NCBI GenBank assembly: GCA_015062395.1
Contig: SUUS01000004.1
Coordinates: 18,943 to 82,942 of the forward strand
Direction of reading: 5' to 3'
DNA length: 64,000 bases
Source: Alphaproteobacteria bacterium
GTDB lineage: Bacteria > Pseudomonadota > Alphaproteobacteria > CAAHEQ01 > UBA3637
Position 1 is the stretch's first letter; the number at the start of each line of letters is the position of its first letter. The translations under genes and the position numbers were made by a program. This document shows positions 1-64,000 of the stretch, in pieces. The notes beneath the pieces are model-generated. The model was given only the letters and a program-made list of their open reading frames with translations. It made no database searches and was not told the DNA's origin.

Positions 1-1
1 A

Positions 2-472
2 ATTTCTCAAGGTGAGGCAACTACAAATCTTGCGCGTTATGATGGTGTTCGTTATGGTGTTCGAGAAGAAGGTAAAACTTTAGATGAAATGTATATGAAT
101 ACACGTATGGCAGGTTTTGGACAAGAGGTTCGTAATCGCATGATTTTAGGAACATTCTTTACATCGGCAAAGGGCTATCATGATTATTTTGTTCCTGCGC
201 AAAAAATGCGTTCATTGATTAAGCAAGACTTTGATAAAGCTTTTGAAAAAGTGGATGTATTGTTCTCTCCTGCAGTTCCAATTAAGCCTTTTACTATCGA
301 GGAAGCTAAAAATGGAGCAGCAAAAGGACGCTTTAATGATAACTATTTGATGCCATCTTGTTTAACGGGAGTTCCTGCTGGTTGTGCGAATAATGGTTTA
401 CAAGTCATTGGTCGTATGTGGGATGATGCAACGGTTTTGAAAGTATTAGATGTAGTGGAGATGATGAAATGA
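2..472 (+). CDS. gatA: Glutamyl-tRNA(Gln) amidotransferase subunit A, C-terminal part (5' end outside window)
   Basis: In-frame translation from nt 2 reads [53 protein letters not shown].., a GatA C-terminus. The stop TGA overlaps the gatB start (ATGA). Confidence 0.85.
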
Positions 473-1935
473 CATATATTGTAAAAGGAAAAACAGCCGA
501 TTGGGAGCTGATTTGTGGTCTAGAGGTCCACTGTGAAATTATTTCAAACGCTAAGGTTTTTTCAGGGGCTAGTGCAGAATTTGGAGGACTTCCCAATACA
601 CACGTTGCATTTTTGGACTGTGGTATGCCAGGTCAATTGCCTGTTCTAAATGAAAAGTGTATCGAGCAATGTATCAAAACAGGTTTTGGCTTAAACGCTC
701 AAATTAATAAACATTCTGTATTTGATAGAAAGAATTACTTTTATGGAGACTTGCCAACAGGTTATCAAATTACGCAATTGTTTTACCCAATCGTTGGCGA
801 AGGTTATTTGGATGTGACAGACGAAGATGGTCAAATCAAAAGAATCGGTATTGAACGTTTGCATCTAGAGCAAGATGCTGGTAAGTCTATCCACGATATG
901 CATCCAACGCAGTCTTATTTGGATTTTAACCGTGCTGGTGTTGGTTTGATGGAAATTGTATCTAAGCCAGATATTCGTTCTCCTGAACAAGCAGGTGATT
1001 ACTTACGTAAATTAAGAGCTTTGGTTCGTTATTTAGGGACTTGTGATGGAAATATGGATGAAGGCTCTATGCGTTGCGATATCAATGTTTCTGTTCGTAA
1101 GGTCGGTGAAGAAGGTTATCGTCACCGTGTTGAAATTAAGAACGTTAACTCGATTAAATTTGTGATGCAAGCGATTGATTTGGAAGTTCATCGTCAGATT
1201 GATTTATACGAAGCAGGGCAAGATTTCCCTCAAGAAACACGTTTATTTGATGCGGTTAATATGGAAACGCGTTCTATGCGTTCAAAGGAAAATGCTTTGG
1301 ATTATCGTTATTTCCCAGATCCAGATTTACCTCCAGTCAATTTGACGCAAGATTATATTGATAATATTCGTGAAAATTTGTCCGAATTGCCAGAAGCAAA
1401 GAAAAAACGCTATATGGAAAGTTTGGGGCTGCCTGAATATGATGCGCGTATTTTGACTTCTGATAAAGAAACAGCAATTTATTTTGAACGTGCTTTACAA
1501 GGTGCAAGCCGAGATCCGAAAAAAGTTGCAAACTGGGTTATGGGAGATTTGTTTGCAAAATTAAATGCCGAATACATTGCTATTGAAAACAGTCCAGTTC
1601 GTCCGGAAGATTTGGGAGCATTGATTGATTTAATTAATGATGGCACAATTTCTGGAAAAATAGCAAAAGATGTTTTCGAAGAAATGTTTACAAGTGGAAA
1701 ATCTGCAGCTGCAATTGTGGAAGAAAAGGGCTTGAAGCAAGTTTCTGATACAGGCGCGATAGAAGCGATGATCGCGGAAGTTTTATCTGCCAATATGGAT
1801 AAAGTCGCGGAAATTAAAGCTGGTAAAGATAAATTAAAAGGTTGGTTCGTCGGTCAGATTATGAAAGCTTCACAAGGAAAAGTAAATCCTGGGTTGGCAA
1901 ATCAATTATTGGATAAAAAGTTAAGCGAAATGTAA
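469..1935 (+). CDS. gatB: Asp/Glu-tRNA amidotransferase subunit B
   Basis: 488 aa. GatB-typical motifs are present (ELICGLEVH.., [18 protein letters not shown]-terminal GatB/YqeY-like tail). Start overlaps the gatA stop. Confidence 0.9.
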
Positions 1936-1962
1936 AAGTTTTTGACGTGTTGTTTAAAAAAA

Positions 1963-1992
1963 AGGAGGCAACAGAAGCCTCCTTTTGGTTTC
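1963..1992. terminator. Bidirectional rho-independent terminator between convergent gatB and the 831-aa pilin-like gene
   Basis: Hairpin aggaggc-aacagaa-gcctcct flanked by an A-run on one side and a T-run on the other. It lies in the 78-bp gap between convergent stops. Confidence 0.6.
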
Positions 1993-2013
1993 ATGTGTGT
2001 ATTTTTTTATTAT

Positions 2014-4509
2014 TTACATACATATAACTTCTGCCATACCATCTTCTCTATTAGAATTGACATATTCATCGCTTACTTGGTAATACTTATTTACTGTACC
2101 GTCAATCTCATCTTCTTCTGTCCCTGCGGATGTTGAAGTCCAAACATTGATATCACTCCATTCTTTTATTAAGCTATCCGAACAGGTTTTTCCTTCTTTT
2201 CCATTCCAATTTGGACAGATATCACGAACGGAAGGTAGCGACATTCCAATTTGTTTACATATTTGTTCTCCATGTATATGGTCAATAAAGTCTATACTGC
2301 AAAAACTTACTTCATTCAATTCAATTAATTCGCCGATACCACCACATTTTTTACAGGTTCCATCAGTGAGAGTATATTCATCAGAACATTGCAGACATTT
2401 GCATTCATCTCCATATGCTAAACAACCCGTAATGTCTGAACATTTTTCGCATTTTCCCATTGCATCACATTGACCATCAACGCCGTTTGAGTATGCGCAC
2501 AAAGAACCAGGGCCAAGTTGATTTAAGCTTGGACATACACCTTCTTGGGCATTGACAAGTACGAAGCACGGACTTGGTTCCACGATAGCACAACACTTTT
2601 TAGCGACTTCATTATATGGTTCATCTTCAGGACATCCACCACCACCAGAGGACGAAGAAGAGGAGCTGCTCGATGATGAACTACTACTACTTGATGAAGA
2701 AGAACTACTCGATGAAGAGCTGCTAGTACTGCTAGAGCTCGAAGAAGAACTCGAAGAACTGCTGCTACTACTCGAGCTACTACTACTTGAAGAAGAGCTA
2801 CTGGAGCTTGACGAAGAGCTTGACGAGCTGGATGAACTACAGCTTGGAGCGCTTGTACATCCACAATCATTTCCGTTCGCTGGACAACAAAGAACAGCAT
2901 CTTCGGTTCTGCAACATTCTCCAGTTGGTTTCCAAACCTTTTCAACTTCAACATATCTGAAGCAAGTTATTCCATTGTAATCATAGGTTTCTTCTTCGCA
3001 ACAACCTGTTGGGCAAGAAGTGTCTGGGCATTCACCACAATCAGGATCATCGACGGAGCAGAATCCGTCATCACAATGATATTTGCACCCACCAGATGGT
3101 GGACATAAAGAATCATCATCATACCAGCTAGTTCCATCTTCTGTACATCTTCCACATTCGTTACTAGTAGACCACTGTCCTTCGCCATCACAAAAGCATA
3201 TAGTAACTCCGTCTTCATCTTCCCGAAGTTCACCAGGTGTACATTTTTTTGTTATGCATTCACATGTTGTTTCATCCCAAACAGCTGGAGGAATACAAAG
3301 GAAACAATGTTTGTAGTCATCAGAGGATGAATTTTCACATGTTCTCCAACCAATAGCTTCATCACAACAGCAAGTATAGGTATATGAACCATTGCTTTCT
3401 TGTCTGGAATCACAAACATAATATCCTTCTTGGGTACAAGGACAAGCACAAGTTATCTGACTTCCATCATCACAGGAATACTCAAAAGTGTCGTTTTCGC
3501 TACAGTAAGACGTATCTGTCGCTACATTCGGACAGTAGCACCCACCACCAGAAGAGCTGGAACTGCTACTACTTGAGCTCGAAGAAGAACTCGACGATGA
3601 ACTACTTGAAGAAGAGCTCGAGCTTGATGAAGAACTACTTGAAGACGAACTGGACGAACTCGAACTGCTAGAGCTGCTACAAGATGGATCAGGCGTACAA
3701 GAAATCATGCAAGCGTCTTCATCAGTCGGACAACAAGTGTCAGTTTGATTGCAGCATGTTCCCGTATAAATTGTGACTTCTTCGACTTTTAATTTGGTTA
3801 AGCAACCATATTCATCGTATTCGTCTTCTGTGATGGAGCAACTTTTTCGTGCATTTGTACTGTCACATACTCTGGTTTGACAAGTATAACCACGCCATCC
3901 ATTGTCACAAATACATTTGCCGTTAGTATCTCTGTATCCATGTCCATTACATTCATTTCTGGATACGTTGCCTCGTCTGTCGCCCCATAAAATTTTGAAA
4001 ACAACATCATTGTCTTCTTCTTGACAAGCAAGCGTTGTACCATCAACCAGAACGCTTTCAAACAATGCATTTTTTTCATCCGTCACTAAGTGGGTACAGA
4101 CGCCATAGCTGACAGGGTTGGTTGTCAAAAAGATGTAATTCGCATTATGAGTAATTGTTTTAATAAAATCCTTTTTTCCGTAGTAAGCAATTTCTCCTGA
4201 AGTAGTTGTACGAAGCCTGCGACGCCCTGTTAAATCGCTGGCAATTAATGTTGCTTCATCAGTTATGTTGTTTGCTTCGTTCCAGTCTAAAGCTTCTCGA
4301 ATTAATGCAATCGCCCCAATGGTTAAAATAGCAATAACAAATAAAACAGCAATCATTTCTAACATCGAACGCCCGAATTGAGAACGTCGAAATTGCAAAG
4401 CAGAATTGGAATTAGAAACAAGGTTTAAATCAGGAATGTCCTGTAAGTTGTTGATTTTACTTGAAAATTCGGGGGGGCAGGGGGTAAATTTGAATAAATT
4501 AATGGACAT
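2014..4509 (-). CDS. Giant type-IV-pilin-like, Cys-rich, poly-Ser-linked secreted/surface protein (putative pilus-associated adhesin)
   Basis: 831 aa. Residues 46-70 read G|RSMLEMIAVLFVIAILTIGAIALI (prepilin-peptidase-type motif, Glu at +5). The same motif family occurs in the two small pilins at 36.5-37.8 kb. AGGAAG lies 9 nt upstream of the ATG at 4509. Downstream there is an EGF-like CICDNGWRGYTC, many Cys-rich modules and two poly-Ser tracts. Confidence 0.7.
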   Translation of the reverse strand: MSINLFKFTPCPPEFSSKINNLQDIPDLNLVSNSNSALQFRRSQFGRSMLEMIAVLFVIAILTIGAIALIREALDWNEANNITDEATLIASDLTGRRRLRTTTSGEIAYYGKKDFIKTITHNANYIFLTTNPVSYGVCTHLVTDEKNALFESVLVDGTTLACQEEDNDVVFKILWGDRRGNVSRNECNGHGYRDTNGKCICDNGWRGYTCQTRVCDSTNARKSCSITEDEYDEYGCLTKLKVEEVTIYTGTCCNQTDTCCPTDEDACMISCTPDPSCSSSSSSSSSSSSSSSSSSSSSSSSSSSSSSSSSSSSSSSSSSSGGGCYCPNVATDTSYCSENDTFEYSCDDGSQITCACPCTQEGYYVCDSRQESNGSYTYTCCCDEAIGWRTCENSSSDDYKHCFLCIPPAVWDETTCECITKKCTPGELREDEDGVTICFCDGEGQWSTSNECGRCTEDGTSWYDDDSLCPPSGGCKYHCDDGFCSVDDPDCGECPDTSCPTGCCEEETYDYNGITCFRYVEVEKVWKPTGECCRTEDAVLCCPANGNDCGCTSAPSCSSSSSSSSSSSSSSSSSSSSSSSSSSSSSSSSSSSSSTSSSSSSSSSSSSSSSSSSSSSSSSSSGGGGCPEDEPYNEVAKKCCAIVEPSPCFVLVNAQEGVCPSLNQLGPGSLCAYSNGVDGQCDAMGKCEKCSDITGCLAYGDECKCLQCSDEYTLTDGTCKKCGGIGELIELNEVSFCSIDFIDHIHGEQICKQIGMSLPSVRDICPNWNGKEGKTCSDSLIKEWSDINVWTSTSAGTEEDEIDGTVNKYYQVSDEYVNSNREDGMAEVICM
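2641..2838 (-). repeat. Low-complexity Ser-codon repeat (AGC/AGT/TCN) encoding a ~66-residue poly-Ser linker
   Basis: The plus strand reads as GAAGAGCTn/ACTn iterations. The protein reads SCSSSS..(one T)..SSSGGGGCPEDE. Confidence 0.8.
3551..3684 (-). repeat. Low-complexity Ser-codon repeat encoding a ~45-residue poly-Ser linker
   Basis: The protein reads PDPSCSSSS...SSSGGGCYCPN. The DNA is imperfect Ser-codon iterations. Confidence 0.8.
4471..4477 (-). repeat. Homopolymeric C7 tract (G7 on the plus strand) inside codons 11-13 (P-C-P-P) of the 831-aa gene. A C5 follows 2 nt away.
   Basis: Sequence gaattcGGGGGGGcaGGGGGtaaa. The sense strand reads ttt acc ccc tgc ccc ccc gaa. Confidence 0.8.
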
Positions 4510-4552
4510 ATTAAATACTTCCTTTCTGATATAATTTCTATTAATTTGTCTT

Positions 4553-4581
4553 ATTTTAAATAAAACGAATCCTTAAGTCAA
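4553..4581 (-). promoter_or_regulatory. Sigma70-like promoter for the 831-aa pilin-like gene
   Basis: Minus-strand sense reads TTGACT-17 nt-TAAAAT, about 45 nt upstream of the ATG. Confidence 0.45.
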
Positions 4582-4597
4582 GAATGTTTTTTTATCT

Positions 4598-4738
4598 CGT
4601 CATATTGAGCGAGTGCGAAATATCTCATCACGTGTAGTACTGCCTACGTGCAAAAACTTCCAGAGATTCTTCGGGCTAGCGCCCTTCAGAATGACGTACG
4701 ACACATACTACGTCATATTTCGCGTTCGTTCAATATGA
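4598..4738. repeat. Palindromic repeat element, copy 1 (hairpin-rich, 'atgacgt' family) with ~27-bp imperfect terminal inverted repeats
   Basis: 4598-4624 gtcatattgagcgagtgcgaaatat is the reverse complement of 4711-4738 (atatttcgcgttcgttcaatatgac). The 38-nt core 4660-4697 (ccagagattcttcgggctagcgcccttcagaatgacgt) matches, in reverse orientation, the core at 37223-37259 (35/38 nt). Internal hairpin atgacgta/tacgtcat. Confidence 0.55.
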
Positions 4739-4817
4739 CGCGATGGGGGAGGCTGTGGTGTACGTTATTTTCACCACATTTAGGATGACTTTTAGAATGC
4801 GTAAAATAATGGGAAAA

Positions 4818-4825
4818 AGGGGGGG
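4818..4825. repeat. G8 homopolymer in the intergenic region between the 122-aa gene and the 831-aa gene
   Basis: Sequence aaaaaGGGGGGGGatgg. A G/C run is unusual for a ~33% GC sequence. Confidence 0.7.
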
Positions 4826-4866
4826 GATGGTGTTTTTTGTCAAATGATATAAACAACAAAGTTTTT

Positions 4867-5235
4867 TTAAGGAATTATGTGGACGATTCTTTTTCCAATG
4901 CGAATAAATAAGCGAATTTCAATTTGCTCTAATAAATCAGTATCAACTAACTTTGGGTTTATGAGCGTTAAACGAATGCGTTTAGAGTTTGGAATTTCCC
5001 TATAACTTTCGATATTTTTGATGCCACCTAATGCATTTAGAATGGAATAGGGGATTTTCCCTGATTCTTTCGACGATAAAAAATGAATGGGGATTTCAAA
5101 TTTATTCGTGTCTTCCACCTGTATAGGAATGCGTACATAACCACTTTGGGAATCTGAATCAAAATGCATTTTTATGGGGTGATGAAAAAAAGATGATAAC
5201 CAATCTTTGATTTTAAAAATTTTGTTTTTCACCAT
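4867..5235 (-). CDS. Hypothetical protein (weak PilZ-like resemblance)
   Basis: ORF 4867..5298. The start was moved to the internal ATG (MVKNKIFKIKD..) because AAGGA lies 9 nt upstream. Sequence DSDSQSGYVRI loosely resembles the PilZ DxSxxG region. Low confidence. Confidence 0.4.
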   Translation of the reverse strand: MVKNKIFKIKDWLSSFFHHPIKMHFDSDSQSGYVRIPIQVEDTNKFEIPIHFLSSKESGKIPYSILNALGGIKNIESYREIPNSKRIRLTLINPKLVDTDLLEQIEIRLFIRIGKRIVHIIP

Positions 5236-5371
5236 TTTATATTTCCTTTTTTTTGTTTTGAACAAACAAATTTTTAAGGAAAAATAAAATATGGTCAATC
5301 TTTTAATAATTTTATGCTGTACTTTTCATAAAATAAAAAACAGCATAGCATATAAATGCATTAAAACATAT

Positions 5372-5917
5372 TTATGCGTTTTCAAACTCTTTTTGGATGA
5401 GCATACAAACTTCTTCCACAGATAAATGACTGGTATCGATAATTAAATCGAAGTTCGTATTATCTTCGATATCCACTTGATAGTATTTTAAAAAACGCTC
5501 TCTTTCACTTTTTCTGCGTAGAGCTGTCGCATTAAAAACTTCTTCAGGGTTTTGATATTTGCTTTCAGAACTGCGAGATGTATCATTAAAAATACGATTT
5601 GCAGCTTCTGTCGGATTGACTTCTAATTTTACTTTAAATGAATCGGGCATAAAGTGCCATGCCAATCTGGAATCAACAATATATGCATTTCCATCACAAT
5701 TCATTGCTTTTATAACAGCATCGATTTTATCATCAATAGATTTATCTTTTTCAGCTAATTGATTTAATTGCAATGTGGTAATACCCATTTGTTGGGCTAT
5801 TTGGCGTTGAGCAGAACCCGTCGAATAATAAGTCAATCCTAATTGTTCGGCCAATTTTTTTGCTACCGTTGATTTGCCTGAACCCAGAGAGCCTGTAATT
5901 GTTATGGACTTTTTCAT
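5372..5917 (-). CDS. Cytidylate-kinase-like P-loop NMP kinase family protein
   Basis: MKKSITITGSLGSGKSTVAKKLAEQLGL.. P-loop. GGAG lies 6 nt upstream of the internal ATG. The start was trimmed from ORF 5372..5989. It sits 11 nt downstream of the asmA-like stop. Confidence 0.65.
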   Translation of the reverse strand: MKKSITITGSLGSGKSTVAKKLAEQLGLTYYSTGSAQRQIAQQMGITTLQLNQLAEKDKSIDDKIDAVIKAMNCDGNAYIVDSRLAWHFMPDSFKVKLEVNPTEAANRIFNDTSRSSESKYQNPEEVFNATALRRKSERERFLKYYQVDIEDNTNFDLIIDTSHLSVEEVCMLIQKEFENA

Positions 5918-5927
5918 TTTCGCTCCA

Positions 5928-8900
5928 TTAATTTCTGCGAATAGACCCTTGGAAACCAGAAGATGGTTCTGTTGAAGCTGGCATTGCAACGTCTATATCA
6001 AATTTAGAAATACTTTCGTATGTTAACTCTAAAATTTCAAAGGCATCTTTTGCTTGAACAATGGCTGTTTTTATTTGTTCTATGTCAGCAGACGTATTCG
6101 CAAATGTTTTTAATTGTTGTATCAATGTCATTGTTGAAAAAGCTTTTTGATATGCTTGATCGATTTGTTCGACGCCTTTTAATCTTTGTTCAATTCTGTT
6201 AACAGCATGCATCGTTTTTTGAGCACTTGTTTCAATCGATTGAATTTCTTCACGTAATTGAGACAGTGCAACGCGTTTGATTTCATCTGATACACTTTGT
6301 GTTCTGGATGCAATCAATGCACTTTGAGCCGTTCCTTTTTCTACATCAGCAACTGATGGTGCTGGTTTGTTTGCTAATTCTCGCAATAAAACCAAAGCAT
6401 CTTTTGCTCTGACCAATTCAGTTAGCGCTGTTTGTGTGCTTGTCGTTTGTAATAATTGTTCCGTTTGTGCAATTTGATTTTCTGCTGTGACGACTAATTG
6501 AGCTAATTGATTAATTCTTTCTTTCGCTTCTAATCTGGCTTGAGCAGCTTTCGCTGTTTGTTCATCTTGCAGTAATTTTGCTTTTGCATCATTTGATGTG
6601 CCTTCTATGTAGCGAATAAAAGAAGATAGATCAATGTTCGTTTGTGGATTATGCGCCAATCCTTTGACAACAACAGAAATAGGTGGATAACCAGCAAAGT
6701 TTTTCAACGAAATTGCTGATGTCGCATTCACAGACCATTTCGGCAAATCGAAGTTGATTTGCATCATCGCATTTGCGTTTGGTGTTTTTAACACTGTGTC
6801 TGATGTTTTGAAAACGCCATCTGAAATTGAAAAGTTTCCAGATAAGATATCAAAAGCTGTTTCTCCAAACGTCAATTCTTTATTTAATTGTTTATCCATT
6901 CCCGTTAAAGAATCTTGTCTTGCTAAAGTCGCTCTGATTCTGTGTTCAAAGGCATTTAAGTTTAAATTAGAAATGATGCCTGATTGAACGGTAAAACTAC
7001 CTGTAGAAGATAAAGAATTAATCATGTCTTCAACTGAATTCCCACTTGCATCAAAGTTCATGGACAATGAGGATGTTCCACTTTTTAATCTAAATAATCC
7101 TAACGTAATTAAATCCATTCTGACAGGTACTTTTTGCAACTTTAACGTTCCCTTTACATATGGCGTTGCGCCTGATGCATTTAAATTTACATTAACGTTT
7201 ACTGTACCATCTGCAATTTGTGCCGTGGCATCATTAAAAGACAGAATTTTTTCTTCTAATTTTATAGGTGTTTTTAAATTTGATACTTCTAATTTTCCTA
7301 AAGCCATTTTTTCAGCTTCTAATTGCATGTTTATAGTTAAGCCATTAAAATCATCAAAGTTTAGCAAATTTGAAGAAAATGTTGTTTTCCCTGTTTTAGC
7401 ATCTACTCCTTGATTTAAGTTTTTAGAACTCATAAATTTATCTAAATATAAATAAGGGGTTTTGACGTTTCCTTTAATTTGACTTGCCATTTCGTCTTTT
7501 TGTATTTGGATATTGGCTGTGATTTTTTGTGGACCAATAACTGCCTCGCTGTCTTTAAATGTTATATTCGAAGCATCTCCACTGACCCAACCATTGAATG
7601 TAAACGTTCCACTTAAAGCAGGGAAAATTTGCAAATCAGGTTTTACCATTTGTACAAATTGACGGAAATTCGGATGTGTTATTTTTAATGTTCCAGAATA
7701 AGATGTATTTGTTTTGAGTGGGTTTTCAATATCTCCGACAGCAGTAATTTTCCCTTGAGAGAAAGACAGTTGCATATCAGTATTCACTTTATCAAAAGAG
7801 CCGTTAAATTTTGCGTTCAATGTAAGGTTTCCCATATTAGCAGGAAGTGGAGATTGAATTTTTAGTCTGTCTAATAATAGCATAGACTTTGGCATTTCCA
7901 ATTCAACATATACATCTTTAAATTGCAAGCTTCCATCATCTTTCTTTTGTACAGTTCCTGTGTATTTGAGATTGGAAAGAGCAACCTGATCGATTGTTAA
8001 ATTGTCTGTAATCCATTCTTTTTGATTGATTTTCCCTTCATAATTGATACGTTCCATTGGTAAAGATTTAAATGTGATGTCTGAACCATTTAAACTGAAT
8101 GAAACGTTAATATCTTTGAGTAATACAGATTTTTCTAATGCATTTTTTACGTCACTTAACCAAAGCTTTACAGAACGATTTTCTGCAACAGGGGTATAGG
8201 GAACAAACTTATCAAAATCCATGTTTTTTATAGCTAAATTGACGTATCCTGTTAATTTGGGTTCTGTCAATGCAAAAGCCATTCCTCCTGCAACAGAAGC
8301 ATCGTTTATTCCAATGTTTAATTGGGAAAAGGTTAAGTCTTTATTTCTTAAGCGAATATCGCTGGATGCTTTTAATTTATTAATGAACGTTGTTTCGATG
8401 TCTAAACGATACGACAAATCAAGCCAAGAAAGCGTTTGTGTTGGCGAATCAGATTCTATGGTTGTTGTCAATAAAATAGTTGGTTCTGTTGTGTCTAGTA
8501 AGATGTTTCCCTTTGATGATACGTATGTTGCTTTTGGCAAAACGGCTTTTAATTCTCTGATTTCAACATTTTCATTTTGTTTGTCGAAAGAAAATACAAA
8601 ATCTTTTATTTGTTCTTTAAATAAAGAAACTTGTGAAGATTTGACTAACAAATCTAAATTTTCAGGAAGTTTGTTTTGAGCTATACTCAATATATTCTGC
8701 CATGATTCGTTTTTAGGCAAATAAGGATAAAATGTATCTAAATTTAAATGTGACAAGACCAGCATTGCAGATACTTTTGATTTTGCATCTTTTTTTTCTG
8801 GAAACAGGGTCGTTAATTTAACAGACATGCTATTTTCTACTGCGTCTTCTCCATATCGAATAGCTGCTTCAGATATAGAAAATTCTTTTTGTGATACAAA

Positions 8901-9776
8901 AAAGTTTCCATTACCTTCTATTTTTTTATTTAATTGTTCTGGTAAATCTTTAAAGCCTCGATAAGTTGCTAAAAATGAAGATAGTTTAGGAATGCTAAAT
9001 GTCACATTTCCAGAAATGCTTTGTGTGATGTCACCAATTTTATTGATTGTTCCTTGTGCAACAGAAAAGACTGCGCCACTATCTTGATTAAGTAAATTTA
9101 AAGAAAATTTTGTATCAGATGATAAATTAAGTTGGTCAAGATGTAAATTTGTTTTTAATGGCAATTTATCGATATTGATAAGTCCTTCAAAATCAAAAGG
9201 TCCTGTGACAGATTTGGATTGCAGCAGACCAGATACAACAGTGATTTGGTATTTTTCATTTGTGACGGCATCAGAATAGCTAATGGTCCCGTTTTTTATT
9301 TCCATATTTTTGAATTGAGGGGGAACTTCTTTAAATGTTTGTCCCATCATAGCGTCTTGAGCTTGCAAGGTTTCCTCTGGTTTTAAAAATTTAAAATTCC
9401 AATTGTTTTGTCCTTTTTCATCTCTTTTTAATTGAATTTGAGGCTCTTCCAATGTGAGCTTTTCAACAATTAATGGGTTTTTGAACAATGAAGATAGTTT
9501 TAAATGCGCTTCAATTTTGGCAACTTTAATTATGCCAGCAACATCAGCTGGACCTTCGTTTTTTATGAGGACATCGGATATTTGTATGACTGGAGCAGGC
9601 AACAACTGGAACGAAAAATCGCCATTGATGACCATTTGTTTTCCTGTTAATTCTTTCGCAGATGCGATAATTTGTTCTTTATAAGACGCTTCATCAAAGC
9701 TTTTGTAAAAGAAAAAAGCGACAGTTCCAATTACTAAAATAACAATCGCCATAAACGTTAACAGAAATTTTTTCAT
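5928..9776 (-). CDS. AsmA-family outer-membrane assembly/translocation protein with a long C-terminal coiled-coil extension
   Basis: 1282 aa. N-terminal TM followed by an AsmA-like N-domain (..SFQLLPAPVIQISDVLIKNEGPADVAG..EAHLKLSSLF..). The last ~300 aa are Q/A/E/L-rich heptad-like. GAGGAG RBS. Confidence 0.7.
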   Translation of the reverse strand: MKKFLLTFMAIVILVIGTVAFFFYKSFDEASYKEQIIASAKELTGKQMVINGDFSFQLLPAPVIQISDVLIKNEGPADVAGIIKVAKIEAHLKLSSLFKNPLIVEKLTLEEPQIQLKRDEKGQNNWNFKFLKPEETLQAQDAMMGQTFKEVPPQFKNMEIKNGTISYSDAVTNEKYQITVVSGLLQSKSVTGPFDFEGLINIDKLPLKTNLHLDQLNLSSDTKFSLNLLNQDSGAVFSVAQGTINKIGDITQSISGNVTFSIPKLSSFLATYRGFKDLPEQLNKKIEGNGNFFVSQKEFSISEAAIRYGEDAVENSMSVKLTTLFPEKKDAKSKVSAMLVLSHLNLDTFYPYLPKNESWQNILSIAQNKLPENLDLLVKSSQVSLFKEQIKDFVFSFDKQNENVEIRELKAVLPKATYVSSKGNILLDTTEPTILLTTTIESDSPTQTLSWLDLSYRLDIETTFINKLKASSDIRLRNKDLTFSQLNIGINDASVAGGMAFALTEPKLTGYVNLAIKNMDFDKFVPYTPVAENRSVKLWLSDVKNALEKSVLLKDINVSFSLNGSDITFKSLPMERINYEGKINQKEWITDNLTIDQVALSNLKYTGTVQKKDDGSLQFKDVYVELEMPKSMLLLDRLKIQSPLPANMGNLTLNAKFNGSFDKVNTDMQLSFSQGKITAVGDIENPLKTNTSYSGTLKITHPNFRQFVQMVKPDLQIFPALSGTFTFNGWVSGDASNITFKDSEAVIGPQKITANIQIQKDEMASQIKGNVKTPYLYLDKFMSSKNLNQGVDAKTGKTTFSSNLLNFDDFNGLTINMQLEAEKMALGKLEVSNLKTPIKLEEKILSFNDATAQIADGTVNVNVNLNASGATPYVKGTLKLQKVPVRMDLITLGLFRLKSGTSSLSMNFDASGNSVEDMINSLSSTGSFTVQSGIISNLNLNAFEHRIRATLARQDSLTGMDKQLNKELTFGETAFDILSGNFSISDGVFKTSDTVLKTPNANAMMQINFDLPKWSVNATSAISLKNFAGYPPISVVVKGLAHNPQTNIDLSSFIRYIEGTSNDAKAKLLQDEQTAKAAQARLEAKERINQLAQLVVTAENQIAQTEQLLQTTSTQTALTELVRAKDALVLLRELANKPAPSVADVEKGTAQSALIASRTQSVSDEIKRVALSQLREEIQSIETSAQKTMHAVNRIEQRLKGVEQIDQAYQKAFSTMTLIQQLKTFANTSADIEQIKTAIVQAKDAFEILELTYESISKFDIDVAMPASTEPSSGFQGSIRRN

Positions 9777-9848
9777 TTTTATCTCCTCAAGGTATTTTAT
9801 TTCTTCTTATACTATAACACGATACTTAATTTTTAGTAAAGATTCTTT

Positions 9849-11309
9849 TTAGTTTTTTTTCCATAATTTTGGCAATAATAATACAATAACAGTCATAAAC
9901 TCTAACCGTCCTAAAATCATCGCAAAAGATAAAATCCACTTTGCTGCATCAGGTAAAAGAAAAAAACTTTTATCAGGTCCTATTGTATTTCCTATTCCAG
10001 GACCTACGTTCGCAACAGAAGATAACGCACCTGAAAAAGATGTTGTAAAATCAAGACCTGTTAATGATAAACATAATGTTGTGACAATAGTTGTGGCACA
10101 AAAAATGCTCATAAAAGACATGACGCCCATCCAAACATCTTCTGTGATGGGTTTATTATTATATTTAGGGATGATAACTGCATGGGGTGATATCATTAAA
10201 GTTAAATGTCTTTTTATTGCAGAAGCTAAAATAGAAAATCTAAAGAATTTAATACCTCCAGAAGTTGAACCTGTACAGCTTCCGACAGCAGTAAGAAAAA
10301 CAAAAAAGACAACAAAAAAAGGACCCCAGAGCGTATAATTTTCTGTTACATACCCCGTCGTAGTTATGATAGAAGTAAAGTGAAATGTAAATGTTCTGAT
10401 CGTGTCAAATATATCATTAAATGGTGGCATGAAAATGCGCATACAAACAGGGATAATTGTGCATAATGTAAAACAGGTAAGTAAAAATGTTTTGACTTGT
10501 TCATTTTCTTTGAGTTTAAACCATTTCCCTTCTAAAAATGCGACAATAACAGCCAAAGGTAAACCACCGATTGTCATGAAAAATATCAAAATCCATTCAA
10601 TAAGAGGGGAGTGATAAAATGCAATAGATGTATCGTGAGTGGAAAATCCTCCTGTCGATAGGCAAGTCATCATATGTGCCACAGCATTAAATAAATCCAT
10701 CCCACCAACATATAAAGCCCAAACACATAAGCATGAAACAAATAAATAAGCATAAATATAGCGTTTTAATTTAGAGGCGACAAACGGAGAATCTTTTTCA
10801 GACGAATCAGAACTTTCAGTAGAAAATAATTGCATTCCTCCAATACGTAAAATAGGAAGAATTGTAATGGCTAAAACAATAATTCCAATGCCGCCCAACC
10901 ATTGCAACATTGAACGCCATAGCAAAAAACCTTTGGGCATACTGTCTATATGAGCTAAAATCGTCGAACCCGTTGTTGTTAATCCTGAAACGCTTTCAAA
11001 AAAAACATCTGTTATGGATAAGTCTTGGTCTGAAAAATAGAAAGGGATTGCGCCAATAATGCTTGCTAAAAACCAAATGCAAGAAGTGATGACAAACATT
11101 TCTTTTTTATTAAGTGCTCGGTTCCATTTTCGATAAGATAAAGCACTGATTAAAGCGCCTAAAAATGCAACACCAAAAGCACAGATTAAAAAGTTTTCTC
11201 CGTTTTCTGGTTGTTTTGCAAAAAAATCAACAATCGCAGGGAATGCCATCAGGCTTCCTAAAAAAATACTGATAATACCACAAATAAATAAAAGCAACGA
11301 TATGCGCAT
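9849..11309 (-). CDS. trkH: TrkH/KtrB-family K+ uptake transporter
   Basis: 486 aa polytopic protein. GLTTTGSTIL and GFSTHD selectivity-filter-like motifs. AAGGGGG RBS. Confidence 0.85.
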   Translation of the reverse strand: MRISLLLFICGIISIFLGSLMAFPAIVDFFAKQPENGENFLICAFGVAFLGALISALSYRKWNRALNKKEMFVITSCIWFLASIIGAIPFYFSDQDLSITDVFFESVSGLTTTGSTILAHIDSMPKGFLLWRSMLQWLGGIGIIVLAITILPILRIGGMQLFSTESSDSSEKDSPFVASKLKRYIYAYLFVSCLCVWALYVGGMDLFNAVAHMMTCLSTGGFSTHDTSIAFYHSPLIEWILIFFMTIGGLPLAVIVAFLEGKWFKLKENEQVKTFLLTCFTLCTIIPVCMRIFMPPFNDIFDTIRTFTFHFTSIITTTGYVTENYTLWGPFFVVFFVFLTAVGSCTGSTSGGIKFFRFSILASAIKRHLTLMISPHAVIIPKYNNKPITEDVWMGVMSFMSIFCATTIVTTLCLSLTGLDFTTSFSGALSSVANVGPGIGNTIGPDKSFFLLPDAAKWILSFAMILGRLEFMTVIVLLLPKLWKKN

Positions 11310-11396
11310 AACGCCCCCTTTGTATTTGTATCATAAATTAAAGCTTGAAAAATGCAATAAAAATTTGTATATATATTGTATATAAGGAGTTTTTTT

Positions 11397-12137
11397 ATGA
11401 GCAGATACTTTGATGCGCATGTGCATTTGCAGATGATTTCAGATTTAAATACCGTTATGAATGACGCACAAAGAAAAAATGTCAGCCATTTTATTTGTAA
11501 TTCGACAAGTCCTGCTGATTGGCAACAAGTTCTACAAATTTCAAAAAACTATTCAAATGTTTGTGTTTGTTTCGGTGTTCATCCACACTATGTTCAAGGA
11601 TTGCCAAAAAGTTGGTTTGTTGAATTAGAAAAAATTTTATTAGAAAATCCACACTCAATGATGGGCGAAATTGGTTTGGACAAATTAAAACCTGATTTGG
11701 ATTTGCAAGAAGAAGTTTTAAGGAAACAATTAACACTTGCTTGGAAATTAAATCGTTCTGCGCATATTCACTGTGTCAGAGCGTGGGATAGATTGCTTCA
11801 TGTTTTTAAAAGTCAACGTGAAAAAATGCCTCCAAAACTTTTGATGCATTCTCATCATGGAAATGCAGATTTAATTCCTGTTTTAATAGAAAAATATAAC
11901 GCTTATTTTTCTTATTCAGCGATATTTGTTCCAGAAAATCGTCCAAAAATTAGGGCATGTATGAATGCAACACCTCTAAATCGCATTTTAATTGAAAGTG
12001 ACGCACCAGACCTGACGGCACAACCATCAGATATTGTAGATTTAACAAAAAAGATGAGCGTTATTACAGGTCATAACTTGAATGTATTAAAAAAAGCATT
12101 ATTTAAAAATGCACAGGAGTTTGTAAATGGAAACTAG
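11397..12137 (+). CDS. tatD: TatD-family metal-dependent hydrolase
   Basis: YFDAHVHL..GEIGLD..HCVRAW..ESDAPD motifs. The start was moved to MSRYFD.. because AAGGAG lies 9 nt upstream. Confidence 0.85.
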   Translation: MSRYFDAHVHLQMISDLNTVMNDAQRKNVSHFICNSTSPADWQQVLQISKNYSNVCVCFGVHPHYVQGLPKSWFVELEKILLENPHSMMGEIGLDKLKPDLDLQEEVLRKQLTLAWKLNRSAHIHCVRAWDRLLHVFKSQREKMPPKLLMHSHHGNADLIPVLIEKYNAYFSYSAIFVPENRPKIRACMNATPLNRILIESDAPDLTAQPSDIVDLTKKMSVITGHNLNVLKKALFKNAQEFVNGN

Positions 12138-12819
12138 ATTGATGAGAACAAAGCTTTTACTCGGTGACGAAGGCGTCGCTAAGTTGCAACGTGCAAGGGT
12201 AATGGTCGTTGGATGTGGCGCTGTTGGTTCTTACGCTATAGAGGCTTTGGCAAGAGCAGGAATCGGACATTTGAAATTAGTCGATTTTGATGCCGTTTCT
12301 GTTAGCAATATAAATCGTCAGTTGTTTGCATTGTCTTCAACGGTCGGTAAGAAAAAAATTGACGTGGCAAAAGAAAGAATAAAGGATATATCTTCTGATA
12401 TTTTGGTTGATACTGTTGATGCGTTCTTGGATGAAAAAAATGTGGATAAAATTTTAGAAGATGTTGATTATGTTATCGATGCTATTGATAGCAGAGATTC
12501 TAAAATTGCGTTATATAGAACATGTTTGCAAAAACAAATACCATTTATTTCATCAATGGGCGCGGCATTAAGATTAGATGAAACAAAAATAAAAATTGCA
12601 ACGTTAAAGAAGACATCTGTGTGTCCGTTGGCAGGGATTTTGCGTCAGACGTGTAAGAAAGAAGGTATATCAATGGATTTTCCTGTCGTTTATTCAACTG
12701 AAACACCTATCAAAGCCAGTAATGGTCACAGACAGATGGGTTCTTTATCAACAATTCCAGCTATTTTTGGTTTGATGCTTGCTCATTTTATCATTCAAAA
12801 AATTATTAAATTAAAATAA
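12127..12819 (+). CDS. tcdA: tRNA threonylcarbamoyladenosine dehydratase (ThiF/MoeB-like E1 fold)
   Basis: VMVVGCGAVGSYAIEALARAGIGHLKLVDFDAVSVSNINRQ.. matches TcdA/CsdL. Overlaps the tatD stop. Confidence 0.75.
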   Translation: METRLMRTKLLLGDEGVAKLQRARVMVVGCGAVGSYAIEALARAGIGHLKLVDFDAVSVSNINRQLFALSSTVGKKKIDVAKERIKDISSDILVDTVDAFLDEKNVDKILEDVDYVIDAIDSRDSKIALYRTCLQKQIPFISSMGAALRLDETKIKIATLKKTSVCPLAGILRQTCKKEGISMDFPVVYSTETPIKASNGHRQMGSLSTIPAIFGLMLAHFIIQKIIKLK

Positions 12820-12887
12820 AGCTTAATCCTTGACAAGTTTTAAAATCTGTTTATACTCCTTTTTATAAGAACAAAAAAGGAACGAAT

Positions 12888-15164
12888 ATGACAAATCCAT
12901 TTGATTTTGATGACTTTCAGGAAACCGATTTTGCCGAAGTAAAAACAGTTAAAGAACCAGACTATCTGAAAGGGTTAAATCCAGAACAATATGAAGCCGT
13001 CACAACAACCGAAGGACCTTTGTTGGTTTTATCTGGTGCAGGAACAGGAAAAACAAGGGTATTAACGACGCGTTTGGCTTATATTATAGATCGGCGTTTA
13101 GCAATGCCTTGGCAATGTTTAGCTGTCACATTTACGAATAAAGCATCTAAAGAAATGTCAGAACGTTTGGAAAAAATGATTGGAGCAGATGCTCTTTCTG
13201 TGTGGTTGGGAACGTTCCATAAACTGGGTTTAAGGATGTTGCGACAGCATTATGACATTGTTGATTTACAAAAAGATTTTGTTATTTTGGGGACCGATGA
13301 CAGCGAACGTATTTGCAAACAGTTGATGCAAGCAGATGGTGTTGATATCAAACAATGGACTCCTGCAGGATTAAACGCTGTTATTCAACGTTGGAAGGAC
13401 AGGGGATTATCGCCTTCATCAGTAAGTACAAAAGAAAATAGCTCTTTTTTAAATGGGGGTGCGTTGTCTTATTATCACCGTTATCAAGCCAGATTAAAAG
13501 AATTAAATGCTGTTGATTTTGGTGATTTATTGCTTTTACCTTTGGAAATTTTTAAAATCAGACCAGATATTGCAGCGAAATATCAAAAACAGTTTAAGTA
13601 TATTTTGGTCGATGAGTATCAAGATACAAATGTTGCACAGTATTTATGGTTGCGTTTATTAGCTCAAGGAAGTGGTAATTTATGTTGTGTCGGGGATGAC
13701 GATCAATCTATCTATTCTTGGCGTGGCGCAGAAGTTGAAAATATCTTGCGTTTTCCAAAAGACTTTCCAACAGCTAAAACGATTCGTTTGGAACGCAATT
13801 ATCGTTCTACGACTCATATTTTAGGCGCAGCATCAGCCTTGATTGCAAATAATGAAACTAGATTGGGAAAAACACTTTATGTTGCTCCAGAACGAGATGG
13901 ATCTGGTGATAGGGTTCAGATTAAAGGATATTATAGTGGTTCTGAAGAAGCTGAACGGGTTATTGATACGGTGGAAAATTTAATGCGAACAACACCATTA
14001 TCACAAATGGCTGTTTTGGTTCGGGCAGGTTTTCAAACAAGAGCATTTGAAGAATCTTTGATTAAGGCAGGTATTCCTTACCAAGTTATTGGGGACTTTA
14101 AGTTTTATGAGCGTGAGGAAATTAAAGATGCTGTTGCGTATTTACGCCTGTTGGCTAATCCATCCGATGATTTAGCTTTTATGCGAATTGTAAATAAACC
14201 ACGCAGAGGGTTGGGGGATGCGACTTTACAAAAATTATCGGACACAGCAAGACAAAAGCAAATACCTTTATTAGAGGCTATTGATTGGGCAGAATTGAAG
14301 CCTGCAGTTCGTTCAACATTGACAGAGTTTAAAAAGAATATCATTCGTTGGCGTAGTCGTTTAGAAAATGGCGAGGAACTGTCTGAAGTGACTGAAAAGC
14401 TGTTGGAAGAAAGTGGATATTATACAATGTGGAGAATGGATAAATCTGCAGAGGCGCCTGGTCGTTTAGAAAACTTAAAAGAATTAATTAATGTGATGAG
14501 TGGTGAATTCCAAGATTTAAATATGTTTATCGAACATGCCAGTTTGGTTATGGATACAGAAAATCAAGTTGAGCAGGAATTATTTACAGTGATGACACTA
14601 CATGCATCAAAAGGGTTAGAATTTGATGTTGTTTTCTTACCTGGATGGGAAGAAGAATTATTTCCTCATGCCAAATCAATGGGGGAAGGCGCATTGGCAT
14701 TAGAGGAAGAACGCAGATTGGCTTATGTCGGATTGACCAGAGCCAGAAAAAAAGCTTATATTTCTTTTGCTGCAAATCGCAGAGTTTATGGTAAGTGGCA
14801 AAATGCACAACCTTCTCGATTTATCGATGAACTGCCCGATGAACATATTGAAATGGTTTCTACATTTAATTCGCGTTATTTTGATTACACACCTAAATTT
14901 TCAACTAAACCGAGTTATCAAAAATGGGAAGAAAATGAAGATGAAAATTTAAATGCTTCTTTTTACCAATGGGGAAAAACTTCAGGAAGCATTTATCACG
15001 ATGATGAAAGTGTTGTAAAACGTTCATCGCAAAAAGGTAAGCGTGTTTACCATGAAAAATTTGGTTTCGGCACTGTATGGGGGCAAGATGGTGAAAAACT
15101 GGATATAGCCTTCGACAAACATGGTCGAAAAAAAATTATGGCGCGCTTTGTTTCTGAAACTTAA
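12888..15164 (+). CDS. uvrD: UvrD/Rep/PcrA-family SF1 DNA helicase
   Basis: 758 aa. Motifs GAGTGKTRVLTTRLAYII, VDEYQDTN, TLHASKGLEFDVVFLPG..VGLTRARK. UvrD-type C-terminal tail. Confidence 0.85.
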   Translation: MTNPFDFDDFQETDFAEVKTVKEPDYLKGLNPEQYEAVTTTEGPLLVLSGAGTGKTRVLTTRLAYIIDRRLAMPWQCLAVTFTNKASKEMSERLEKMIGADALSVWLGTFHKLGLRMLRQHYDIVDLQKDFVILGTDDSERICKQLMQADGVDIKQWTPAGLNAVIQRWKDRGLSPSSVSTKENSSFLNGGALSYYHRYQARLKELNAVDFGDLLLLPLEIFKIRPDIAAKYQKQFKYILVDEYQDTNVAQYLWLRLLAQGSGNLCCVGDDDQSIYSWRGAEVENILRFPKDFPTAKTIRLERNYRSTTHILGAASALIANNETRLGKTLYVAPERDGSGDRVQIKGYYSGSEEAERVIDTVENLMRTTPLSQMAVLVRAGFQTRAFEESLIKAGIPYQVIGDFKFYEREEIKDAVAYLRLLANPSDDLAFMRIVNKPRRGLGDATLQKLSDTARQKQIPLLEAIDWAELKPAVRSTLTEFKKNIIRWRSRLENGEELSEVTEKLLEESGYYTMWRMDKSAEAPGRLENLKELINVMSGEFQDLNMFIEHASLVMDTENQVEQELFTVMTLHASKGLEFDVVFLPGWEEELFPHAKSMGEGALALEEERRLAYVGLTRARKKAYISFAANRRVYGKWQNAQPSRFIDELPDEHIEMVSTFNSRYFDYTPKFSTKPSYQKWEENEDENLNASFYQWGKTSGSIYHDDESVVKRSSQKGKRVYHEKFGFGTVWGQDGEKLDIAFDKHGRKKIMARFVSET

Positions 15165-15181
15165 AAAAAAGGAGAAATATT

Positions 15182-15784
15182 ATGAAAAAAATTTTAATTA
15201 ATTTTTTTGTTGTCTTTTTGATTATTATTGCTTTTATGATACCATATTGTATGCGTACGTTAAATCGTGCAACGGTATTAGATGAAAATGCAATTGCTAA
15301 ATGGTCACAAGTCGAAAATAATTATGAACGTCGTTATGATTTAATACCTAATTTGGTCGCAACAGTTAAAGGATATGCATCTCATGAAGAAAAGGTGTTA
15401 ATTGATGTGACAGAAAAAAGAACTTCTATTGGGCAAATTAAATTATCTGCTGATGATTTAAATAATCCAGAAAAAATGGAAGCGTTTAGAAAGGCTCAAA
15501 GTGAATTATCTGGCACATTATCTCGTTTGATGGCCGTTGCTGAAAATTATCCAGATTTGAAAGCTAATGAAAATTTCTTATCGCTACAATCTCAATTGGA
15601 GGGAACTGAAAATAGAATAGCTGTTGCTCGTAAAGATTATATTGAAGCTGTTCGTGAGTATAACCAATTTTTAGGAATGATTCCTCAAAAGTGGATTTTA
15701 TCGATGTTTGGTGATTTTGAAAAAAAATCAGAATATAAAATTGATGAAGCAAAAAAATCCGTTCCAGAAGTGAAGTTTGACTAA
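15182..15784 (+). CDS. lemA: LemA family protein
   Basis: 200 aa with an N-terminal TM. Sequence ..WSQVENNYERRYDLIPNLVATVKGYASHE.. is LemA-typical. Confidence 0.85.
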   Translation: MKKILINFFVVFLIIIAFMIPYCMRTLNRATVLDENAIAKWSQVENNYERRYDLIPNLVATVKGYASHEEKVLIDVTEKRTSIGQIKLSADDLNNPEKMEAFRKAQSELSGTLSRLMAVAENYPDLKANENFLSLQSQLEGTENRIAVARKDYIEAVREYNQFLGMIPQKWILSMFGDFEKKSEYKIDEAKKSVPEVKFD

Positions 15785-15786
15785 TA

Positions 15787-16443
15787 ATGAAACTGAAACG
15801 TTTTTTATTGATTTTATTTTTCTGTTTGTTCGGAATGTCCGTCTACGCGATGGACTTTCCGACATTAACAGGACAGGTAGTTGACGAGGCGGGTATTATC
15901 AATACTAAAACAGAAGAAGAAATTTTATCAATGTTGCGTGAAGGGCAGCAGTTTGTTGTTGTCACATTGAAGGATTTAAGAGGTTATGAAATTGAAGAAT
16001 ACGGGGTGGAATTGGCTCGTCATTGGAAGATTGGAACAAAAGAACATGATGATGGGGTTTTGTTAATTGTTGCTCCAAATGAAAGGCAAGTACGTATCGA
16101 AGTTGGATATGGTTTAGAGGGGGTTTTAACAGATGCCAAGAGTTCAGAAATTATCCGTCATATTTTATTACCTGCGTTTAAAGTGGGGAATTATAATGAT
16201 GGAATTGTTAGGGCTGTTGATGCGATTAATCGAATTATTGCTGGAGAGCAAGTCGATGTTGAAACAGGCGAGTTGAGTTTTTTTGAAGTCATCTTTATGA
16301 TATTCTTTTTTTTGTTCGTTTTGTTTGCAAATCTAACGCCCTCTCATTCAGATGGTTCAGGCGGCGGTGGAGGCTCTCACAGAAGTTCATTTCGTGGTGG
16401 AGGAGGTTCTTTTGGCGGTGGAGGCGCTTCTGGTAGATGGTAA
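15787..16443 (+). CDS. TPM-domain (YgcG-like) protein with a C-terminal TM helix and a Gly-rich FGGGGASGRW tail
   Basis: Signal peptide, a TPM-domain core (..VVTLKDLRGYEIEEYGVELARHWKIGTKEHDDGVLLIVAPNERQVRIEVGYGLEG..), a TM helix, then GGGGGSHRSSFRGGGGSFGGGGASGRW*. Confidence 0.8.
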   Translation: MKLKRFLLILFFCLFGMSVYAMDFPTLTGQVVDEAGIINTKTEEEILSMLREGQQFVVVTLKDLRGYEIEEYGVELARHWKIGTKEHDDGVLLIVAPNERQVRIEVGYGLEGVLTDAKSSEIIRHILLPAFKVGNYNDGIVRAVDAINRIIAGEQVDVETGELSFFEVIFMIFFFLFVLFANLTPSHSDGSGGGGGSHRSSFRGGGGSFGGGGASGRW

Positions 16444-17135
16444 TGCAAGAAACTCTATCTTTACGTGAAAAAATAAAAAAGTATAAAAAAGAAAATAGAA
16501 CTTATTTTTTGGCTCAAGAAAAAACTACAAAAAAGTTAGAGCAAGAACTTTTAAAAAAAGGGAATTATACTCGTTTGTGGTGGAACAGAACAAGTTATTT
16601 TCTGCCACAACAAAAATCATCAGAGGTGGATGATTTTTTATCCGACTTGGGTGGACGGAATTGTGATGCTTTTTCTGTTTCTAGCTTATCTAAAAGAGAT
16701 ATTTGGGTTCTTTTTATATATTATTTAATTTGTATCGGAATTCGAATTTATAGCCAATGGGGTTTGTTACATGATCTTTATTCTGTTGAAAATTCTATAG
16801 GTATTTTATTGTATCGTGTGTCGTTTGAAGCATTGCTTGTTTTGATTTGTTTTTTATTTTTAGGCTTCTTTTTGTTTGCAGTTGTTTTTATTCTATTTTG
16901 TTTTTTTGATGTTATTTTGATATTCGTTTACTTAATTTCCTCTAATAAAAAAAGGCAATATTTAGATGAAAAGTTTTCAGATGAAAATTGTGGTGTCGTT
17001 GTTATGAAAATTTGGTGTTGGATATTTAAATTTATTTTATCTGTTTTGTCATTTTCATATCTTGGTAAACTTTTTTCTTCTTTTAAGGGAGCCAGTGGTT
17101 CTTTTGGTGGAGGAGGCGCTTCTGGTAGATGGTAG
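16437..17135 (+). CDS. Polytopic membrane protein sharing the FGGGGASGRW C-terminal tail (no TPM domain)
   Basis: 232 aa. The ATG lies inside the agATGGta of the previous gene's tail codons. Ends ..GASGSFGGGGASGRW*. Confidence 0.6.
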   Translation: MVMQETLSLREKIKKYKKENRTYFLAQEKTTKKLEQELLKKGNYTRLWWNRTSYFLPQQKSSEVDDFLSDLGGRNCDAFSVSSLSKRDIWVLFIYYLICIGIRIYSQWGLLHDLYSVENSIGILLYRVSFEALLVLICFLFLGFFLFAVVFILFCFFDVILIFVYLISSNKKRQYLDEKFSDENCGVVVMKIWCWIFKFILSVLSFSYLGKLFSSFKGASGSFGGGGASGRW

Positions 17136-17908
17136 ATTTTTTTTGCTTTTTTTTACTTTTTGCTTTAGTCCTTTTTTTATCGTTTAGAAAACAGCATTTT
17201 ACTGTACGTGAAAATATAAAAAGGATATATGGGTCGGATGACGCAAATTTCATCCGTTATCCAAGGCGTTCTTCATCCGTTTTTCAGACAATTTTAAGTA
17301 TTTTTTCTGCTGTTTTAGTTCTTTTTATGTTTTGTTTTTTCTTTTGGTGGCTTATATTTCCATTGGATGCAGTTATTGAGAATAATATTGATAAACTGAT
17401 GCCAATATTTTTGACTATATTCTTTTTCATCTCTTTTCTTGAAACAATAATTTTATATAAGGAAAACGAAGATTTTCAACGGATTATAAAAAAGCTTCTT
17501 TTGTTTTTTTTAATTTATTTTTTGCCGTCGATTTTAATTTGTTTTTTTTCATATTGTTATTATAAAGAAAATATCTTGGATATGGGGATATTCCTTTTCT
17601 TTGTTTTTTCTTTTTTTCTTTGTTTGGCTGTTAATATATCAATATGTGTCAGTGCTTTTTTGGGCATTGTTTTTATTTATGGAATCGGGTATTTTTTTAT
17701 TGTTTTTTATAGCCTTCTTACAGGAAAAAGGATAAATGCGATTAAATGTCCGGCTTTTTCTCATCGTTTTTTTCACAATTTTTGGATGGTTTGTTTTTGG
17801 ATGATGACGTTTTATTACGTATATTGGTTTTTCGGAAAGTTATTAGGGGTATTTCAATCGGGAAAAGGAAATTTCGGTGGGGGAGGCGCTTCTGGTAGAT
17901 GGAAATAA
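17129..17908 (+). CDS. Polytopic membrane protein sharing the FGGGGASGRW(K) C-terminal tail
   Basis: 259 aa with ~6 TM helices. The ATG is embedded in the previous gene's tail. Ends ..GKGNFGGGGASGRWK*. Confidence 0.6.
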   Translation: MVDFFCFFLLFALVLFLSFRKQHFTVRENIKRIYGSDDANFIRYPRRSSSVFQTILSIFSAVLVLFMFCFFFWWLIFPLDAVIENNIDKLMPIFLTIFFFISFLETIILYKENEDFQRIIKKLLLFFLIYFLPSILICFFSYCYYKENILDMGIFLFFVFSFFLCLAVNISICVSAFLGIVFIYGIGYFFIVFYSLLTGKRINAIKCPAFSHRFFHNFWMVCFWMMTFYYVYWFFGKLLGVFQSGKGNFGGGGASGRWK

Positions 17909-17910
17909 AA

Positions 17911-17935
17911 AAGGCAGATTAATCTGCCTTTTTAA
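17911..17935. terminator. Bidirectional rho-independent terminator
   Basis: Hairpin aaggcagatt/aatctgcctt with A/T runs on both sides, between convergent stops at 17908 and 17953. Confidence 0.6.
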
Positions 17936-17952
17936 ATTTATAGAAATAGATG

Positions 17953-18927
17953 CTATTCTTTTTGATGTTCTTGTTCAATCGTTGAGCGTTCGTTTTGATG
18001 ACAAATTGTTCTAGGTTTTATTTCTGTTTCTCCTCGAAAAAATGCAACTACACGCAAATCACGAACATAAGGATGCGATAAATTTTCCCAATACGTATAT
18101 TTTGTTGGCAAAGTTGGTTGTGTTTTTATTTGTTGAATTTCTTCGTTTGTAAAACCTTCTGCTTTTAACAATTCATCACCGTATTTCCAAGTGCGTGCTA
18201 ATATGATATCAGCCCAAAAACGAAGTCCTTCAAAACGGAGATGAGGTAATGATAGATCTCCTCTGCTTATTTTCCTTGTATCAATTGATAAGTCTGCAAT
18301 GTCATCTGCGTATTCAATTGCCGAGGTAGTAATAATGCCATCTTTTTCTTTTAATCCTTCTAAAATTCGGCCATAAAGATGCAGTTTTTTAATTCGACTA
18401 GAACTGTCTTTTGAAAACTCAAAGGGAACAAAATCTGTAAACGGTGCATTTTTATTTTGATCAATCAATTCGTCCCACAATGGTCGATTTGTAATTGTTA
18501 GTTTTTGATATTTTTCATCAGCAGTATTTTTAATCGTTTCTTGATGAAATGCTTCTCCGTTTAAAAAGGCTTTTTTTGTTTCGGCTAATTCTGTTATTTT
18601 TTGTAAAGCATCTTTTAACTTTGTTTCAGGAGTTATTTCATAGATTAAAGAGTTATCCAAAACCAATATATTTTTTTTACTTCTTTTTGACTTTCGGATA
18701 AATCTTTGCGTCCTTTTTTGAATGTCTTCGAATCGTCCGATTAATCCAACTTCATAGATAAAACCGTTATATCGAGAGGAAGTGTAAAAAGCTTTTGGTA
18801 ATTCACAAGCGCCAACCAAAGCCAGAGAACCATTAACGATAAATGTTTTTCCATTTTGAAAGGTATTAATTAATTCTTCTATCCGTTTTTGCTGATTGGG
18901 ATTTAAACTTTTGGCTTTTTTTTGCAT
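17953..18927 (-). CDS. Hypothetical protein (orphan; possible PD-(D/E)xK-like or GIY-YIG-like nuclease features, very uncertain)
   Basis: 324 aa. No recognised family. Possible VLD..ETK and FIYEVGLIGRF motifs. Isolated between two terminators/promoter regions. Confidence 0.55.
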   Translation of the reverse strand: MQKKAKSLNPNQQKRIEELINTFQNGKTFIVNGSLALVGACELPKAFYTSSRYNGFIYEVGLIGRFEDIQKRTQRFIRKSKRSKKNILVLDNSLIYEITPETKLKDALQKITELAETKKAFLNGEAFHQETIKNTADEKYQKLTITNRPLWDELIDQNKNAPFTDFVPFEFSKDSSSRIKKLHLYGRILEGLKEKDGIITTSAIEYADDIADLSIDTRKISRGDLSLPHLRFEGLRFWADIILARTWKYGDELLKAEGFTNEEIQQIKTQPTLPTKYTYWENLSHPYVRDLRVVAFFRGETEIKPRTICHQNERSTIEQEHQKE

Positions 18928-19068
18928 TTTTACCTCCTTTTCTTATCAATGATGTTTTTTTTCATACTATACTTATACAAATTTGATGTCAAGAAAATGA
19001 TTTATTCCTTGCATTTTATTCTTTTGCAAATTAAAATACGAAAAGTTTAAATTAAGTAGGAATTTTAT

Positions 19069-20310
19069 ATGGCTAATTGGGTTTCAAAAGTTGGTTTTAG
19101 ATATTTAAAATCACGTAAGAAAACGGGGTTTGTTTCTGTTATTGCAGGCTTTTCTTTTCTAGGGATTATGCTGGGTGTTGCTACATTAATTATTGTTATG
19201 AGTGTCATGAATGGTTTTAGAGCAGAATTAATGGAGCGAATTTTGGGGTTTAACGGGCATTTATCTGTTCAATCTACGTGGGGGCCTGTTTTAAATGAAG
19301 ATGAGAATTTAATTAAAAAATTAGAAAATACATACGGAATTGTTTCTGTCGCTTCATTGTTGGAAGGACAGGTGATGGTTTCAACAAATATGCATTCTCA
19401 AGGAGCTTTGATTCGGGGATTGAAACCAGCTGATTTTAAAAAACGACCATTATTGTTTGATAATTTTTTGGGAAGTTGGGATGAATTTGAAAATGAACAA
19501 GGTATCATATTAGGCGCCAGATTAGCTTCAAAAATGGGCGTTCGTATTGGTGATAAAATAACTCTGATTTCACCCAATGGAAACAGTACTGCATTTGGAA
19601 CAATGCCCAGAACAAAAGCGTATCGTATTGCAGGGACATTTGATTCAGGTATGTATGAATATGATTCGAATATGGTTTTTATGCCTCTTTCAATGGCGCA
19701 AAAGTTTTTGATGCAAGAAGGAAAAATATCACAAATAGATTTGTTTGTCTCCAATATGGATGATTTAGCTTTTATTATGCAAGATGTGATGGATGTTTTG
19801 CCATTAAATGTTTCAGTCGTCGATTGGCGTAAATCAAATGCCGCCTTTTTTAACGCAGTCGAAGTTGAACGCAATGTAATGTTTTTAATTTTGACGTTAA
19901 TTATCATCGTAGCAGCATTTAACATCATATCTGGATTGATTATGTTGGTTAAAGATAAAACAAAAGATATCGCTATTTTAAGGACTATGGGCGCCAGTCG
20001 AAAAGGAATAATGACTGTCTTTTTAATCGATGGTTGTTTTGTTGGTTTTGTTGGTTCTTTTTTGGGGTTGATTTTGGGGTTGTCAATCAGTTTAAACATC
20101 GAAAAAATTCGTCAATGGCTTGGTTCTTTAGCTGGAAGAGATTTATTTTCTGCTGAAATTTATTTTTTAAGTCAGTTGCCTAGTAAAACTTACGCATCTG
20201 ATGTTTTTTTGGTTATTGGATTGGCCTTGGGATTGTCTTTTTTGGCAACATTGTATCCGTCGTGGAAAGCAAGCAAAACAGATCCTGTGGAGGCTTTAAG
20301 ATATGAATAA
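19069..20310 (+). CDS. lolE: Lipoprotein-releasing system permease (LolC/E, FtsX-like)
   Basis: 413 aa. Four TM helices with a large periplasmic loop. FtsX/MacB-type C-terminus ..ILRTMGAS...SWKASKTDPVEALRYE. Confidence 0.75.
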   Translation: MANWVSKVGFRYLKSRKKTGFVSVIAGFSFLGIMLGVATLIIVMSVMNGFRAELMERILGFNGHLSVQSTWGPVLNEDENLIKKLENTYGIVSVASLLEGQVMVSTNMHSQGALIRGLKPADFKKRPLLFDNFLGSWDEFENEQGIILGARLASKMGVRIGDKITLISPNGNSTAFGTMPRTKAYRIAGTFDSGMYEYDSNMVFMPLSMAQKFLMQEGKISQIDLFVSNMDDLAFIMQDVMDVLPLNVSVVDWRKSNAAFFNAVEVERNVMFLILTLIIIVAAFNIISGLIMLVKDKTKDIAILRTMGASRKGIMTVFLIDGCFVGFVGSFLGLILGLSISLNIEKIRQWLGSLAGRDLFSAEIYFLSQLPSKTYASDVFLVIGLALGLSFLATLYPSWKASKTDPVEALRYE

Positions 20311-20920
20311 AAAAAACACAAGCAAAAATAAACGTTATCATACGTCGTTTGTTGAAGCTGATGAACGTACATTAGAAAAGCTTTTTGGTACAAAATCACA
20401 AAAGAATGAAACACAAGAACCAAACGAACAGGAAGATGAGTTTGGCAAAAAAGAAGAAACAAAAGCAGAATTGCGACAGACCATCAAAATACTGTTGACG
20501 ATGTTGCGCTGGGCGATTTTTATTTGTATTTTCGGTCTTAATTTGGCGCTTTCTATCAGTCTTGCAGCTAATTCAGATTTGTCATCAAAGACTGGTGTTA
20601 TTTTTGTTGTTTTATCAGTCCTTTCTTTGTATTTTGCATGGTTTACAGTCAAAATAAAGAAAAAAAATGAATTTCAAAAAAAATTGAAAAACAGAATGCT
20701 TGTCACGTTGTTGTTTAGTTTGGGAACTTGCTCATATAAATGGGTTTTTTATATGTTATTAATGATGGCATTTAATTTTTTTGCTATTTTAGGTTATGCG
20801 TTTTTCTTCAATAATTTTAAGATAAAAAGAAGTGCTAAAAAGGAAGAACTGCAACGGATAATCGAGGTGTTGATAGTTGTTTTTGTTTTGTTAGTGTTTG
20901 TTTTTTCTGCTAAAAATTAG
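20303..20920 (+). CDS. Hypothetical membrane protein inserted between lolE and lolD
   Basis: 205 aa. Acidic N-terminus (..QEPNEQEDEFGKKEETKAELRQ..) followed by ~4 TM helices. Overlaps the lolE stop by 8 nt. Confidence 0.5.
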   Translation: MNKKNTSKNKRYHTSFVEADERTLEKLFGTKSQKNETQEPNEQEDEFGKKEETKAELRQTIKILLTMLRWAIFICIFGLNLALSISLAANSDLSSKTGVIFVVLSVLSLYFAWFTVKIKKKNEFQKKLKNRMLVTLLFSLGTCSYKWVFYMLLMMAFNFFAILGYAFFFNNFKIKRSAKKEELQRIIEVLIVVFVLLVFVFSAKN

Positions 20921-20940
20921 TAGCTCAAGGATATAATGAA

Positions 20941-21621
20941 ATGAAAGATGTGGTTTTAGAGTTAAAAGATATTAAGCGTTGGTTTGGCAACGGTGAAAAG
21001 AAATTAGAAGTTCTAAAAGGTGTTAATTTAAAAATCAACAAAGGCGAAATTGTCGCTTTAGAAGGACCTAGTGGTAGTGGTAAGTCAACATTGCTTTACG
21101 TGACAGGATTGTTGGATAAGCCCAGTTCGGGAGAGCTTTATTTAGCTGGTCAATCTTGTGCTAAAATGAAAGAGCAGGAACGGACGCAAGCAAGACGTAA
21201 GTATTTAGGCTTTGTATATCAATCGCATTTGTTGTTGCCAGATTTTACATGTTTAGAAAATGTGATGATGCCATTGTTGATTAGTGGAGTTCACAAAAAA
21301 GACGCATCTTTAAAGGCTGCAGAGTTATTGGAAAAAATGGGTTTAAAACACAGGTTGAAGCATCGACCAGGAGAAATGTCGGGGGGAGAACAACAACGTG
21401 CCGCTGTTGCCAGAGCTTTGGTTCATTCTCCAGCTTTGCTGTTGGCTGATGAACCAACAGGGAATTTGGACCCTAGTACAAGTGAAAAGGTTTTTGCTGA
21501 ACTTTTGTCTATTGTCAGAGAAACAGGCTTATCTGCATTAATTGCAACACATAATCCAGCTTTGGCTGCTAAAATGGACAGACGCCTTCGGATAGAAAAT
21601 GGTGGTGTGTTGGAGGTTTAA
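20941..21621 (+). CDS. lolD: Lipoprotein-releasing system ATP-binding protein
   Basis: Walker A GPSGSGKST, signature LSGGEQQRAAVARAL, Walker B LLLADEPTGNLD. Confidence 0.85.
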   Translation: MKDVVLELKDIKRWFGNGEKKLEVLKGVNLKINKGEIVALEGPSGSGKSTLLYVTGLLDKPSSGELYLAGQSCAKMKEQERTQARRKYLGFVYQSHLLLPDFTCLENVMMPLLISGVHKKDASLKAAELLEKMGLKHRLKHRPGEMSGGEQQRAAVARALVHSPALLLADEPTGNLDPSTSEKVFAELLSIVRETGLSALIATHNPALAAKMDRRLRIENGGVLEV

Positions 21622-21622
21622 T

Positions 21623-22243
21623 ATGAAGCAAGATAACCGATTGGAACATGATAACCTGTTAAGTGTTTTTTTGGATAATGTAAAAAAAAGTATTCTTTTT
21701 ATCATAAAAAACAAAGTTATTTTAAAAAGGATAATTTCTTTTGTTTTTTCTGTTTTTGTATCTTTGTTTGAGATATGTTTAATCTTTGGTTTATTCTTTA
21801 TACTTCGAAATGGAAGTTCTCTTTTTCAAAAAATTTTACATCATCCTTATATATTTGATTTTTTTAAACTTCAAGAAATCATTTATCTTTCTTTTTTAGA
21901 TTATAAGCCAATATGGATTTATTTTATTGTCGCACTGATTGTTTTTGTTATTGTAAATTCAATCTATCGCTTTTATAAAAGTAAAAATTGGGAAAATTGG
22001 ATTTTAACCGTTTTAAATGTTAGTACTTGTCTGCTTTTTTGTTTACTTATGTTTTTCCATTTTTTTAATTTACCGAGTGCGTTAATGCTTAAAGAAGGAA
22101 AAGTAATCCCTTTATGTTATGAATTGTCTGCTCTTCATTTTGAAAAAGAAATTTGTTCTTTATGTCCACAGAGAGAGTTCGTTTTTAATAGATGTGTTTT
22201 AAGTAAAGGGCTTTCGTTTCCGTCGTCTATTTTGAAAAAATAA
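21623..22243 (+). CDS. Hypothetical polytopic membrane protein downstream of lolD
   Basis: The start was moved to MKQDNRL.. because GGAGG lies 6 nt upstream, 1 nt after the lolD stop. ~5 TM helices. Confidence 0.5.
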   Translation: MKQDNRLEHDNLLSVFLDNVKKSILFIIKNKVILKRIISFVFSVFVSLFEICLIFGLFFILRNGSSLFQKILHHPYIFDFFKLQEIIYLSFLDYKPIWIYFIVALIVFVIVNSIYRFYKSKNWENWILTVLNVSTCLLFCLLMFFHFFNLPSALMLKEGKVIPLCYELSALHFEKEICSLCPQREFVFNRCVLSKGLSFPSSILKK

Positions 22244-22263
22244 TATAAAAAAATTCTTCATTC

Positions 22264-22291
22264 TTGCTTTTTACATATTTTTTGTTATAAT
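22264..22291 (+). promoter_or_regulatory. Sigma70-like promoter upstream of dnaE
   Basis: TTGCTT-16 nt-TATAAT about 25 nt before AAAGGGA-N7-ATG. Confidence 0.35.
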
Positions 22292-22314
22292 GCCTGTTAA
22301 AAAGGGAATACAAT

Positions 22315-25300
22315 ATGACACCGAAATTTATTCATTTAAGAACTCATTCTGCATACTCATTGCTTGAAGGTGCAATGAAAATGGGTAAATTGGTTAAGCG
22401 TGTTAAAGCTTTAAATATGCCTGCAGTAGCTGTCACGGACAGTGGCAATTTATACTGTGGTATGGATTTTTCTCATGAAGCTGCTGATAATGGTATTCAA
22501 CCGATTTTGGGAACTCAACTTCTGATTAAACAGCCTGTTGAAAAAGGAACTTTGTTGCTGCCAGAAGACGAAATAAATCCAGTTTTAGATAAAATTGTAT
22601 TGTTGGTTCAAAATGAAGTAGGTTATAAGAATTTATTAAAAATTTTCCAACGATATTACATGGGGGAAACAAAGCAAGAAACGCCTCATTTATTGTTGGA
22701 AGAATTGATTGAATTTAATCAGGGGCTGATTTTATTATCTGGTGGCGCGACAGGTCCAATAGGACGATATATTTTGCAAGAAAAGCCAGAAAAAGCGAAA
22801 GAATTGGCTGTCAAATTAAAAGAGTTTTTTGGGAATCGTTTTTATATGGAAGTATCCAGAACGGGCGAGGTTGATGAAGCAAAGACGGAAAAAGCTTTTT
22901 TAGATTTAGCTTATGAATTGGATATTCCTTTGGTGGCAACGAACGAAGCTTTTTACGATAAGCCTGAAATGTATGAAGCACATGACGCTTTAATGTGTAT
23001 TGGTCAAAAAACTTACGTTGAAGTGACGGACAGAATCCGTTTATCTCCACAGCATTATCTTAAAAGCGCAGAAGAAATGTCAGAGTTGTTTTCTGATTTG
23101 CCAGAGGCGTTGGAAAATACAGTTAAAATAGCTCAACGATGTGGTTTTATGGTCGAATTTCATGCACCAGAGTTTCCTAGATACGACTGTCATGGAAAAA
23201 CTGAAGATGAAGTTTTGAAAGAAAAAGCAGAAACAGGTTTAGCTGCCAGAATGAAAGATAGACCTGATGAATTTGAAAAATATAACACACGCCTACAATA
23301 CGAATTAAGTGTTATTAAACAAATGGGTTTCCCTGGATACTTTTTAATCGTTGCTGATTTTATTCAGTGGTCAAAAGCACATAATATACCAGTTGGACCA
23401 GGTCGTGGTTCTGGTGCTGGTTCTGTTGTTGCTTGGGCTTTAACGATTACAGATATTGACCCATTGCGATTTAATTTACTTTTTGAACGTTTTTTAAATC
23501 CAGAACGTGTTAATATGCCCGACTTTGACGTTGACTTTTGTCAGGAAAAACGAGAGCAAAGTATTAAATACGTTCAAGATAACTATGGTTTTGATCATGT
23601 GGCACAAATTATTACGTTTGGTCAATTACAGCCAAAGGCCGTTATTCGAGATGTTGGACGTGTTTTACAAATTCCGTATCCTGTTGTAGATAGATTATCT
23701 AAATTAGTTCCTGCAGGTATGAATGAAAAGGGAAAACCCTATACATTGCAGGAAGCATTGGATATGGAACCTGCTTTTGAAGTCGAAGCGAATAACGAGC
23801 CTCAAATTAAACGGTTGCTGGAAATAGCATTGCAATTAGAAGGTTTGTATCGTAATACCTCGACGCATGCAGCTGGAGTGGTTATTGGACGTTTTCCATT
23901 GGATGAGATTCTGCCTATTTATAAAGATCCATCTTCTGATATGCCTGTGACTCAATATAATATGAAATATGTTGAATCAACAGGATTAATTAAGTTTGAC
24001 TTTTTGGGATTAAAAACATTGACAACGTTGGCGAAAACAATGGAATTGTTAAAACCAAGGGGGATTGAATTTGATTTAGGAGCTATTCCTTTAGATGATG
24101 AAAAAACATTCCAGTTATTGAGTGATGCCGATACATCTGGTGTTTTTCAGTTGGAAAGTCCAGGAATGCGCAAAATTTTAAAGGAAATGAAGCCCGATAA
24201 AATTGAAGATATTGTGGCTATTGTTGCATTGTATCGTCCAGGGCCTATGGGCAATATCCCTTCTTATATTGCCAGAAAACATGGGCAGGAAGAACCTGAT
24301 TATTTGCATCCATTGTTGGAAGATATTTTAAAAGAAACCTATGGGATTATGATTTATCAGGAACAAGTTATGCAGATTGCTCAAGTTTTGGCAGGCTTTA
24401 GTTTGGGTGGTGCAGATTTGTTGCGTCGAGCTATGGGTAAAAAGAAATTTGACGTTATGCAACAACAGAAGTTGGTCTTTATCGAGGGGGCAAAGAAAAA
24501 AGGGGTTCCAGAACAAAAAGCTACGGAAATTTTTGAATTAATGGAAAAATTCGCTAGCTATGGATTTAATAAATCTCATGCAGCAGCATATGCGTTTGTT
24601 TCTTATCAGACTGCGTATTTAAAAGCACATTATCCTGTTGAATTTATGGCTGCAACGATGACATTGGATAAAATTGATACGGATAAATTAGGTTTCTTTA
24701 AACGAGAGATAGCCCATATGGGAATTAAAATTTTACCACCAGATGTCAATAAATCTTGTGTCCATTTTACAGTGGAAGATGGCGCAATTCGTTATGCTGC
24801 TGCAGCATTGAAAAATGTGGGTGATGGTGCGATTGAAGATTTGGTGAACGAACGTGAAAAGAACGGACCTTATAAAAATATCCAAGATTTTATCGCACGT
24901 TCTTCAACGGCAGTTATGAATAAACGCTGTTTGGAAAATTTAATTAAATCTGGTGCTTTGGATTGTTTAGATAAAAACAGGGCTAAATTATTGGCAAATG
25001 TTGAAAAAATGGCACAGCATTCATCTTTATTACAGAAAGAAAAACAAAGCGCTCAAGCATCTTTGTTTGGGGGGCAAGCTGTTTTTGAAGAATTGCATAT
25101 GCCAGAAGTTCCTGATTTTCCTCAAATGGAAAAGTTGGATATGGAACGACAAGCTGTTGGTTTTTATTTGTCTGCCCATCCGTTGGATGCTTATGAAGAT
25201 AATTTTGAACGTTTGCGTGTCAACTTGACAACAGAAATTGAGCCTTTGGTTCGTAGCGCTGGTTCGGCTAGAGTGCGAATAGCCTGTATTATCAATGAAA

Positions 25301-25752
25301 AACGAGAACGTATTAGTCAAAAATCTGGTAAAAAATTTGCTTTTATTACAGGCTCGGATACAGTGGGTACTTTTGAAGCTCTATGTTTTTCAGAAGTACT
25401 AAATCAAAGTCGCGAGATGTTGGATTCTGGAAAGCCTTTGATTGTTTCGTTGTCGGCTGATTTAAATGAAGAAGGGGCTGTTCGAGCCAATGTACAAAAT
25501 GTTGAATATCTAACAGATGCAGTTGCCAGAGTTTCTGAAACAATTGTGCTTTATATCAACAGTCCTGCATGTTTGCCTGCGATAAAAGAAGTTTTAGCAA
25601 AAGAAAATTCAGGTCGAGGAAGCGTTATTATTGTCGCCCAAGCTCAAGGTTATCAAGTCGAAATAAAACTGGCAGATGGTTATTCCTTATCTGCCAGCGC
25701 TACAACAGCATTACGAGCCATTCCTGGAATTTATCAAGTTAAACAATTTTAA
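22315..25752 (+). CDS. dnaE: DNA polymerase III alpha subunit
   Basis: 1145 aa. N-terminal PHP domain (HLRTHSAYSLLEGA), polymerase core (..FDVDFCQ..GRVLQIP..AAGVVIG..), OB fold and C-terminal tail. Confidence 0.95.
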   Translation: MTPKFIHLRTHSAYSLLEGAMKMGKLVKRVKALNMPAVAVTDSGNLYCGMDFSHEAADNGIQPILGTQLLIKQPVEKGTLLLPEDEINPVLDKIVLLVQNEVGYKNLLKIFQRYYMGETKQETPHLLLEELIEFNQGLILLSGGATGPIGRYILQEKPEKAKELAVKLKEFFGNRFYMEVSRTGEVDEAKTEKAFLDLAYELDIPLVATNEAFYDKPEMYEAHDALMCIGQKTYVEVTDRIRLSPQHYLKSAEEMSELFSDLPEALENTVKIAQRCGFMVEFHAPEFPRYDCHGKTEDEVLKEKAETGLAARMKDRPDEFEKYNTRLQYELSVIKQMGFPGYFLIVADFIQWSKAHNIPVGPGRGSGAGSVVAWALTITDIDPLRFNLLFERFLNPERVNMPDFDVDFCQEKREQSIKYVQDNYGFDHVAQIITFGQLQPKAVIRDVGRVLQIPYPVVDRLSKLVPAGMNEKGKPYTLQEALDMEPAFEVEANNEPQIKRLLEIALQLEGLYRNTSTHAAGVVIGRFPLDEILPIYKDPSSDMPVTQYNMKYVESTGLIKFDFLGLKTLTTLAKTMELLKPRGIEFDLGAIPLDDEKTFQLLSDADTSGVFQLESPGMRKILKEMKPDKIEDIVAIVALYRPGPMGNIPSYIARKHGQEEPDYLHPLLEDILKETYGIMIYQEQVMQIAQVLAGFSLGGADLLRRAMGKKKFDVMQQQKLVFIEGAKKKGVPEQKATEIFELMEKFASYGFNKSHAAAYAFVSYQTAYLKAHYPVEFMAATMTLDKIDTDKLGFFKREIAHMGIKILPPDVNKSCVHFTVEDGAIRYAAAALKNVGDGAIEDLVNEREKNGPYKNIQDFIARSSTAVMNKRCLENLIKSGALDCLDKNRAKLLANVEKMAQHSSLLQKEKQSAQASLFGGQAVFEELHMPEVPDFPQMEKLDMERQAVGFYLSAHPLDAYEDNFERLRVNLTTEIEPLVRSAGSARVRIACIINEKRERISQKSGKKFAFITGSDTVGTFEALCFSEVLNQSREMLDSGKPLIVSLSADLNEEGAVRANVQNVEYLTDAVARVSETIVLYINSPACLPAIKEVLAKENSGRGSVIIVAQAQGYQVEIKLADGYSLSASATTALRAIPGIYQVKQF

Positions 25753-26303
25753 CGAGATGTTTGTCTGCCAAACATAGCAAAAATAGATGGCTTTTTGGTT
25801 GCTGTCTCTCTTTTTCCTTCGTTGTTTTCTTCTTTTATGTCACCTGTTATGCATTTATACCCGTTTATAATTGATTGAACGCGTTCATCTTTTAAATCCA
25901 GCAATGTACCAGCTAATGCAACGTAATCGCCAGAGGAAACAACGCGACCTTTTTCAAATTTTTCACGATGAACAAAAGTAAATCCATCTCTGTATGAAAA
26001 TCTTTTTTGTTTTTCAATTTCTTCGTTTTCATTAAAGGAAATAGACAAAGAAACTCTACCATCTGTATTATAAAAATGTTTTTTTTCTGTTCTAAATTGT
26101 CCTTTTTGTTCGTCAAAAACAAATTGAGTATCTTGTTCTTTTTTTCCGTCTTCAGAGTAATAAACCTGCATGCCGCCTTCAGGAACTTTTGCATCAGCAT
26201 TTTGATAGTAATAGCTGTTGACATAATCAACATTTCCATTTTTTGTGAAATGTGTTGTTTGTATTTTACGACCAAATTCGTCTTGGATAACTTCTTTTTC
26301 CAT
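25749..26303 (-). CDS. Hypothetical protein
   Basis: ORF 25749..26363 trimmed to MEKEVIQDEF.. because AAGGAG lies 8 nt upstream. No recognised domain. Convergent with dnaE, 4-nt overlap. Confidence 0.45.
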   Translation of the reverse strand: MEKEVIQDEFGRKIQTTHFTKNGNVDYVNSYYYQNADAKVPEGGMQVYYSEDGKKEQDTQFVFDEQKGQFRTEKKHFYNTDGRVSLSISFNENEEIEKQKRFSYRDGFTFVHREKFEKGRVVSSGDYVALAGTLLDLKDERVQSIINGYKCITGDIKEENNEGKRETATKKPSIFAMFGRQTSR

Positions 26304-26380
26304 GATGACTTCTCCTTTCTTACCTATATATTTTATTATAGCATTTTCATTGTTTTTAGTCAAGTTTTTTTATTCGTTTT

Positions 26381-27304
26381 TTAATCTTTTTTATAACTGG
26401 CACGTTTTAGCCTGTCATTGATTGCCAGACCCAAACCTTGCATAGGAATTGGCATAACTGCAATACCTGTATATTTGGGATTATCTAACATGTGCATCAT
26501 AGCGAACAAATTGGCTGCAGCTTCAGTTAAATCTTCTTTTTCTGATAAATTTAAAACTGCAGAATCAGATTTACCAAAACCAAGCAAGGCTTCCCCTTCA
26601 AACGCTTCGATAGCATTGATTCTGACTGGTAAGGACGGAGCATAATGGCTTTTGAGCTGTCCAGGGCTATGAGGTGCATTTTCATCTTTTTCAGGGCGAA
26701 TAACGGGCCCTATTAAATTTTCAATTTCTTCAATGGCAAGTCCACCATAACGTAGTACTGCAATTTTATCTTCTTCGCATAATAAAACAGTAGATTCTAC
26801 ACCGACTTGACAAGGCCCTCCATCTAATGTAAATGGGGCTTCATTACCATAGTCGTCGAAAATATGTTTGGCTGTTGTGGGGCTGATACGACCAGATTTA
26901 TTTGCCGAAGGCGCAACAACAGGTTTTCCAAATTCAGAAATTAATTCCAACGCGATGTGGTTATTGGGACAACGAATGGCAAGTGTATCTAAACCTGCAC
27001 TTGCTAATAAAGATACTTTGCATGTTTTTTTTCTTTTTAAAACTAAAGTTAATGGACCAGGCCAAAAGTTTTCAATCAGCTTTTTTGCAACAGGTGTGAT
27101 TTGAACATATTGTTTTGCCATTTCGATTCCATCGACATGAGCAATCAGTGGATTAAACGAAGGGCGTCCTTTTTTTTCATAAATACTTGCTACGGCTGTA
27201 TCGTTTGTGGCATCTGCCCCTAATCCATAAACTGTTTCTGTTGGAAACGCCACCAACTGTCCGTCTTTTAACAATAAAGCGGCTTTTTTTATTTGTTCTT
27301 TCAT
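26381..27304 (-). CDS. tsaC: L-threonylcarbamoyladenylate synthase, Sua5 type (YrdC domain plus C-terminal Sua5 domain)
   Basis: 307 aa. Sequence ..LVAFPTETVYGLGADATN..KGRPSFNPLIAHV.. matches the YrdC/Sua5 family. Confidence 0.85.
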   Translation of the reverse strand: MKEQIKKAALLLKDGQLVAFPTETVYGLGADATNDTAVASIYEKKGRPSFNPLIAHVDGIEMAKQYVQITPVAKKLIENFWPGPLTLVLKRKKTCKVSLLASAGLDTLAIRCPNNHIALELISEFGKPVVAPSANKSGRISPTTAKHIFDDYGNEAPFTLDGGPCQVGVESTVLLCEEDKIAVLRYGGLAIEEIENLIGPVIRPEKDENAPHSPGQLKSHYAPSLPVRINAIEAFEGEALLGFGKSDSAVLNLSEKEDLTEAAANLFAMMHMLDNPKYTGIAVMPIPMQGLGLAINDRLKRASYKKD

Positions 27305-27313
27305 TTTTTTGCC

Positions 27314-28615
27314 TTATTCTGTTGTAGTGGTTCTGGTACGCGATGTTGGTTCATTTTGTCTGACACAAAATTTATGAACAACAGCTTCTTTAACAGCTCC
27401 TGACAGTGTGACAAACGTTGAATCTGCAGATTTTTCCACAGAAAAAGTCGTTTCGGTTGTCGCATTGGATACAAATTTCGTTGGAATGATTGTAATACCT
27501 TTATTGTACCCCGTTGGACATGTCCATTCATCTAAACCTTTTGAATCAGTAATCGTTTCAACATCCACTAAACTCCATTTTGGTAAAACTTCACTTAATT
27601 TAGCACCACCCAAAGACATTAACTTTATGTCATGCATAACAGATGTGTATGATGGGTCTAATTGATAACGCGCAACGCATGCTGTTCCTGTCCATGCGCA
27701 TCCTGCTGTTTGCTCACAGGTTGAAGCATTCGTTCCAGTGCAAGATGCACTATTATGGTTTTCACCGACGATTGGACCATCTATATGTAATTGCCCTGCA
27801 ATACGTACTTTACCCGTTGATGTATTGACCTCAAAAAAAGGCGTACAGCCAGTTTTAACAGTTACGGAATTAGTACCATAATTGGTTATGCAGTCATCGC
27901 TGTCAACGGTTAAAAGGTTTTTAAAACCTGCTGTTAGACCCGTTACTGTATCGGCTTGCGCCGTTTGTGCTTTTAAATGTTGCCATCTGATATCTTTCAG
28001 AATCGAAGAATTGGTGGCTTCTTCAAAGGCTGTTATAGCTGCGACTGCATTTACTGGAACTCCATCAAAGTCCCACTCCCAAGCTCCTTGCATTCCTTTT
28101 AGTGTTTCTGTCGTTCCTACACCACCTTCAAGTCCGATTAAGGCTGCAATTTTTGCCGCACGTCTCAAAGTTAAGGGTTGTGTTCCGTCTTGTTGATGTG
28201 CAATACCATAAATAACTGGACGATAGGTCGTATCAGAGACTGGGACAGTATAACCACAAATAACCAGCGCATAATCATCCAGAATTTCTGGATTTCCAGC
28301 AAAAAAATCCATTATATCATCGGTTGAAAAATCATAACATTCTTGTTTTTCTTGGGTTATACTTTGATAGTTTTCGTTTTCATCGTCATATAAGCCCAAT
28401 TCTTTCGATAGAATTAATTCATTTGCTTGGATATATGCAGCTAATCCATCTTTTACTGCACGTATTTCTGTGGCAATTTGCGTGTCAATAATGTCTTCAT
28501 TTCTGCGTCTGATTTGTTGAAACAAAATTGGTGTTATCAATGCAATTAAGCCAATAACAGCAACCATTTCAATCATTAAAGAACCTGTTTGTTTTTTCTT
28601 TACATTTTGACGCAT
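27314..28615 (-). CDS. Type-IV-pilin-like protein with a large C-terminal domain (minor-pilin or pseudopilin-like)
   Basis: 433 aa. N-terminus MRQNVKKKQTG|SLMIEMVAVIGLIALITPILF carries the class III signal motif (Glu at +5). The C-terminal ~380 aa are Thr/Gly/Cys-containing with no recognised domain. Confidence 0.6.
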   Translation of the reverse strand: MRQNVKKKQTGSLMIEMVAVIGLIALITPILFQQIRRRNEDIIDTQIATEIRAVKDGLAAYIQANELILSKELGLYDDENENYQSITQEKQECYDFSTDDIMDFFAGNPEILDDYALVICGYTVPVSDTTYRPVIYGIAHQQDGTQPLTLRRAAKIAALIGLEGGVGTTETLKGMQGAWEWDFDGVPVNAVAAITAFEEATNSSILKDIRWQHLKAQTAQADTVTGLTAGFKNLLTVDSDDCITNYGTNSVTVKTGCTPFFEVNTSTGKVRIAGQLHIDGPIVGENHNSASCTGTNASTCEQTAGCAWTGTACVARYQLDPSYTSVMHDIKLMSLGGAKLSEVLPKWSLVDVETITDSKGLDEWTCPTGYNKGITIIPTKFVSNATTETTFSVEKSADSTFVTLSGAVKEAVVHKFCVRQNEPTSRTRTTTTE

Positions 28616-28632
28616 GATAAATTCTTCCTTTC

Positions 28633-29469
28633 TTATTTTTTAAGTGGTTTGATAATGCCACTTTGGCATATTGAGGTGTTGGCATTCCAATAACAACCTT
28701 GGTGTGCGTATTGTCCACAAGTTATATGATTGTGTTTTATGCAATTTGGATTATAAGCGACAGACAAACGCGAAATGCAAATTAAATACTCTTCATTCGT
28801 TTCATTTAAAATCTCATCCGTTAACGCTTTTGGTAAATTAACTGTTTTCATACGTGTGTTTGATAATGAATAATCAGCATTATTTGGGTCAAAATCACGA
28901 CCATCTTTTTGGCTGCGTTCTGCTAAAATACCACAGTATGTGGAAAGTTGAACGCCATCGCCACTGTTCGAATCGTCACGATATTCAATAAAACGCATTT
29001 TTTCACCCAACGCTCTGGGGGACAAGCTTGTTAAATACGTTCCATACATAGGATCTAAATCAGAAAAAGTTGTATATGTGACTAAAAAATCTGTTGTGCC
29101 ATAATCTTCAAAATCTTCATTGAATTGCCTTTTGGCACACGTATTTGTTTGCGATGCAGTTTCGTTATCAATGCAAATAATTGTTGAAATTGGAGGATTG
29201 TTCGTTTGAACCATGTTTGGCGATAAAAATTCACTGAATTCCATCTGACCCGATGCAACCCAGTCTTCATATTTCATTTTTCTGCTTCCATCTTCAGTCT
29301 CTGTGACCATAGAACCAGCTTGTAAAGCCGCGCTATGTTGGCTAATCAATTCTTGTACAACAATTTTAGCGTGTGGTATATCAATTTGGGAAACACCATC
29401 CGCTCTGGGGTAAAGCGAATAAAATAAAAGAGTCGCTAAAAAAGTCAGTGTTCCGAGTAAATAAAACAT
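28633..29469 (-). CDS. Hypothetical N-terminally anchored or secreted protein, co-oriented immediately upstream of the 433-aa pilin-like gene
   Basis: 278 aa. Hydrophobic N-terminus FYLLGTLTFLATLLFYSLY. AAGGA RBS. 17-nt gap to the next gene, suggesting an operon. Confidence 0.5.
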   Translation of the reverse strand: MFYLLGTLTFLATLLFYSLYPRADGVSQIDIPHAKIVVQELISQHSAALQAGSMVTETEDGSRKMKYEDWVASGQMEFSEFLSPNMVQTNNPPISTIICIDNETASQTNTCAKRQFNEDFEDYGTTDFLVTYTTFSDLDPMYGTYLTSLSPRALGEKMRFIEYRDDSNSGDGVQLSTYCGILAERSQKDGRDFDPNNADYSLSNTRMKTVNLPKALTDEILNETNEEYLICISRLSVAYNPNCIKHNHITCGQYAHQGCYWNANTSICQSGIIKPLKK

Positions 29470-29543
29470 AAAAAATCCTTAAATTTCTTTATTTTTTCAT
29501 TCTAAATAATTTTTTCTTTTTTTTCAAATAAAAAAATGTTTTT

Positions 29544-30215
29544 TTATAAAAAAGAATGTAAATAAAGCGCATTTTGTTTAAGCCAAGTTTTTGCTTTATG
29601 TGTTTGTCCCCCTAATTCTTTAACGTATAGCCAAAAATCTATGCTGTGGTTCATGTGTTTTAAATGTGCAACTTCATGAATAATAACATAGTCCAGTACA
29701 AATAAAGGAGCTAAACTTAAACGCCAACAAAAAGACAGGTTTCTTCCAGATGAACAGCTTCCCCAACGTGAAACGGTATCTTTTAAACTGATGTGATTAA
29801 TGTTGGTACAGGGAAGATTTTTTATTCTTTCCTGAATATAAAAAAGTGTTTGTTTTTTTATAAAATCTTTGACGCGTCGATGTAAATGCTCTGCATCTCC
29901 AGATACAACCAGAAGATTTCCCTGAATATGTGTTAATGTTTTTTTGTCAGAATGGAAAATTGTTAATTCTTTGCCTAAAACACAAATCTGCATGCCATTT
30001 TCAAATTTTTGTTTTGCAGGTATTGTTTTTAAGTGAGCCTTTAGCCAAACAATGTTTTTTTGAGCAAAACTTTTTGCAAAAATTAAAGGGCAAAGCCAAG
30101 GAATTGTCAGTTCGGGTAAGCCTGTTTTTGTGTTTATTTTTAAAGACAGATTTTTTTTCCCTTTTTTCCGAATAATGTCGATTTTTATTCCATCTATTTC
30201 TATAAATCGTCCCAT
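29544..30215 (-). CDS. YgjP/DUF45-family zinc-dependent hydrolase
   Basis: 223 aa. YVIIHEVAHLKHMNHS (HExxH) in the DUF45 family context. Confidence 0.7.
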   Translation of the reverse strand: MGRFIEIDGIKIDIIRKKGKKNLSLKINTKTGLPELTIPWLCPLIFAKSFAQKNIVWLKAHLKTIPAKQKFENGMQICVLGKELTIFHSDKKTLTHIQGNLLVVSGDAEHLHRRVKDFIKKQTLFYIQERIKNLPCTNINHISLKDTVSRWGSCSSGRNLSFCWRLSLAPLFVLDYVIIHEVAHLKHMNHSIDFWLYVKELGGQTHKAKTWLKQNALYLHSFL

Positions 30216-30640
30216 TTTACGATAAAATCCTTATAATTATCTGGAATGCAGTACTCAACGGCACGATTTTTAACGGAAATTCCAGATGTGTGAATGCTGT
30301 TTTTTTTGTTCGTAATCAATGGATGCCATGGAGGCAATGTTTTGTACTTTAGCAACCAAAGATATGCACATGTTTTTGGTAGCCACTTTTTGCATTTTTT
30401 TAAATTTTTAGGGGTTAATTTAATGCATTCGGGAACTGTATCCCACCTGTTTTGATAATCTTTACATTTTCCTGTACAGACATCCAGCAAAGGACAAGCT
30501 ATTTTGGTAAAATGTATAAAAATGGAACCGACTTTAATCAGACAGCATTTTCCACAACAATCGCAAATACTTTCCCATTCTTCGTCTGTCATTTGGGAAA
30601 GTTTTTTTGTTTTCCAAAAAGCCTCTTTTTTTTCTTGCAT
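30200..30640 (-). CDS. ycgN: UPF0260 family Cys-cluster protein (YcgN-like)
   Basis: EEWESICDCCGKCCLIKV..CPLLDVCTGKCKDYQNR motif block. The start was trimmed to MQEKKEAFWK (the ORF track extends to 30763). Confidence 0.7.
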   Translation of the reverse strand: MQEKKEAFWKTKKLSQMTDEEWESICDCCGKCCLIKVGSIFIHFTKIACPLLDVCTGKCKDYQNRWDTVPECIKLTPKNLKKCKKWLPKTCAYLWLLKYKTLPPWHPLITNKKNSIHTSGISVKNRAVEYCIPDNYKDFIVKWDDL

Positions 30641-30749
30641 AAAAAATATAATAAGTATTTTTTTGAAAAAATCAAATAATTTGAATAGACAATTACGAAA
30701 AAAAAGGTTATAATAAAAATATGTGAAAGAAGTTATAATAGGAGAAAAA

Positions 30750-30986
30750 ATGATACGTTTCATCTTTAGTATGTTATTCTATGGTTTCTTTTTAGGAATC
30801 TTGGCAATTGTTTGTATGTGGTTTTTTCTGGGGATGACTGTTCAAGAATCTATTAATTGGTTGATAGATAAAACTTCTCAAACACAGGAAATCGTTTCTG
30901 ACGGGGCTTCAGCAGTGGGGAGTACTGTTCGTTCTGTCAGCAATAATGTAGAACGTCAAATTGAACGTGTCGCTGAAAGTTTATAA
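30750..30986 (+). CDS. Small hypothetical membrane protein
   Basis: GGAG lies 7 nt upstream of ATG (MIRFIFSMLFYGFFLGILAIV..). One TM helix. Confidence 0.4.
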   Translation: MIRFIFSMLFYGFFLGILAIVCMWFFLGMTVQESINWLIDKTSQTQEIVSDGASAVGSTVRSVSNNVERQIERVAESL

Positions 30987-31492
30987 TGATTGAGGAAAAA
31001 GAAGAAAAAAATATACTGTACTATTTAAACCCTATTACATGGGGGCGTTTATGTATTTCGTATTTATTAACAGGCGCATTGATTCTTAATCATTTTTTCG
31101 TCTTTATTTTGATGGGGCTTATTATCTTGTTGGTCGCCTTTTTTTCTTATGACCGATATGCGTTAATGACATATGATGAGGATTATTCGTTGGCGTATTC
31201 ACATGGATTTTCTTCTACACGTAAGTATAATTCACCATTGGCTCGGGGCGATAAGTATTTGGCAAAAGAATTAAAAGCTTATTATACTTCAACAAGTCCG
31301 AAAAAACATTCTGAAAAATCTGGCAATAATCAGACAGGAGCGTTTGATGATAAATATGTCTTTCAGAAGTCACAACCTGTTTGGAACAGGAAAGAAACGG
31401 TTTCTCGTTCTTTTATTTATCAGGAAGTTCGCCAACGTTTGTTTAATATCGAAATAAATGTTATGCAAAATCAAAATAAAAAAGCAGAATAA
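30986..31492 (+). CDS. Hypothetical membrane protein
   Basis: 168 aa. TAATG overlap with the upstream ORF. Two TM helices. Confidence 0.45.
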   Translation: MIEEKEEKNILYYLNPITWGRLCISYLLTGALILNHFFVFILMGLIILLVAFFSYDRYALMTYDEDYSLAYSHGFSSTRKYNSPLARGDKYLAKELKAYYTSTSPKKHSEKSGNNQTGAFDDKYVFQKSQPVWNRKETVSRSFIYQEVRQRLFNIEINVMQNQNKKAE

Positions 31493-31537
31493 ATAAAACT
31501 TGTCTTTTTCTTCGAATATGCTAGGCTTGTTAAAAGC

Positions 31538-33388
31538 TTGATTGTAAAGGAGAATAAAATGCAAGAAAAAATCCCAGAACATTTTGATTTAGAACAGTTG
31601 GTTGTGGATGTCGTTTCTGCTGAAATGTTGGATGAAAAACAATCAGAACGTATCGTTTCTTTGTTAAGTAAAGCATTATCTGTTCACAAAATTATTTTGA
31701 ATGTGAAGATTGATAAATCATTAATAGCTGGTTTTAAATTGCAAATAGCATCTTGTTTTTTGGATTTTTCCTTGGATACAAAATTGCAAAAATTACAATC
31801 TTTTTTAGAAAATGTTGACTTTAATCAGCTTGAAAATTACGATTTTGATGCGCTGTTTGCCAAATGGAAAGAAAAGCAGAAATCAGAAAAAGTTATGCAA
31901 CGAATCGGGATTATTTCTTCAATCAAAGATGGCGTTGTTCGTATTAAAGGAATGAGGCAAGTTAAAGCTGGCGAATTGATTAAATTTTCGCACGATGCGC
32001 AAGGAATAGTTTTTACTTTAAATACAGATTATACAGATGTTGTTTTGCTTTCTGGTGCAGATGTTTTAAAAGAGGGGGATTTAGCATACCAAACAGGTGC
32101 AGTTGTTCAGGTTCCAATTGGAAAGGAATTAATCGGACGAGTCGTTGATGCTTTGGGTAATCCTTTGGATGGAAATGGTAAAATACAGACAAAACAACAA
32201 AAACCATTAGAAGCTTCAGTTCCAGGAATTATCGATAGACAACCTGTTTTTAAGTCTTTCCCAACAGGATTAAAGGTGGTTGATGCGTTGGTTCCTATCG
32301 GTTTGGGTCAGCGTGAATTAATCGTTGGAGACAGGCAAACAGGAAAAACATCTATTATCATTGATGCAATTTTAAATCAAAAACGCTTAAATGATGCTGC
32401 AAAACAAGAAAAAGATAAAATTTACTGCGTATATGTCTGCATTGGACAAAAACAATCTACGGTTGCTCAAGTTGTGAACGTGTTGAAAAATATGGGGGCT
32501 ATGGATTATACGTGTGTTGTTTGTGCTAATGCATCAGACCCTGCGTCGCAACAGTATTTGGCACCATTTACAGGAACAACGATTGCAGAATACTTTCGAG
32601 ACAATGGGATGAATGCCGTTGTTTTTTATGATGATTTATCGAAGCATGCGAATGCTTATCGGCAAATATCTTTGCTGTTGAGACGACCTCCTGGCCGAGA
32701 AGCTTATCCAGGGGATATTTTCTATTTACATTCTCGTTTGCTTGAACGAGCTGCTATGATGAGTGAGGAAAAAGGTGGTGGTTCTTTAACTGCAATACCC
32801 GTTGTTGAAACGCAAGAAGGCGATTTATCAGCCTATATCCCTACAAATGTAATTTCCATTACAGACGGTCAGATTTTTTTAGAAAGCGCTTTATTTCATC
32901 AAGGGGTAAGACCTGCTGTTAATGTTGGGTTGTCGGTGTCTCGAGTCGGTTCAAAGGCGCAAAGGCCATTACTTGCAAAATTATCAGGTTCTTTAAAATT
33001 GGAATTGGCTCAATATCGTGAAATGTTGTCCTTTTCTCAAATTGCTTCTGATTTGGATGCTTCTAGCCAAGAATTATTGCAAAAGGGCTTACGTATTACA
33101 GAGGTTTTAAAGCAGCGTGTTTATAAGCCCCTTTCTTTTGTTGATGAATATATTGCATTATATGCAGTTTTAAATGGCTTTTATGCAGGAATGGTTGCAC
33201 ATGATATTTTGGACTTTGAACCGATATTGTTGGAAAAAATACATTTAGATTACCCAGACATTATCGAAGAAATTGAAAATGCAAAAGGAACATTACCTTC
33301 GCATATTTTAAAAGCTTTAGATGACGCGATAAAAGAAGAAATAGCAGCTTTTATTGACGAAAAGACACGACAGGAACATTTGTCATGA
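31538..33388 (+). CDS. atpA: F1 ATP synthase: delta (OSCP) C-terminal-domain-like segment fused in frame to full-length alpha subunit
   Basis: 616 aa. Residues ~20-85 (VVDVVSAEMLDEKQ..NVKIDKSLIAGFKLQIAS..LDTKLQKL) align to the delta C-terminal domain. From ~120 onward a canonical alpha subunit follows (GIISSIKDGVVRIKG.., P-loop GDRQTGKT). AAGGAG lies 7 nt before ATG 31538. No stop codon separates the two parts. Confidence 0.8.
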   Translation: MIVKENKMQEKIPEHFDLEQLVVDVVSAEMLDEKQSERIVSLLSKALSVHKIILNVKIDKSLIAGFKLQIASCFLDFSLDTKLQKLQSFLENVDFNQLENYDFDALFAKWKEKQKSEKVMQRIGIISSIKDGVVRIKGMRQVKAGELIKFSHDAQGIVFTLNTDYTDVVLLSGADVLKEGDLAYQTGAVVQVPIGKELIGRVVDALGNPLDGNGKIQTKQQKPLEASVPGIIDRQPVFKSFPTGLKVVDALVPIGLGQRELIVGDRQTGKTSIIIDAILNQKRLNDAAKQEKDKIYCVYVCIGQKQSTVAQVVNVLKNMGAMDYTCVVCANASDPASQQYLAPFTGTTIAEYFRDNGMNAVVFYDDLSKHANAYRQISLLLRRPPGREAYPGDIFYLHSRLLERAAMMSEEKGGGSLTAIPVVETQEGDLSAYIPTNVISITDGQIFLESALFHQGVRPAVNVGLSVSRVGSKAQRPLLAKLSGSLKLELAQYREMLSFSQIASDLDASSQELLQKGLRITEVLKQRVYKPLSFVDEYIALYAVLNGFYAGMVAHDILDFEPILLEKIHLDYPDIIEEIENAKGTLPSHILKALDDAIKEEIAAFIDEKTRQEHLS

Positions 33389-34467
33389 GTGGTTTGAAAC
33401 AATTAAAAACGCAAATTAATACAGTTCAAACAACGATGAAAATTACATCGGCAATGCGAATGATATCTGTTTCTAACTTGCGTAAATCACATGGATTATT
33501 ACTGAATGCGTATCCTTATTTAGATGAAATTACCCGAATGCTTCGCAGATTGGTTCGTTCAGTTTCGTACAGACAAGAACAAAAATCTTTTCAAGCAGAA
33601 GAAAGTGATATTATTTTGCCAGCTTTACTAAAAGGAAAAGGTGAAGAAAAAAAGCATGTTGTTGTTTGTGTGACATCAGATGAAGGACTGTGTGGCCGAT
33701 TTAATTTTAGTGTTATCGATAAAACAACACAGGTAATTAAACATTTGCTTTCGCAAAAGCAACAGCATATTTCAATTGTGTGTATTGGAGCACGAGGGGG
33801 AGAGCTTTTATGTAAGAAATTTCCATCATTGCCTATTCACACGATACATCGAAAAGGGCATAAAGATATAGCTTTATTTTTAGAAGCAGAAAGAACTGCA
33901 ATGAATTTAATTGATAGCTTTTATCGTGATTTGTTTGACGTTTGTACAGTCGTGTACAGTGAATTTGAAAGTGCAGCAGTTCAGAAGATAAAAGTAGAAC
34001 AAATGATACCTCTTGAAACATTTCAACATCACGATATTTGGGATTTTATGAATGACAGCGAAGATCCTCATTATGTTAGGCGAGATGCATTAGGCCAAAA
34101 GCAAATCAAGCATACCGCAGCGCAATTGTTGAGCGCTATTGGGGGAAAGGATATTAAATCTCCATTAGGTTCTGTTGATGCAGATGCTTTATTAAAAGAA
34201 TCGACTCGCCTACCAGATAGCTATGATTATGAAGCGTCTGATTTGCAGATATTAGATTATATGTTGCCTTTGTTTGTTGAGGCGCATGTTTATAAAATTT
34301 TATTAAATTCGATGGCATCGGAAAGCGCAGCACGCATGATTGCGATGGAAGGTGCGTCAAAAAATGCAAAAGAAATGATGAAGGTATTTAATAAAAAATA
34401 TCATCGCAGACGTCAAGAGATGGTGACAAAAGATTTAACAGAAGTTATATCAGGTTCGATGAGTTAG
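33385..34467 (+). CDS. atpG: F1 ATP synthase gamma subunit (~70 residues longer than typical)
   Basis: N-terminal helix MSGLKQLKTQINTVQTTMKITSAMRMISVS.. and C-terminus ..ESAARMIAMEGASKNA..RQEMVTKDLTEVISG are gamma-typical. Extra sequence around residues 215-300. Confidence 0.85.
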   Translation: MSGLKQLKTQINTVQTTMKITSAMRMISVSNLRKSHGLLLNAYPYLDEITRMLRRLVRSVSYRQEQKSFQAEESDIILPALLKGKGEEKKHVVVCVTSDEGLCGRFNFSVIDKTTQVIKHLLSQKQQHISIVCIGARGGELLCKKFPSLPIHTIHRKGHKDIALFLEAERTAMNLIDSFYRDLFDVCTVVYSEFESAAVQKIKVEQMIPLETFQHHDIWDFMNDSEDPHYVRRDALGQKQIKHTAAQLLSAIGGKDIKSPLGSVDADALLKESTRLPDSYDYEASDLQILDYMLPLFVEAHVYKILLNSMASESAARMIAMEGASKNAKEMMKVFNKKYHRRRQEMVTKDLTEVISGSMS

Positions 34468-34479
34468 AGAAAGGACTAA

Positions 34480-35940
<1,461 letters not shown>

Positions 35941-36381
35941 ATGCCAGAAACATTAAAAGTTGATGGGAAAATGAATGTTCACATAATATCTCCGACAAAG
36001 TCGGTTTTGGATGGTGTTGCTGATAAAGTTTTATTGCCAACACCATATGGGAATATCATGATTTTAAAAGACCGAGCACCGTTGTTTACAGCTACATCAT
36101 CGGGAATTATGTGGGTGTATAATGAAGGTGTTAAGCCCGTTGCTTATTTTATTTCAGGTGGTATCGCTGAAATCAGACGCAATATCTGCTCTGTTTTAGC
36201 GTGGGGCGTAAAGGCTGATGAAATTAATAAAGAACGCTTGCATTCTTGGCGTTTGAATTTAGAAGGCGAATTACCTAAAATTCATTCAAAAATGCAAAAA
36301 AAGCAAGCATTAGAGCGAATCGATTTTTTAAAAATGTTGGAAACGCGTCCATCGTTATTAGTTCCTCCTGATTTTGAATAA
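35941..36381 (+). CDS. atpC: F1 ATP synthase epsilon subunit
   Basis: 146 aa. Position and size are right, with a beta-sandwich plus helical-tail pattern. Confidence 0.8.
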   Translation: MPETLKVDGKMNVHIISPTKSVLDGVADKVLLPTPYGNIMILKDRAPLFTATSSGIMWVYNEGVKPVAYFISGGIAEIRRNICSVLAWGVKADEINKERLHSWRLNLEGELPKIHSKMQKKQALERIDFLKMLETRPSLLVPPDFE

Positions 36382-36444
36382 GATTTTGATAAAGGAGGTA
36401 TTCTGAAGGGCGTTTGCCTGATGAATGTCTAAAAAGAATAAAAA

Positions 36445-36473
36445 AACGTCCTTGAAAAACAAGGACGTTTTGT
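36445..36473. terminator. Bidirectional rho-independent terminator (atpC and pilin A)
   Basis: Hairpin acgtccttg-aaaaa-caaggacgt with T/A runs on both sides. The identical hairpin recurs at 37335-37366. Confidence 0.65.
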
Positions 36474-36494
36474 AAAGATTTAATTTAAGCTAAA

Positions 36495-36911
36495 TTAAAT
36501 TTCGAATGTAAATACGATGACGCCTTCTCCTGCTCCAGCAGCAATTTGTGGGTTCGCATTTGCAGAGTTACGAGTTGTGATAGCTTCTGCAACAGCTGTA
36601 CCAAGATTCGGTGTTGTGAGTGTGAATTCATTATTGGCATTAACAGCACTAACTTGATAATCAACGGCATTTCCAATTGGAGCTGTATCTGTCATAAGAG
36701 CATTACAGGTTGTAGCGCCTAAATCAGCTGCAGCACCTGAACCACGTGTTTGAGCCAAAACACCACAACGGGATACATATTCCAAAACGCTGTTAGCGCG
36801 ATGACGGTTCATAGCCATTGTGTAACCAGCCAAACCACCGATTGACAAAACACCGATAATTGCCAATACACCCAACATTTCAATCATAGAACGACCATAT
36901 TCTTTTTTCAT
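36495..36911 (-). CDS. Type IV pilin (major-pilin-like), paralogue A
   Basis: 138 aa. MKKEYG|RSMIEMLGVLAIIGVLSIGGLAGY.. has a short basic leader, a Gly cleavage site and Glu at +5. Two Cys in the C-terminal half. Confidence 0.8.
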   Translation of the reverse strand: MKKEYGRSMIEMLGVLAIIGVLSIGGLAGYTMAMNRHRANSVLEYVSRCGVLAQTRGSGAAADLGATTCNALMTDTAPIGNAVDYQVSAVNANNEFTLTTPNLGTAVAEAITTRNSANANPQIAAGAGEGVIVFTFEI

Positions 36912-37100
36912 TTTTTATTCCTTTTTTTATTAGGTTAATAACCATTTTAAAATTTATCGCAGAGCATTTTATAAAGCAAGAAAAATATCATTACAAAATG
37001 CAAAGTTATTTTTCTCGAAAATCAGAATAAAACAAAATTTATTAATAGTTTGTAAAAAATAAAAATTTTTATTTTTTTAGTTGTTTTCTTTTTTTTTGTA
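36912..37100 (-). promoter_or_regulatory. Conserved pilin 5' region (putative promoter, TTGCTT-17-TAAATT) shared with paralogue B
   Basis: ~85% identical to 37797-37959, including the RBS region. Confidence 0.4.
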
Positions 37101-37176
37101 GTATTTCGAATGTAGTTGGCTCAAAGAAATTGTTGTTGCTAAATGCATAGTTTTTTGTACGTACTCATTACCACAA

Positions 37177-37320
37177 TTCAGGAGATCTTTCGCATACGCT
37201 CAAGATGACGTGGAGGTATAATACGTCATTCTGAAGGGGGTAGCCCGAAGAATCTCTGGAGGCAGTACCTTAATTCAAGAGATCCTTCACATCCGTTCAG
37301 GATGACGTACATGCATGACG
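37177..37320. repeat. Palindromic repeat element, copy 2 (opposite orientation to copy 1), between the two pilin paralogues
   Basis: Core 37223-37259 acgtcattctgaagggggtagcccgaagaatctctgg is the reverse complement of 4660-4697. It is flanked by ~35-bp direct repeats ttcaRgagatcYttc.cat.cgYtcaRgatgacgt (37177-37211 and 37277-37311), which are related to the copy-1 terminal repeats. Confidence 0.55.
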
Positions 37321-37334
37321 CAAAAGGATGAAAA

Positions 37335-37366
37335 AAACGTCCTTGAAAAACAAGGACGTTTTGTGA
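37335..37366 (-). terminator. Rho-independent terminator of pilin paralogue B (identical to the one after paralogue A)
   Basis: aaacgtccttg-aaaaa-caaggacgtttt. Confidence 0.65.
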
Positions 37367-37385
37367 AGATTTAATTTAAGCTAAA

Positions 37386-37796
37386 TTAAATTCCGAATGT
37401 AAATTGAACAGCGTCATCACCACTAGCAGCAATTTGTGGGTTCGCATTTGCAGAGTTACGAGCAACGATTGCTTCTGCAATGGATTCTCCAATAGCTGGT
37501 GTTGTAATTGTGAATTCATCATCAGCAGCTGCGCCAACGACGTACTCTGCAGCTGCACCAATTGGAGCTGTATCTGTCATAAGAGCACCACAGGTTGTAG
37601 CAGTTAAATCATCTGCAGCACCTGAACCACGTGTTTGAGCCAAAACAGCACAACGGGATACATATTCCATAACGGAGTTAGCGCGATGACGGTTCATAGC
37701 CATTGTGTAACCAGCCAAACCACCGATTGACAAAACACCGATAATTGCCAATACACCCAACATTTCAATCATAGAACGACCATATTCTTTTTTCAT
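37386..37796 (-). CDS. Type IV pilin, paralogue B
   Basis: 136 aa. The first ~60 aa are nearly identical to paralogue A. The C-terminal half has diverged (AEYVVGAAADDEFTITTPAIGESIAEAIVARNSANANPQIAASGDDAVQFTFGI). Confidence 0.8.
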   Translation of the reverse strand: MKKEYGRSMIEMLGVLAIIGVLSIGGLAGYTMAMNRHRANSVMEYVSRCAVLAQTRGSGAADDLTATTCGALMTDTAPIGAAAEYVVGAAADDEFTITTPAIGESIAEAIVARNSANANPQIAASGDDAVQFTFGI

Positions 37797-37959
37797 TTTT
37801 TTTATTCCTTTTTTTGTTATAGGTTAATAACCATTTTAAAATTTATCACAGTGCATTTTACAATGCAAGAAAAATATCATCACAAAATGCAAAGTTATTT
37901 TCCTCGTAAATCAGGATAAAGCGAAATTTATTAACAATGTGTAAATAAAATAAAAATTT
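37797..37959 (-). promoter_or_regulatory. Conserved pilin 5' region of paralogue B
   Basis: Duplicate of 36912-37100. Confidence 0.4.
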
Positions 37960-39024
37960 TTATTTTTCTTGTATTTTTTTTACGGCAGACTTTAATTGCC
38001 CACAGGCAGCCATGATGTCTTGTCCACGCGATACACGAATGGGGGCAGCGATATATGCATCTTCCAATACGCGTGCAAAACGGTGTATTTGATTATTGGA
38101 TGTCGGTTCAAATCCACAGTTTTCCCAAGGATTAAAGGGAATTAAATTAAATTTGACTTCCAATCCTTTGACCAATTGGATTAATTCTTTTGCATTTTCC
38201 AGCGAATCGTTAACACCCTTTAACAACACGTATTCCATCGTGATGTATTGACGATGTTGTTGACGTGCTTGAAATTCATGACATGCTTTTATTAATACTT
38301 CCAACGGATATTTTTTATTAATCGGCATAATTTTATTGCGAATCGAATCGTTCGATGCGTGCAAACTGATTGCTAACTTAACGCCCAAATCAGTCGCCAG
38401 ATTCGGAATTTTATCAGCGATTCCACATGTTGATACCGTCACGCGTCTTTTGGATAAAGCGATTCCTTGTCCGTCTGTCAAGATTCGCATTGCTTGGACC
38501 AAATTATCGTAATTCATTAATGGTTCACCCATGCCCATTACAACTACATTGGATAAAAAACGTGTTTCATTGGTGGGGGATGGCCATTCGCCATAACTGT
38601 CTCTGGCAGCCATGAATTGCCCCACAATTTCTCCTGCCGTTAAATTACGCAACATCTTTTGCGTTCCTGTATGACAGAACTTGCATCCCATTAAGCATCC
38701 AACTTGCGTCGATAGGCAAACAGCTCCCCGATCTTCTTCTGGAATATAAACAGTTTCAACTTCATTTCCGTCAGCGAATCGAAATAACCATTTGCGTGTT
38801 CCATCTGTTGAATTTTTTTCAGTTATTACTTCTGGACGTGAAATGATATATTTTTCAGACAACTTTTGTTGAAACGCTTTTGACAAAGATGACATTTTGA
38901 AAAAATCAGTTTCACCTTTGTTATAGATCCATTGCCATAATTGTTTTGTCCGAAAGGGTTTCTCTCCCATTTCGGACAAAAGTGATGTTAATTGTTCGTT
39001 AGATAGGCCAACTAAATCTTGCAT
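37960..39024 (-). CDS. rlmN: 23S rRNA m2A2503 / tRNA m2A37 methyltransferase (radical SAM)
   Basis: CLSTQVGCLMGCKFCHTG radical-SAM cluster. MGMGEPLMN, C-terminal ..GQDIMAACGQL. Confidence 0.9.
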   Translation of the reverse strand: MQDLVGLSNEQLTSLLSEMGEKPFRTKQLWQWIYNKGETDFFKMSSLSKAFQQKLSEKYIISRPEVITEKNSTDGTRKWLFRFADGNEVETVYIPEEDRGAVCLSTQVGCLMGCKFCHTGTQKMLRNLTAGEIVGQFMAARDSYGEWPSPTNETRFLSNVVVMGMGEPLMNYDNLVQAMRILTDGQGIALSKRRVTVSTCGIADKIPNLATDLGVKLAISLHASNDSIRNKIMPINKKYPLEVLIKACHEFQARQQHRQYITMEYVLLKGVNDSLENAKELIQLVKGLEVKFNLIPFNPWENCGFEPTSNNQIHRFARVLEDAYIAAPIRVSRGQDIMAACGQLKSAVKKIQEK

Positions 39025-39027
39025 GTT

Positions 39028-39540
39028 TTATTTTTTACCACATGCCTTATCTATTGCATTGGCTGCTTTTGTAAAGCCTTTTAATGAGAACGTATCCGTC
39101 GTTGTATTGCCCAAAGACGATTTCCCAACAATAACAGCTTTGTTTCCAGCTTTCATCATACGATAAAGTTGATTATCAATGTCCGTTTTGGGTGCCCATG
39201 CTGTATCTTCGTGTGTGAATAATTCAATTTTTTCTTTTTTATCTATTTGAATTGTTGCAACAGAACCCTTCTTATAGTTATAACCAGCAGTCAAGCTGAC
39301 AACATTGAAAGATTTTTCCTTTGGACGATGTGCAACAATCAAGAAAATTTCCCCTCTACGTTTATATTTTCCTGCAGATTTTTGGGGAACTGATGCCATA
39401 TAGCATAAATTAGCCCCATTTTCTTTCATTTTATAAGCACTCCAATCGCCATAAGTTCCCAATAAAGTACGATTTTCTGCCGCTTTTGCAACGGATGTAA
39501 AAGCTATTAAACACAAAACAAGCAAAGCAATTTTTTTCAT
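39028..39540 (-). CDS. ialB: Invasion-associated locus B (IalB) family periplasmic protein
   Basis: 170 aa. Signal peptide, then GTYGDWSAYKMKENGANLCYMAS and a C-terminal ..DKACG, consistent with the IalB-family pattern. Confidence 0.55.
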   Translation of the reverse strand: MKKIALLVLCLIAFTSVAKAAENRTLLGTYGDWSAYKMKENGANLCYMASVPQKSAGKYKRRGEIFLIVAHRPKEKSFNVVSLTAGYNYKKGSVATIQIDKKEKIELFTHEDTAWAPKTDIDNQLYRMMKAGNKAVIVGKSSLGNTTTDTFSLKGFTKAANAIDKACGKK

Positions 39541-39590
39541 TTTTATCTCCTTATCATATTTATTAAGGAAAGTTTACAATGATTTTTATT

Positions 39591-40697
39591 TTATTGCAAC
39601 GCTTTTTTTTCATTTTCCTGTGTTTTATTTACTTCTTCTTTTACATCTTTTAAAACTGGAGGGGTCGGAATTTCCAATCTCTTCATTTTAGGCAGAGCCT
39701 TTGCCGTTGTTTTAGATACTTTGTTTTTTTTGATTTGTCGCCATTGCTGAACGTTTTCTTGATGCTCTTTATAAGACGGGGCAAAGGTATGCCCTCCTGT
39801 CCCATCGGCAACAAAATATAAATCTTCTGTTTTTTGTGGATTTAAAACAGCAGCTATCGAATCTTTCCCTGGATTCGATATCGCAGTCGGTGGTAATCCA
39901 TAAATAATATACGTATTAAACGGATGTTTCTTTTTTAAATCATTCGACCAAAGTTTGCGCTTAAATATCCCCGTTTTGTCAGATAATCCGTAAATAACTG
40001 TTGGATCTGATTGAAGACGCATTTTTTGTGATAACCTGTTTAAAAATACAGACGCTATATGAGCGCGTTCATCATCTTTTGATGTTTCTTTTTCAATTAT
40101 GGATGCTAAAATGATGACATCTTCTTTACTTTTCAATATCAAATCTTTTTGACGCGTTTCCCATAATTTGTCAATCGTTCGGTTCATCGCATTTGTCATT
40201 CTGTCGATTAAGTGTTGTTTGCTGTCCCCTGCAGAATAATAGTATGTTTCTGGCAATAAAGACCCTTCTGCAGGAATGGTTTTTATTTGTCCACTTAACG
40301 AATCGGTTTTATTTAATAATTCTACTATTTGATATGAAGTTAACCCCTCGGGAATTGTGATTCTTCGGATAAATGTTTTTCCCCCTGTTAAAATATCCAT
40401 GACCATCTTTGCGCTGGCTCGGGCTGGAATAGAGTATTCACCTGCTTTCAATTCTGATGATTTATTGCTGACTCTGACCCCAAGTGTAAATATCGCAGGA
40501 CTTTCAATAATGCCTTGTTTATGTAAGTAAGAGGCTATTTTCTTCAAAGAAAACCCTTTTTCGATGAAAACTTCTGTTCTTTTTTCCAAAGGTCCTTCTG
40601 ATATGAAAAATTCATATGTCGAAAAGACAGAGCTCCCAATTAAACCTGCTGTAATGAATGCAATCAGCATATAAATAAAAAATGATTTTCGTATCAT
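39591..40697 (-). CDS. mltG: Endolytic murein transglycosylase MltG (YceG-like)
   Basis: N-terminal TM helix. ..LASIIEKETSKDDERAHIASVFLNRLSQKMRLQSDPTVIYG.. is the YceG signature. Confidence 0.85.
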   Translation of the reverse strand: MIRKSFFIYMLIAFITAGLIGSSVFSTYEFFISEGPLEKRTEVFIEKGFSLKKIASYLHKQGIIESPAIFTLGVRVSNKSSELKAGEYSIPARASAKMVMDILTGGKTFIRRITIPEGLTSYQIVELLNKTDSLSGQIKTIPAEGSLLPETYYYSAGDSKQHLIDRMTNAMNRTIDKLWETRQKDLILKSKEDVIILASIIEKETSKDDERAHIASVFLNRLSQKMRLQSDPTVIYGLSDKTGIFKRKLWSNDLKKKHPFNTYIIYGLPPTAISNPGKDSIAAVLNPQKTEDLYFVADGTGGHTFAPSYKEHQENVQQWRQIKKNKVSKTTAKALPKMKRLEIPTPPVLKDVKEEVNKTQENEKKALQ

Positions 40698-40730
40698 GTA
40701 AAACCTCTGCTTACTTTGTTTTTTATATGA

Positions 40731-41984
40731 TTAGCTCTTTTTCTTCAATTTTGCAATGAAAAAGCCATCCATGTTTTGATAAGGAAATGTACGGATGAAG
40801 CCTTCGGGTGTTCTAAAATCATCCAATCTTTTGTCGTTTATTGGAACAATATCAAATAGGTCTTTGACTTGTTCAATAATGTCTTCCCCTTCTTGTTTTT
40901 GTAATGAACAAGTGCAATAAACAACCGTTCCGTTTTCCTTTAAATGCTTATGCGCTGTTTTTAATAACTTTAGCTGTGCAATGTTTAGTTTTTTGATATC
41001 TTCTGGCGTCCTGTGAAAGTACAAGTCAGGGTGTCTGCGAATAGTTCCCGTTGCAGAGCAGGGCGCATCTATTAAAATAGCGTCATATATTTTGTCATTT
41101 TCGATTTTGTTCGCATCAGACACAATTAAATTGGCTGTCAGATTTAACCGTTTTAAATTTTCTTCCACGCGTTTCATTCTTTTTTCTGAAATGTCAAATG
41201 CATCAACTTTTGCCCCTTTCACAATCAGGGCGGCTGTTTTCCCTCCAGGTGCTGCGCAAAAATCGGCAACGTATTTATCCTTTAAGTCATCAAATACCAA
41301 AACAGGCAACGCAGCTGCAGCATCTTGTACCCACCAAGCGCCTTCATTAAATCCTTCCAACTCTGGGATATAAACATTTGCTGGTAATTCCAACGAGCCT
41401 GTGGATGTTTGTTTTGCCTTTAATTTCTTTTCCCAAAGGATAACATCGTCTTTGACAGAAACGAATGTCGCAGGTTGTGTTAGGTTGGCTTGACATATCT
41501 TAAAGGCGTTTTCTTTAGCATATGATGCTTCCCAAATGTCAAATAACCATTTGGGCGTATTAAAAATAAAGTCATCTTCTTTAATTAAATTTTCTTTTTG
41601 TCTTAAAAAAGTTCTTAAAACACCGTTAATAAGCTTTGTATAAAAATCAAGTTTTAATTCTTTTGCCAAATCTACTGCCGTTGATACTGCCGCATGTGGT
41701 GGAACTTCCATCCATTCAATTTGACAAATGGCAAGACGCAGAATATCAGTGACCTTTTTTGCTTTGTTAGGAAGTGGCTTTTCAATCAGCGTATTTAAAA
41801 TTTTATCAATTTGTCCACATCTGCGCAGACATGTCGTGACAAGCATTCTGACGAAAGCTTTATCTTGCGCCGATAACGTATTCGTTTGTTTATCAAAAAC
41901 ATCATCTAAATTTTGTTTTTTTCCGATGACTTCGAACAAGGCATTTAATGCAACCAATCTAGGAAACAGAATTTCTTTTGTCAT
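40731..41984 (-). CDS. rsmB: 16S rRNA (cytosine967-C5)-methyltransferase (Sun/RsmB family)
   Basis: NusB-like N-terminus, SAM motif DFCAAPGGKTAAL, catalytic ..DAPCSATGTIRRHPD.. and ..CTCSLQ. Confidence 0.85.
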   Translation of the reverse strand: MTKEILFPRLVALNALFEVIGKKQNLDDVFDKQTNTLSAQDKAFVRMLVTTCLRRCGQIDKILNTLIEKPLPNKAKKVTDILRLAICQIEWMEVPPHAAVSTAVDLAKELKLDFYTKLINGVLRTFLRQKENLIKEDDFIFNTPKWLFDIWEASYAKENAFKICQANLTQPATFVSVKDDVILWEKKLKAKQTSTGSLELPANVYIPELEGFNEGAWWVQDAAAALPVLVFDDLKDKYVADFCAAPGGKTAALIVKGAKVDAFDISEKRMKRVEENLKRLNLTANLIVSDANKIENDKIYDAILIDAPCSATGTIRRHPDLYFHRTPEDIKKLNIAQLKLLKTAHKHLKENGTVVYCTCSLQKQEGEDIIEQVKDLFDIVPINDKRLDDFRTPEGFIRTFPYQNMDGFFIAKLKKKS

Positions 41985-41995
41985 TCATTAATTCC

Positions 41996-43636
41996 TTAAC
42001 GTAAAAAGAAGTTGGGAATAGGATCTTCCTTGGCAACTTTTTCTTTTTCCTGTTGTTCTATGAAAGGAGGAATTGCTAAATCATTTTCATCAGGTAAGAC
42101 AGGCGTTGAAATGTTGTTCATTTTCTCCTTATTTTCTTTTTCAATACGCTCTTTGTTCTTTTTTATGATTTCTTCATCATCTTTGCTGCTAAAAAGAGGA
42201 AAAAAATCTCCACCAAAAAAACGACGCCTTTTTTCCTTTACTGGAGCTTCCTGTATTTCCGATGTTTGTTGTACTTCAGTATTCGATTTTTCTTCATCTA
42301 AAACACTTTCTAATAACGAACCAAATAAGTCATTTTTAGTGTCAGATTCTTTCATTTCATTTTCATCCAAATCAACTTCGATTGCAGGATTTGGAATAAA
42401 ACTTTCTTCTGTTTGAATTTTATTGAGAGTATTGTCAACACTCGTTTCAGGTAATGTTTGTATATCTTGGACATTTGCATGAGGGGCAGGTACAAAAATA
42501 GCACTGGGTTTTTGTTCTAAATCTTCTTTTTTTTCTTCATTTCCTGTTGGATTAACTATAATTGGTTCGGGACGCGCATTTATTTCCCGTTCAATTTGAA
42601 GTGTCTTGTTTGCTTTTTGACATTCCAGCCCCGTCGCAACAATAGATACACGAATTTTATCATCCAAAGTTTCATCTTCTCCAATACCATAAATGATATT
42701 AGCATCTTCTTGAACTTCTTGCTGGATTCTTTCAAGAACTTCGCTTTGTTCCATCAAAGATATTTTTTTACCCATCAAGCTGATTAAAACACCCTTTGCA
42801 TCTTTCATTGAAACTTCAAAAAGAGGATTGTTAATCGCTTTTTCAGTTGCATCTATTGCTCTTGTTGGACCACTGGCTTCTCCAGACCCCATAATTGCTT
42901 TTCCCATGTTTTCAGTGATGGTTTTAAAGTCAGCAAAATCAACTTGAACTTTCATGGTTTTCATCATTAAATCTGTGATATTTTTGACGCCTTTATATAA
43001 AATATCATCTGCCATTTTAAATGCTTCATCAAACGTCGTGTTTTCGTCACAAAGGTAAAATAAATTTTGATTCGGAATGGTAATCAGCGTATCTATATAT
43101 TTAGACAATTCTTCAATACCTGCTTCTGCAATTTTCATGCGTCTGCTTCCTTCTGTATTAAACGGTTTTGTCACAACACCAATGGTTAAAATGCCCATTT
43201 CTTTAGCTATTTTAGCAATTACAGGAGAGGCACCTGTCCCGGTTCCTTTTCCCATTCCTGCGGCAATAAATAATAAATTAATTCCTTGCAAAACTTCTTT
43301 GATTTTTTCAGCACTTTCTTCTGCTGCAGCTTTTCCTATTTCTGGTAAAGAACCTGCACCCAATCCTTTTGTCAATGTAGCACCTAATTGGATGCGTTCA
43401 TGTGTTAATGATTGTGTCATGATTTGGGCATCTGTGTTGGCAACGACAAAGCGAGCGCCTTTCAATCCCGATTCAATCATGTTATTAATCGCATTGCCTC
43501 CAGCTCCACCAACGCCCATCACACAGATGTTGGGCGTGATTAAAATTTCTGGTAAATTATCAGGCAAACCGATTTGTAAATCTTCGGAGGTGTTTTCATC
43601 TTGTGGTAGTGTAATTAAAAGCTCTGTTTCATCCAT
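41996..43636 (-). CDS. ftsZ: Cell division GTPase FtsZ (long C-terminal linker)
   Basis: GVGGAGGNAINNM tubulin signature, GGGTGTG. 546 aa with a ~200-aa E/K/D-rich linker and a conserved C-terminal peptide. Confidence 0.95.
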   Translation of the reverse strand: MDETELLITLPQDENTSEDLQIGLPDNLPEILITPNICVMGVGGAGGNAINNMIESGLKGARFVVANTDAQIMTQSLTHERIQLGATLTKGLGAGSLPEIGKAAAEESAEKIKEVLQGINLLFIAAGMGKGTGTGASPVIAKIAKEMGILTIGVVTKPFNTEGSRRMKIAEAGIEELSKYIDTLITIPNQNLFYLCDENTTFDEAFKMADDILYKGVKNITDLMMKTMKVQVDFADFKTITENMGKAIMGSGEASGPTRAIDATEKAINNPLFEVSMKDAKGVLISLMGKKISLMEQSEVLERIQQEVQEDANIIYGIGEDETLDDKIRVSIVATGLECQKANKTLQIEREINARPEPIIVNPTGNEEKKEDLEQKPSAIFVPAPHANVQDIQTLPETSVDNTLNKIQTEESFIPNPAIEVDLDENEMKESDTKNDLFGSLLESVLDEEKSNTEVQQTSEIQEAPVKEKRRRFFGGDFFPLFSSKDDEEIIKKNKERIEKENKEKMNNISTPVLPDENDLAIPPFIEQQEKEKVAKEDPIPNFFLR

Positions 43637-44871
43637 TTTAGCACCTTTTTCAGTAAATTGGGTTGTTTATTCGACTGTTGTTTTATTTTTTTATCTTCTT
43701 TTTGAATGCGATGATTCATTGCATAAAGGAGTAATCCTATTGCTGTAGAAGTTGCCGTCATAGGCAATGTATCTGGTAGTCCTTTGATATAAACTGGTTT
43801 TCCACAGCGAACTTGCGCATCCAGTAAATTCATGGCCTTATCTCTGATACCATCTGTTTGACTGACTCCTCCACACAAAACGATACGTTTCGTTGCGCAA
43901 TCATTCTTTTCTTGAGATAATAAATATGTATATAAAAAATTGAAAATTTGTTCTAATCTTGCAACCATGATAGAAATAAGCACTTTTCTTGATATGGTTG
44001 TTGTTGTCCCTTCTTCTTCTTCCCCGATAAGTGGTAAGGTGACGGTGTTTTTTTCATCGGCAGGTGATGTAAATGCACATCCATATAAAGTTTTTACTCG
44101 CTCTGCATCTTTTAACGGTGTTTTTAAAACATAAGAAATGTCTTTTGTAATTAAATTACCACCTAATGGCAATACGGCTGCATATCGGATAAAACCTTCT
44201 GAAAAAATCGCTAATGATGCAACACCACTACCAATATCAATTAATGTCGTTCCAACTTCTTTTTCGTTTTGCGTTAAAACAGACAAAGCAGAAGCATAAG
44301 GTGTTGCAACTTTTCCAGCCATCCAAACGTGACATTGTTCCAATGCAATGGATAAATTTCGAATTTGAGGCAGAGGAACAGTAATCAAATGCAGTGTGAC
44401 CCCTAATACTTTTCCAGATAAACCAGTCGGTTCGTCAGCAATATCGTTTTGTCCATCTAAACTATAGGATATTGGTATTTGATGGATAATTTCTTTTTCT
44501 TTTAAATCAATTTTGGCCAATGCAGCATCAATAACTTTTCTGACATCAGACGGAATAATAACACGTGTGTCTGGTAATTTTATTTCTGCACTAACGTAAA
44601 CAGATTCCAGTTGAGGAGAAGATATATTTACAATAACAGAATCAATGCGTTTTTTTGCTTTTGTTTCTGCTTCTATTATAGCGTCTTGAATGGAACCTAC
44701 GGCTTGGGGTAAATTGACAATGACACCATTTTTAATTCCTTGAGCTTGGGAACAGCCCATTCCTATAATTGTCATATTATCATCAGAAACTTTTGCAATT
44801 AAGCAGCATATTTTTCCCGAACCAATATCTAATGCAGAAATATAGCCATTTTTAATTAAATGGTTAGCCAT
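43615..44871 (-). CDS. ftsA: Cell division protein FtsA
   Basis: Actin-like fold. ..ISALDIGSGKICCLIA.. and ..VLCGGVSQTDGI... Confidence 0.9.
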   Translation of the reverse strand: MANHLIKNGYISALDIGSGKICCLIAKVSDDNMTIIGMGCSQAQGIKNGVIVNLPQAVGSIQDAIIEAETKAKKRIDSVIVNISSPQLESVYVSAEIKLPDTRVIIPSDVRKVIDAALAKIDLKEKEIIHQIPISYSLDGQNDIADEPTGLSGKVLGVTLHLITVPLPQIRNLSIALEQCHVWMAGKVATPYASALSVLTQNEKEVGTTLIDIGSGVASLAIFSEGFIRYAAVLPLGGNLITKDISYVLKTPLKDAERVKTLYGCAFTSPADEKNTVTLPLIGEEEEGTTTTISRKVLISIMVARLEQIFNFLYTYLLSQEKNDCATKRIVLCGGVSQTDGIRDKAMNLLDAQVRCGKPVYIKGLPDTLPMTATSTAIGLLLYAMNHRIQKEDKKIKQQSNKQPNLLKKVLKWMKQSF

Positions 44872-45707
44872 TATTTATCTCCTTTCTTATCAGAGATGAT
44901 GGCATCTTTCCCATCTGGTTTTATGATGATTTTATCTTCTTGACGTAAATCTATTTTACGTATTTTTTTATCCAGTATTCTATGTTCTTTCTGTAAATCA
45001 TCCAATCGTTTTAATGATTCGGTCAAATCTGTATCTGGCAACAGAACAATAACGCCATTTTCTATATCATCAATATACAGATTCCAACGTCTGGACGATA
45101 CTAATACTGCTGAAATAGTCCGTGTGTATAATATCTCAAATTTTTCAAGAGCCTTAATTAATTCGGGTGCTTTTTGTGGTGCATTTTTTCCAACAACAAT
45201 GGGCAGATAAACACATTCGTCACACATGGAATTGACAATGTCTCCATTTTCATCAACAGGAAAATGTTTTTGTTCTTTTTGCCATAGAGCTATCGGTTTG
45301 CGTTCGTTTAAATAAATATGCAAGATATTAGGTAATTGCCGTCTAACAGATGCTTGTTTAATCCAAGGTAGTTTTTCTAAATTTTCTTGGATACGGTTTA
45401 AATCCAAAGTTGTTATTAACTTGTTTTGGGGGATATTTAATGCTTCGATTATTTGTGCTTCAGACGTTCTTTTTCGGCCAGTAATAAGCGCTTCATTATT
45501 TAATTCGAAGCCAATGTTTCCTAGAGTAGTATGAAATTTATTTATGAACATATTCCATTTTTCTTGTGCGTAGCCGTTATAAACAGACCACAAGCAAAGA
45601 ACAACTAATATGATAAAGACTGTAGTCAAAAAAACACTAAAAATACGGTGAATCCATATTTTAAATGAATTGTTTTTTTGCTTTTGAGTCTTTTTTATTG
45701 TTCGCAT
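44871..45707 (-). CDS. ftsQ: Cell division protein FtsQ
   Basis: N-terminal TM helix plus POTRA-like region, at the canonical position between ddl and ftsA. Confidence 0.75.
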   Translation of the reverse strand: MRTIKKTQKQKNNSFKIWIHRIFSVFLTTVFIILVVLCLWSVYNGYAQEKWNMFINKFHTTLGNIGFELNNEALITGRKRTSEAQIIEALNIPQNKLITTLDLNRIQENLEKLPWIKQASVRRQLPNILHIYLNERKPIALWQKEQKHFPVDENGDIVNSMCDECVYLPIVVGKNAPQKAPELIKALEKFEILYTRTISAVLVSSRRWNLYIDDIENGVIVLLPDTDLTESLKRLDDLQKEHRILDKKIRKIDLRQEDKIIIKPDGKDAIISDKKGDK

Positions 45708-46615
45708 GCTGCTTCCTCTACTAATAAAGATACCAAATCTTCATAAGAAATGCCAGCATATTTTGCCGCTTCAGGTAATAATGATAATGGAGTCATACCT
45801 GGTTGAGTATTTATTTCCAACGCAACGATGTGTGGTTTTTGTGGATTTGTATCATCGTATCTGAAATCCGTTCTAGAAGCGCCTCTGCATCCCAGAATAA
45901 CGTGCGCTTTTTGTGCAAATTGCATCATTTTTTCTTGAGCATCTAATGGAAGGTTTGCAGGAACAATGTGTTCGCTCATACCAGCAAGATATTTATTTTC
46001 ATAATTATAAAAACCTGTTTTGGGAGCAATTTCAGTAATTGCAATAGCTTTTCCATTAATAACAGAAACAGTCATTTCTCGACCTGGAATATATGTTTCC
46101 ATCATGACTTTTGCGCCACCAAAAGGCCACGAAACAATCAAATTTTGTTCTTGTTGTTCGTTTTCAATAATAAATACACCGACAGAAGAACCTTCATTAA
46201 TGGGCTTAATAACATATGGATATGGTAAACTAATGCCACTTTTTATATCGCTTAAAGTGACGATTTTTTCTGGTGCTACAGGAATACCTGCCATATTAAA
46301 CGCCATTTTAGCAAAGTGTTTATCCATTCCGACAGAAGATGCTAAAACGCCAGAGTGAGTATAAGGGATACCCATTAAATTCAGCAATCCTTGGATGTTT
46401 CCATCTTCTCCAAATTTTCCGTGTAAAGCATTAAAAACAACATCAGGTTTGATTTGTTTCAATGTTTCTACAAATAATGGAATATCTTCGGTCAGTTGAA
46501 CTAAATGAGCATCATATCCTTTGGTTAAAAGTGCTTCAAAAACACCTTTGCCTGTTTGTAATGATACCTCTTTTTCACTAGAAAGACCTCCAGCAACAAC
46601 AACAACTTTTTTCAT
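45695..46615 (-). CDS. ddl: D-alanine--D-alanine ligase
   Basis: MKKVVVVAGGLSSEKEVSLQTGKGV.., ATP-grasp motifs. Confidence 0.9.
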   Translation of the reverse strand: MKKVVVVAGGLSSEKEVSLQTGKGVFEALLTKGYDAHLVQLTEDIPLFVETLKQIKPDVVFNALHGKFGEDGNIQGLLNLMGIPYTHSGVLASSVGMDKHFAKMAFNMAGIPVAPEKIVTLSDIKSGISLPYPYVIKPINEGSSVGVFIIENEQQEQNLIVSWPFGGAKVMMETYIPGREMTVSVINGKAIAITEIAPKTGFYNYENKYLAGMSEHIVPANLPLDAQEKMMQFAQKAHVILGCRGASRTDFRYDDTNPQKPHIVALEINTQPGMTPLSLLPEAAKYAGISYEDLVSLLVEEAACEQ

Positions 46616-47557
46616 TTATTCTTCCTCCTGTTGTTTTGATATGCCTACTCTTTTTACTTCCCATTCCAACATCACACCACATTTTTCATAAACTCTTTTT
46701 CTGACCTCTTCACCCAAGCCTTCTACGTCAGCACTGGTTGCTTTTCCTTGATTTATTAAAAAGTTAGCGTGTTTTTCAGATATGATTGCATCACCTTTTT
46801 TCAATCCTCTGCATCCAGCTTTGTCGATTAAAGCCCATGCCTTTAAACCATCTGGATTTTTAAATGTTGAACCAGACGTTTTGACGCCTTGAGGTTGGTT
46901 TGATTCTCTTTTAGTTTTAAATTCGTGCATTTTTTGTGCAATTTTATCGGTATCTTCAGGAATACCTTTAAAAGTTGCTCCAATAAAAATCCAGTCATCT
47001 GGTAAAGCATTTTCACGATATTTGAAAAAATCCGATTGAGGAGTCATTTCCTGAATTTGACCTGACGAATCAACGACTCTAACGGTTTTTAAAATGTCTT
47101 TAATTTCTGAACCATATGCGCCAGCATTCATTCGAAGTGCGCCCCCTACAGTCCCTGGAATCCCAGATAAAAATTCAAAACCAGACAGACCACATTTTTG
47201 TGCGAATCGAGCTAAATCAACACTTAACAATCCTGCGCCACAGATAATGTCATTACCTTGTTGTACGACAGAAGCAAAAGGTTTTCCTAAATGAATAGTA
47301 ATTCCTGGTACGCCACCATCACGAACGATGATATTAGAACCACCACCTAGAATAAGCATTGGAATGGCAGGTTTGTCTTTTATAAAATTACATAAATCTT
47401 TTTCGTCGGCTGGTTCAAAGTAAAACTCTGCGTTTCCTCCGACGCCCATCCATGTTTTTTTTGCCAAAGAAATATTCGTTTTAATTTCGGCTTTTGTTGC
47501 TGGAAAAACAAAATGAAGATGTCTTGAAAATATCTTTTTTAATAAACTAAATAACAT
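46616..47557 (-). CDS. murB: UDP-N-acetylenolpyruvoylglucosamine reductase
   Basis: FAD-binding ..LILGGGSNII.., ..GAGLLSVDLARF.. Confidence 0.9.
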   Translation of the reverse strand: MLFSLLKKIFSRHLHFVFPATKAEIKTNISLAKKTWMGVGGNAEFYFEPADEKDLCNFIKDKPAIPMLILGGGSNIIVRDGGVPGITIHLGKPFASVVQQGNDIICGAGLLSVDLARFAQKCGLSGFEFLSGIPGTVGGALRMNAGAYGSEIKDILKTVRVVDSSGQIQEMTPQSDFFKYRENALPDDWIFIGATFKGIPEDTDKIAQKMHEFKTKRESNQPQGVKTSGSTFKNPDGLKAWALIDKAGCRGLKKGDAIISEKHANFLINQGKATSADVEGLGEEVRKRVYEKCGVMLEWEVKRVGISKQQEEE

Positions 47558-47558
47558 T

Positions 47559-48947
47559 TTATTTTTTCCTTTCTTCTAAATATCTTGGCAATTCAGACAT
47601 CCATTTCGATACATCTCCTGCGCCAAGTCCTATGACTAAATCGCCAGATGTGGCAACAGTCGCTATCTTTTCATTCATATCACTAGATGATGAAATTGTC
47701 AAAGCATTCGGATGATTTATTTTTTTGATAAACGCTTCTTTATTTATTCCTTCGATGGGCGTTTCCCCTGCAGCGTAAACATCAGAAACTAACAAAATAT
47801 CAGCTTTATCAAAAGCAAGAGCAAATTCATCCATTAAATCAGCAAAACGAGAATATCTATGTGGTTGAAAAACAGCTATAACTTTATTATTTGGTGTAGC
47901 TTCTTTTGCTGCATTCAGTGTTGCTTTGATTTCTTCTGGATGATGTCCATAATCATCATAGATATGAATTCCATCAACACAACCTCTTTTCGTAAAGCGC
48001 CTTTGTACACCTTCAAAAGAAGCAAAACCTGCTTTAATTTTTTCAATATCCATTCCACAATGATAAACAACAGCAAAAGCAGCCAAAGCATTCAGGATAT
48101 TATGTCTGCCAAACATCGGTAAAATAAAGTTGCTATAGATTTTGTCCCCAACTTTAATATCGAATTTTAATTCGCCTGCTTTGATTTGGATATTGATTGC
48201 TTGAATAAATGCGTCATCATTCAAACCGTAAGAAATGATTTTGCGATATTTTACTTTTTGGATTGTTTCTTTAACAACAGGATGATCTGTACAAACAACA
48301 CAGAAACCATAGAATGAGGTTGTTTGTAAAAAATGCATATATGCTAAATTCATTTGTTCAACAGAACCGTAATAATCCAAGTGTTCTGGATCCATACTGG
48401 TCACGACAGAAATCATTTTATTTAATCGTAAAAAACTACCATCAGATTCATCTGCTTCTGCAACAATCCAATCACTGCTTCCTAGAACAGAATTTGTTCC
48501 GTAATTATTCATTACGCCACCGACAATCGCAGATGGTTGCATTTGTCCTGTTATCATTAAATGAGTAATTAAAGATGAAGTTGTTGTTTTTCCATGCGTT
48601 CCAGCAACAGCTACCCCTTGTTTATAACGCATAATTTGAGCTAACATTTCTGCTCTATGTCCAACGGGCAGACCTTTTTCAACAGCAGCTTTTAGTTCTG
48701 GTAAATCTTTTGGAATGCCTGTGGAAACAATTACGACATCTGCGTTGTCGATAACATGAGGATCTTTTTGTCCGATAAAAACAGGAATTCCTTTGCTTGC
48801 TAATCTTTTTGTATTTGCATTTTCAACATCATTCGAACCTTGAACACGAATACCCATAGCTTGCAGGTTTTCGGCAATGGCACTCATACCTATTCCACCT
48901 ATGCCACAAAAATGAACGAGTCTGTTTTTAAAATAAATCATTTGCAA
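47559..48947 (-). CDS. murC: UDP-N-acetylmuramate--L-alanine ligase
   Basis: ..HFCGIGGIGMSAIAE.. and GTHGKTTTSSL Mur-ligase P-loop. Confidence 0.9.
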   Translation of the reverse strand: MQMIYFKNRLVHFCGIGGIGMSAIAENLQAMGIRVQGSNDVENANTKRLASKGIPVFIGQKDPHVIDNADVVIVSTGIPKDLPELKAAVEKGLPVGHRAEMLAQIMRYKQGVAVAGTHGKTTTSSLITHLMITGQMQPSAIVGGVMNNYGTNSVLGSSDWIVAEADESDGSFLRLNKMISVVTSMDPEHLDYYGSVEQMNLAYMHFLQTTSFYGFCVVCTDHPVVKETIQKVKYRKIISYGLNDDAFIQAINIQIKAGELKFDIKVGDKIYSNFILPMFGRHNILNALAAFAVVYHCGMDIEKIKAGFASFEGVQRRFTKRGCVDGIHIYDDYGHHPEEIKATLNAAKEATPNNKVIAVFQPHRYSRFADLMDEFALAFDKADILLVSDVYAAGETPIEGINKEAFIKKINHPNALTISSSSDMNEKIATVATSGDLVIGLGAGDVSKWMSELPRYLEERKK

Positions 48948-50038
48948 TCCTTTAAAATTTTAATAATTTCTTTTGCTAAAGCTTCATCAGCGCTTGTTTT
49001 GGGATTGGAGTTTTTAGCACAAAAAGCAGCTCTTTGCAATAAATTTTGATTTTCCATCAAATCTGTTAATCTTGACGTGATATTTTCAACGGTTGTATTT
49101 TTTTCTATGATAAGCCACCCAGCCCCTCCAGCAGTCCAAATACGTGCGTTTGCAGTTTGATGATTATCTGCAGCTGTTGGTAATGGCATTAATAATGCAG
49201 GTCTTCCCACCATAGAAAATTCAGCTAAAGACGAAGCCCCCGACCGAGAAATAACCAAATGCGCATTGGCTAATAAATTTGGAATGTTGTCAAAAAAAGG
49301 TGCTAATTGGATATTTTTGATACCAGAATTTCGATATTCTTCTTCGACTCTGTTCATATCTTCAGCACGTACTTGTTGCGTTAATACAAGTTTACCCTTT
49401 AATTCTGGGGAAAGAGCTACAATAGCTTTTGGTAAAATATCACTGAAGGCTCTGGCTCCCTGACTTCCCCCAATAATAAGTAAATGAAATTCTGTTGTAT
49501 CCGTCGGATAAGGAGTCTCTTTTTTTTCTATGATTTCTGGTCGGACAGGCATTCCTGTTTGAACTGTTTTAACAAAAGCAGGAAGTTGACCTGTTGGTGT
49601 AAATGATGTTGCAATCAGTTTAGCTTTTCTTGCCAATAAACGATTTGCCTTTCCTAAAATAGCATTTTGTTCGTGCAAAACAACAGGAATATGCAAAAAT
49701 TGGGCTGCTAAAACAGAAGGGATTGAAGCATATCCTCCGAAACCAACAACTAATTTAGGTTTTATTTTTAATAATAACCGAATGGCTTGAAACGTTCCAA
49801 TACCCAATTTGGATAGGGCGATAATTTTACCCAAAAGACCTCTGCCACTAACGGAAGAAGCACAAACAGAGTAATTTGGAATTGACGCTAGAATTCCTTT
49901 AATCCTTTTTTTTCCTCTGTTATCTGTGACAAAAGCTAGTTCGTAGCCTTCTTTTTTTAAACAGGTTGCTACAGCTTGAGCAGGAAAAACATGGCCACCA
50001 GAACCACCTGTTGTAATTAAAATTAAATTTTTTTTCAT
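48938..50038 (-). CDS. murG: Undecaprenyl-PP-MurNAc-pentapeptide GlcNAc transferase
   Basis: ..ITTGGSGGHVFPAQAVA.. GT28 family. Confidence 0.9.
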   Translation of the reverse strand: MKKNLILITTGGSGGHVFPAQAVATCLKKEGYELAFVTDNRGKKRIKGILASIPNYSVCASSVSGRGLLGKIIALSKLGIGTFQAIRLLLKIKPKLVVGFGGYASIPSVLAAQFLHIPVVLHEQNAILGKANRLLARKAKLIATSFTPTGQLPAFVKTVQTGMPVRPEIIEKKETPYPTDTTEFHLLIIGGSQGARAFSDILPKAIVALSPELKGKLVLTQQVRAEDMNRVEEEYRNSGIKNIQLAPFFDNIPNLLANAHLVISRSGASSLAEFSMVGRPALLMPLPTAADNHQTANARIWTAGGAGWLIIEKNTTVENITSRLTDLMENQNLLQRAAFCAKNSNPKTSADEALAKEIIKILKDCK

Positions 50039-51171
50039 TCCAATCCTCCTTGAGTCGGATGTCTGCGTGTTAAGGATAAAATAACGCCAAACCCTAATGC
50101 CAACGAAAGTAATGATGAACCACCGTAAGAAATAAAGGGTAGGGTCATTCCTTTTGTTGGAAGCAAGCTTAATGTTGATCCCATATTAATAAATGCTTGT
50201 ACACCAAATTGAGTTAAAAGTCCAGCTACTGCAAGCATATTAAATAAATTTTTTTCTTTACTCATAATGTAAAAACCACGAAAAACAATAAAAGCAAACA
50301 AAAAAACGACGACTATGCTTAATAAAAAACCGTATTCTTCAGCCGCAACTGCTAAAATAAAATCAGTATGAGCATCGGGCAGTTTACTTTTTATGATACC
50401 TTCTCCTGGACCACGTCCAAACCATCCAGCATTATTAAATGCAGCTAATGAAGTATCTACTTGAAACGAATCGCCCACATCAGGATTTAAAAAACGATTA
50501 ATTCGACTTTGAACGTGAGGCAGTAAGACGTATGCTGCTCCAAATCCACCTATTGCCAGTAAAGATAATAATGTTATCCACCAAAAAGAAATTCCTGCCA
50601 GAAATAGTTGAGCTCCCCAGATGGCAGAAATTGTGACTGTCATTCCAAAATCAGGTTGTAATAATAATAAACTAATAACAACTAAATAAATAAATCCAGC
50701 AATAGGAATTCCTGGAAAACCTTTAATTAAGCGTCCTGATGCGAAAATCCAAGCGCAAACAACAGCAAAAGCTGGTTTAATAAATTCAGATGGTTGTATT
50801 GAAAATCCTGGAAAATAAATCCATCTTTTTGATCCTTTTACTTCCATTCCGAAAAACAAAGTGCAACATAACAAGACAAAAAAACTTAAAAAAACTAAAA
50901 AACAGAGTCGTCTGATGTGTTTGGGCGATAACATAGATACACCAAACATTAAAGTAATTGAAGGGACAAGAAAAAATAATTGCTTTTTTATAAAGTAAAA
51001 AGAATCTTTGTTTTTTATAACGCGTTGAGCCACTGCAGGAGAGGCTGAAAAAGTTAAAAATATCCCACAGGCAATCAATGCTAAAATCGCCCACAATAGC
51101 CCTCTGTCAAGTGTTCTTGTCCATTCGAAAAAAGAAATCTTTGCTTTTAAATAAAGTTTTCGTATTTTCAT
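50035..51171 (-). CDS. ftsW: Lipid II flippase / peptidoglycan polymerase FtsW (SEDS family)
   Basis: The start was placed at MKIRKLY.. (ATGA overlap with the mraY stop); the ORF track starts 16 codons upstream. SEDS motifs ..SEFIKPAF.. and ..HTDFILAV... Confidence 0.85.
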   Translation of the reverse strand: MKIRKLYLKAKISFFEWTRTLDRGLLWAILALIACGIFLTFSASPAVAQRVIKNKDSFYFIKKQLFFLVPSITLMFGVSMLSPKHIRRLCFLVFLSFFVLLCCTLFFGMEVKGSKRWIYFPGFSIQPSEFIKPAFAVVCAWIFASGRLIKGFPGIPIAGFIYLVVISLLLLQPDFGMTVTISAIWGAQLFLAGISFWWITLLSLLAIGGFGAAYVLLPHVQSRINRFLNPDVGDSFQVDTSLAAFNNAGWFGRGPGEGIIKSKLPDAHTDFILAVAAEEYGFLLSIVVVFLFAFIVFRGFYIMSKEKNLFNMLAVAGLLTQFGVQAFINMGSTLSLLPTKGMTLPFISYGGSSLLSLALGFGVILSLTRRHPTQGGLE

Positions 51172-52205
51172 AATAATGTAGCCAATCCAATCAATCCCAT
51201 AAAAAATGAAAACAACCAAAAGCAGCGAACAACTTTGACTTCACTCCATCCTTTTTTTTCAAAATGGTGATGAATAGGCGCCATTAAAAAAATCCGTTTT
51301 TTAAAACGTTTGTATGAAAATACTTGTATCACATCCGACAGCGCTTCGATGACAAATAATGAACCGATAATAGCCAGTAATAATTCCTGATGTAAACAAA
51401 TGGCCATCATTCCCAATACAGCCCCCATTCCTAGAGCACCGATATCTCCCATAAAAATTTGAGCAGGTTTTTTATTGTAGTATAAAAATGCTAAAAGCGC
51501 TCCACAGGATGCTGATGCAAAAATACTAATAACCCAAACATCTGGTATATAAAAAAGCGAAACCCGTCTGGCTAAAGTTAAATCTCCTGTGATTATTCCC
51601 AATATGGCAAAGCAAATAAAAGAAATAATTAATGGTACGGAAACCAATCCATCTAATCCATCGGTTAAATTAACGGCATTGACGGTTCCTGTAAAAACGA
51701 ATGCGGCAAAAACAACATAAAGAAAACTTAATCCAAATACTGTTTTAAAATAAGGTATTTGTAGTGCTGTCATTACTTTTGTGGGCGTTAAATACATTGC
51801 AAAAAGTATAGCGATGGTTGCGACGATAAATTCAATGAGCAATCGTTTGTTTTCAGAAATACCATTTGGGGAAGAACTTTTTAACTTGCAAAAATCGTCA
51901 TAGAACCCTAAAAGTCCCATAGATAACATTACAAAAATTAAAATCCAAAGGAAGCCATTTGTAAGGGGACACCACAACAACACAGAAACCAATGTTGATA
52001 ATAATATAACAATCCCCCCCATTGTTGGCGTTCCTTTTTTGGTAAGGTGCGTTTGAGGACCGTTTAATCTGATGGGTTGTTCTTTTTTTAAGCTTTTCAT
52101 TTTGTTTATAAATTTGGGCATACCTAAAAAACAAAGCAGATATGCTGTTAAAAAAGCGATTAAACAAGACATTAAAACATTCGAAGATAAAACTGAAAAA
52201 AGCAT
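51168..52205 (-). CDS. mraY: Phospho-N-acetylmuramoyl-pentapeptide transferase
   Basis: ..NAVNLTDGLDGL.. and ..MGDIGALGMGAVLG.. Confidence 0.9.
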   Translation of the reverse strand: MLFSVLSSNVLMSCLIAFLTAYLLCFLGMPKFINKMKSLKKEQPIRLNGPQTHLTKKGTPTMGGIVILLSTLVSVLLWCPLTNGFLWILIFVMLSMGLLGFYDDFCKLKSSSPNGISENKRLLIEFIVATIAILFAMYLTPTKVMTALQIPYFKTVFGLSFLYVVFAAFVFTGTVNAVNLTDGLDGLVSVPLIISFICFAILGIITGDLTLARRVSLFYIPDVWVISIFASASCGALLAFLYYNKKPAQIFMGDIGALGMGAVLGMMAICLHQELLLAIIGSLFVIEALSDVIQVFSYKRFKKRIFLMAPIHHHFEKKGWSEVKVVRCFWLFSFFMGLIGLATLL

Positions 52206-55009
52206 TATTGAAAAGCCTCCAAAATTTTGTCTAAACGCATAGAGTTAGAACCTTTTATCAAAACAGTATCTCCATCTTGCAGAACTGCTTTTAACGATTC
52301 TATTACTTCAGGTGCATTTAAAACAGCAACAGCCTTTTTGCTTTCAGGAAGAACATCAAAGAGTTGTTTTATTTCTTCTCCTATCGTAAAAACAAGGTCT
52401 ATGTTATTTTTTTCAATAATGTCTTTTAAGCCTATATGTAGTTGTCTGGATTCTGTACCCAGTTCTTTCATTTCACCCAAAACAGCAATTTTCCTTCCAG
52501 GATAACGAGACAGAACGTCTAGTGAGGCTGCCATTGATGCAGGATTTGCATTATAAGCATCATCAATAAATGTAATCGTTTTTCCATCTATTTCTTTTTG
52601 CAGTGTTGCACCACGACCTTTTAACGGTTTAATGTGTTTTAAGTTTTCTATCGCTTTATCCACATCAGCACCTAACGCCAAAACAACGCCCAATACTCCC
52701 AAGGCATTTTGAATAAAATGTAATCCTGCTAATTGAAGCTGAAGTTGTTTTATTTGTCCATTAATTTGTATTTGAGCAATCGACCCTTCTTTGTTTATGG
52801 CGTAGTTTAATAATTTTACGGAAGCTTCTGGCTTGGAACCAAATGAATAAATATGAGAAATATCATTTTCAGAAGCTCTTTGTTTTAAATGTTGGAATTG
52901 ATCATTATCTGCATTTAAGAAAACAGCCCCATTTTTATTCATAAATTTAAAGATTTCGGATTTTGCATCAGCAATTTGTTGAACGTCTTTAAAAAATTCA
53001 AGATGTGCCGAACAAATCATTGTAATCAGTACAATGTCTGGTTTTACCAAATAAGATAGATATTCCATTTCACCAATATGATTCATTCCCATTTCAATAA
53101 TCGTCCAGTTGGCCAACCTGGGCATACGGGCCAAAGTTAAAGGAACCCCCCATTGGTTGTTTAAGTTTCCTTGCGTAAAATGAACTTCTCCTTGTCCTTT
53201 TAAAGCTGTTGCTAGCATTTCTTTGGATGTAGTTTTTCCTGATGAACCAGTAATACCAATTTTAATTGTTTTTGAATTTTGTACAGCATATTTTGCCATA
53301 TCCTCTAATGCTTCATCTGTATTAGTGACAAAGAATAATTTATCTGTTTGGTCAACTTGAGGTACATCTCTGCTAACAATCGCTGCCGCAGCACCTTTTT
53401 GGAGTGCATCGGCAACAAAATCATGTCCATCAAATTTTTCTCCTTTTAACGCAACGTAAATATCTCCAGGGATAATCGTTCTTGAATCAATAGAAACACC
53501 ATAGCCAATGAATGCTTTGTAAGCTTTTCCCCCAGTTGCTTTTTTCAATTCATCGCTTGTCCATAATGGTTTTTCTTCTTGTGATTTTAAGGCTAACAGC
53601 GCTTGGATGCGATCGTTAAAAGGATGGTTAAATCCATTAATCATTTGTCCTTCTTCATGACCTTTACCTGCAATTAACAAGCAATCTGCTTTTTGCAGTT
53701 TTCGAATCGCATGATAAATCGCTTTTGCTCTGTCTGCAATCGGATGTGCATTGGGACAGCCTTGCATAATTTCTGAACGAATTTCGGCTGCATCTTCAAA
53801 ACGGGGATTGTCATCTGTGACGATAACGTAATCAGCTAATTGTGCTGCTATTTGTCCCATAATAGGACGTTTTCCACGATCTCTGTTCCCACCACAACCA
53901 AAAACAACATAAAGTTTGCCTTTTGTTTGTCTTTTCAATGAGGTCAACGCTGTTTCAAGTCCATCAGGTGTATGTGCATAGTCAACAAAAATAGTCGCCC
54001 CAGTTTTTGTTTGAGCAATTAATTCCATTCTGCCAGCTGGACTTTTTAAGTGAGACAATGCCATTATAACATCAGGGATTGCAAAATTTAAAGATAAAAC
54101 CAAACCGATAGCTGCTAATACATTATAGCCTTGAAAGTTTCCTGCAACTGGCAGATGGACATCGTATCTTTCTCCGAATACTTCTAATGTTAAATCTTGT
54201 CCTGTTTCATAAAGTTTTTGATTTATTAAACGTATTTGTTGCCCTTGTTTTCCATAGGAAATAACATTTAATCCCTTTTGCTGGCAAATTTTTTGAATAG
54301 TTGTAAATTCTGGTATATCTGCGTTTAATACGGCTGTTTGCGTTGTTAATTCAGTAAATAAACGCATTTTTGCCATCAGATAATTTTCCATATTTTGATG
54401 ATAATCTAAATGGTCGCGTGTCAAGTTTGTAAATGCTGCAGCTTTGAATTTTAATCCACTTAATCTGTCTTGGTCCAAACCATGCGAGGATGCTTCTAAT
54501 GCTACGTAATTTACACTGTTTTCTGACAGCGTTTGTAAATCTTTACTTAAGGTAATACTGTCTGTTGTTGTCATTCCTGCATATGAATGATGATTTTTGG
54601 ACTGAACGCCTAATGTGCCAATACTGGCAGCATTTTTTCCAAGAGCTTCCAAAATTTCACGAACAAAAAAGACAGTAGAAGTTTTTCCATTTGTTCCTGT
54701 GACAGCCAATAAATTTTCAGGGTAATTTTGATAAAATAAAGACGCCAATTTAGCCATTGCTTGTCTGGCATTTTTAACTTCAAAAACTGGGATTTGCGCT
54801 TCAACAGGTGTGTCTGTTAAAATTGCAACTGCACCATTTGAAATAGCTTCTGGAATGTAAGAAAGACCACTTTCTTTATTTCCATTTACAGCAATGAATA
54901 AATTTCCTTTTTCAACTTTTCTAGAATCACAGGCAATTCCTGTTATTTCAAAATCAGCTTCAAAAGGCGTTGTAATTTCAGCTTTTTTTAATAATTCAGA
55001 CAATATCAT
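52205..55009 (-). CDS. murE: Fused MurE (meso-DAP-adding ligase) - MurF (D-Ala-D-Ala-adding ligase) polypeptide
   Basis: 934 aa single ORF. The N-terminal half is MurE (..VTGTNGKTSTVFF.., DNPR). From about residue 470 (WTSDELKKATGGKA..IYVALKGEKFDGHDFV..GITGSSGKTTSKEM) it is MurF. Confidence 0.8.
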   Translation of the reverse strand: MILSELLKKAEITTPFEADFEITGIACDSRKVEKGNLFIAVNGNKESGLSYIPEAISNGAVAILTDTPVEAQIPVFEVKNARQAMAKLASLFYQNYPENLLAVTGTNGKTSTVFFVREILEALGKNAASIGTLGVQSKNHHSYAGMTTTDSITLSKDLQTLSENSVNYVALEASSHGLDQDRLSGLKFKAAAFTNLTRDHLDYHQNMENYLMAKMRLFTELTTQTAVLNADIPEFTTIQKICQQKGLNVISYGKQGQQIRLINQKLYETGQDLTLEVFGERYDVHLPVAGNFQGYNVLAAIGLVLSLNFAIPDVIMALSHLKSPAGRMELIAQTKTGATIFVDYAHTPDGLETALTSLKRQTKGKLYVVFGCGGNRDRGKRPIMGQIAAQLADYVIVTDDNPRFEDAAEIRSEIMQGCPNAHPIADRAKAIYHAIRKLQKADCLLIAGKGHEEGQMINGFNHPFNDRIQALLALKSQEEKPLWTSDELKKATGGKAYKAFIGYGVSIDSRTIIPGDIYVALKGEKFDGHDFVADALQKGAAAAIVSRDVPQVDQTDKLFFVTNTDEALEDMAKYAVQNSKTIKIGITGSSGKTTSKEMLATALKGQGEVHFTQGNLNNQWGVPLTLARMPRLANWTIIEMGMNHIGEMEYLSYLVKPDIVLITMICSAHLEFFKDVQQIADAKSEIFKFMNKNGAVFLNADNDQFQHLKQRASENDISHIYSFGSKPEASVKLLNYAINKEGSIAQIQINGQIKQLQLQLAGLHFIQNALGVLGVVLALGADVDKAIENLKHIKPLKGRGATLQKEIDGKTITFIDDAYNANPASMAASLDVLSRYPGRKIAVLGEMKELGTESRQLHIGLKDIIEKNNIDLVFTIGEEIKQLFDVLPESKKAVAVLNAPEVIESLKAVLQDGDTVLIKGSNSMRLDKILEAFQ

Positions 55010-55010
55010 T

Positions 55011-56771
55011 TTATCTACCCTTTTTTTTCTTTTTTTCTAAAGCATAATCATACGCACTTTGCATATACGAAGCAGATGGAATTTCTTCTTTTTGCTCGAT
55101 ACCTAGCATAGGCGCGATGGCTTCAATAATTTTGCCAGCTGTAGGCGATGCGTTCCAACCAGCAGTATTGAAATACCAGTCTTCTTTTCGTTTGGCTGGG
55201 TTTTCCATCATAACATACACGATATATTTTGGTTTGTCCATTGGAAAAGTTCCAATAAATGAAGTTCTTACTTTTCCTTCTATATATTTTCCTGTTTTGG
55301 GGTCTTGTAATTGTGCCGTTCCTGTCTTTCCTATGACGTTAAAACCTGTGACGTTTGCTGTTTTGGCTGAACCGATTTTAACGACACCACGCAACATTTG
55401 TCGTATTTGTTGAGAGGTTTCTTCAGACAATAATTGTTCATATACAGCGTTTTTATTTCCATCTTTGATGAATGTTGGATATTGATACAGACCATTATTC
55501 ACTAAAGCATTAAAGGCGCTGGCCAAGTGAAGAGGGGATACAGCCAAACCATATCCATAACCAATAGTCGCAGTTTCAACATCATCCCATTTTTTTTGAA
55601 CAATGGGGTGCCCTTTTTCTGGTAAATTTATATCTAAAATAGATAAAAAATGAAAGCGATTTAAAAAGTCTCTTTGTACTTGTGGTCCCAGCATTTGTGC
55701 AATTTTAGCTGTTCCGATGTTGCTGGAATAAATTAAAATTTCTGGAACGGTTAATATACGATCTTCTGCTTGAAAATCTGTAATGGTTCGACCCTTTGCC
55801 AATTTATACGGATTAAAAGCTTCAATTTCTGATTGGGGTGTAATTAATCCACTTTCCAATCCAAAAGCCACCGTAAAAGGTTTCATTACAGAACCCAACT
55901 CATACATTCCAACTGTTGCTTTATTCAAAGAAATGGTGTTTGGATCAATAGGCGTTTTATTTAAATCAAAATCAGGCAAAGAAACCATTGCAAGCACTTC
56001 GCTTGTTTTTGCATCTAAAACCAAACAAACTGCGCCATCAGCCGTGAACTTTTCAACTGCTTCAGATAAAATTGTATGGACAATGTCTTGAATTTGTATA
56101 TCGACGGATAAAGTTAATGCATCTTGATTTTGTGTTAATATGTTTTCGTATTGTTTTTCTATGCCAGCAATTCCAACATTATCAATGTTAGTAAAACCAA
56201 TTAGATGCGAAAATAAATGACTGTGTGGATAAACGCGTCGTTCAGATGCTTCGAAATTTAATTGAGGATATCCCAAACGGTTGACTGCATATTGTTCTTG
56301 AGGTGTTAAATTCCTGCGTAAATAGATGAAACTGTTTTTTGATAAAAGCTTTTTTATTAAATTTTCTTTATTTAAATCAGGGAAAATCGAAATTAAATCT
56401 TCAGCCATTTTATGCGCATCAGGCATATAGCGAGCATCAACATATAAATCAACAATCGGCAAACTGGTTGCCAGAATGCGTCCTTTTCTATCTACAATAT
56501 CTGCTCTGGAAACAGGACGAGATGTTGATAAAATACTCTTGTTATGAGTCTTAATACTTTGTTTTAAAATTGTTTGATCAAATAAACGTATTCCAATGAT
56601 AATAAAAGCAATTAAAAATAAGTAAGCTAAAACCATCATTCTGGTTTTTCCTGTTTTAAGTGCATGTACCGTAATAGAATCTAAAAAACGATAAGTATCG
56701 TTGTCTTTTAGTGGGATTTCTTTTCCTATTGGATAAAGCTCTTCTTTTTTTTGACGGTAGAACAAAAACAT
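55011..56771 (-). CDS. ftsI: Peptidoglycan D,D-transpeptidase FtsI (PBP3)
   Basis: N-terminal TM helix plus dimerisation domain. Transpeptidase motifs SxxK (GSVMKPF), SxN and KTGT. Confidence 0.85.
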   Translation of the reverse strand: MFLFYRQKKEELYPIGKEIPLKDNDTYRFLDSITVHALKTGKTRMMVLAYLFLIAFIIIGIRLFDQTILKQSIKTHNKSILSTSRPVSRADIVDRKGRILATSLPIVDLYVDARYMPDAHKMAEDLISIFPDLNKENLIKKLLSKNSFIYLRRNLTPQEQYAVNRLGYPQLNFEASERRVYPHSHLFSHLIGFTNIDNVGIAGIEKQYENILTQNQDALTLSVDIQIQDIVHTILSEAVEKFTADGAVCLVLDAKTSEVLAMVSLPDFDLNKTPIDPNTISLNKATVGMYELGSVMKPFTVAFGLESGLITPQSEIEAFNPYKLAKGRTITDFQAEDRILTVPEILIYSSNIGTAKIAQMLGPQVQRDFLNRFHFLSILDINLPEKGHPIVQKKWDDVETATIGYGYGLAVSPLHLASAFNALVNNGLYQYPTFIKDGNKNAVYEQLLSEETSQQIRQMLRGVVKIGSAKTANVTGFNVIGKTGTAQLQDPKTGKYIEGKVRTSFIGTFPMDKPKYIVYVMMENPAKRKEDWYFNTAGWNASPTAGKIIEAIAPMLGIEQKEEIPSASYMQSAYDYALEKKKKKGR

Positions 56772-56772
56772 T

Positions 56773-57060
56773 TTAATCGCTCTCCTTAAAAGAAATATCG
56801 GACCATTTTAAAATTTGAGAGGGTTTTGTCTTTTGTAAAGATGTATTTTGTTTTGCTAAAATACGTAGCCTTTCTGGATTATTTAAGTTTGTCCATTCTG
56901 CTTTTAATATATGGATACTGCGATTGTTATATGTGATTTGTTTATGCATTTGAGCCAAACGGTTTTCTTTTGCCATGACGTGATATTTTAAGATAAACAT
57001 ACCTGTTGCAGAAAAAAAAGCAAAAAAGCCGAAAAGAAAGTAAAAAATAAAGCGCTTCAT
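56773..57060 (-). CDS. ftsL: Cell division protein FtsL-like
   Basis: 95-aa bitopic protein between rsmH and ftsI. Confidence 0.55.
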   Translation of the reverse strand: MKRFIFYFLFGFFAFFSATGMFILKYHVMAKENRLAQMHKQITYNNRSIHILKAEWTNLNNPERLRILAKQNTSLQKTKPSQILKWSDISFKESD

Positions 57061-57983
57061 TGAACAATCTCCTTATTTCGGATAGCACTGCGCAAATGAG
57101 CGCTTCTAGAGCGTGGGTTTATTTTTACTTCTTCATTTGTTGCACTGACAGGTTTTTTCGTTTGTAATTGAAAACGATAATTTTTTTGTTCTGTCTTTTT
57201 GTATTTGTTGGTGTGACAGGAGGGTGCAGATGCTTTTTGGAAAAAAGTTTTAACGATTCTATCTTCCAATGAATGAAATGTGACGACAGACAAAACGCCT
57301 TTATCTTTTAAGATAGATTCTGCAGCAGTCAATCCTTTTTCTAACTGACCTAATTCATCATTGACAAATATACGAAGAGCTTGAAATGTACGGGTCGCCG
57401 AGTCAATATCGCCTGGTTTATGAGGCATAACGCTGTGAATCGTTTGAACCAAATCCAAAGTTGTTTCAAATTTTTTTTCTTTTCTGCGAGATACAATAGC
57501 TTTTGCAATTTTTCTTGAAAAACGTTCTTCTCCGTACTGATATATAACATCAGCCAGCTGTTGCTCATCCATAGTGTTGACAACGTCTGCAGCCGTTTGT
57601 CCCGTTTGTCCCATTCGCATATCCAAAGGTCCATCTTTTTGGAAAGAAAATCCACGTTCTGGTTGGTCTATTTGCATCGAAGAAACACCAATGTCTAAAA
57701 CGACACCATCTACTTCTTGCTGAACTAAAGAATCCATGTCACCGAAACAGCCCTGTAGTAAAGTAAGACGTGGTGCATATTTTTCTACCAATGCTTGACC
57801 TGCATCAATGGCTGTTTTGTCTCGATCAATGGCAATAACGCAAGTTGTCGGATTCGCATCTAAAATGGCTTGCGTATAGCCACCAGCACCAAAAGTACCA
57901 TCAACGTACACACCATTTTCCTTTATTTGCAGAGATTCTATAACCTCTTGCAACAAAACGGGCATATGAGGACGTTTATCCAT
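57057..57983 (-). CDS. rsmH: 16S rRNA m4C1402 methyltransferase RsmH (MraW)
   Basis: ..HMPVLLQEV..YVDGTFGAGGYTQAIL..DLGVSSMQID.. Confidence 0.9.
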   Translation of the reverse strand: MDKRPHMPVLLQEVIESLQIKENGVYVDGTFGAGGYTQAILDANPTTCVIAIDRDKTAIDAGQALVEKYAPRLTLLQGCFGDMDSLVQQEVDGVVLDIGVSSMQIDQPERGFSFQKDGPLDMRMGQTGQTAADVVNTMDEQQLADVIYQYGEERFSRKIAKAIVSRRKEKKFETTLDLVQTIHSVMPHKPGDIDSATRTFQALRIFVNDELGQLEKGLTAAESILKDKGVLSVVTFHSLEDRIVKTFFQKASAPSCHTNKYKKTEQKNYRFQLQTKKPVSATNEEVKINPRSRSAHLRSAIRNKEIVQ

Positions 57984-58135
57984 TCTTTTCAGCTCCTTTG
58001 GTGTTTACACATATATGCTTCTTAAGGGATACCACGAGCAGGGGGTAAAGGTCAAGTATTAATTGTCTTTTTTTTGTTTACATTTGAAAATTTTTTAGTT
58101 ATGTTATTTATAAAGTTAATAAAAGGTTAAAGCAG

Positions 58136-59596
58136 ATGAGTGAGATAAAAGAAAATTCTAATATGAGATTACCACCACAAAGTTTAGAAGCAGAACAAGC
58201 TTTGCTGGGGGCTATTTTGACAAATAATCGAGCAATGGAAAAGGTCGATGAATTTTTAAAGCCAGAACATTTTGCTTCTGATGCGCATGGTAAAATTTTC
58301 AAAGCCTGTCAGACTTTGCTTGAACGAGGTCGTTTAGCCGATCCTATTACGTTAAAGGATTTTTTCTCTTCTCAAGGAACTTTGGATGATGTTGGTGGGG
58401 CTGATTATTTGTATCAGTTGGCATCCTCATCGACGACAACAATTAATGCTGGTGATTACGGAACACAAATTTTTGATCGTTATATGAGACGACAACTTAT
58501 TGGATTGGGAACAGATGTTGTCAACGATGCGTTTGAAATTTCTTTGGATAATTCTGCAGTCAAGCAAATTGAAAACGCTGAAAAAATGCTTTATGAACTG
58601 GCTAATGAAGGCGAATTAGAAGGGGGACCAAAGCCATTAAAAGAAGGGGCATATGATTTATTGTCTATGACACAGGAGGCAATGAATAACCCAAATGGTG
58701 TGGGGGGCGTACCTACTGGATTGGTTGATTTGGATAGTTTGTTGGGTGGATTAAGAAAATCAAATTTAATCGTTTTAGCAGGACGTCCTGCGATGGGTAA
58801 AACGGCATTAGCTACGTGTATTGCAGCTAATGTTGCGCAACATTTTAGAGAAGAAAATAAGAAAAATGCAGAAAAAAAATCTGTTTTGTTCTTTTCTTTG
58901 GAAATGTCAATGGCAGAATTGTTAGGACGTGTTATTTCTAACTATACTCAAATAGAAGGACATCGCATATCTTCTGGAAAAATTGAGCAAGCAGAATTTG
59001 AAAAATTGGCAGAGGCAATTAAAGATATTAATGATTTGCCTTTGTTGGTTGATGAAACGCCTGGTGTGACGGTTAATGCGATTCGCAATCGAGCCAGACG
59101 GATTAAACGTGATAAAAGTCATGGTTTGGGGCTGATTGTTATTGATTATTTGCAATTAATTCAAGAAAGTGGTCGGGCAGAAAATCGTGTTCAGGCTTTA
59201 TCAGAAATGACAAGAACTTTAAAAATTATGGCAAAAGAATTGGATGTGCCAGTTATTGTTTTATCGCAGTTAAGCCGCTTGGTTGAATCCAGAGATAATA
59301 AACGACCTCAATTATCGGACTTGCGCGAATCAGGTTCTATTGAGCAGGATGCAGATATTGTGATGTTTGTTTTCAGGGAAGTTTATTATTTGATGAACGA
59401 ACAACCAATACAAAAAGAACGCGAAACAACCGAAGCATTCCAAAAACGTTGTCAAGAATGGGAACAGAAAAAAATTGATTTAGAAAAGCAAGCTGAAGCG
59501 ATTGTCGCAAAGCAACGTCATGGTTCAACAGGGACAGCTAAACTGTACTTTGAAGGAAAATATACGTACTTTGGTAATTTAGCAAAGCAAGATTAA
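58136..59596 (+). CDS. dnaB: Replicative DNA helicase DnaB
   Basis: N-terminal ..PPQSLEAEQALLGAIL.., Walker A GRPAMGKTA, ..IVIDYLQLI.., ..SQLSRLVESR.. Confidence 0.95.
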   Translation: MSEIKENSNMRLPPQSLEAEQALLGAILTNNRAMEKVDEFLKPEHFASDAHGKIFKACQTLLERGRLADPITLKDFFSSQGTLDDVGGADYLYQLASSSTTTINAGDYGTQIFDRYMRRQLIGLGTDVVNDAFEISLDNSAVKQIENAEKMLYELANEGELEGGPKPLKEGAYDLLSMTQEAMNNPNGVGGVPTGLVDLDSLLGGLRKSNLIVLAGRPAMGKTALATCIAANVAQHFREENKKNAEKKSVLFFSLEMSMAELLGRVISNYTQIEGHRISSGKIEQAEFEKLAEAIKDINDLPLLVDETPGVTVNAIRNRARRIKRDKSHGLGLIVIDYLQLIQESGRAENRVQALSEMTRTLKIMAKELDVPVIVLSQLSRLVESRDNKRPQLSDLRESGSIEQDADIVMFVFREVYYLMNEQPIQKERETTEAFQKRCQEWEQKKIDLEKQAEAIVAKQRHGSTGTAKLYFEGKYTYFGNLAKQD

Positions 59597-59955
59597 CTAT
59601 CTTGTGGTGCTTTTTCAGAAAGGTCAAAATTTGGTAATTTTTCTGTGATGACGACGGGGACAAAATAGTCAGTGACAATGTCTTGTGTGGTTAAGTTTAC
59701 TTCAAACATTAAAACTTTTCTTCCTTGCTTTAAAATAATCTGTGCAACTTCGTTTAAATAATCTAATATAATGCTTTCAGTTGGCTGGCGATAAAATAAA
59801 GCATGTTCTTTTCCATCATACAAAATTCTGGGGTGAAAAGGGGTGCTTCCTTCTATGAATGGTATGACAATAATCAAGTCCCCTTTTTCATTAAAAAAAG
59901 TTGTGTACGATTTCATTTGTTGCATTTTAACGTCCCCCAGCCATATCTTTTGCAA
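59593..59955 (-). CDS. Hypothetical protein
   Basis: 120 aa with no recognised domain. Overlaps its neighbours at both ends. Confidence 0.35.
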   Translation of the reverse strand: MQKIWLGDVKMQQMKSYTTFFNEKGDLIIVIPFIEGSTPFHPRILYDGKEHALFYRQPTESIILDYLNEVAQIILKQGRKVLMFEVNLTTQDIVTDYFVPVVITEKLPNFDLSEKAPQDS

Positions 59956-60874
59956 TCAAAGCGCCATCAATACCAATGGATGCCACTGTTCCAAATCCAG
60001 GGAAACAGCTGACAACGCCAGAGGCAAATTCCATTCCAGCACCCGTCCAATCGTTATTTAGAGCGCGATTGATTGCAAAACCTGCACCGAATAAAGCTCC
60101 TATAATAGGGATTTTTTTTGCTCCCATTTTAAGGGTTGCCATTGTTGCTAACTTTGCCCCTGTTTTTTTCATTGTTTCTGTACCAATTTTTTCAACCAAT
60201 TTTTTACTTAATGGAAGACGTCCTGCTTTTTGAGCAGTGCTTTTTGCTACAGAAACAGTGTTTTGCGCAATTTTAGGAATGGAAACAGCTGTTTTTTCAG
60301 CGACTTCTTCAGCCAGTCTTTTGGATGAAACTTCAGCTGTAGCTTCTGCTAACGTACGAGTTGCCGTTTTTGTTTCCAACGCAATACCTTGTTTAGCTAG
60401 TTCTTCTTCAGCTAACTTTTGGACGATTTTTTCTTCGCCAGTTAGAATGTTTTTTACACCTTGAATAATACCACCAGCAGTGCCCCGTTTGACCATGTGT
60501 TTTTGCATCAGTTCATTGCGAAGTACGCCTGGCGTTCTGTAATAAGGTAAATCAGCTTCGCTTGTTGCACGAACTATTTTTTGAACTGCATCAGGCATTT
60601 CTTTTTGAAACTCCTTAAAACCACCCAAAATTGGCGCACTTTTTTTCAAGCAGTATTCAATGGCTTCTTCTTGAGTTTTTCCACTGATACCTTTTGTTTG
60701 TAAAAATTTGTTAAATGCATTGGATTTTCGGATGCCGACATTCATTAAAAATTCCCGAGCGATTTTTTCGTCTTTTTTAGCTGCAGAACCTAAAAAAGCT
60801 GAACACAGACTGGGAAACGCAATAGCTCCTAATGCAGGAAATGCAGGCGTTCCGATCAATGATGCTGTAGCCAA
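59927..60874 (-). CDS. Hypothetical Lys/Ala/Glu-rich protein with a C-terminal glycine-zipper membrane segment (TTG start in the ORF track; probably the 3' part of a frameshifted gene)
   Basis: 315 aa. The C-terminus reads ..IPIIGALFGAGFAINRALNNDWTGAGMEFASGVVSCFPGFGTVASIGIDGALIA. No RBS before the TTG. An RBS-equipped upstream ORF runs into it in another frame. Confidence 0.5.
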   Translation of the reverse strand: MATASLIGTPAFPALGAIAFPSLCSAFLGSAAKKDEKIAREFLMNVGIRKSNAFNKFLQTKGISGKTQEEAIEYCLKKSAPILGGFKEFQKEMPDAVQKIVRATSEADLPYYRTPGVLRNELMQKHMVKRGTAGGIIQGVKNILTGEEKIVQKLAEEELAKQGIALETKTATRTLAEATAEVSSKRLAEEVAEKTAVSIPKIAQNTVSVAKSTAQKAGRLPLSKKLVEKIGTETMKKTGAKLATMATLKMGAKKIPIIGALFGAGFAINRALNNDWTGAGMEFASGVVSCFPGFGTVASIGIDGALIAKDMAGGR

Positions 60875-61012
60875 AGCGCTGATATTTTAGGATGTCTTGT
60901 TATCCCATGTAAACAGCGCCCAATTAAATTTCGAGCAGCCTGTTTTCCAGCATAGGGTTTTCCTAGCTTGCTTTTTAAAAATTCATCGTATAATTTTGAC
61001 GCTTCGCTCATT
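60857..61012 (-). pseudogene. 51-codon ORF with a strong RBS that overlaps, in a different frame, the start of the 315-aa ORF (candidate frameshift site ~60875-60890)
   Basis: GGAG lies 7 nt before ATG at 61012. Translation MSEASKLYDEFLKSKLGKPYAGKQAARNLIGRCLHGITRHPKISALWLQHH* ends inside the next ORF. Confidence 0.4.
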
Positions 61013-61118
61013 TTTAATCTCCTATTTTATTATTTTAGCATAAAAAACATTTTTTTTCAAATATCTATTTGATTTTATAGGTGTGATTTATTAAACTTTA
61101 AGAAAAAGGAGTTTGAAT

Positions 61119-61541
61119 ATGGTCTATGAATTGAAGAAAATAAGCGTTATTTTTGTTTTTCGCAAAGCAGATAAATTTTTATTTGTGAAAAGAGAAAATA
61201 CAGGAAAGTGTGATGGATATTATATGTTGCCAGGTGGACATGTTGATGAAGATGAAACTGTTTTAAATGCGTGTGTTCGAGAGCTAAAAGAAGAATTAGA
61301 TATTCATGTCAATACATCTGATTTACGTTTTTGTTTGGTTGAACCTACCAAAACGCATATTCATTTATTTTTTGAAGTTTTATCTTATGAAGGAAAAATT
61401 AAAAATAACGAACCTCATAAACATAGCAGTGTCGATTTTTTAACTTTGGATAATCCTGAAATTTATCCAACGGTTGTTGATGAGCTAAATGCCATTACAA
61501 AAGGATGTTCTTTTATTGAAAATGCCCAGTTGCATTTTTAA
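61119..61541 (+). CDS. Nudix hydrolase
   Basis: Nudix box GGHVDEDETVLNACVRELKEELDI. AAGGAG lies 7 nt before the ATG. Confidence 0.8.
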   Translation: MVYELKKISVIFVFRKADKFLFVKRENTGKCDGYYMLPGGHVDEDETVLNACVRELKEELDIHVNTSDLRFCLVEPTKTHIHLFFEVLSYEGKIKNNEPHKHSSVDFLTLDNPEIYPTVVDELNAITKGCSFIENAQLHF

Positions 61542-61593
61542 GTTGAAATAACCTTGCAAAGCTGGTATAATAATAAGAACGGAGGATTGGATT

Positions 61594-62778
61594 ATGGCAA
61601 AAGTAAAAGACGATATTGCATATATTTGGGACGGGATAAAAATGTCTGCTTCAGAAGGGTGGACAGACGTTAAGGTGGCAAAGGGAAAAGTCCTAACGGG
61701 TGCAGTCAGTTCGATATATAGAGGTTTTTCAGCTTTAGGTTCTGGAATGAAGCAGGGGATGGATAAAAGTTTAATTCAGTATATCCCTAAAGACGATTTG
61801 GCGTTCATGAAAGAAAACAATGTACATCTTTATTCGTCAGACAGGACGACTTTAGCTGGGCATCAAACAGCTTTGAATGCTATCGTTATCAATCCAAAAT
61901 CATTTAAAGAATTAAATAATAATGCAGCATGTGAAACGTATGCACATCATGAGGTCCAACATGCTAGAGATATAAAAAAGTTGGAAAAAAATGGCTTTAG
62001 TGCTACAGATTTAGGACATGGTGGTTCTGGTATTTCAGGATTGGATAGGTCGTCTCAATTATTATTACAAGGCGTTTTAGAAGCCAGAGCTTATTCTGAA
62101 CAAATGGGTTTTATATACGATAAAAAGCAAAAAGAAAATTCAGCTGAAAATAGAAATGCGTATTATTATTTCGTAGATACCAATTCATATGGAAAGGCTT
62201 TTGATGATGCTATAAGACAAGGAAAAACAACTTCAGAGGCAAAACGAGCTGCAGCTGTAGAATTATTAAATAGCGATTTTTTAAAAAAGAATTATATAGA
62301 ACCTTGGGCAAACAAGCTAGAACAAACTGGAAAGCATAAATTTTCAGTTGATGGTTTATTGGGCGTTTTGGGTGAAGATTTATTAACAAAAGAAGATTTG
62401 ATGAAGGCTGATAAATTTTGGGAAAATATATCGGCTTATGACGATGTGAAAAAAAGTGATATGTATTTGGAATACCAAGCTCAAAAACGGGCAAGGGATT
62501 ATCAAGAAAAAAAATTGGCAGAGAATAAAACAGATGCACAGATACAAACGTTAACGCCACAAGACAATATGAAAAATGAACAGCAAATGGGGTTAAAAGC
62601 ACGTTTATCAGCTCTAGAAGTTGAAAAAAATACATCTGTTGCGCAACAAGAAAGTACAACATCATTAAAAGATTCTTTGAAAACAGCTTCTGTTGCAAAC
62701 GATTCTGGCAATAATGCAGGAACGAATAATGCGCCAACAGCAGTTCAAATTGCATCTGCAGGTAGTCAGGGGCGATGA
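61594..62778 (+). CDS. Hypothetical protein with an HExxH motif (possible zincin-like metallopeptidase)
   Basis: 394 aa. ..CETYAHHEVQHARD.. Otherwise no recognised family. C-terminal Gln/Ser/Asn-rich low-complexity region. Confidence 0.5.
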   Translation: MAKVKDDIAYIWDGIKMSASEGWTDVKVAKGKVLTGAVSSIYRGFSALGSGMKQGMDKSLIQYIPKDDLAFMKENNVHLYSSDRTTLAGHQTALNAIVINPKSFKELNNNAACETYAHHEVQHARDIKKLEKNGFSATDLGHGGSGISGLDRSSQLLLQGVLEARAYSEQMGFIYDKKQKENSAENRNAYYYFVDTNSYGKAFDDAIRQGKTTSEAKRAAAVELLNSDFLKKNYIEPWANKLEQTGKHKFSVDGLLGVLGEDLLTKEDLMKADKFWENISAYDDVKKSDMYLEYQAQKRARDYQEKKLAENKTDAQIQTLTPQDNMKNEQQMGLKARLSALEVEKNTSVAQQESTTSLKDSLKTASVANDSGNNAGTNNAPTAVQIASAGSQGR

Positions 62779-63569
62779 TTTTGGGCGCAAATATAAAAAA
62801 TTTTATGTTTATCTATGGTTCAACTATCAGGCGATTGCTGAAGTATTCGTTTATTTTTTTTGTTGCTTTGTGGGGCGTTTGGAATTATTTGGGCGTTAAA
62901 AGATTTGTATACCAGAGTTTTTTTGGAAAGCCTTATTCAGAAGAATTAGCAATTTCAGATAATGAGGTATATATTGATTTACCAGAAGACAGTTTTCGTA
63001 CAACAACAATAGCTGGACACCGTATAAAGTTTAAGTTATTAAAAATATATCAATCAACAGGTCGTGTTATTTACGTGGACCGATATACAAATCCAATTGG
63101 AAAATCTTTTCGAGATGCTGATGAAAGTGGTACTACCAGAATATATGATGAAGTAGTTCCTCAAGATATTACATTTGTTGTTGGTGAGTTTGCAAAACAT
63201 CCTAAAATAAAAGGCAGCCATGAATACCGTTCAGGAGGTCTTGACTATGATGATGAATATACTTATGGGATTTATAGAAAATATGCCCATTTATACGATA
63301 CGCATTTGACAAATATCCATACAATTGCTGCTTCTGCGGCTGTACAAAAAGGGTTGGATATTTTAAAAGCAGGGGATGTCGCTACTTTAGAAGGATATCT
63401 GATTTATTGGGAAACACGTTTGCCTGATGGATATATTATGGATTTTAAATCAGCAGTTTATGCAGGTGAAAAACATACAAAGCAAAAGTACGGAGGTATT
63501 TCTGGAGTGGGTTTGTGCAAACAATTACTGTTAACAAAAATTGTATTTGACGGATACACATTCGAATAA
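62775..63569 (+). CDS. Hypothetical protein with an N-terminal TM anchor, translationally coupled to the HExxH protein
   Basis: 264 aa. 4-nt overlap with the upstream gene. Confidence 0.45.
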   Translation: MILGANIKNFMFIYGSTIRRLLKYSFIFFVALWGVWNYLGVKRFVYQSFFGKPYSEELAISDNEVYIDLPEDSFRTTTIAGHRIKFKLLKIYQSTGRVIYVDRYTNPIGKSFRDADESGTTRIYDEVVPQDITFVVGEFAKHPKIKGSHEYRSGGLDYDDEYTYGIYRKYAHLYDTHLTNIHTIAASAAVQKGLDILKAGDVATLEGYLIYWETRLPDGYIMDFKSAVYAGEKHTKQKYGGISGVGLCKQLLLTKIVFDGYTFE

Positions 63570-63613
63570 CCAAATCCTTTCGAATTGTGTAAGTTTATCT
63601 AGGTTACGTTTTT

Positions 63614-64000
63614 TTACGTATTTGCTTTTTGTGCGTGTTGCAACAAAGCTTTTGATATTTGTTTTTTTTCTGGTTCTTGTTTGCTTGTAAGCGTTTCTTT
63701 TAATGAGCTTTTAGTTCCTTCCAACTTTTTCATCATTTTATTGGGTAGCGTATGGATTCCACAGACTAAAGAATCGCCAAGGGGTTTGAAACCATGTTTT
63801 TGCATTTGCGCTGCAATTTTGTTTTTATTTTTCGATAGCTTATAAAAAAACAAGCCTGCACCAGCGCCTGTGACCAATGCGCTTGCCATAATGGCTGGAA
63901 TGGCTATTGGACTGGTAATTGCTACTGCCGTTGATGCCAATCCTGCAGCAAGTAAACCAGCAGGAACGCCAACCTGAATTGCTTTTGCTGCATCTTCATC
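63614..64000 (-). CDS. Hypothetical glycine-zipper membrane protein (5' end beyond the window)
   Basis: The reading frame stays open to nt 64000 (..VGVPAGLLAAGLASTAVAITSPIAIPAIMASALVTGAGAGLFFYK..). The ORF track starts it at an internal TTG at 63940. Confidence 0.45.
   Translation of the reverse strand, partial: DEDAAKAIQVGVPAGLLAAGLASTAVAITSPIAIPAIMASALVTGAGAGLFFYKLSKNKNKIAAQMQKHGFKPLGDSLVCGIHTLPNKMMKKLEGTKSSLKETLTSKQEPEKKQISKALLQHAQKANT

What the first reader, a model, noticed from the sequence alone, without database searches (positions are those of the whole stretch)
31538..33388. ATP synthase delta subunit reduced to its C-terminal domain and fused in frame to alpha
Seen: the ORF starting at 31538 (AAGGAG RBS) encodes ~85 aa that align to the C-terminal domain of OSCP/delta (..VSAEMLDEKQSERIVSLLSKALSVHKIILNVKIDKSLIAGFKLQIAS..LDTKLQKLQSFL). 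It then continues without a stop codon into a full alpha subunit whose beta-barrel begins GIISSIKDGVVRIKG. The upstream gene (30986..31492) is an unrelated membrane protein, so no separate or N-terminal delta is present here. Established: in F1Fo the delta N-terminal helical bundle binds the N-terminal helix of alpha, while the delta C-terminal domain contacts the b-subunit stalk, and alphaproteobacterial operons are normally atpH-atpA-atpG-atpD-atpC with a separate ~185-aa delta. Inference: a covalent delta(C-domain)-alpha fusion could replace the non-covalent delta-alpha contact. I do not recall this arrangement being described, but a sequencing or assembly error that removed a stop codon and the start of the delta gene cannot be excluded from the sequence alone.
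Basis: partly seen in the sequence, partly recalled or inferred. Interest (0 to 1): 0.65.

Follow-up and report, generated by a model that had tools for sequence, protein, structure and literature searches.

The report
Natural delta(C-domain)–alpha ATP synthase fusion
This gut alphaproteobacterium really does encode an ATP synthase alpha subunit carrying only the stalk-binding half of delta at its front end, the same design that engineers built in 2025 to give the enzyme up to three stator stalks and twice the protons per ATP, and it is conserved across a whole uncultured clade.

Summary
[quoted passage not shown] It is followed by atpG, atpD and atpC.

It is not an assembly error. The identical protein occurs on four independent metagenome contigs. 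85 of the 120 best database clusters share the architecture, as do 11 species-level gut and rumen Alphaproteobacteria MAGs with the same synteny. The delta part is under strong purifying selection.

No delta N-domain occurs in the 64 kb window or beside the operon in relatives.

The arrangement is already described. Ueno et al. (Nat Commun 2025; PDB 9JC1) engineered exactly this delta(ΔN)-alpha fusion. [quoted passage not shown] They also noted a natural fusion gene in Acidaminococcus.

The window protein aligns without gaps to 9JC1 across the junction, and its model matches 9JC1 best.

The alphaproteobacterial clade appears to be an independent, previously unreported origin. Multi-stalk assembly here is inferred, not shown. 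The Fo genes and the rest of the genome could not be examined.

The parts
30686..30714 (+). Best sigma-70-like promoter match (TAGACA-17-TATAAT, 11/12) upstream of orf87. It is a possible start of the transcription unit orf87-orf168-fusion-atpG-atpD-atpC.
   Evidence: consensus scan only; the total number of matches is not above shuffles
30723..30986 (+). orf87, a small single-pass membrane protein. It is conserved upstream of the F1 operon throughout the clade; function unknown. Not a delta or b homologue.
30986..31492 (+). orf168, a membrane protein with a predicted hydrophobic hairpin and a conserved C-terminal motif (FIQxEVRxRLxEIExNV). It is conserved in the clade; function unknown. Not a delta or b homologue.
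31547..31552 (+). Shine-Dalgarno AAGGAG, 6 nt before ATG 31559
31559..33388 (+). Fusion gene delta(C-domain)-alpha, 609 aa (stop at 33386-33388; overlaps the atpG start as ATGA)
31595..31810 (+). Delta/OSCP C-terminal domain (aa 13-84): four beta strands plus two helices. This is the domain that binds the C-terminal end of subunit b in known enzymes.
   Evidence: Pfam. E. coli delta 108-176. AF2 secondary structure with pLDDT 81-86. dN/dS 0-0.08.
31811..31894 (+). Junction (aa 85-112): a short linker plus the helix equivalent to the alpha N-terminal helix (aa 96-108). It is the fastest-evolving part of the protein and has no conserved internal Met.
   Evidence: Ungapped against 9jc1_I.
31895..33337 (+). 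Complete F1 alpha: beta-barrel (aa 113-182), nucleotide-binding domain with GDRQTGKT (aa 237-461), C-terminal helical domain (aa 468-593)
33385..34467 (+). atpG (gamma), 360 aa, with a clade-specific insertion of about 60 aa (aa ~213-275, nt ~34021-34209) just before the C-terminal helix
34483..35940 (+). atpD (beta), 485 aa
35941..36381 (+). atpC (epsilon), 146 aa
36443..36471 (.). 12-bp palindromic hairpin flanked by A- and T-runs between atpC and the convergent pilin-like gene. It is a likely bidirectional terminator.
   Evidence: consensus scan

Best explanation
This is a genuine, selected gene in which delta has lost its N-terminal helical bundle, and its C-terminal, b-binding domain is joined through a short linker to residue 1 of F1 alpha.

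Shown:
- The fusion, its domain boundaries and its conservation.
- The absence of a delta N-domain at the locus.
- Collinearity with the engineered delta(ΔN)-alpha subunit of PDB 9JC1.

Inferred:
- This is the only alpha gene seen in the operon, and no close unfused paralogue is visible in the databases. All three alphas of the α3β3 head would therefore carry a delta C-domain.
- The single central delta N-domain that normally breaks the threefold symmetry is missing. The head then offers three equivalent docking sites for b (or b/b') dimers.
- By analogy with the engineered Bacillus PS3 enzyme, and with the natural two-stalk Chloroflexus enzyme, the complex most likely carries more than one peripheral stalk, each holding its own a-subunit.
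- More protons would then cross per rotation. H+/ATP would rise about 2- to 3-fold and the pmf needed for ATP synthesis would fall.
- Such a gear change would plausibly suit energy-limited anaerobic gut and rumen bacteria.
For: Real and selected:
- The identical 609-aa protein lies on 4 contigs from at least 3 independent assemblies.
- 85 of the best 120 clusters are delta-CTD-only plus alpha, down to about 50% identity.
- 11 GTDB species-representative MAGs (human gut, yak rumen and others) have the same fusion and the same synteny. Two members of the deep second subclade share the core arrangement around the F1 operon.
- Delta-CTD dN/dS is 0 (dS 0.49), 0.076 and 0.081 in close pairs.
- The fusions form one clade in a rough NJ tree, apart from the Firmicutes-type fusions.

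No delta N-domain:
- The N-domain profile finds controls at E 1e-24 to 1e-33. It finds nothing in the window, in L001-L011, or in the complete operons L021 and L023.
- No unfused alpha shares more than about 61% identity with the window's alpha.
- There is no conserved internal Met at the junction.
- The alpha N-helix equivalent is strongly relaxed. Its identity is 0.17 against 0.78 for the nucleotide-binding domain, versus 0.52 against 0.88 in unfused alphas.

Same design as the engineered enzyme:
- The N-terminal profile's best PDB hit is 9jc1_I (E 1.2e-22), profile 19-141 against chain 9-131 without a gap.
- The AF2 model (pLDDT 79) aligns over 584-588 columns only with 9jc1 chains, TMq 0.78-0.83 against 0.70-0.74 for ordinary alphas.

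Functional precedent:
- The engineered fusion gives up to 3 stalks and a-subunits, a and b stoichiometry 2.4x and 2.0x, H+/ATP 5.9 against 3.1 (preprint values; the published abstract gives 5.8), and a halved equilibrium pmf.
- Chloroflexus F1Fo naturally has 2 stalks and 2 a-subunits with a shortened delta N-domain.
Against: - No Fo genes (a, b, b', c) lie in the window or in any fetched relative's locus, so their number and nature are unknown.
- The rest of the genome could not be searched. A separate delta, a stand-alone delta N-domain or a second alpha elsewhere is not excluded.
- Stalk number, a-subunit number and H+/ATP cannot be read from sequence. Even the engineered enzyme is a mixture of 1-, 2- and 3-stalk particles.
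- Alphaproteobacteria normally use a b/b' heterodimer, which was not tested in the engineered system. This point is from my own knowledge.
- The organisms are uncultured.
Confidence: 0.6

Rival explanations
1. Single-stalk enzyme. The fusion only makes the delta-alpha contact covalent. One of the three delta C-domains binds the one b/b' stalk and the other two stay empty. The proton-to-ATP ratio is then unchanged, and the fusion reflects streamlining of assembly or of the genome.
For: The engineered enzyme also contains single-stalk particles with normal geometry. Nothing in the sequence forces more than one stalk. The Fo gene dosage is unknown.
Against: In the engineered enzyme, removing the delta N-domain and fusing the C-domain was sufficient to recruit about 2 stalks and a-subunits on average without any other change. 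The same architecture appears to have arisen independently in several lineages: Acidaminococcus, Christensenellaceae and Eubacterium-labelled MAGs, and this clade. In one lineage b itself is fused to each alpha (L023). Both points argue for selection on stalk multiplicity rather than on mere tethering.
Confidence: 0.3
2. A separate delta (full-length or N-domain only) or a second, unfused alpha is encoded elsewhere in the genome. The working enzyme would then contain one fused and two plain alphas, or a normal cap, and would be conventional.
For: Only 64 kb of this genome and about 20 kb around each relative's locus could be read. In Alphaproteobacteria the Fo operon lies elsewhere anyway.
Against: In other Alphaproteobacteria atpH sits directly upstream of atpA. 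Here that position holds only the truncated, fused remnant in the window, in 11 relatives and, by precomputed Pfam annotation, in two members of the deep second subclade. No unfused alpha above about 61% identity appears among the database hits. The alpha N-terminal helix, the normal ligand of the delta N-domain, has lost conservation. Firmicutes-type analogues with complete operons have no separate delta.
Confidence: 0.06
3. The N-terminal delta-like piece is a decaying remnant without function, or the fusion is an artefact such as a lost stop codon, a frameshift or a misassembly.
For: A few database entries do look like read-through or gap artefacts, for example L012/P0053 with a run of N.
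Against: Identical protein sequences come from independent assemblies. The architecture is conserved across alpha divergence down to about 54% identity. dN/dS is at most 0.08 in the delta part. The OSCP core motif is conserved, with G58 and D69 invariant and S71 present in at least 90% of sequences. The predicted delta-C fold is confident.
Confidence: 0.02

Closest known systems
Engineered delta(ΔN)-alpha fused FoF1 of Bacillus PS3 (Ueno et al., Nat Commun 2025;16:5410; PDB 9JC1/9JC2)
   Same: Delta residues about 105 to the end are fused to the alpha N-terminus, with no delta N-domain. The junction length is identical: the alignment to 9jc1_I is ungapped. It is the best full-length structural match.
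   Different: The natural version has its own native linker instead of GSGG. It has an alphaproteobacterial background, presumably with b/b', and epsilon is full length. Stalk number and H+/ATP have not been measured here.
Natural delta(ΔN)-alpha genes noted in Acidaminococcus fermentans (UniProt D2RLW6), G4Q3K6 and A0A1I2C5T3, and the Christensenellaceae-type operon seen here (L021)
   Same: Same domain architecture. There is no separate delta in the operon. The enzyme has not been studied experimentally.
   Different: Those are Firmicutes with the whole operon a-c-b-[fusion]-γ-β-ε. In the rough tree the one Firmicutes-type delta(ΔN)-alpha sequence available here (P0259) falls outside the alphaproteobacterial clade, which suggests an independent origin. 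The published Acidaminococcus sequences themselves were not compared. The window clade has a split F1 operon and a gamma insertion.
[quoted passage not shown]
   Same: It shows that natural F-type enzymes can carry more than one stalk and a-subunit, and that the delta N-domain sets the number.
   Different: There delta is a separate protein with a shortened four-helix N-domain that dimerises. It is not fused to alpha.
Mycobacterial/Gordonia b-delta fusion (PDB 7JG5 and others)
   Same: A stator subunit fused to delta.
   Different: Delta is fused to b, it is full length, and it is present once per complex. Alpha is separate.
Canonical alphaproteobacterial atpH-atpA-atpG-atpD-atpC (e.g. Paracoccus, PDB 5DN6)
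   Same: The gene order A-G-D-C is the same. The alpha part is most similar to alphaproteobacterial and mitochondrial alphas.
   Different: atpH is reduced to its C-domain and fused. Gamma carries an insertion of about 60 aa.

Membership tests
F1 ATP synthase alpha subunit (AtpA) | N-terminal beta-barrel, P-loop nucleotide-binding domain and C-terminal helical domain, encoded next to gamma, beta and epsilon | tested here: met
   Pfam PF02874/PF00006/PF00306. PDB alphas at E ~1e-170. GDRQTGKT invariant. atpG, atpD and atpC lie downstream.
Delta/OSCP (PF00213), full-length subunit | N-terminal helical bundle that binds the alpha N-terminal helices on top of F1 | tested here: not met
   Pfam matches only profile positions 102-170. 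An N-domain profile finds nothing in the window.
Delta/OSCP (PF00213), full-length subunit | C-terminal alpha/beta domain that binds the end of subunit b | tested here: met
   Pfam E 1.2e-12, above the cut-off. The predicted fold is four strands plus two helices, pLDDT 81-86. Binding to b itself was not tested.
Delta(ΔN)-alpha fused, multi-stalk FoF1 (engineered PS3 enzyme; natural Acidaminococcus-type genes) | Delta C-domain joined in frame to the alpha N-terminus with a short linker, delta N-domain deleted | tested here: met
   Ungapped alignment to 9jc1_I across the junction, E 1.2e-22. Foldseek TMq 0.83 over 588 columns.
Delta(ΔN)-alpha fused, multi-stalk FoF1 (engineered PS3 enzyme; natural Acidaminococcus-type genes) | No other delta, and no unfused alpha, in the organism | tested here: inconclusive
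   Absent from the 64 kb window and from about 20 kb around the gene in 11 relatives. No close unfused alpha in the databases. The whole genome was not available.
Delta(ΔN)-alpha fused, multi-stalk FoF1 (engineered PS3 enzyme; natural Acidaminococcus-type genes) | More than one peripheral stalk and a-subunit per complex; raised H+/ATP | not testable with these tools
   This needs cryo-EM, stoichiometry or pmf-equilibrium measurements. The precedent exists only in the engineered enzyme.
Chloroflexus-type two-stalk F1Fo | A separate delta with a shortened N-domain that forms a dimer on top of F1 | tested here: not met
   There is no separate delta gene at the locus and no N-domain of any kind.
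N-type ATPase operon | Gene order β-ε-(Q,R)-a-c-b-α-γ without delta | tested here: not met
   The order here is [δC-α]-γ-β-ε, with no Fo genes adjacent.

The most novel reading that the evidence does not exclude
[quoted passage not shown] On the rough alpha tree this design arose separately from the Firmicutes-type fusions and has been kept for a long time. The clade-specific gamma insertion, at the position of the chloroplast/cyanobacterial regulatory loop, would be a co-evolved brake or regulator. Together with the b-δC-α triple fusions and the Clostridium deltas with three tandem C-domains seen in passing, this would mean that multi-stalk F-ATP synthases are a recurrent natural adaptation to low proton-motive force rather than a laboratory curiosity.
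Probability: 0.4. Interest if true: 0.8.

Novelty: new member of a known kind. Interest (0 to 1): 0.55.

Why it matters
It was long thought to be set only by c-ring size.

In 2025 an engineered delta(ΔN)-alpha fusion showed that the ratio can be doubled by multiplying stalks and a-subunits. Natural examples were only guessed at from three Firmicutes sequences.

This window shows the same design fixed and under selection in a deep, apparently independent alphaproteobacterial lineage of animal guts. The clade includes dozens of sequence clusters and at least 11 species-level genomes.

That gives a second natural test case and supports convergence. It also points to habitats, anaerobic and energy-limited, where a low-gear ATP synthase would pay.

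Current annotation calls these proteins simply 'F0F1 ATP synthase subunit alpha', so the feature is invisible in databases.

Tried and rejected
- **Fo genes nearby.** phmmer with E. coli c and b, plus an a-subunit motif, against all ORFs of the window and loci found them only in the unrelated control loci L015 and L017. The Fo operon of the clade could not be reached with the tools.
- **Separate delta genome-wide.** This was not possible. 
- **Internal start giving free alpha.** There is no conserved Met in the junction. The only Met in the window's junction (aa 112) has no Shine-Dalgarno sequence and is V, I or L in relatives.
- **orf87 and orf168 as disguised b or delta N-domain.** hhalign probabilities were at most 5%. 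In most relatives a SixA-like phosphatase gene separates them from the fusion gene.
- **P0053/L012 'short form'.** It is caused by a run of N in the scaffold.
- **P0056, an unfused 516-aa alpha nesting in the clade in the NJ tree.** It follows a b-like protein with a truncated delta-C-like end (L027) and is probably an N-ATPase-type paralogue or long-branch artefact. It was not pursued.
- **The 1.84-billion representative search.** It returned mostly fragments, so it was of little use for counting lineages. It did reveal other fusion types.
- **afdb50 fold search.** Not available.
- **Cluster names.** They gave nothing finer than 'Alphaproteobacteria bacterium', so the order-level taxonomy is unresolved. 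My guess from memory is a gut group such as RF32 or Rs-D84; this was not tested.
- **Literature.** No follow-up on natural fusion enzymes was found.
Full report
**1. What is in the sequence**

The ORF listed from TTG 31538 to 33388 most likely starts at ATG 31559. This ATG lies six bases after AAGGAG (31547-31552) and gives 609 aa.

Pfam places four domains:
- The delta/OSCP family (PF00213) at aa 13-81, matching only profile positions 102-170 of 172 (E 1.2e-12, 48.7 bits, cut-off 22.3).
- The alpha beta-barrel at aa 112-180.
- The nucleotide-binding domain at aa 237-461.
- The C-terminal domain at aa 468-593.

atpG overlaps the stop codon (ATGA at 33385), and atpD and atpC follow. The two ORFs upstream are small membrane proteins without family matches.

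**2. Not an artefact**

- The identical 609-aa protein is encoded on four contigs from at least three separate ENA metagenome assemblies, with the same neighbours.
- Of the 120 best 90%-identity clusters in a 5.8-billion-protein search, 85 have a delta C-domain without an N-domain in front of alpha (561-762 aa). Three have a full delta fused to alpha. No unfused alpha is more than about 61% identical to the window's alpha part.
- A scan of one genome per GTDB species found 11 MAGs labelled 'Alphaproteobacteria bacterium' with a 603-636-aa fusion ORF. Their sources include Hadza human gut, another human-gut set and yak rumen.
- Synteny is conserved on both sides: a YgjP-like gene, a Cys-rich gene, orf87, orf168, the fusion, atpG, atpD, atpC, pilin-like genes and rlmN. 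Two members of a deeper subclade keep only the core next to the operon: the YgjP-like gene, a small ORF (plus, in L029, a His_Phos_1 gene), the fusion, a long gamma, beta and epsilon.
- In close pairs the delta part has dN/dS of 0 (dS 0.49), 0.076 and 0.081. This is as constrained as the alpha barrel.
- A twelfth locus with a 'short' form is explained by a run of N.

**3. Is the delta N-domain anywhere nearby?**

A profile of the N-domain built from 26 deltas recovers every control at E 1e-24 to 1e-33. The controls are separate deltas in Acidobacteriota, Bacteroidetes and Verrucomicrobia loci, and full delta-alpha fusions. The profile finds nothing in a six-frame translation of the window (best E 6.8), in the 11 relatives, or in two complete Firmicutes-type operons.

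orf87 and orf168 show no profile similarity to subunit b or to the delta N-domain.

The junction has no conserved internal methionine, so free alpha is unlikely to be made from this gene.

The segment equivalent to the alpha N-terminal helix is the normal ligand of the delta N-domain. Here it is the least conserved part of the protein. Its mean identity is 0.17 against 0.78 for the nucleotide-binding domain. In unfused alphaproteobacterial alphas the figures are 0.52 against 0.88. This fits loss of its partner.

Fo genes are not in the window or in the relatives' loci, as is usual for Alphaproteobacteria. The rest of the genome could not be read. A delta gene elsewhere is therefore unlikely but not excluded.

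**4. What is known**

A full-text search found Ueno et al. (bioRxiv 2024; Nat Commun 2025;16:5410).

- They reasoned that the delta N-domain, sitting on the threefold axis, limits FoF1 to one peripheral stalk.
- They deleted residues 2-104 of Bacillus PS3 delta and fused residues 105-178 to the alpha N-terminus.
- The enzyme assembled with up to three b-dimers and three a-subunits (cryo-EM; PDB 9JC1/9JC2).
- It had 2.0- and 2.4-fold more b and a.
- H+/ATP was 5.9 against 3.1 in the preprint (5.8 in the published abstract), and the equilibrium pmf was halved.
[quoted passage not shown] They call a multi-stalk structure there 'highly likely'.

A second 2025 paper shows a natural two-stalk, two-a-subunit F1Fo in Chloroflexus, attributed to a shortened, dimerising delta N-domain.

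No follow-up on natural fusion enzymes was found. An earlier survey of atp gene fusions lists only b-delta.

**5. Comparison with the engineered subunit**

A profile of the first 141 positions of 27 natural fusions has 9jc1_I as its best PDB hit. That chain is named 'ATP synthase delta subunit, ATP synthase subunit alpha'. The hit has E 1.2e-22, with profile 19-141 aligned to chain 9-131 without a single gap. The natural junction therefore has the same length as the designed one.

An AlphaFold2 model of the window protein was built from 39 sequences (mean pLDDT 79, pTM 0.79). It shows:
- the delta-C fold (strands 13-20, 44-51, 59-63, 66-69; helices 26-40, 72-84; pLDDT 81-86);
- a short linker;
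- a helix at 96-108;
- the barrel from 113.

In a Foldseek search of the PDB, only the three 9JC1 fusion chains align over 584-588 columns (TMq 0.78-0.83). Ordinary alphas align over 490-511 columns (TMq 0.70-0.74).

**6. Origin**

A rough neighbour-joining tree was built on 503 columns of the alpha part.
- All alphaproteobacterial delta-C-alpha fusions form one group with two deep subclades. Within-group identity falls to about 54%.
- This group sits next to unfused alphaproteobacterial alphas.
- Firmicutes-type fusions fall outside it.

The window's alpha is also closest to mitochondrial and Paracoccus alphas in the PDB.

The fusion in this clade is therefore old, stable, and probably independent of the Firmicutes-type fusions. 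This rests on a distance tree, and the Acidaminococcus sequence itself was not available to me.

**7. Mechanism, and how sure**

*Shown:*
- The fusion is genuine and selected.
- Its delta part is the b-binding domain only.
- There is no delta N-domain at the locus.
- The protein is collinear with, and has the same predicted structure as, the engineered subunit.

*Inferred:*
- All three alphas carry a delta-C module and nothing caps the axis.
- The head can then bind up to three stalks, each bringing an a-subunit.
- This would raise H+/ATP and lower the pmf threshold for synthesis. In reverse, it would pump more protons per ATP to a lower maximal pmf.

I put about 0.6 on the multi-stalk reading. 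I put about 0.3 on a single-stalk enzyme in which the fusion merely tethers the stalk, and little on a hidden delta or alpha elsewhere or on artefact.

The habitat fits a low-gear enzyme but proves nothing. The MAGs come from gut and rumen. The same architecture recurs in MAGs labelled Christensenellaceae and Eubacterium, and the published case is Acidaminococcus.

**8. Verdict**

The window adds a new and probably independent lineage. The clade is large and shows clear selection, and its gamma subunit is also unusual.

I file it as a new member of a known kind, of moderate to good interest. Its value lies in offering a second natural system, and evidence of convergence, for the still untested idea that multi-stalk F-ATP synthases exist in nature.

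Noticed in passing
window 34021-34209 (gamma aa ~213-275), within atpG 33385-34467: Gamma is 360 aa, against about 290-300 elsewhere. It carries a clade-specific insertion of about 60 aa just before the C-terminal helix. From memory, this is the position where chloroplast and cyanobacterial gamma carry their regulatory insertion. The insertion is seen in the seven clade gammas aligned (window, L001, L003, L004, L008, L011, L012), and other clade gammas have similar lengths (348-362 aa). It is absent from other phyla, from full delta-alpha fusion lineages and from the Firmicutes-type fusion operons.
   Followed up: partly
window 30723-30986 and 30986-31492; L001-L012: Two small membrane-protein genes (about 63-102 aa and about 150-194 aa, the latter with a conserved C-terminal FIQxEVRxRLxEIExNV motif) sit upstream of the F1 operon, both in most clade loci, and possibly share its promoter. 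They have no family match and no similarity to b or to the delta N-domain.
   Followed up: partly
window 31493-31558 versus L001-L005, L007-L009, L011, L029: Most relatives have a SixA/His_Phos_1-like gene of about 170 aa between orf168 and the fusion gene. The window, L006 and L010 lack it.
   Followed up: no
L023 8001-10262 (P0258, 753 aa); also P0111 (762 aa), fragments P0159 and P0200: These are triple fusions of b, the delta C-domain and alpha. Pfam gives b at 3-125, OSCP profile positions 95-170 at 164-245, then alpha. The operon is a-c-b-[b.δC.α]-γ-β-ε with no separate delta. The P0258 cluster has 32 members, one of them seen on 158 contigs. Every alpha would then carry its own membrane-anchored stalk arm.
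   Followed up: partly
L030 6001-7095 (P0124, 364 aa); also P0127, P0128, P0157 (3 C-domains); P0129, P0131, P0137, P0182 (2): These delta subunits have one N-domain followed by two or three tandem C-domains. P0124 is labelled Clostridium (faecium, argentinense, MULTISPECIES) and sits in a normal a-c-b-δ-α-γ-β-ε operon. This is another possible natural route to several stalks. I found no literature on it.
   Followed up: partly
L018 159-2267 (P0089, 702 aa); L019/L020 10001-12106 (P0107, 701 aa); P0158, P0251: These are full-length delta (N- and C-domain) fused to alpha. P0107 occurs in two samples with priA upstream. They may be evolutionary intermediates, or a different solution in which only one of three N-domains can sit on the axis.
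   Followed up: partly
L021 3053-3430: In the Christensenellaceae-type fusion operon the c-subunit gene encodes 125 aa, much longer than the usual 70-85 aa.
   Followed up: no
window 52205-55009 (-): A 934-aa bifunctional MurE-MurF fusion lies in the dcw cluster. It is another gene fusion in this genome.
   Followed up: no
window 36495-36911 (-), 37386-37796 (-), 27314-28615 (-), 28633-29469 (-): Two tandem paralogous type IV pilin-like genes (N-terminal MIEMLGVLAIIGVLS...) lie directly downstream of atpC. Upstream are larger proteins, one of which (27314-28615) has a pilin-like N-terminus. All are conserved in relatives.
   Followed up: no
L028 15878-21818; L029 14914-21845: In both members of the second subclade a cluster of phage-like genes (terminase, nozzle, T7-type capsid, cell-wall hydrolase) lies just downstream of atpC at the same position.
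   Followed up: no
L027 2-397 and 491-2041 (P0056): An unfused 516-aa alpha groups with the fusion clade in the rough tree. It follows a b-like protein ending in a truncated delta-C-like segment, and is followed by a 366-aa gamma. It may be an N-ATPase-like or secondarily split operon.
   Followed up: partly
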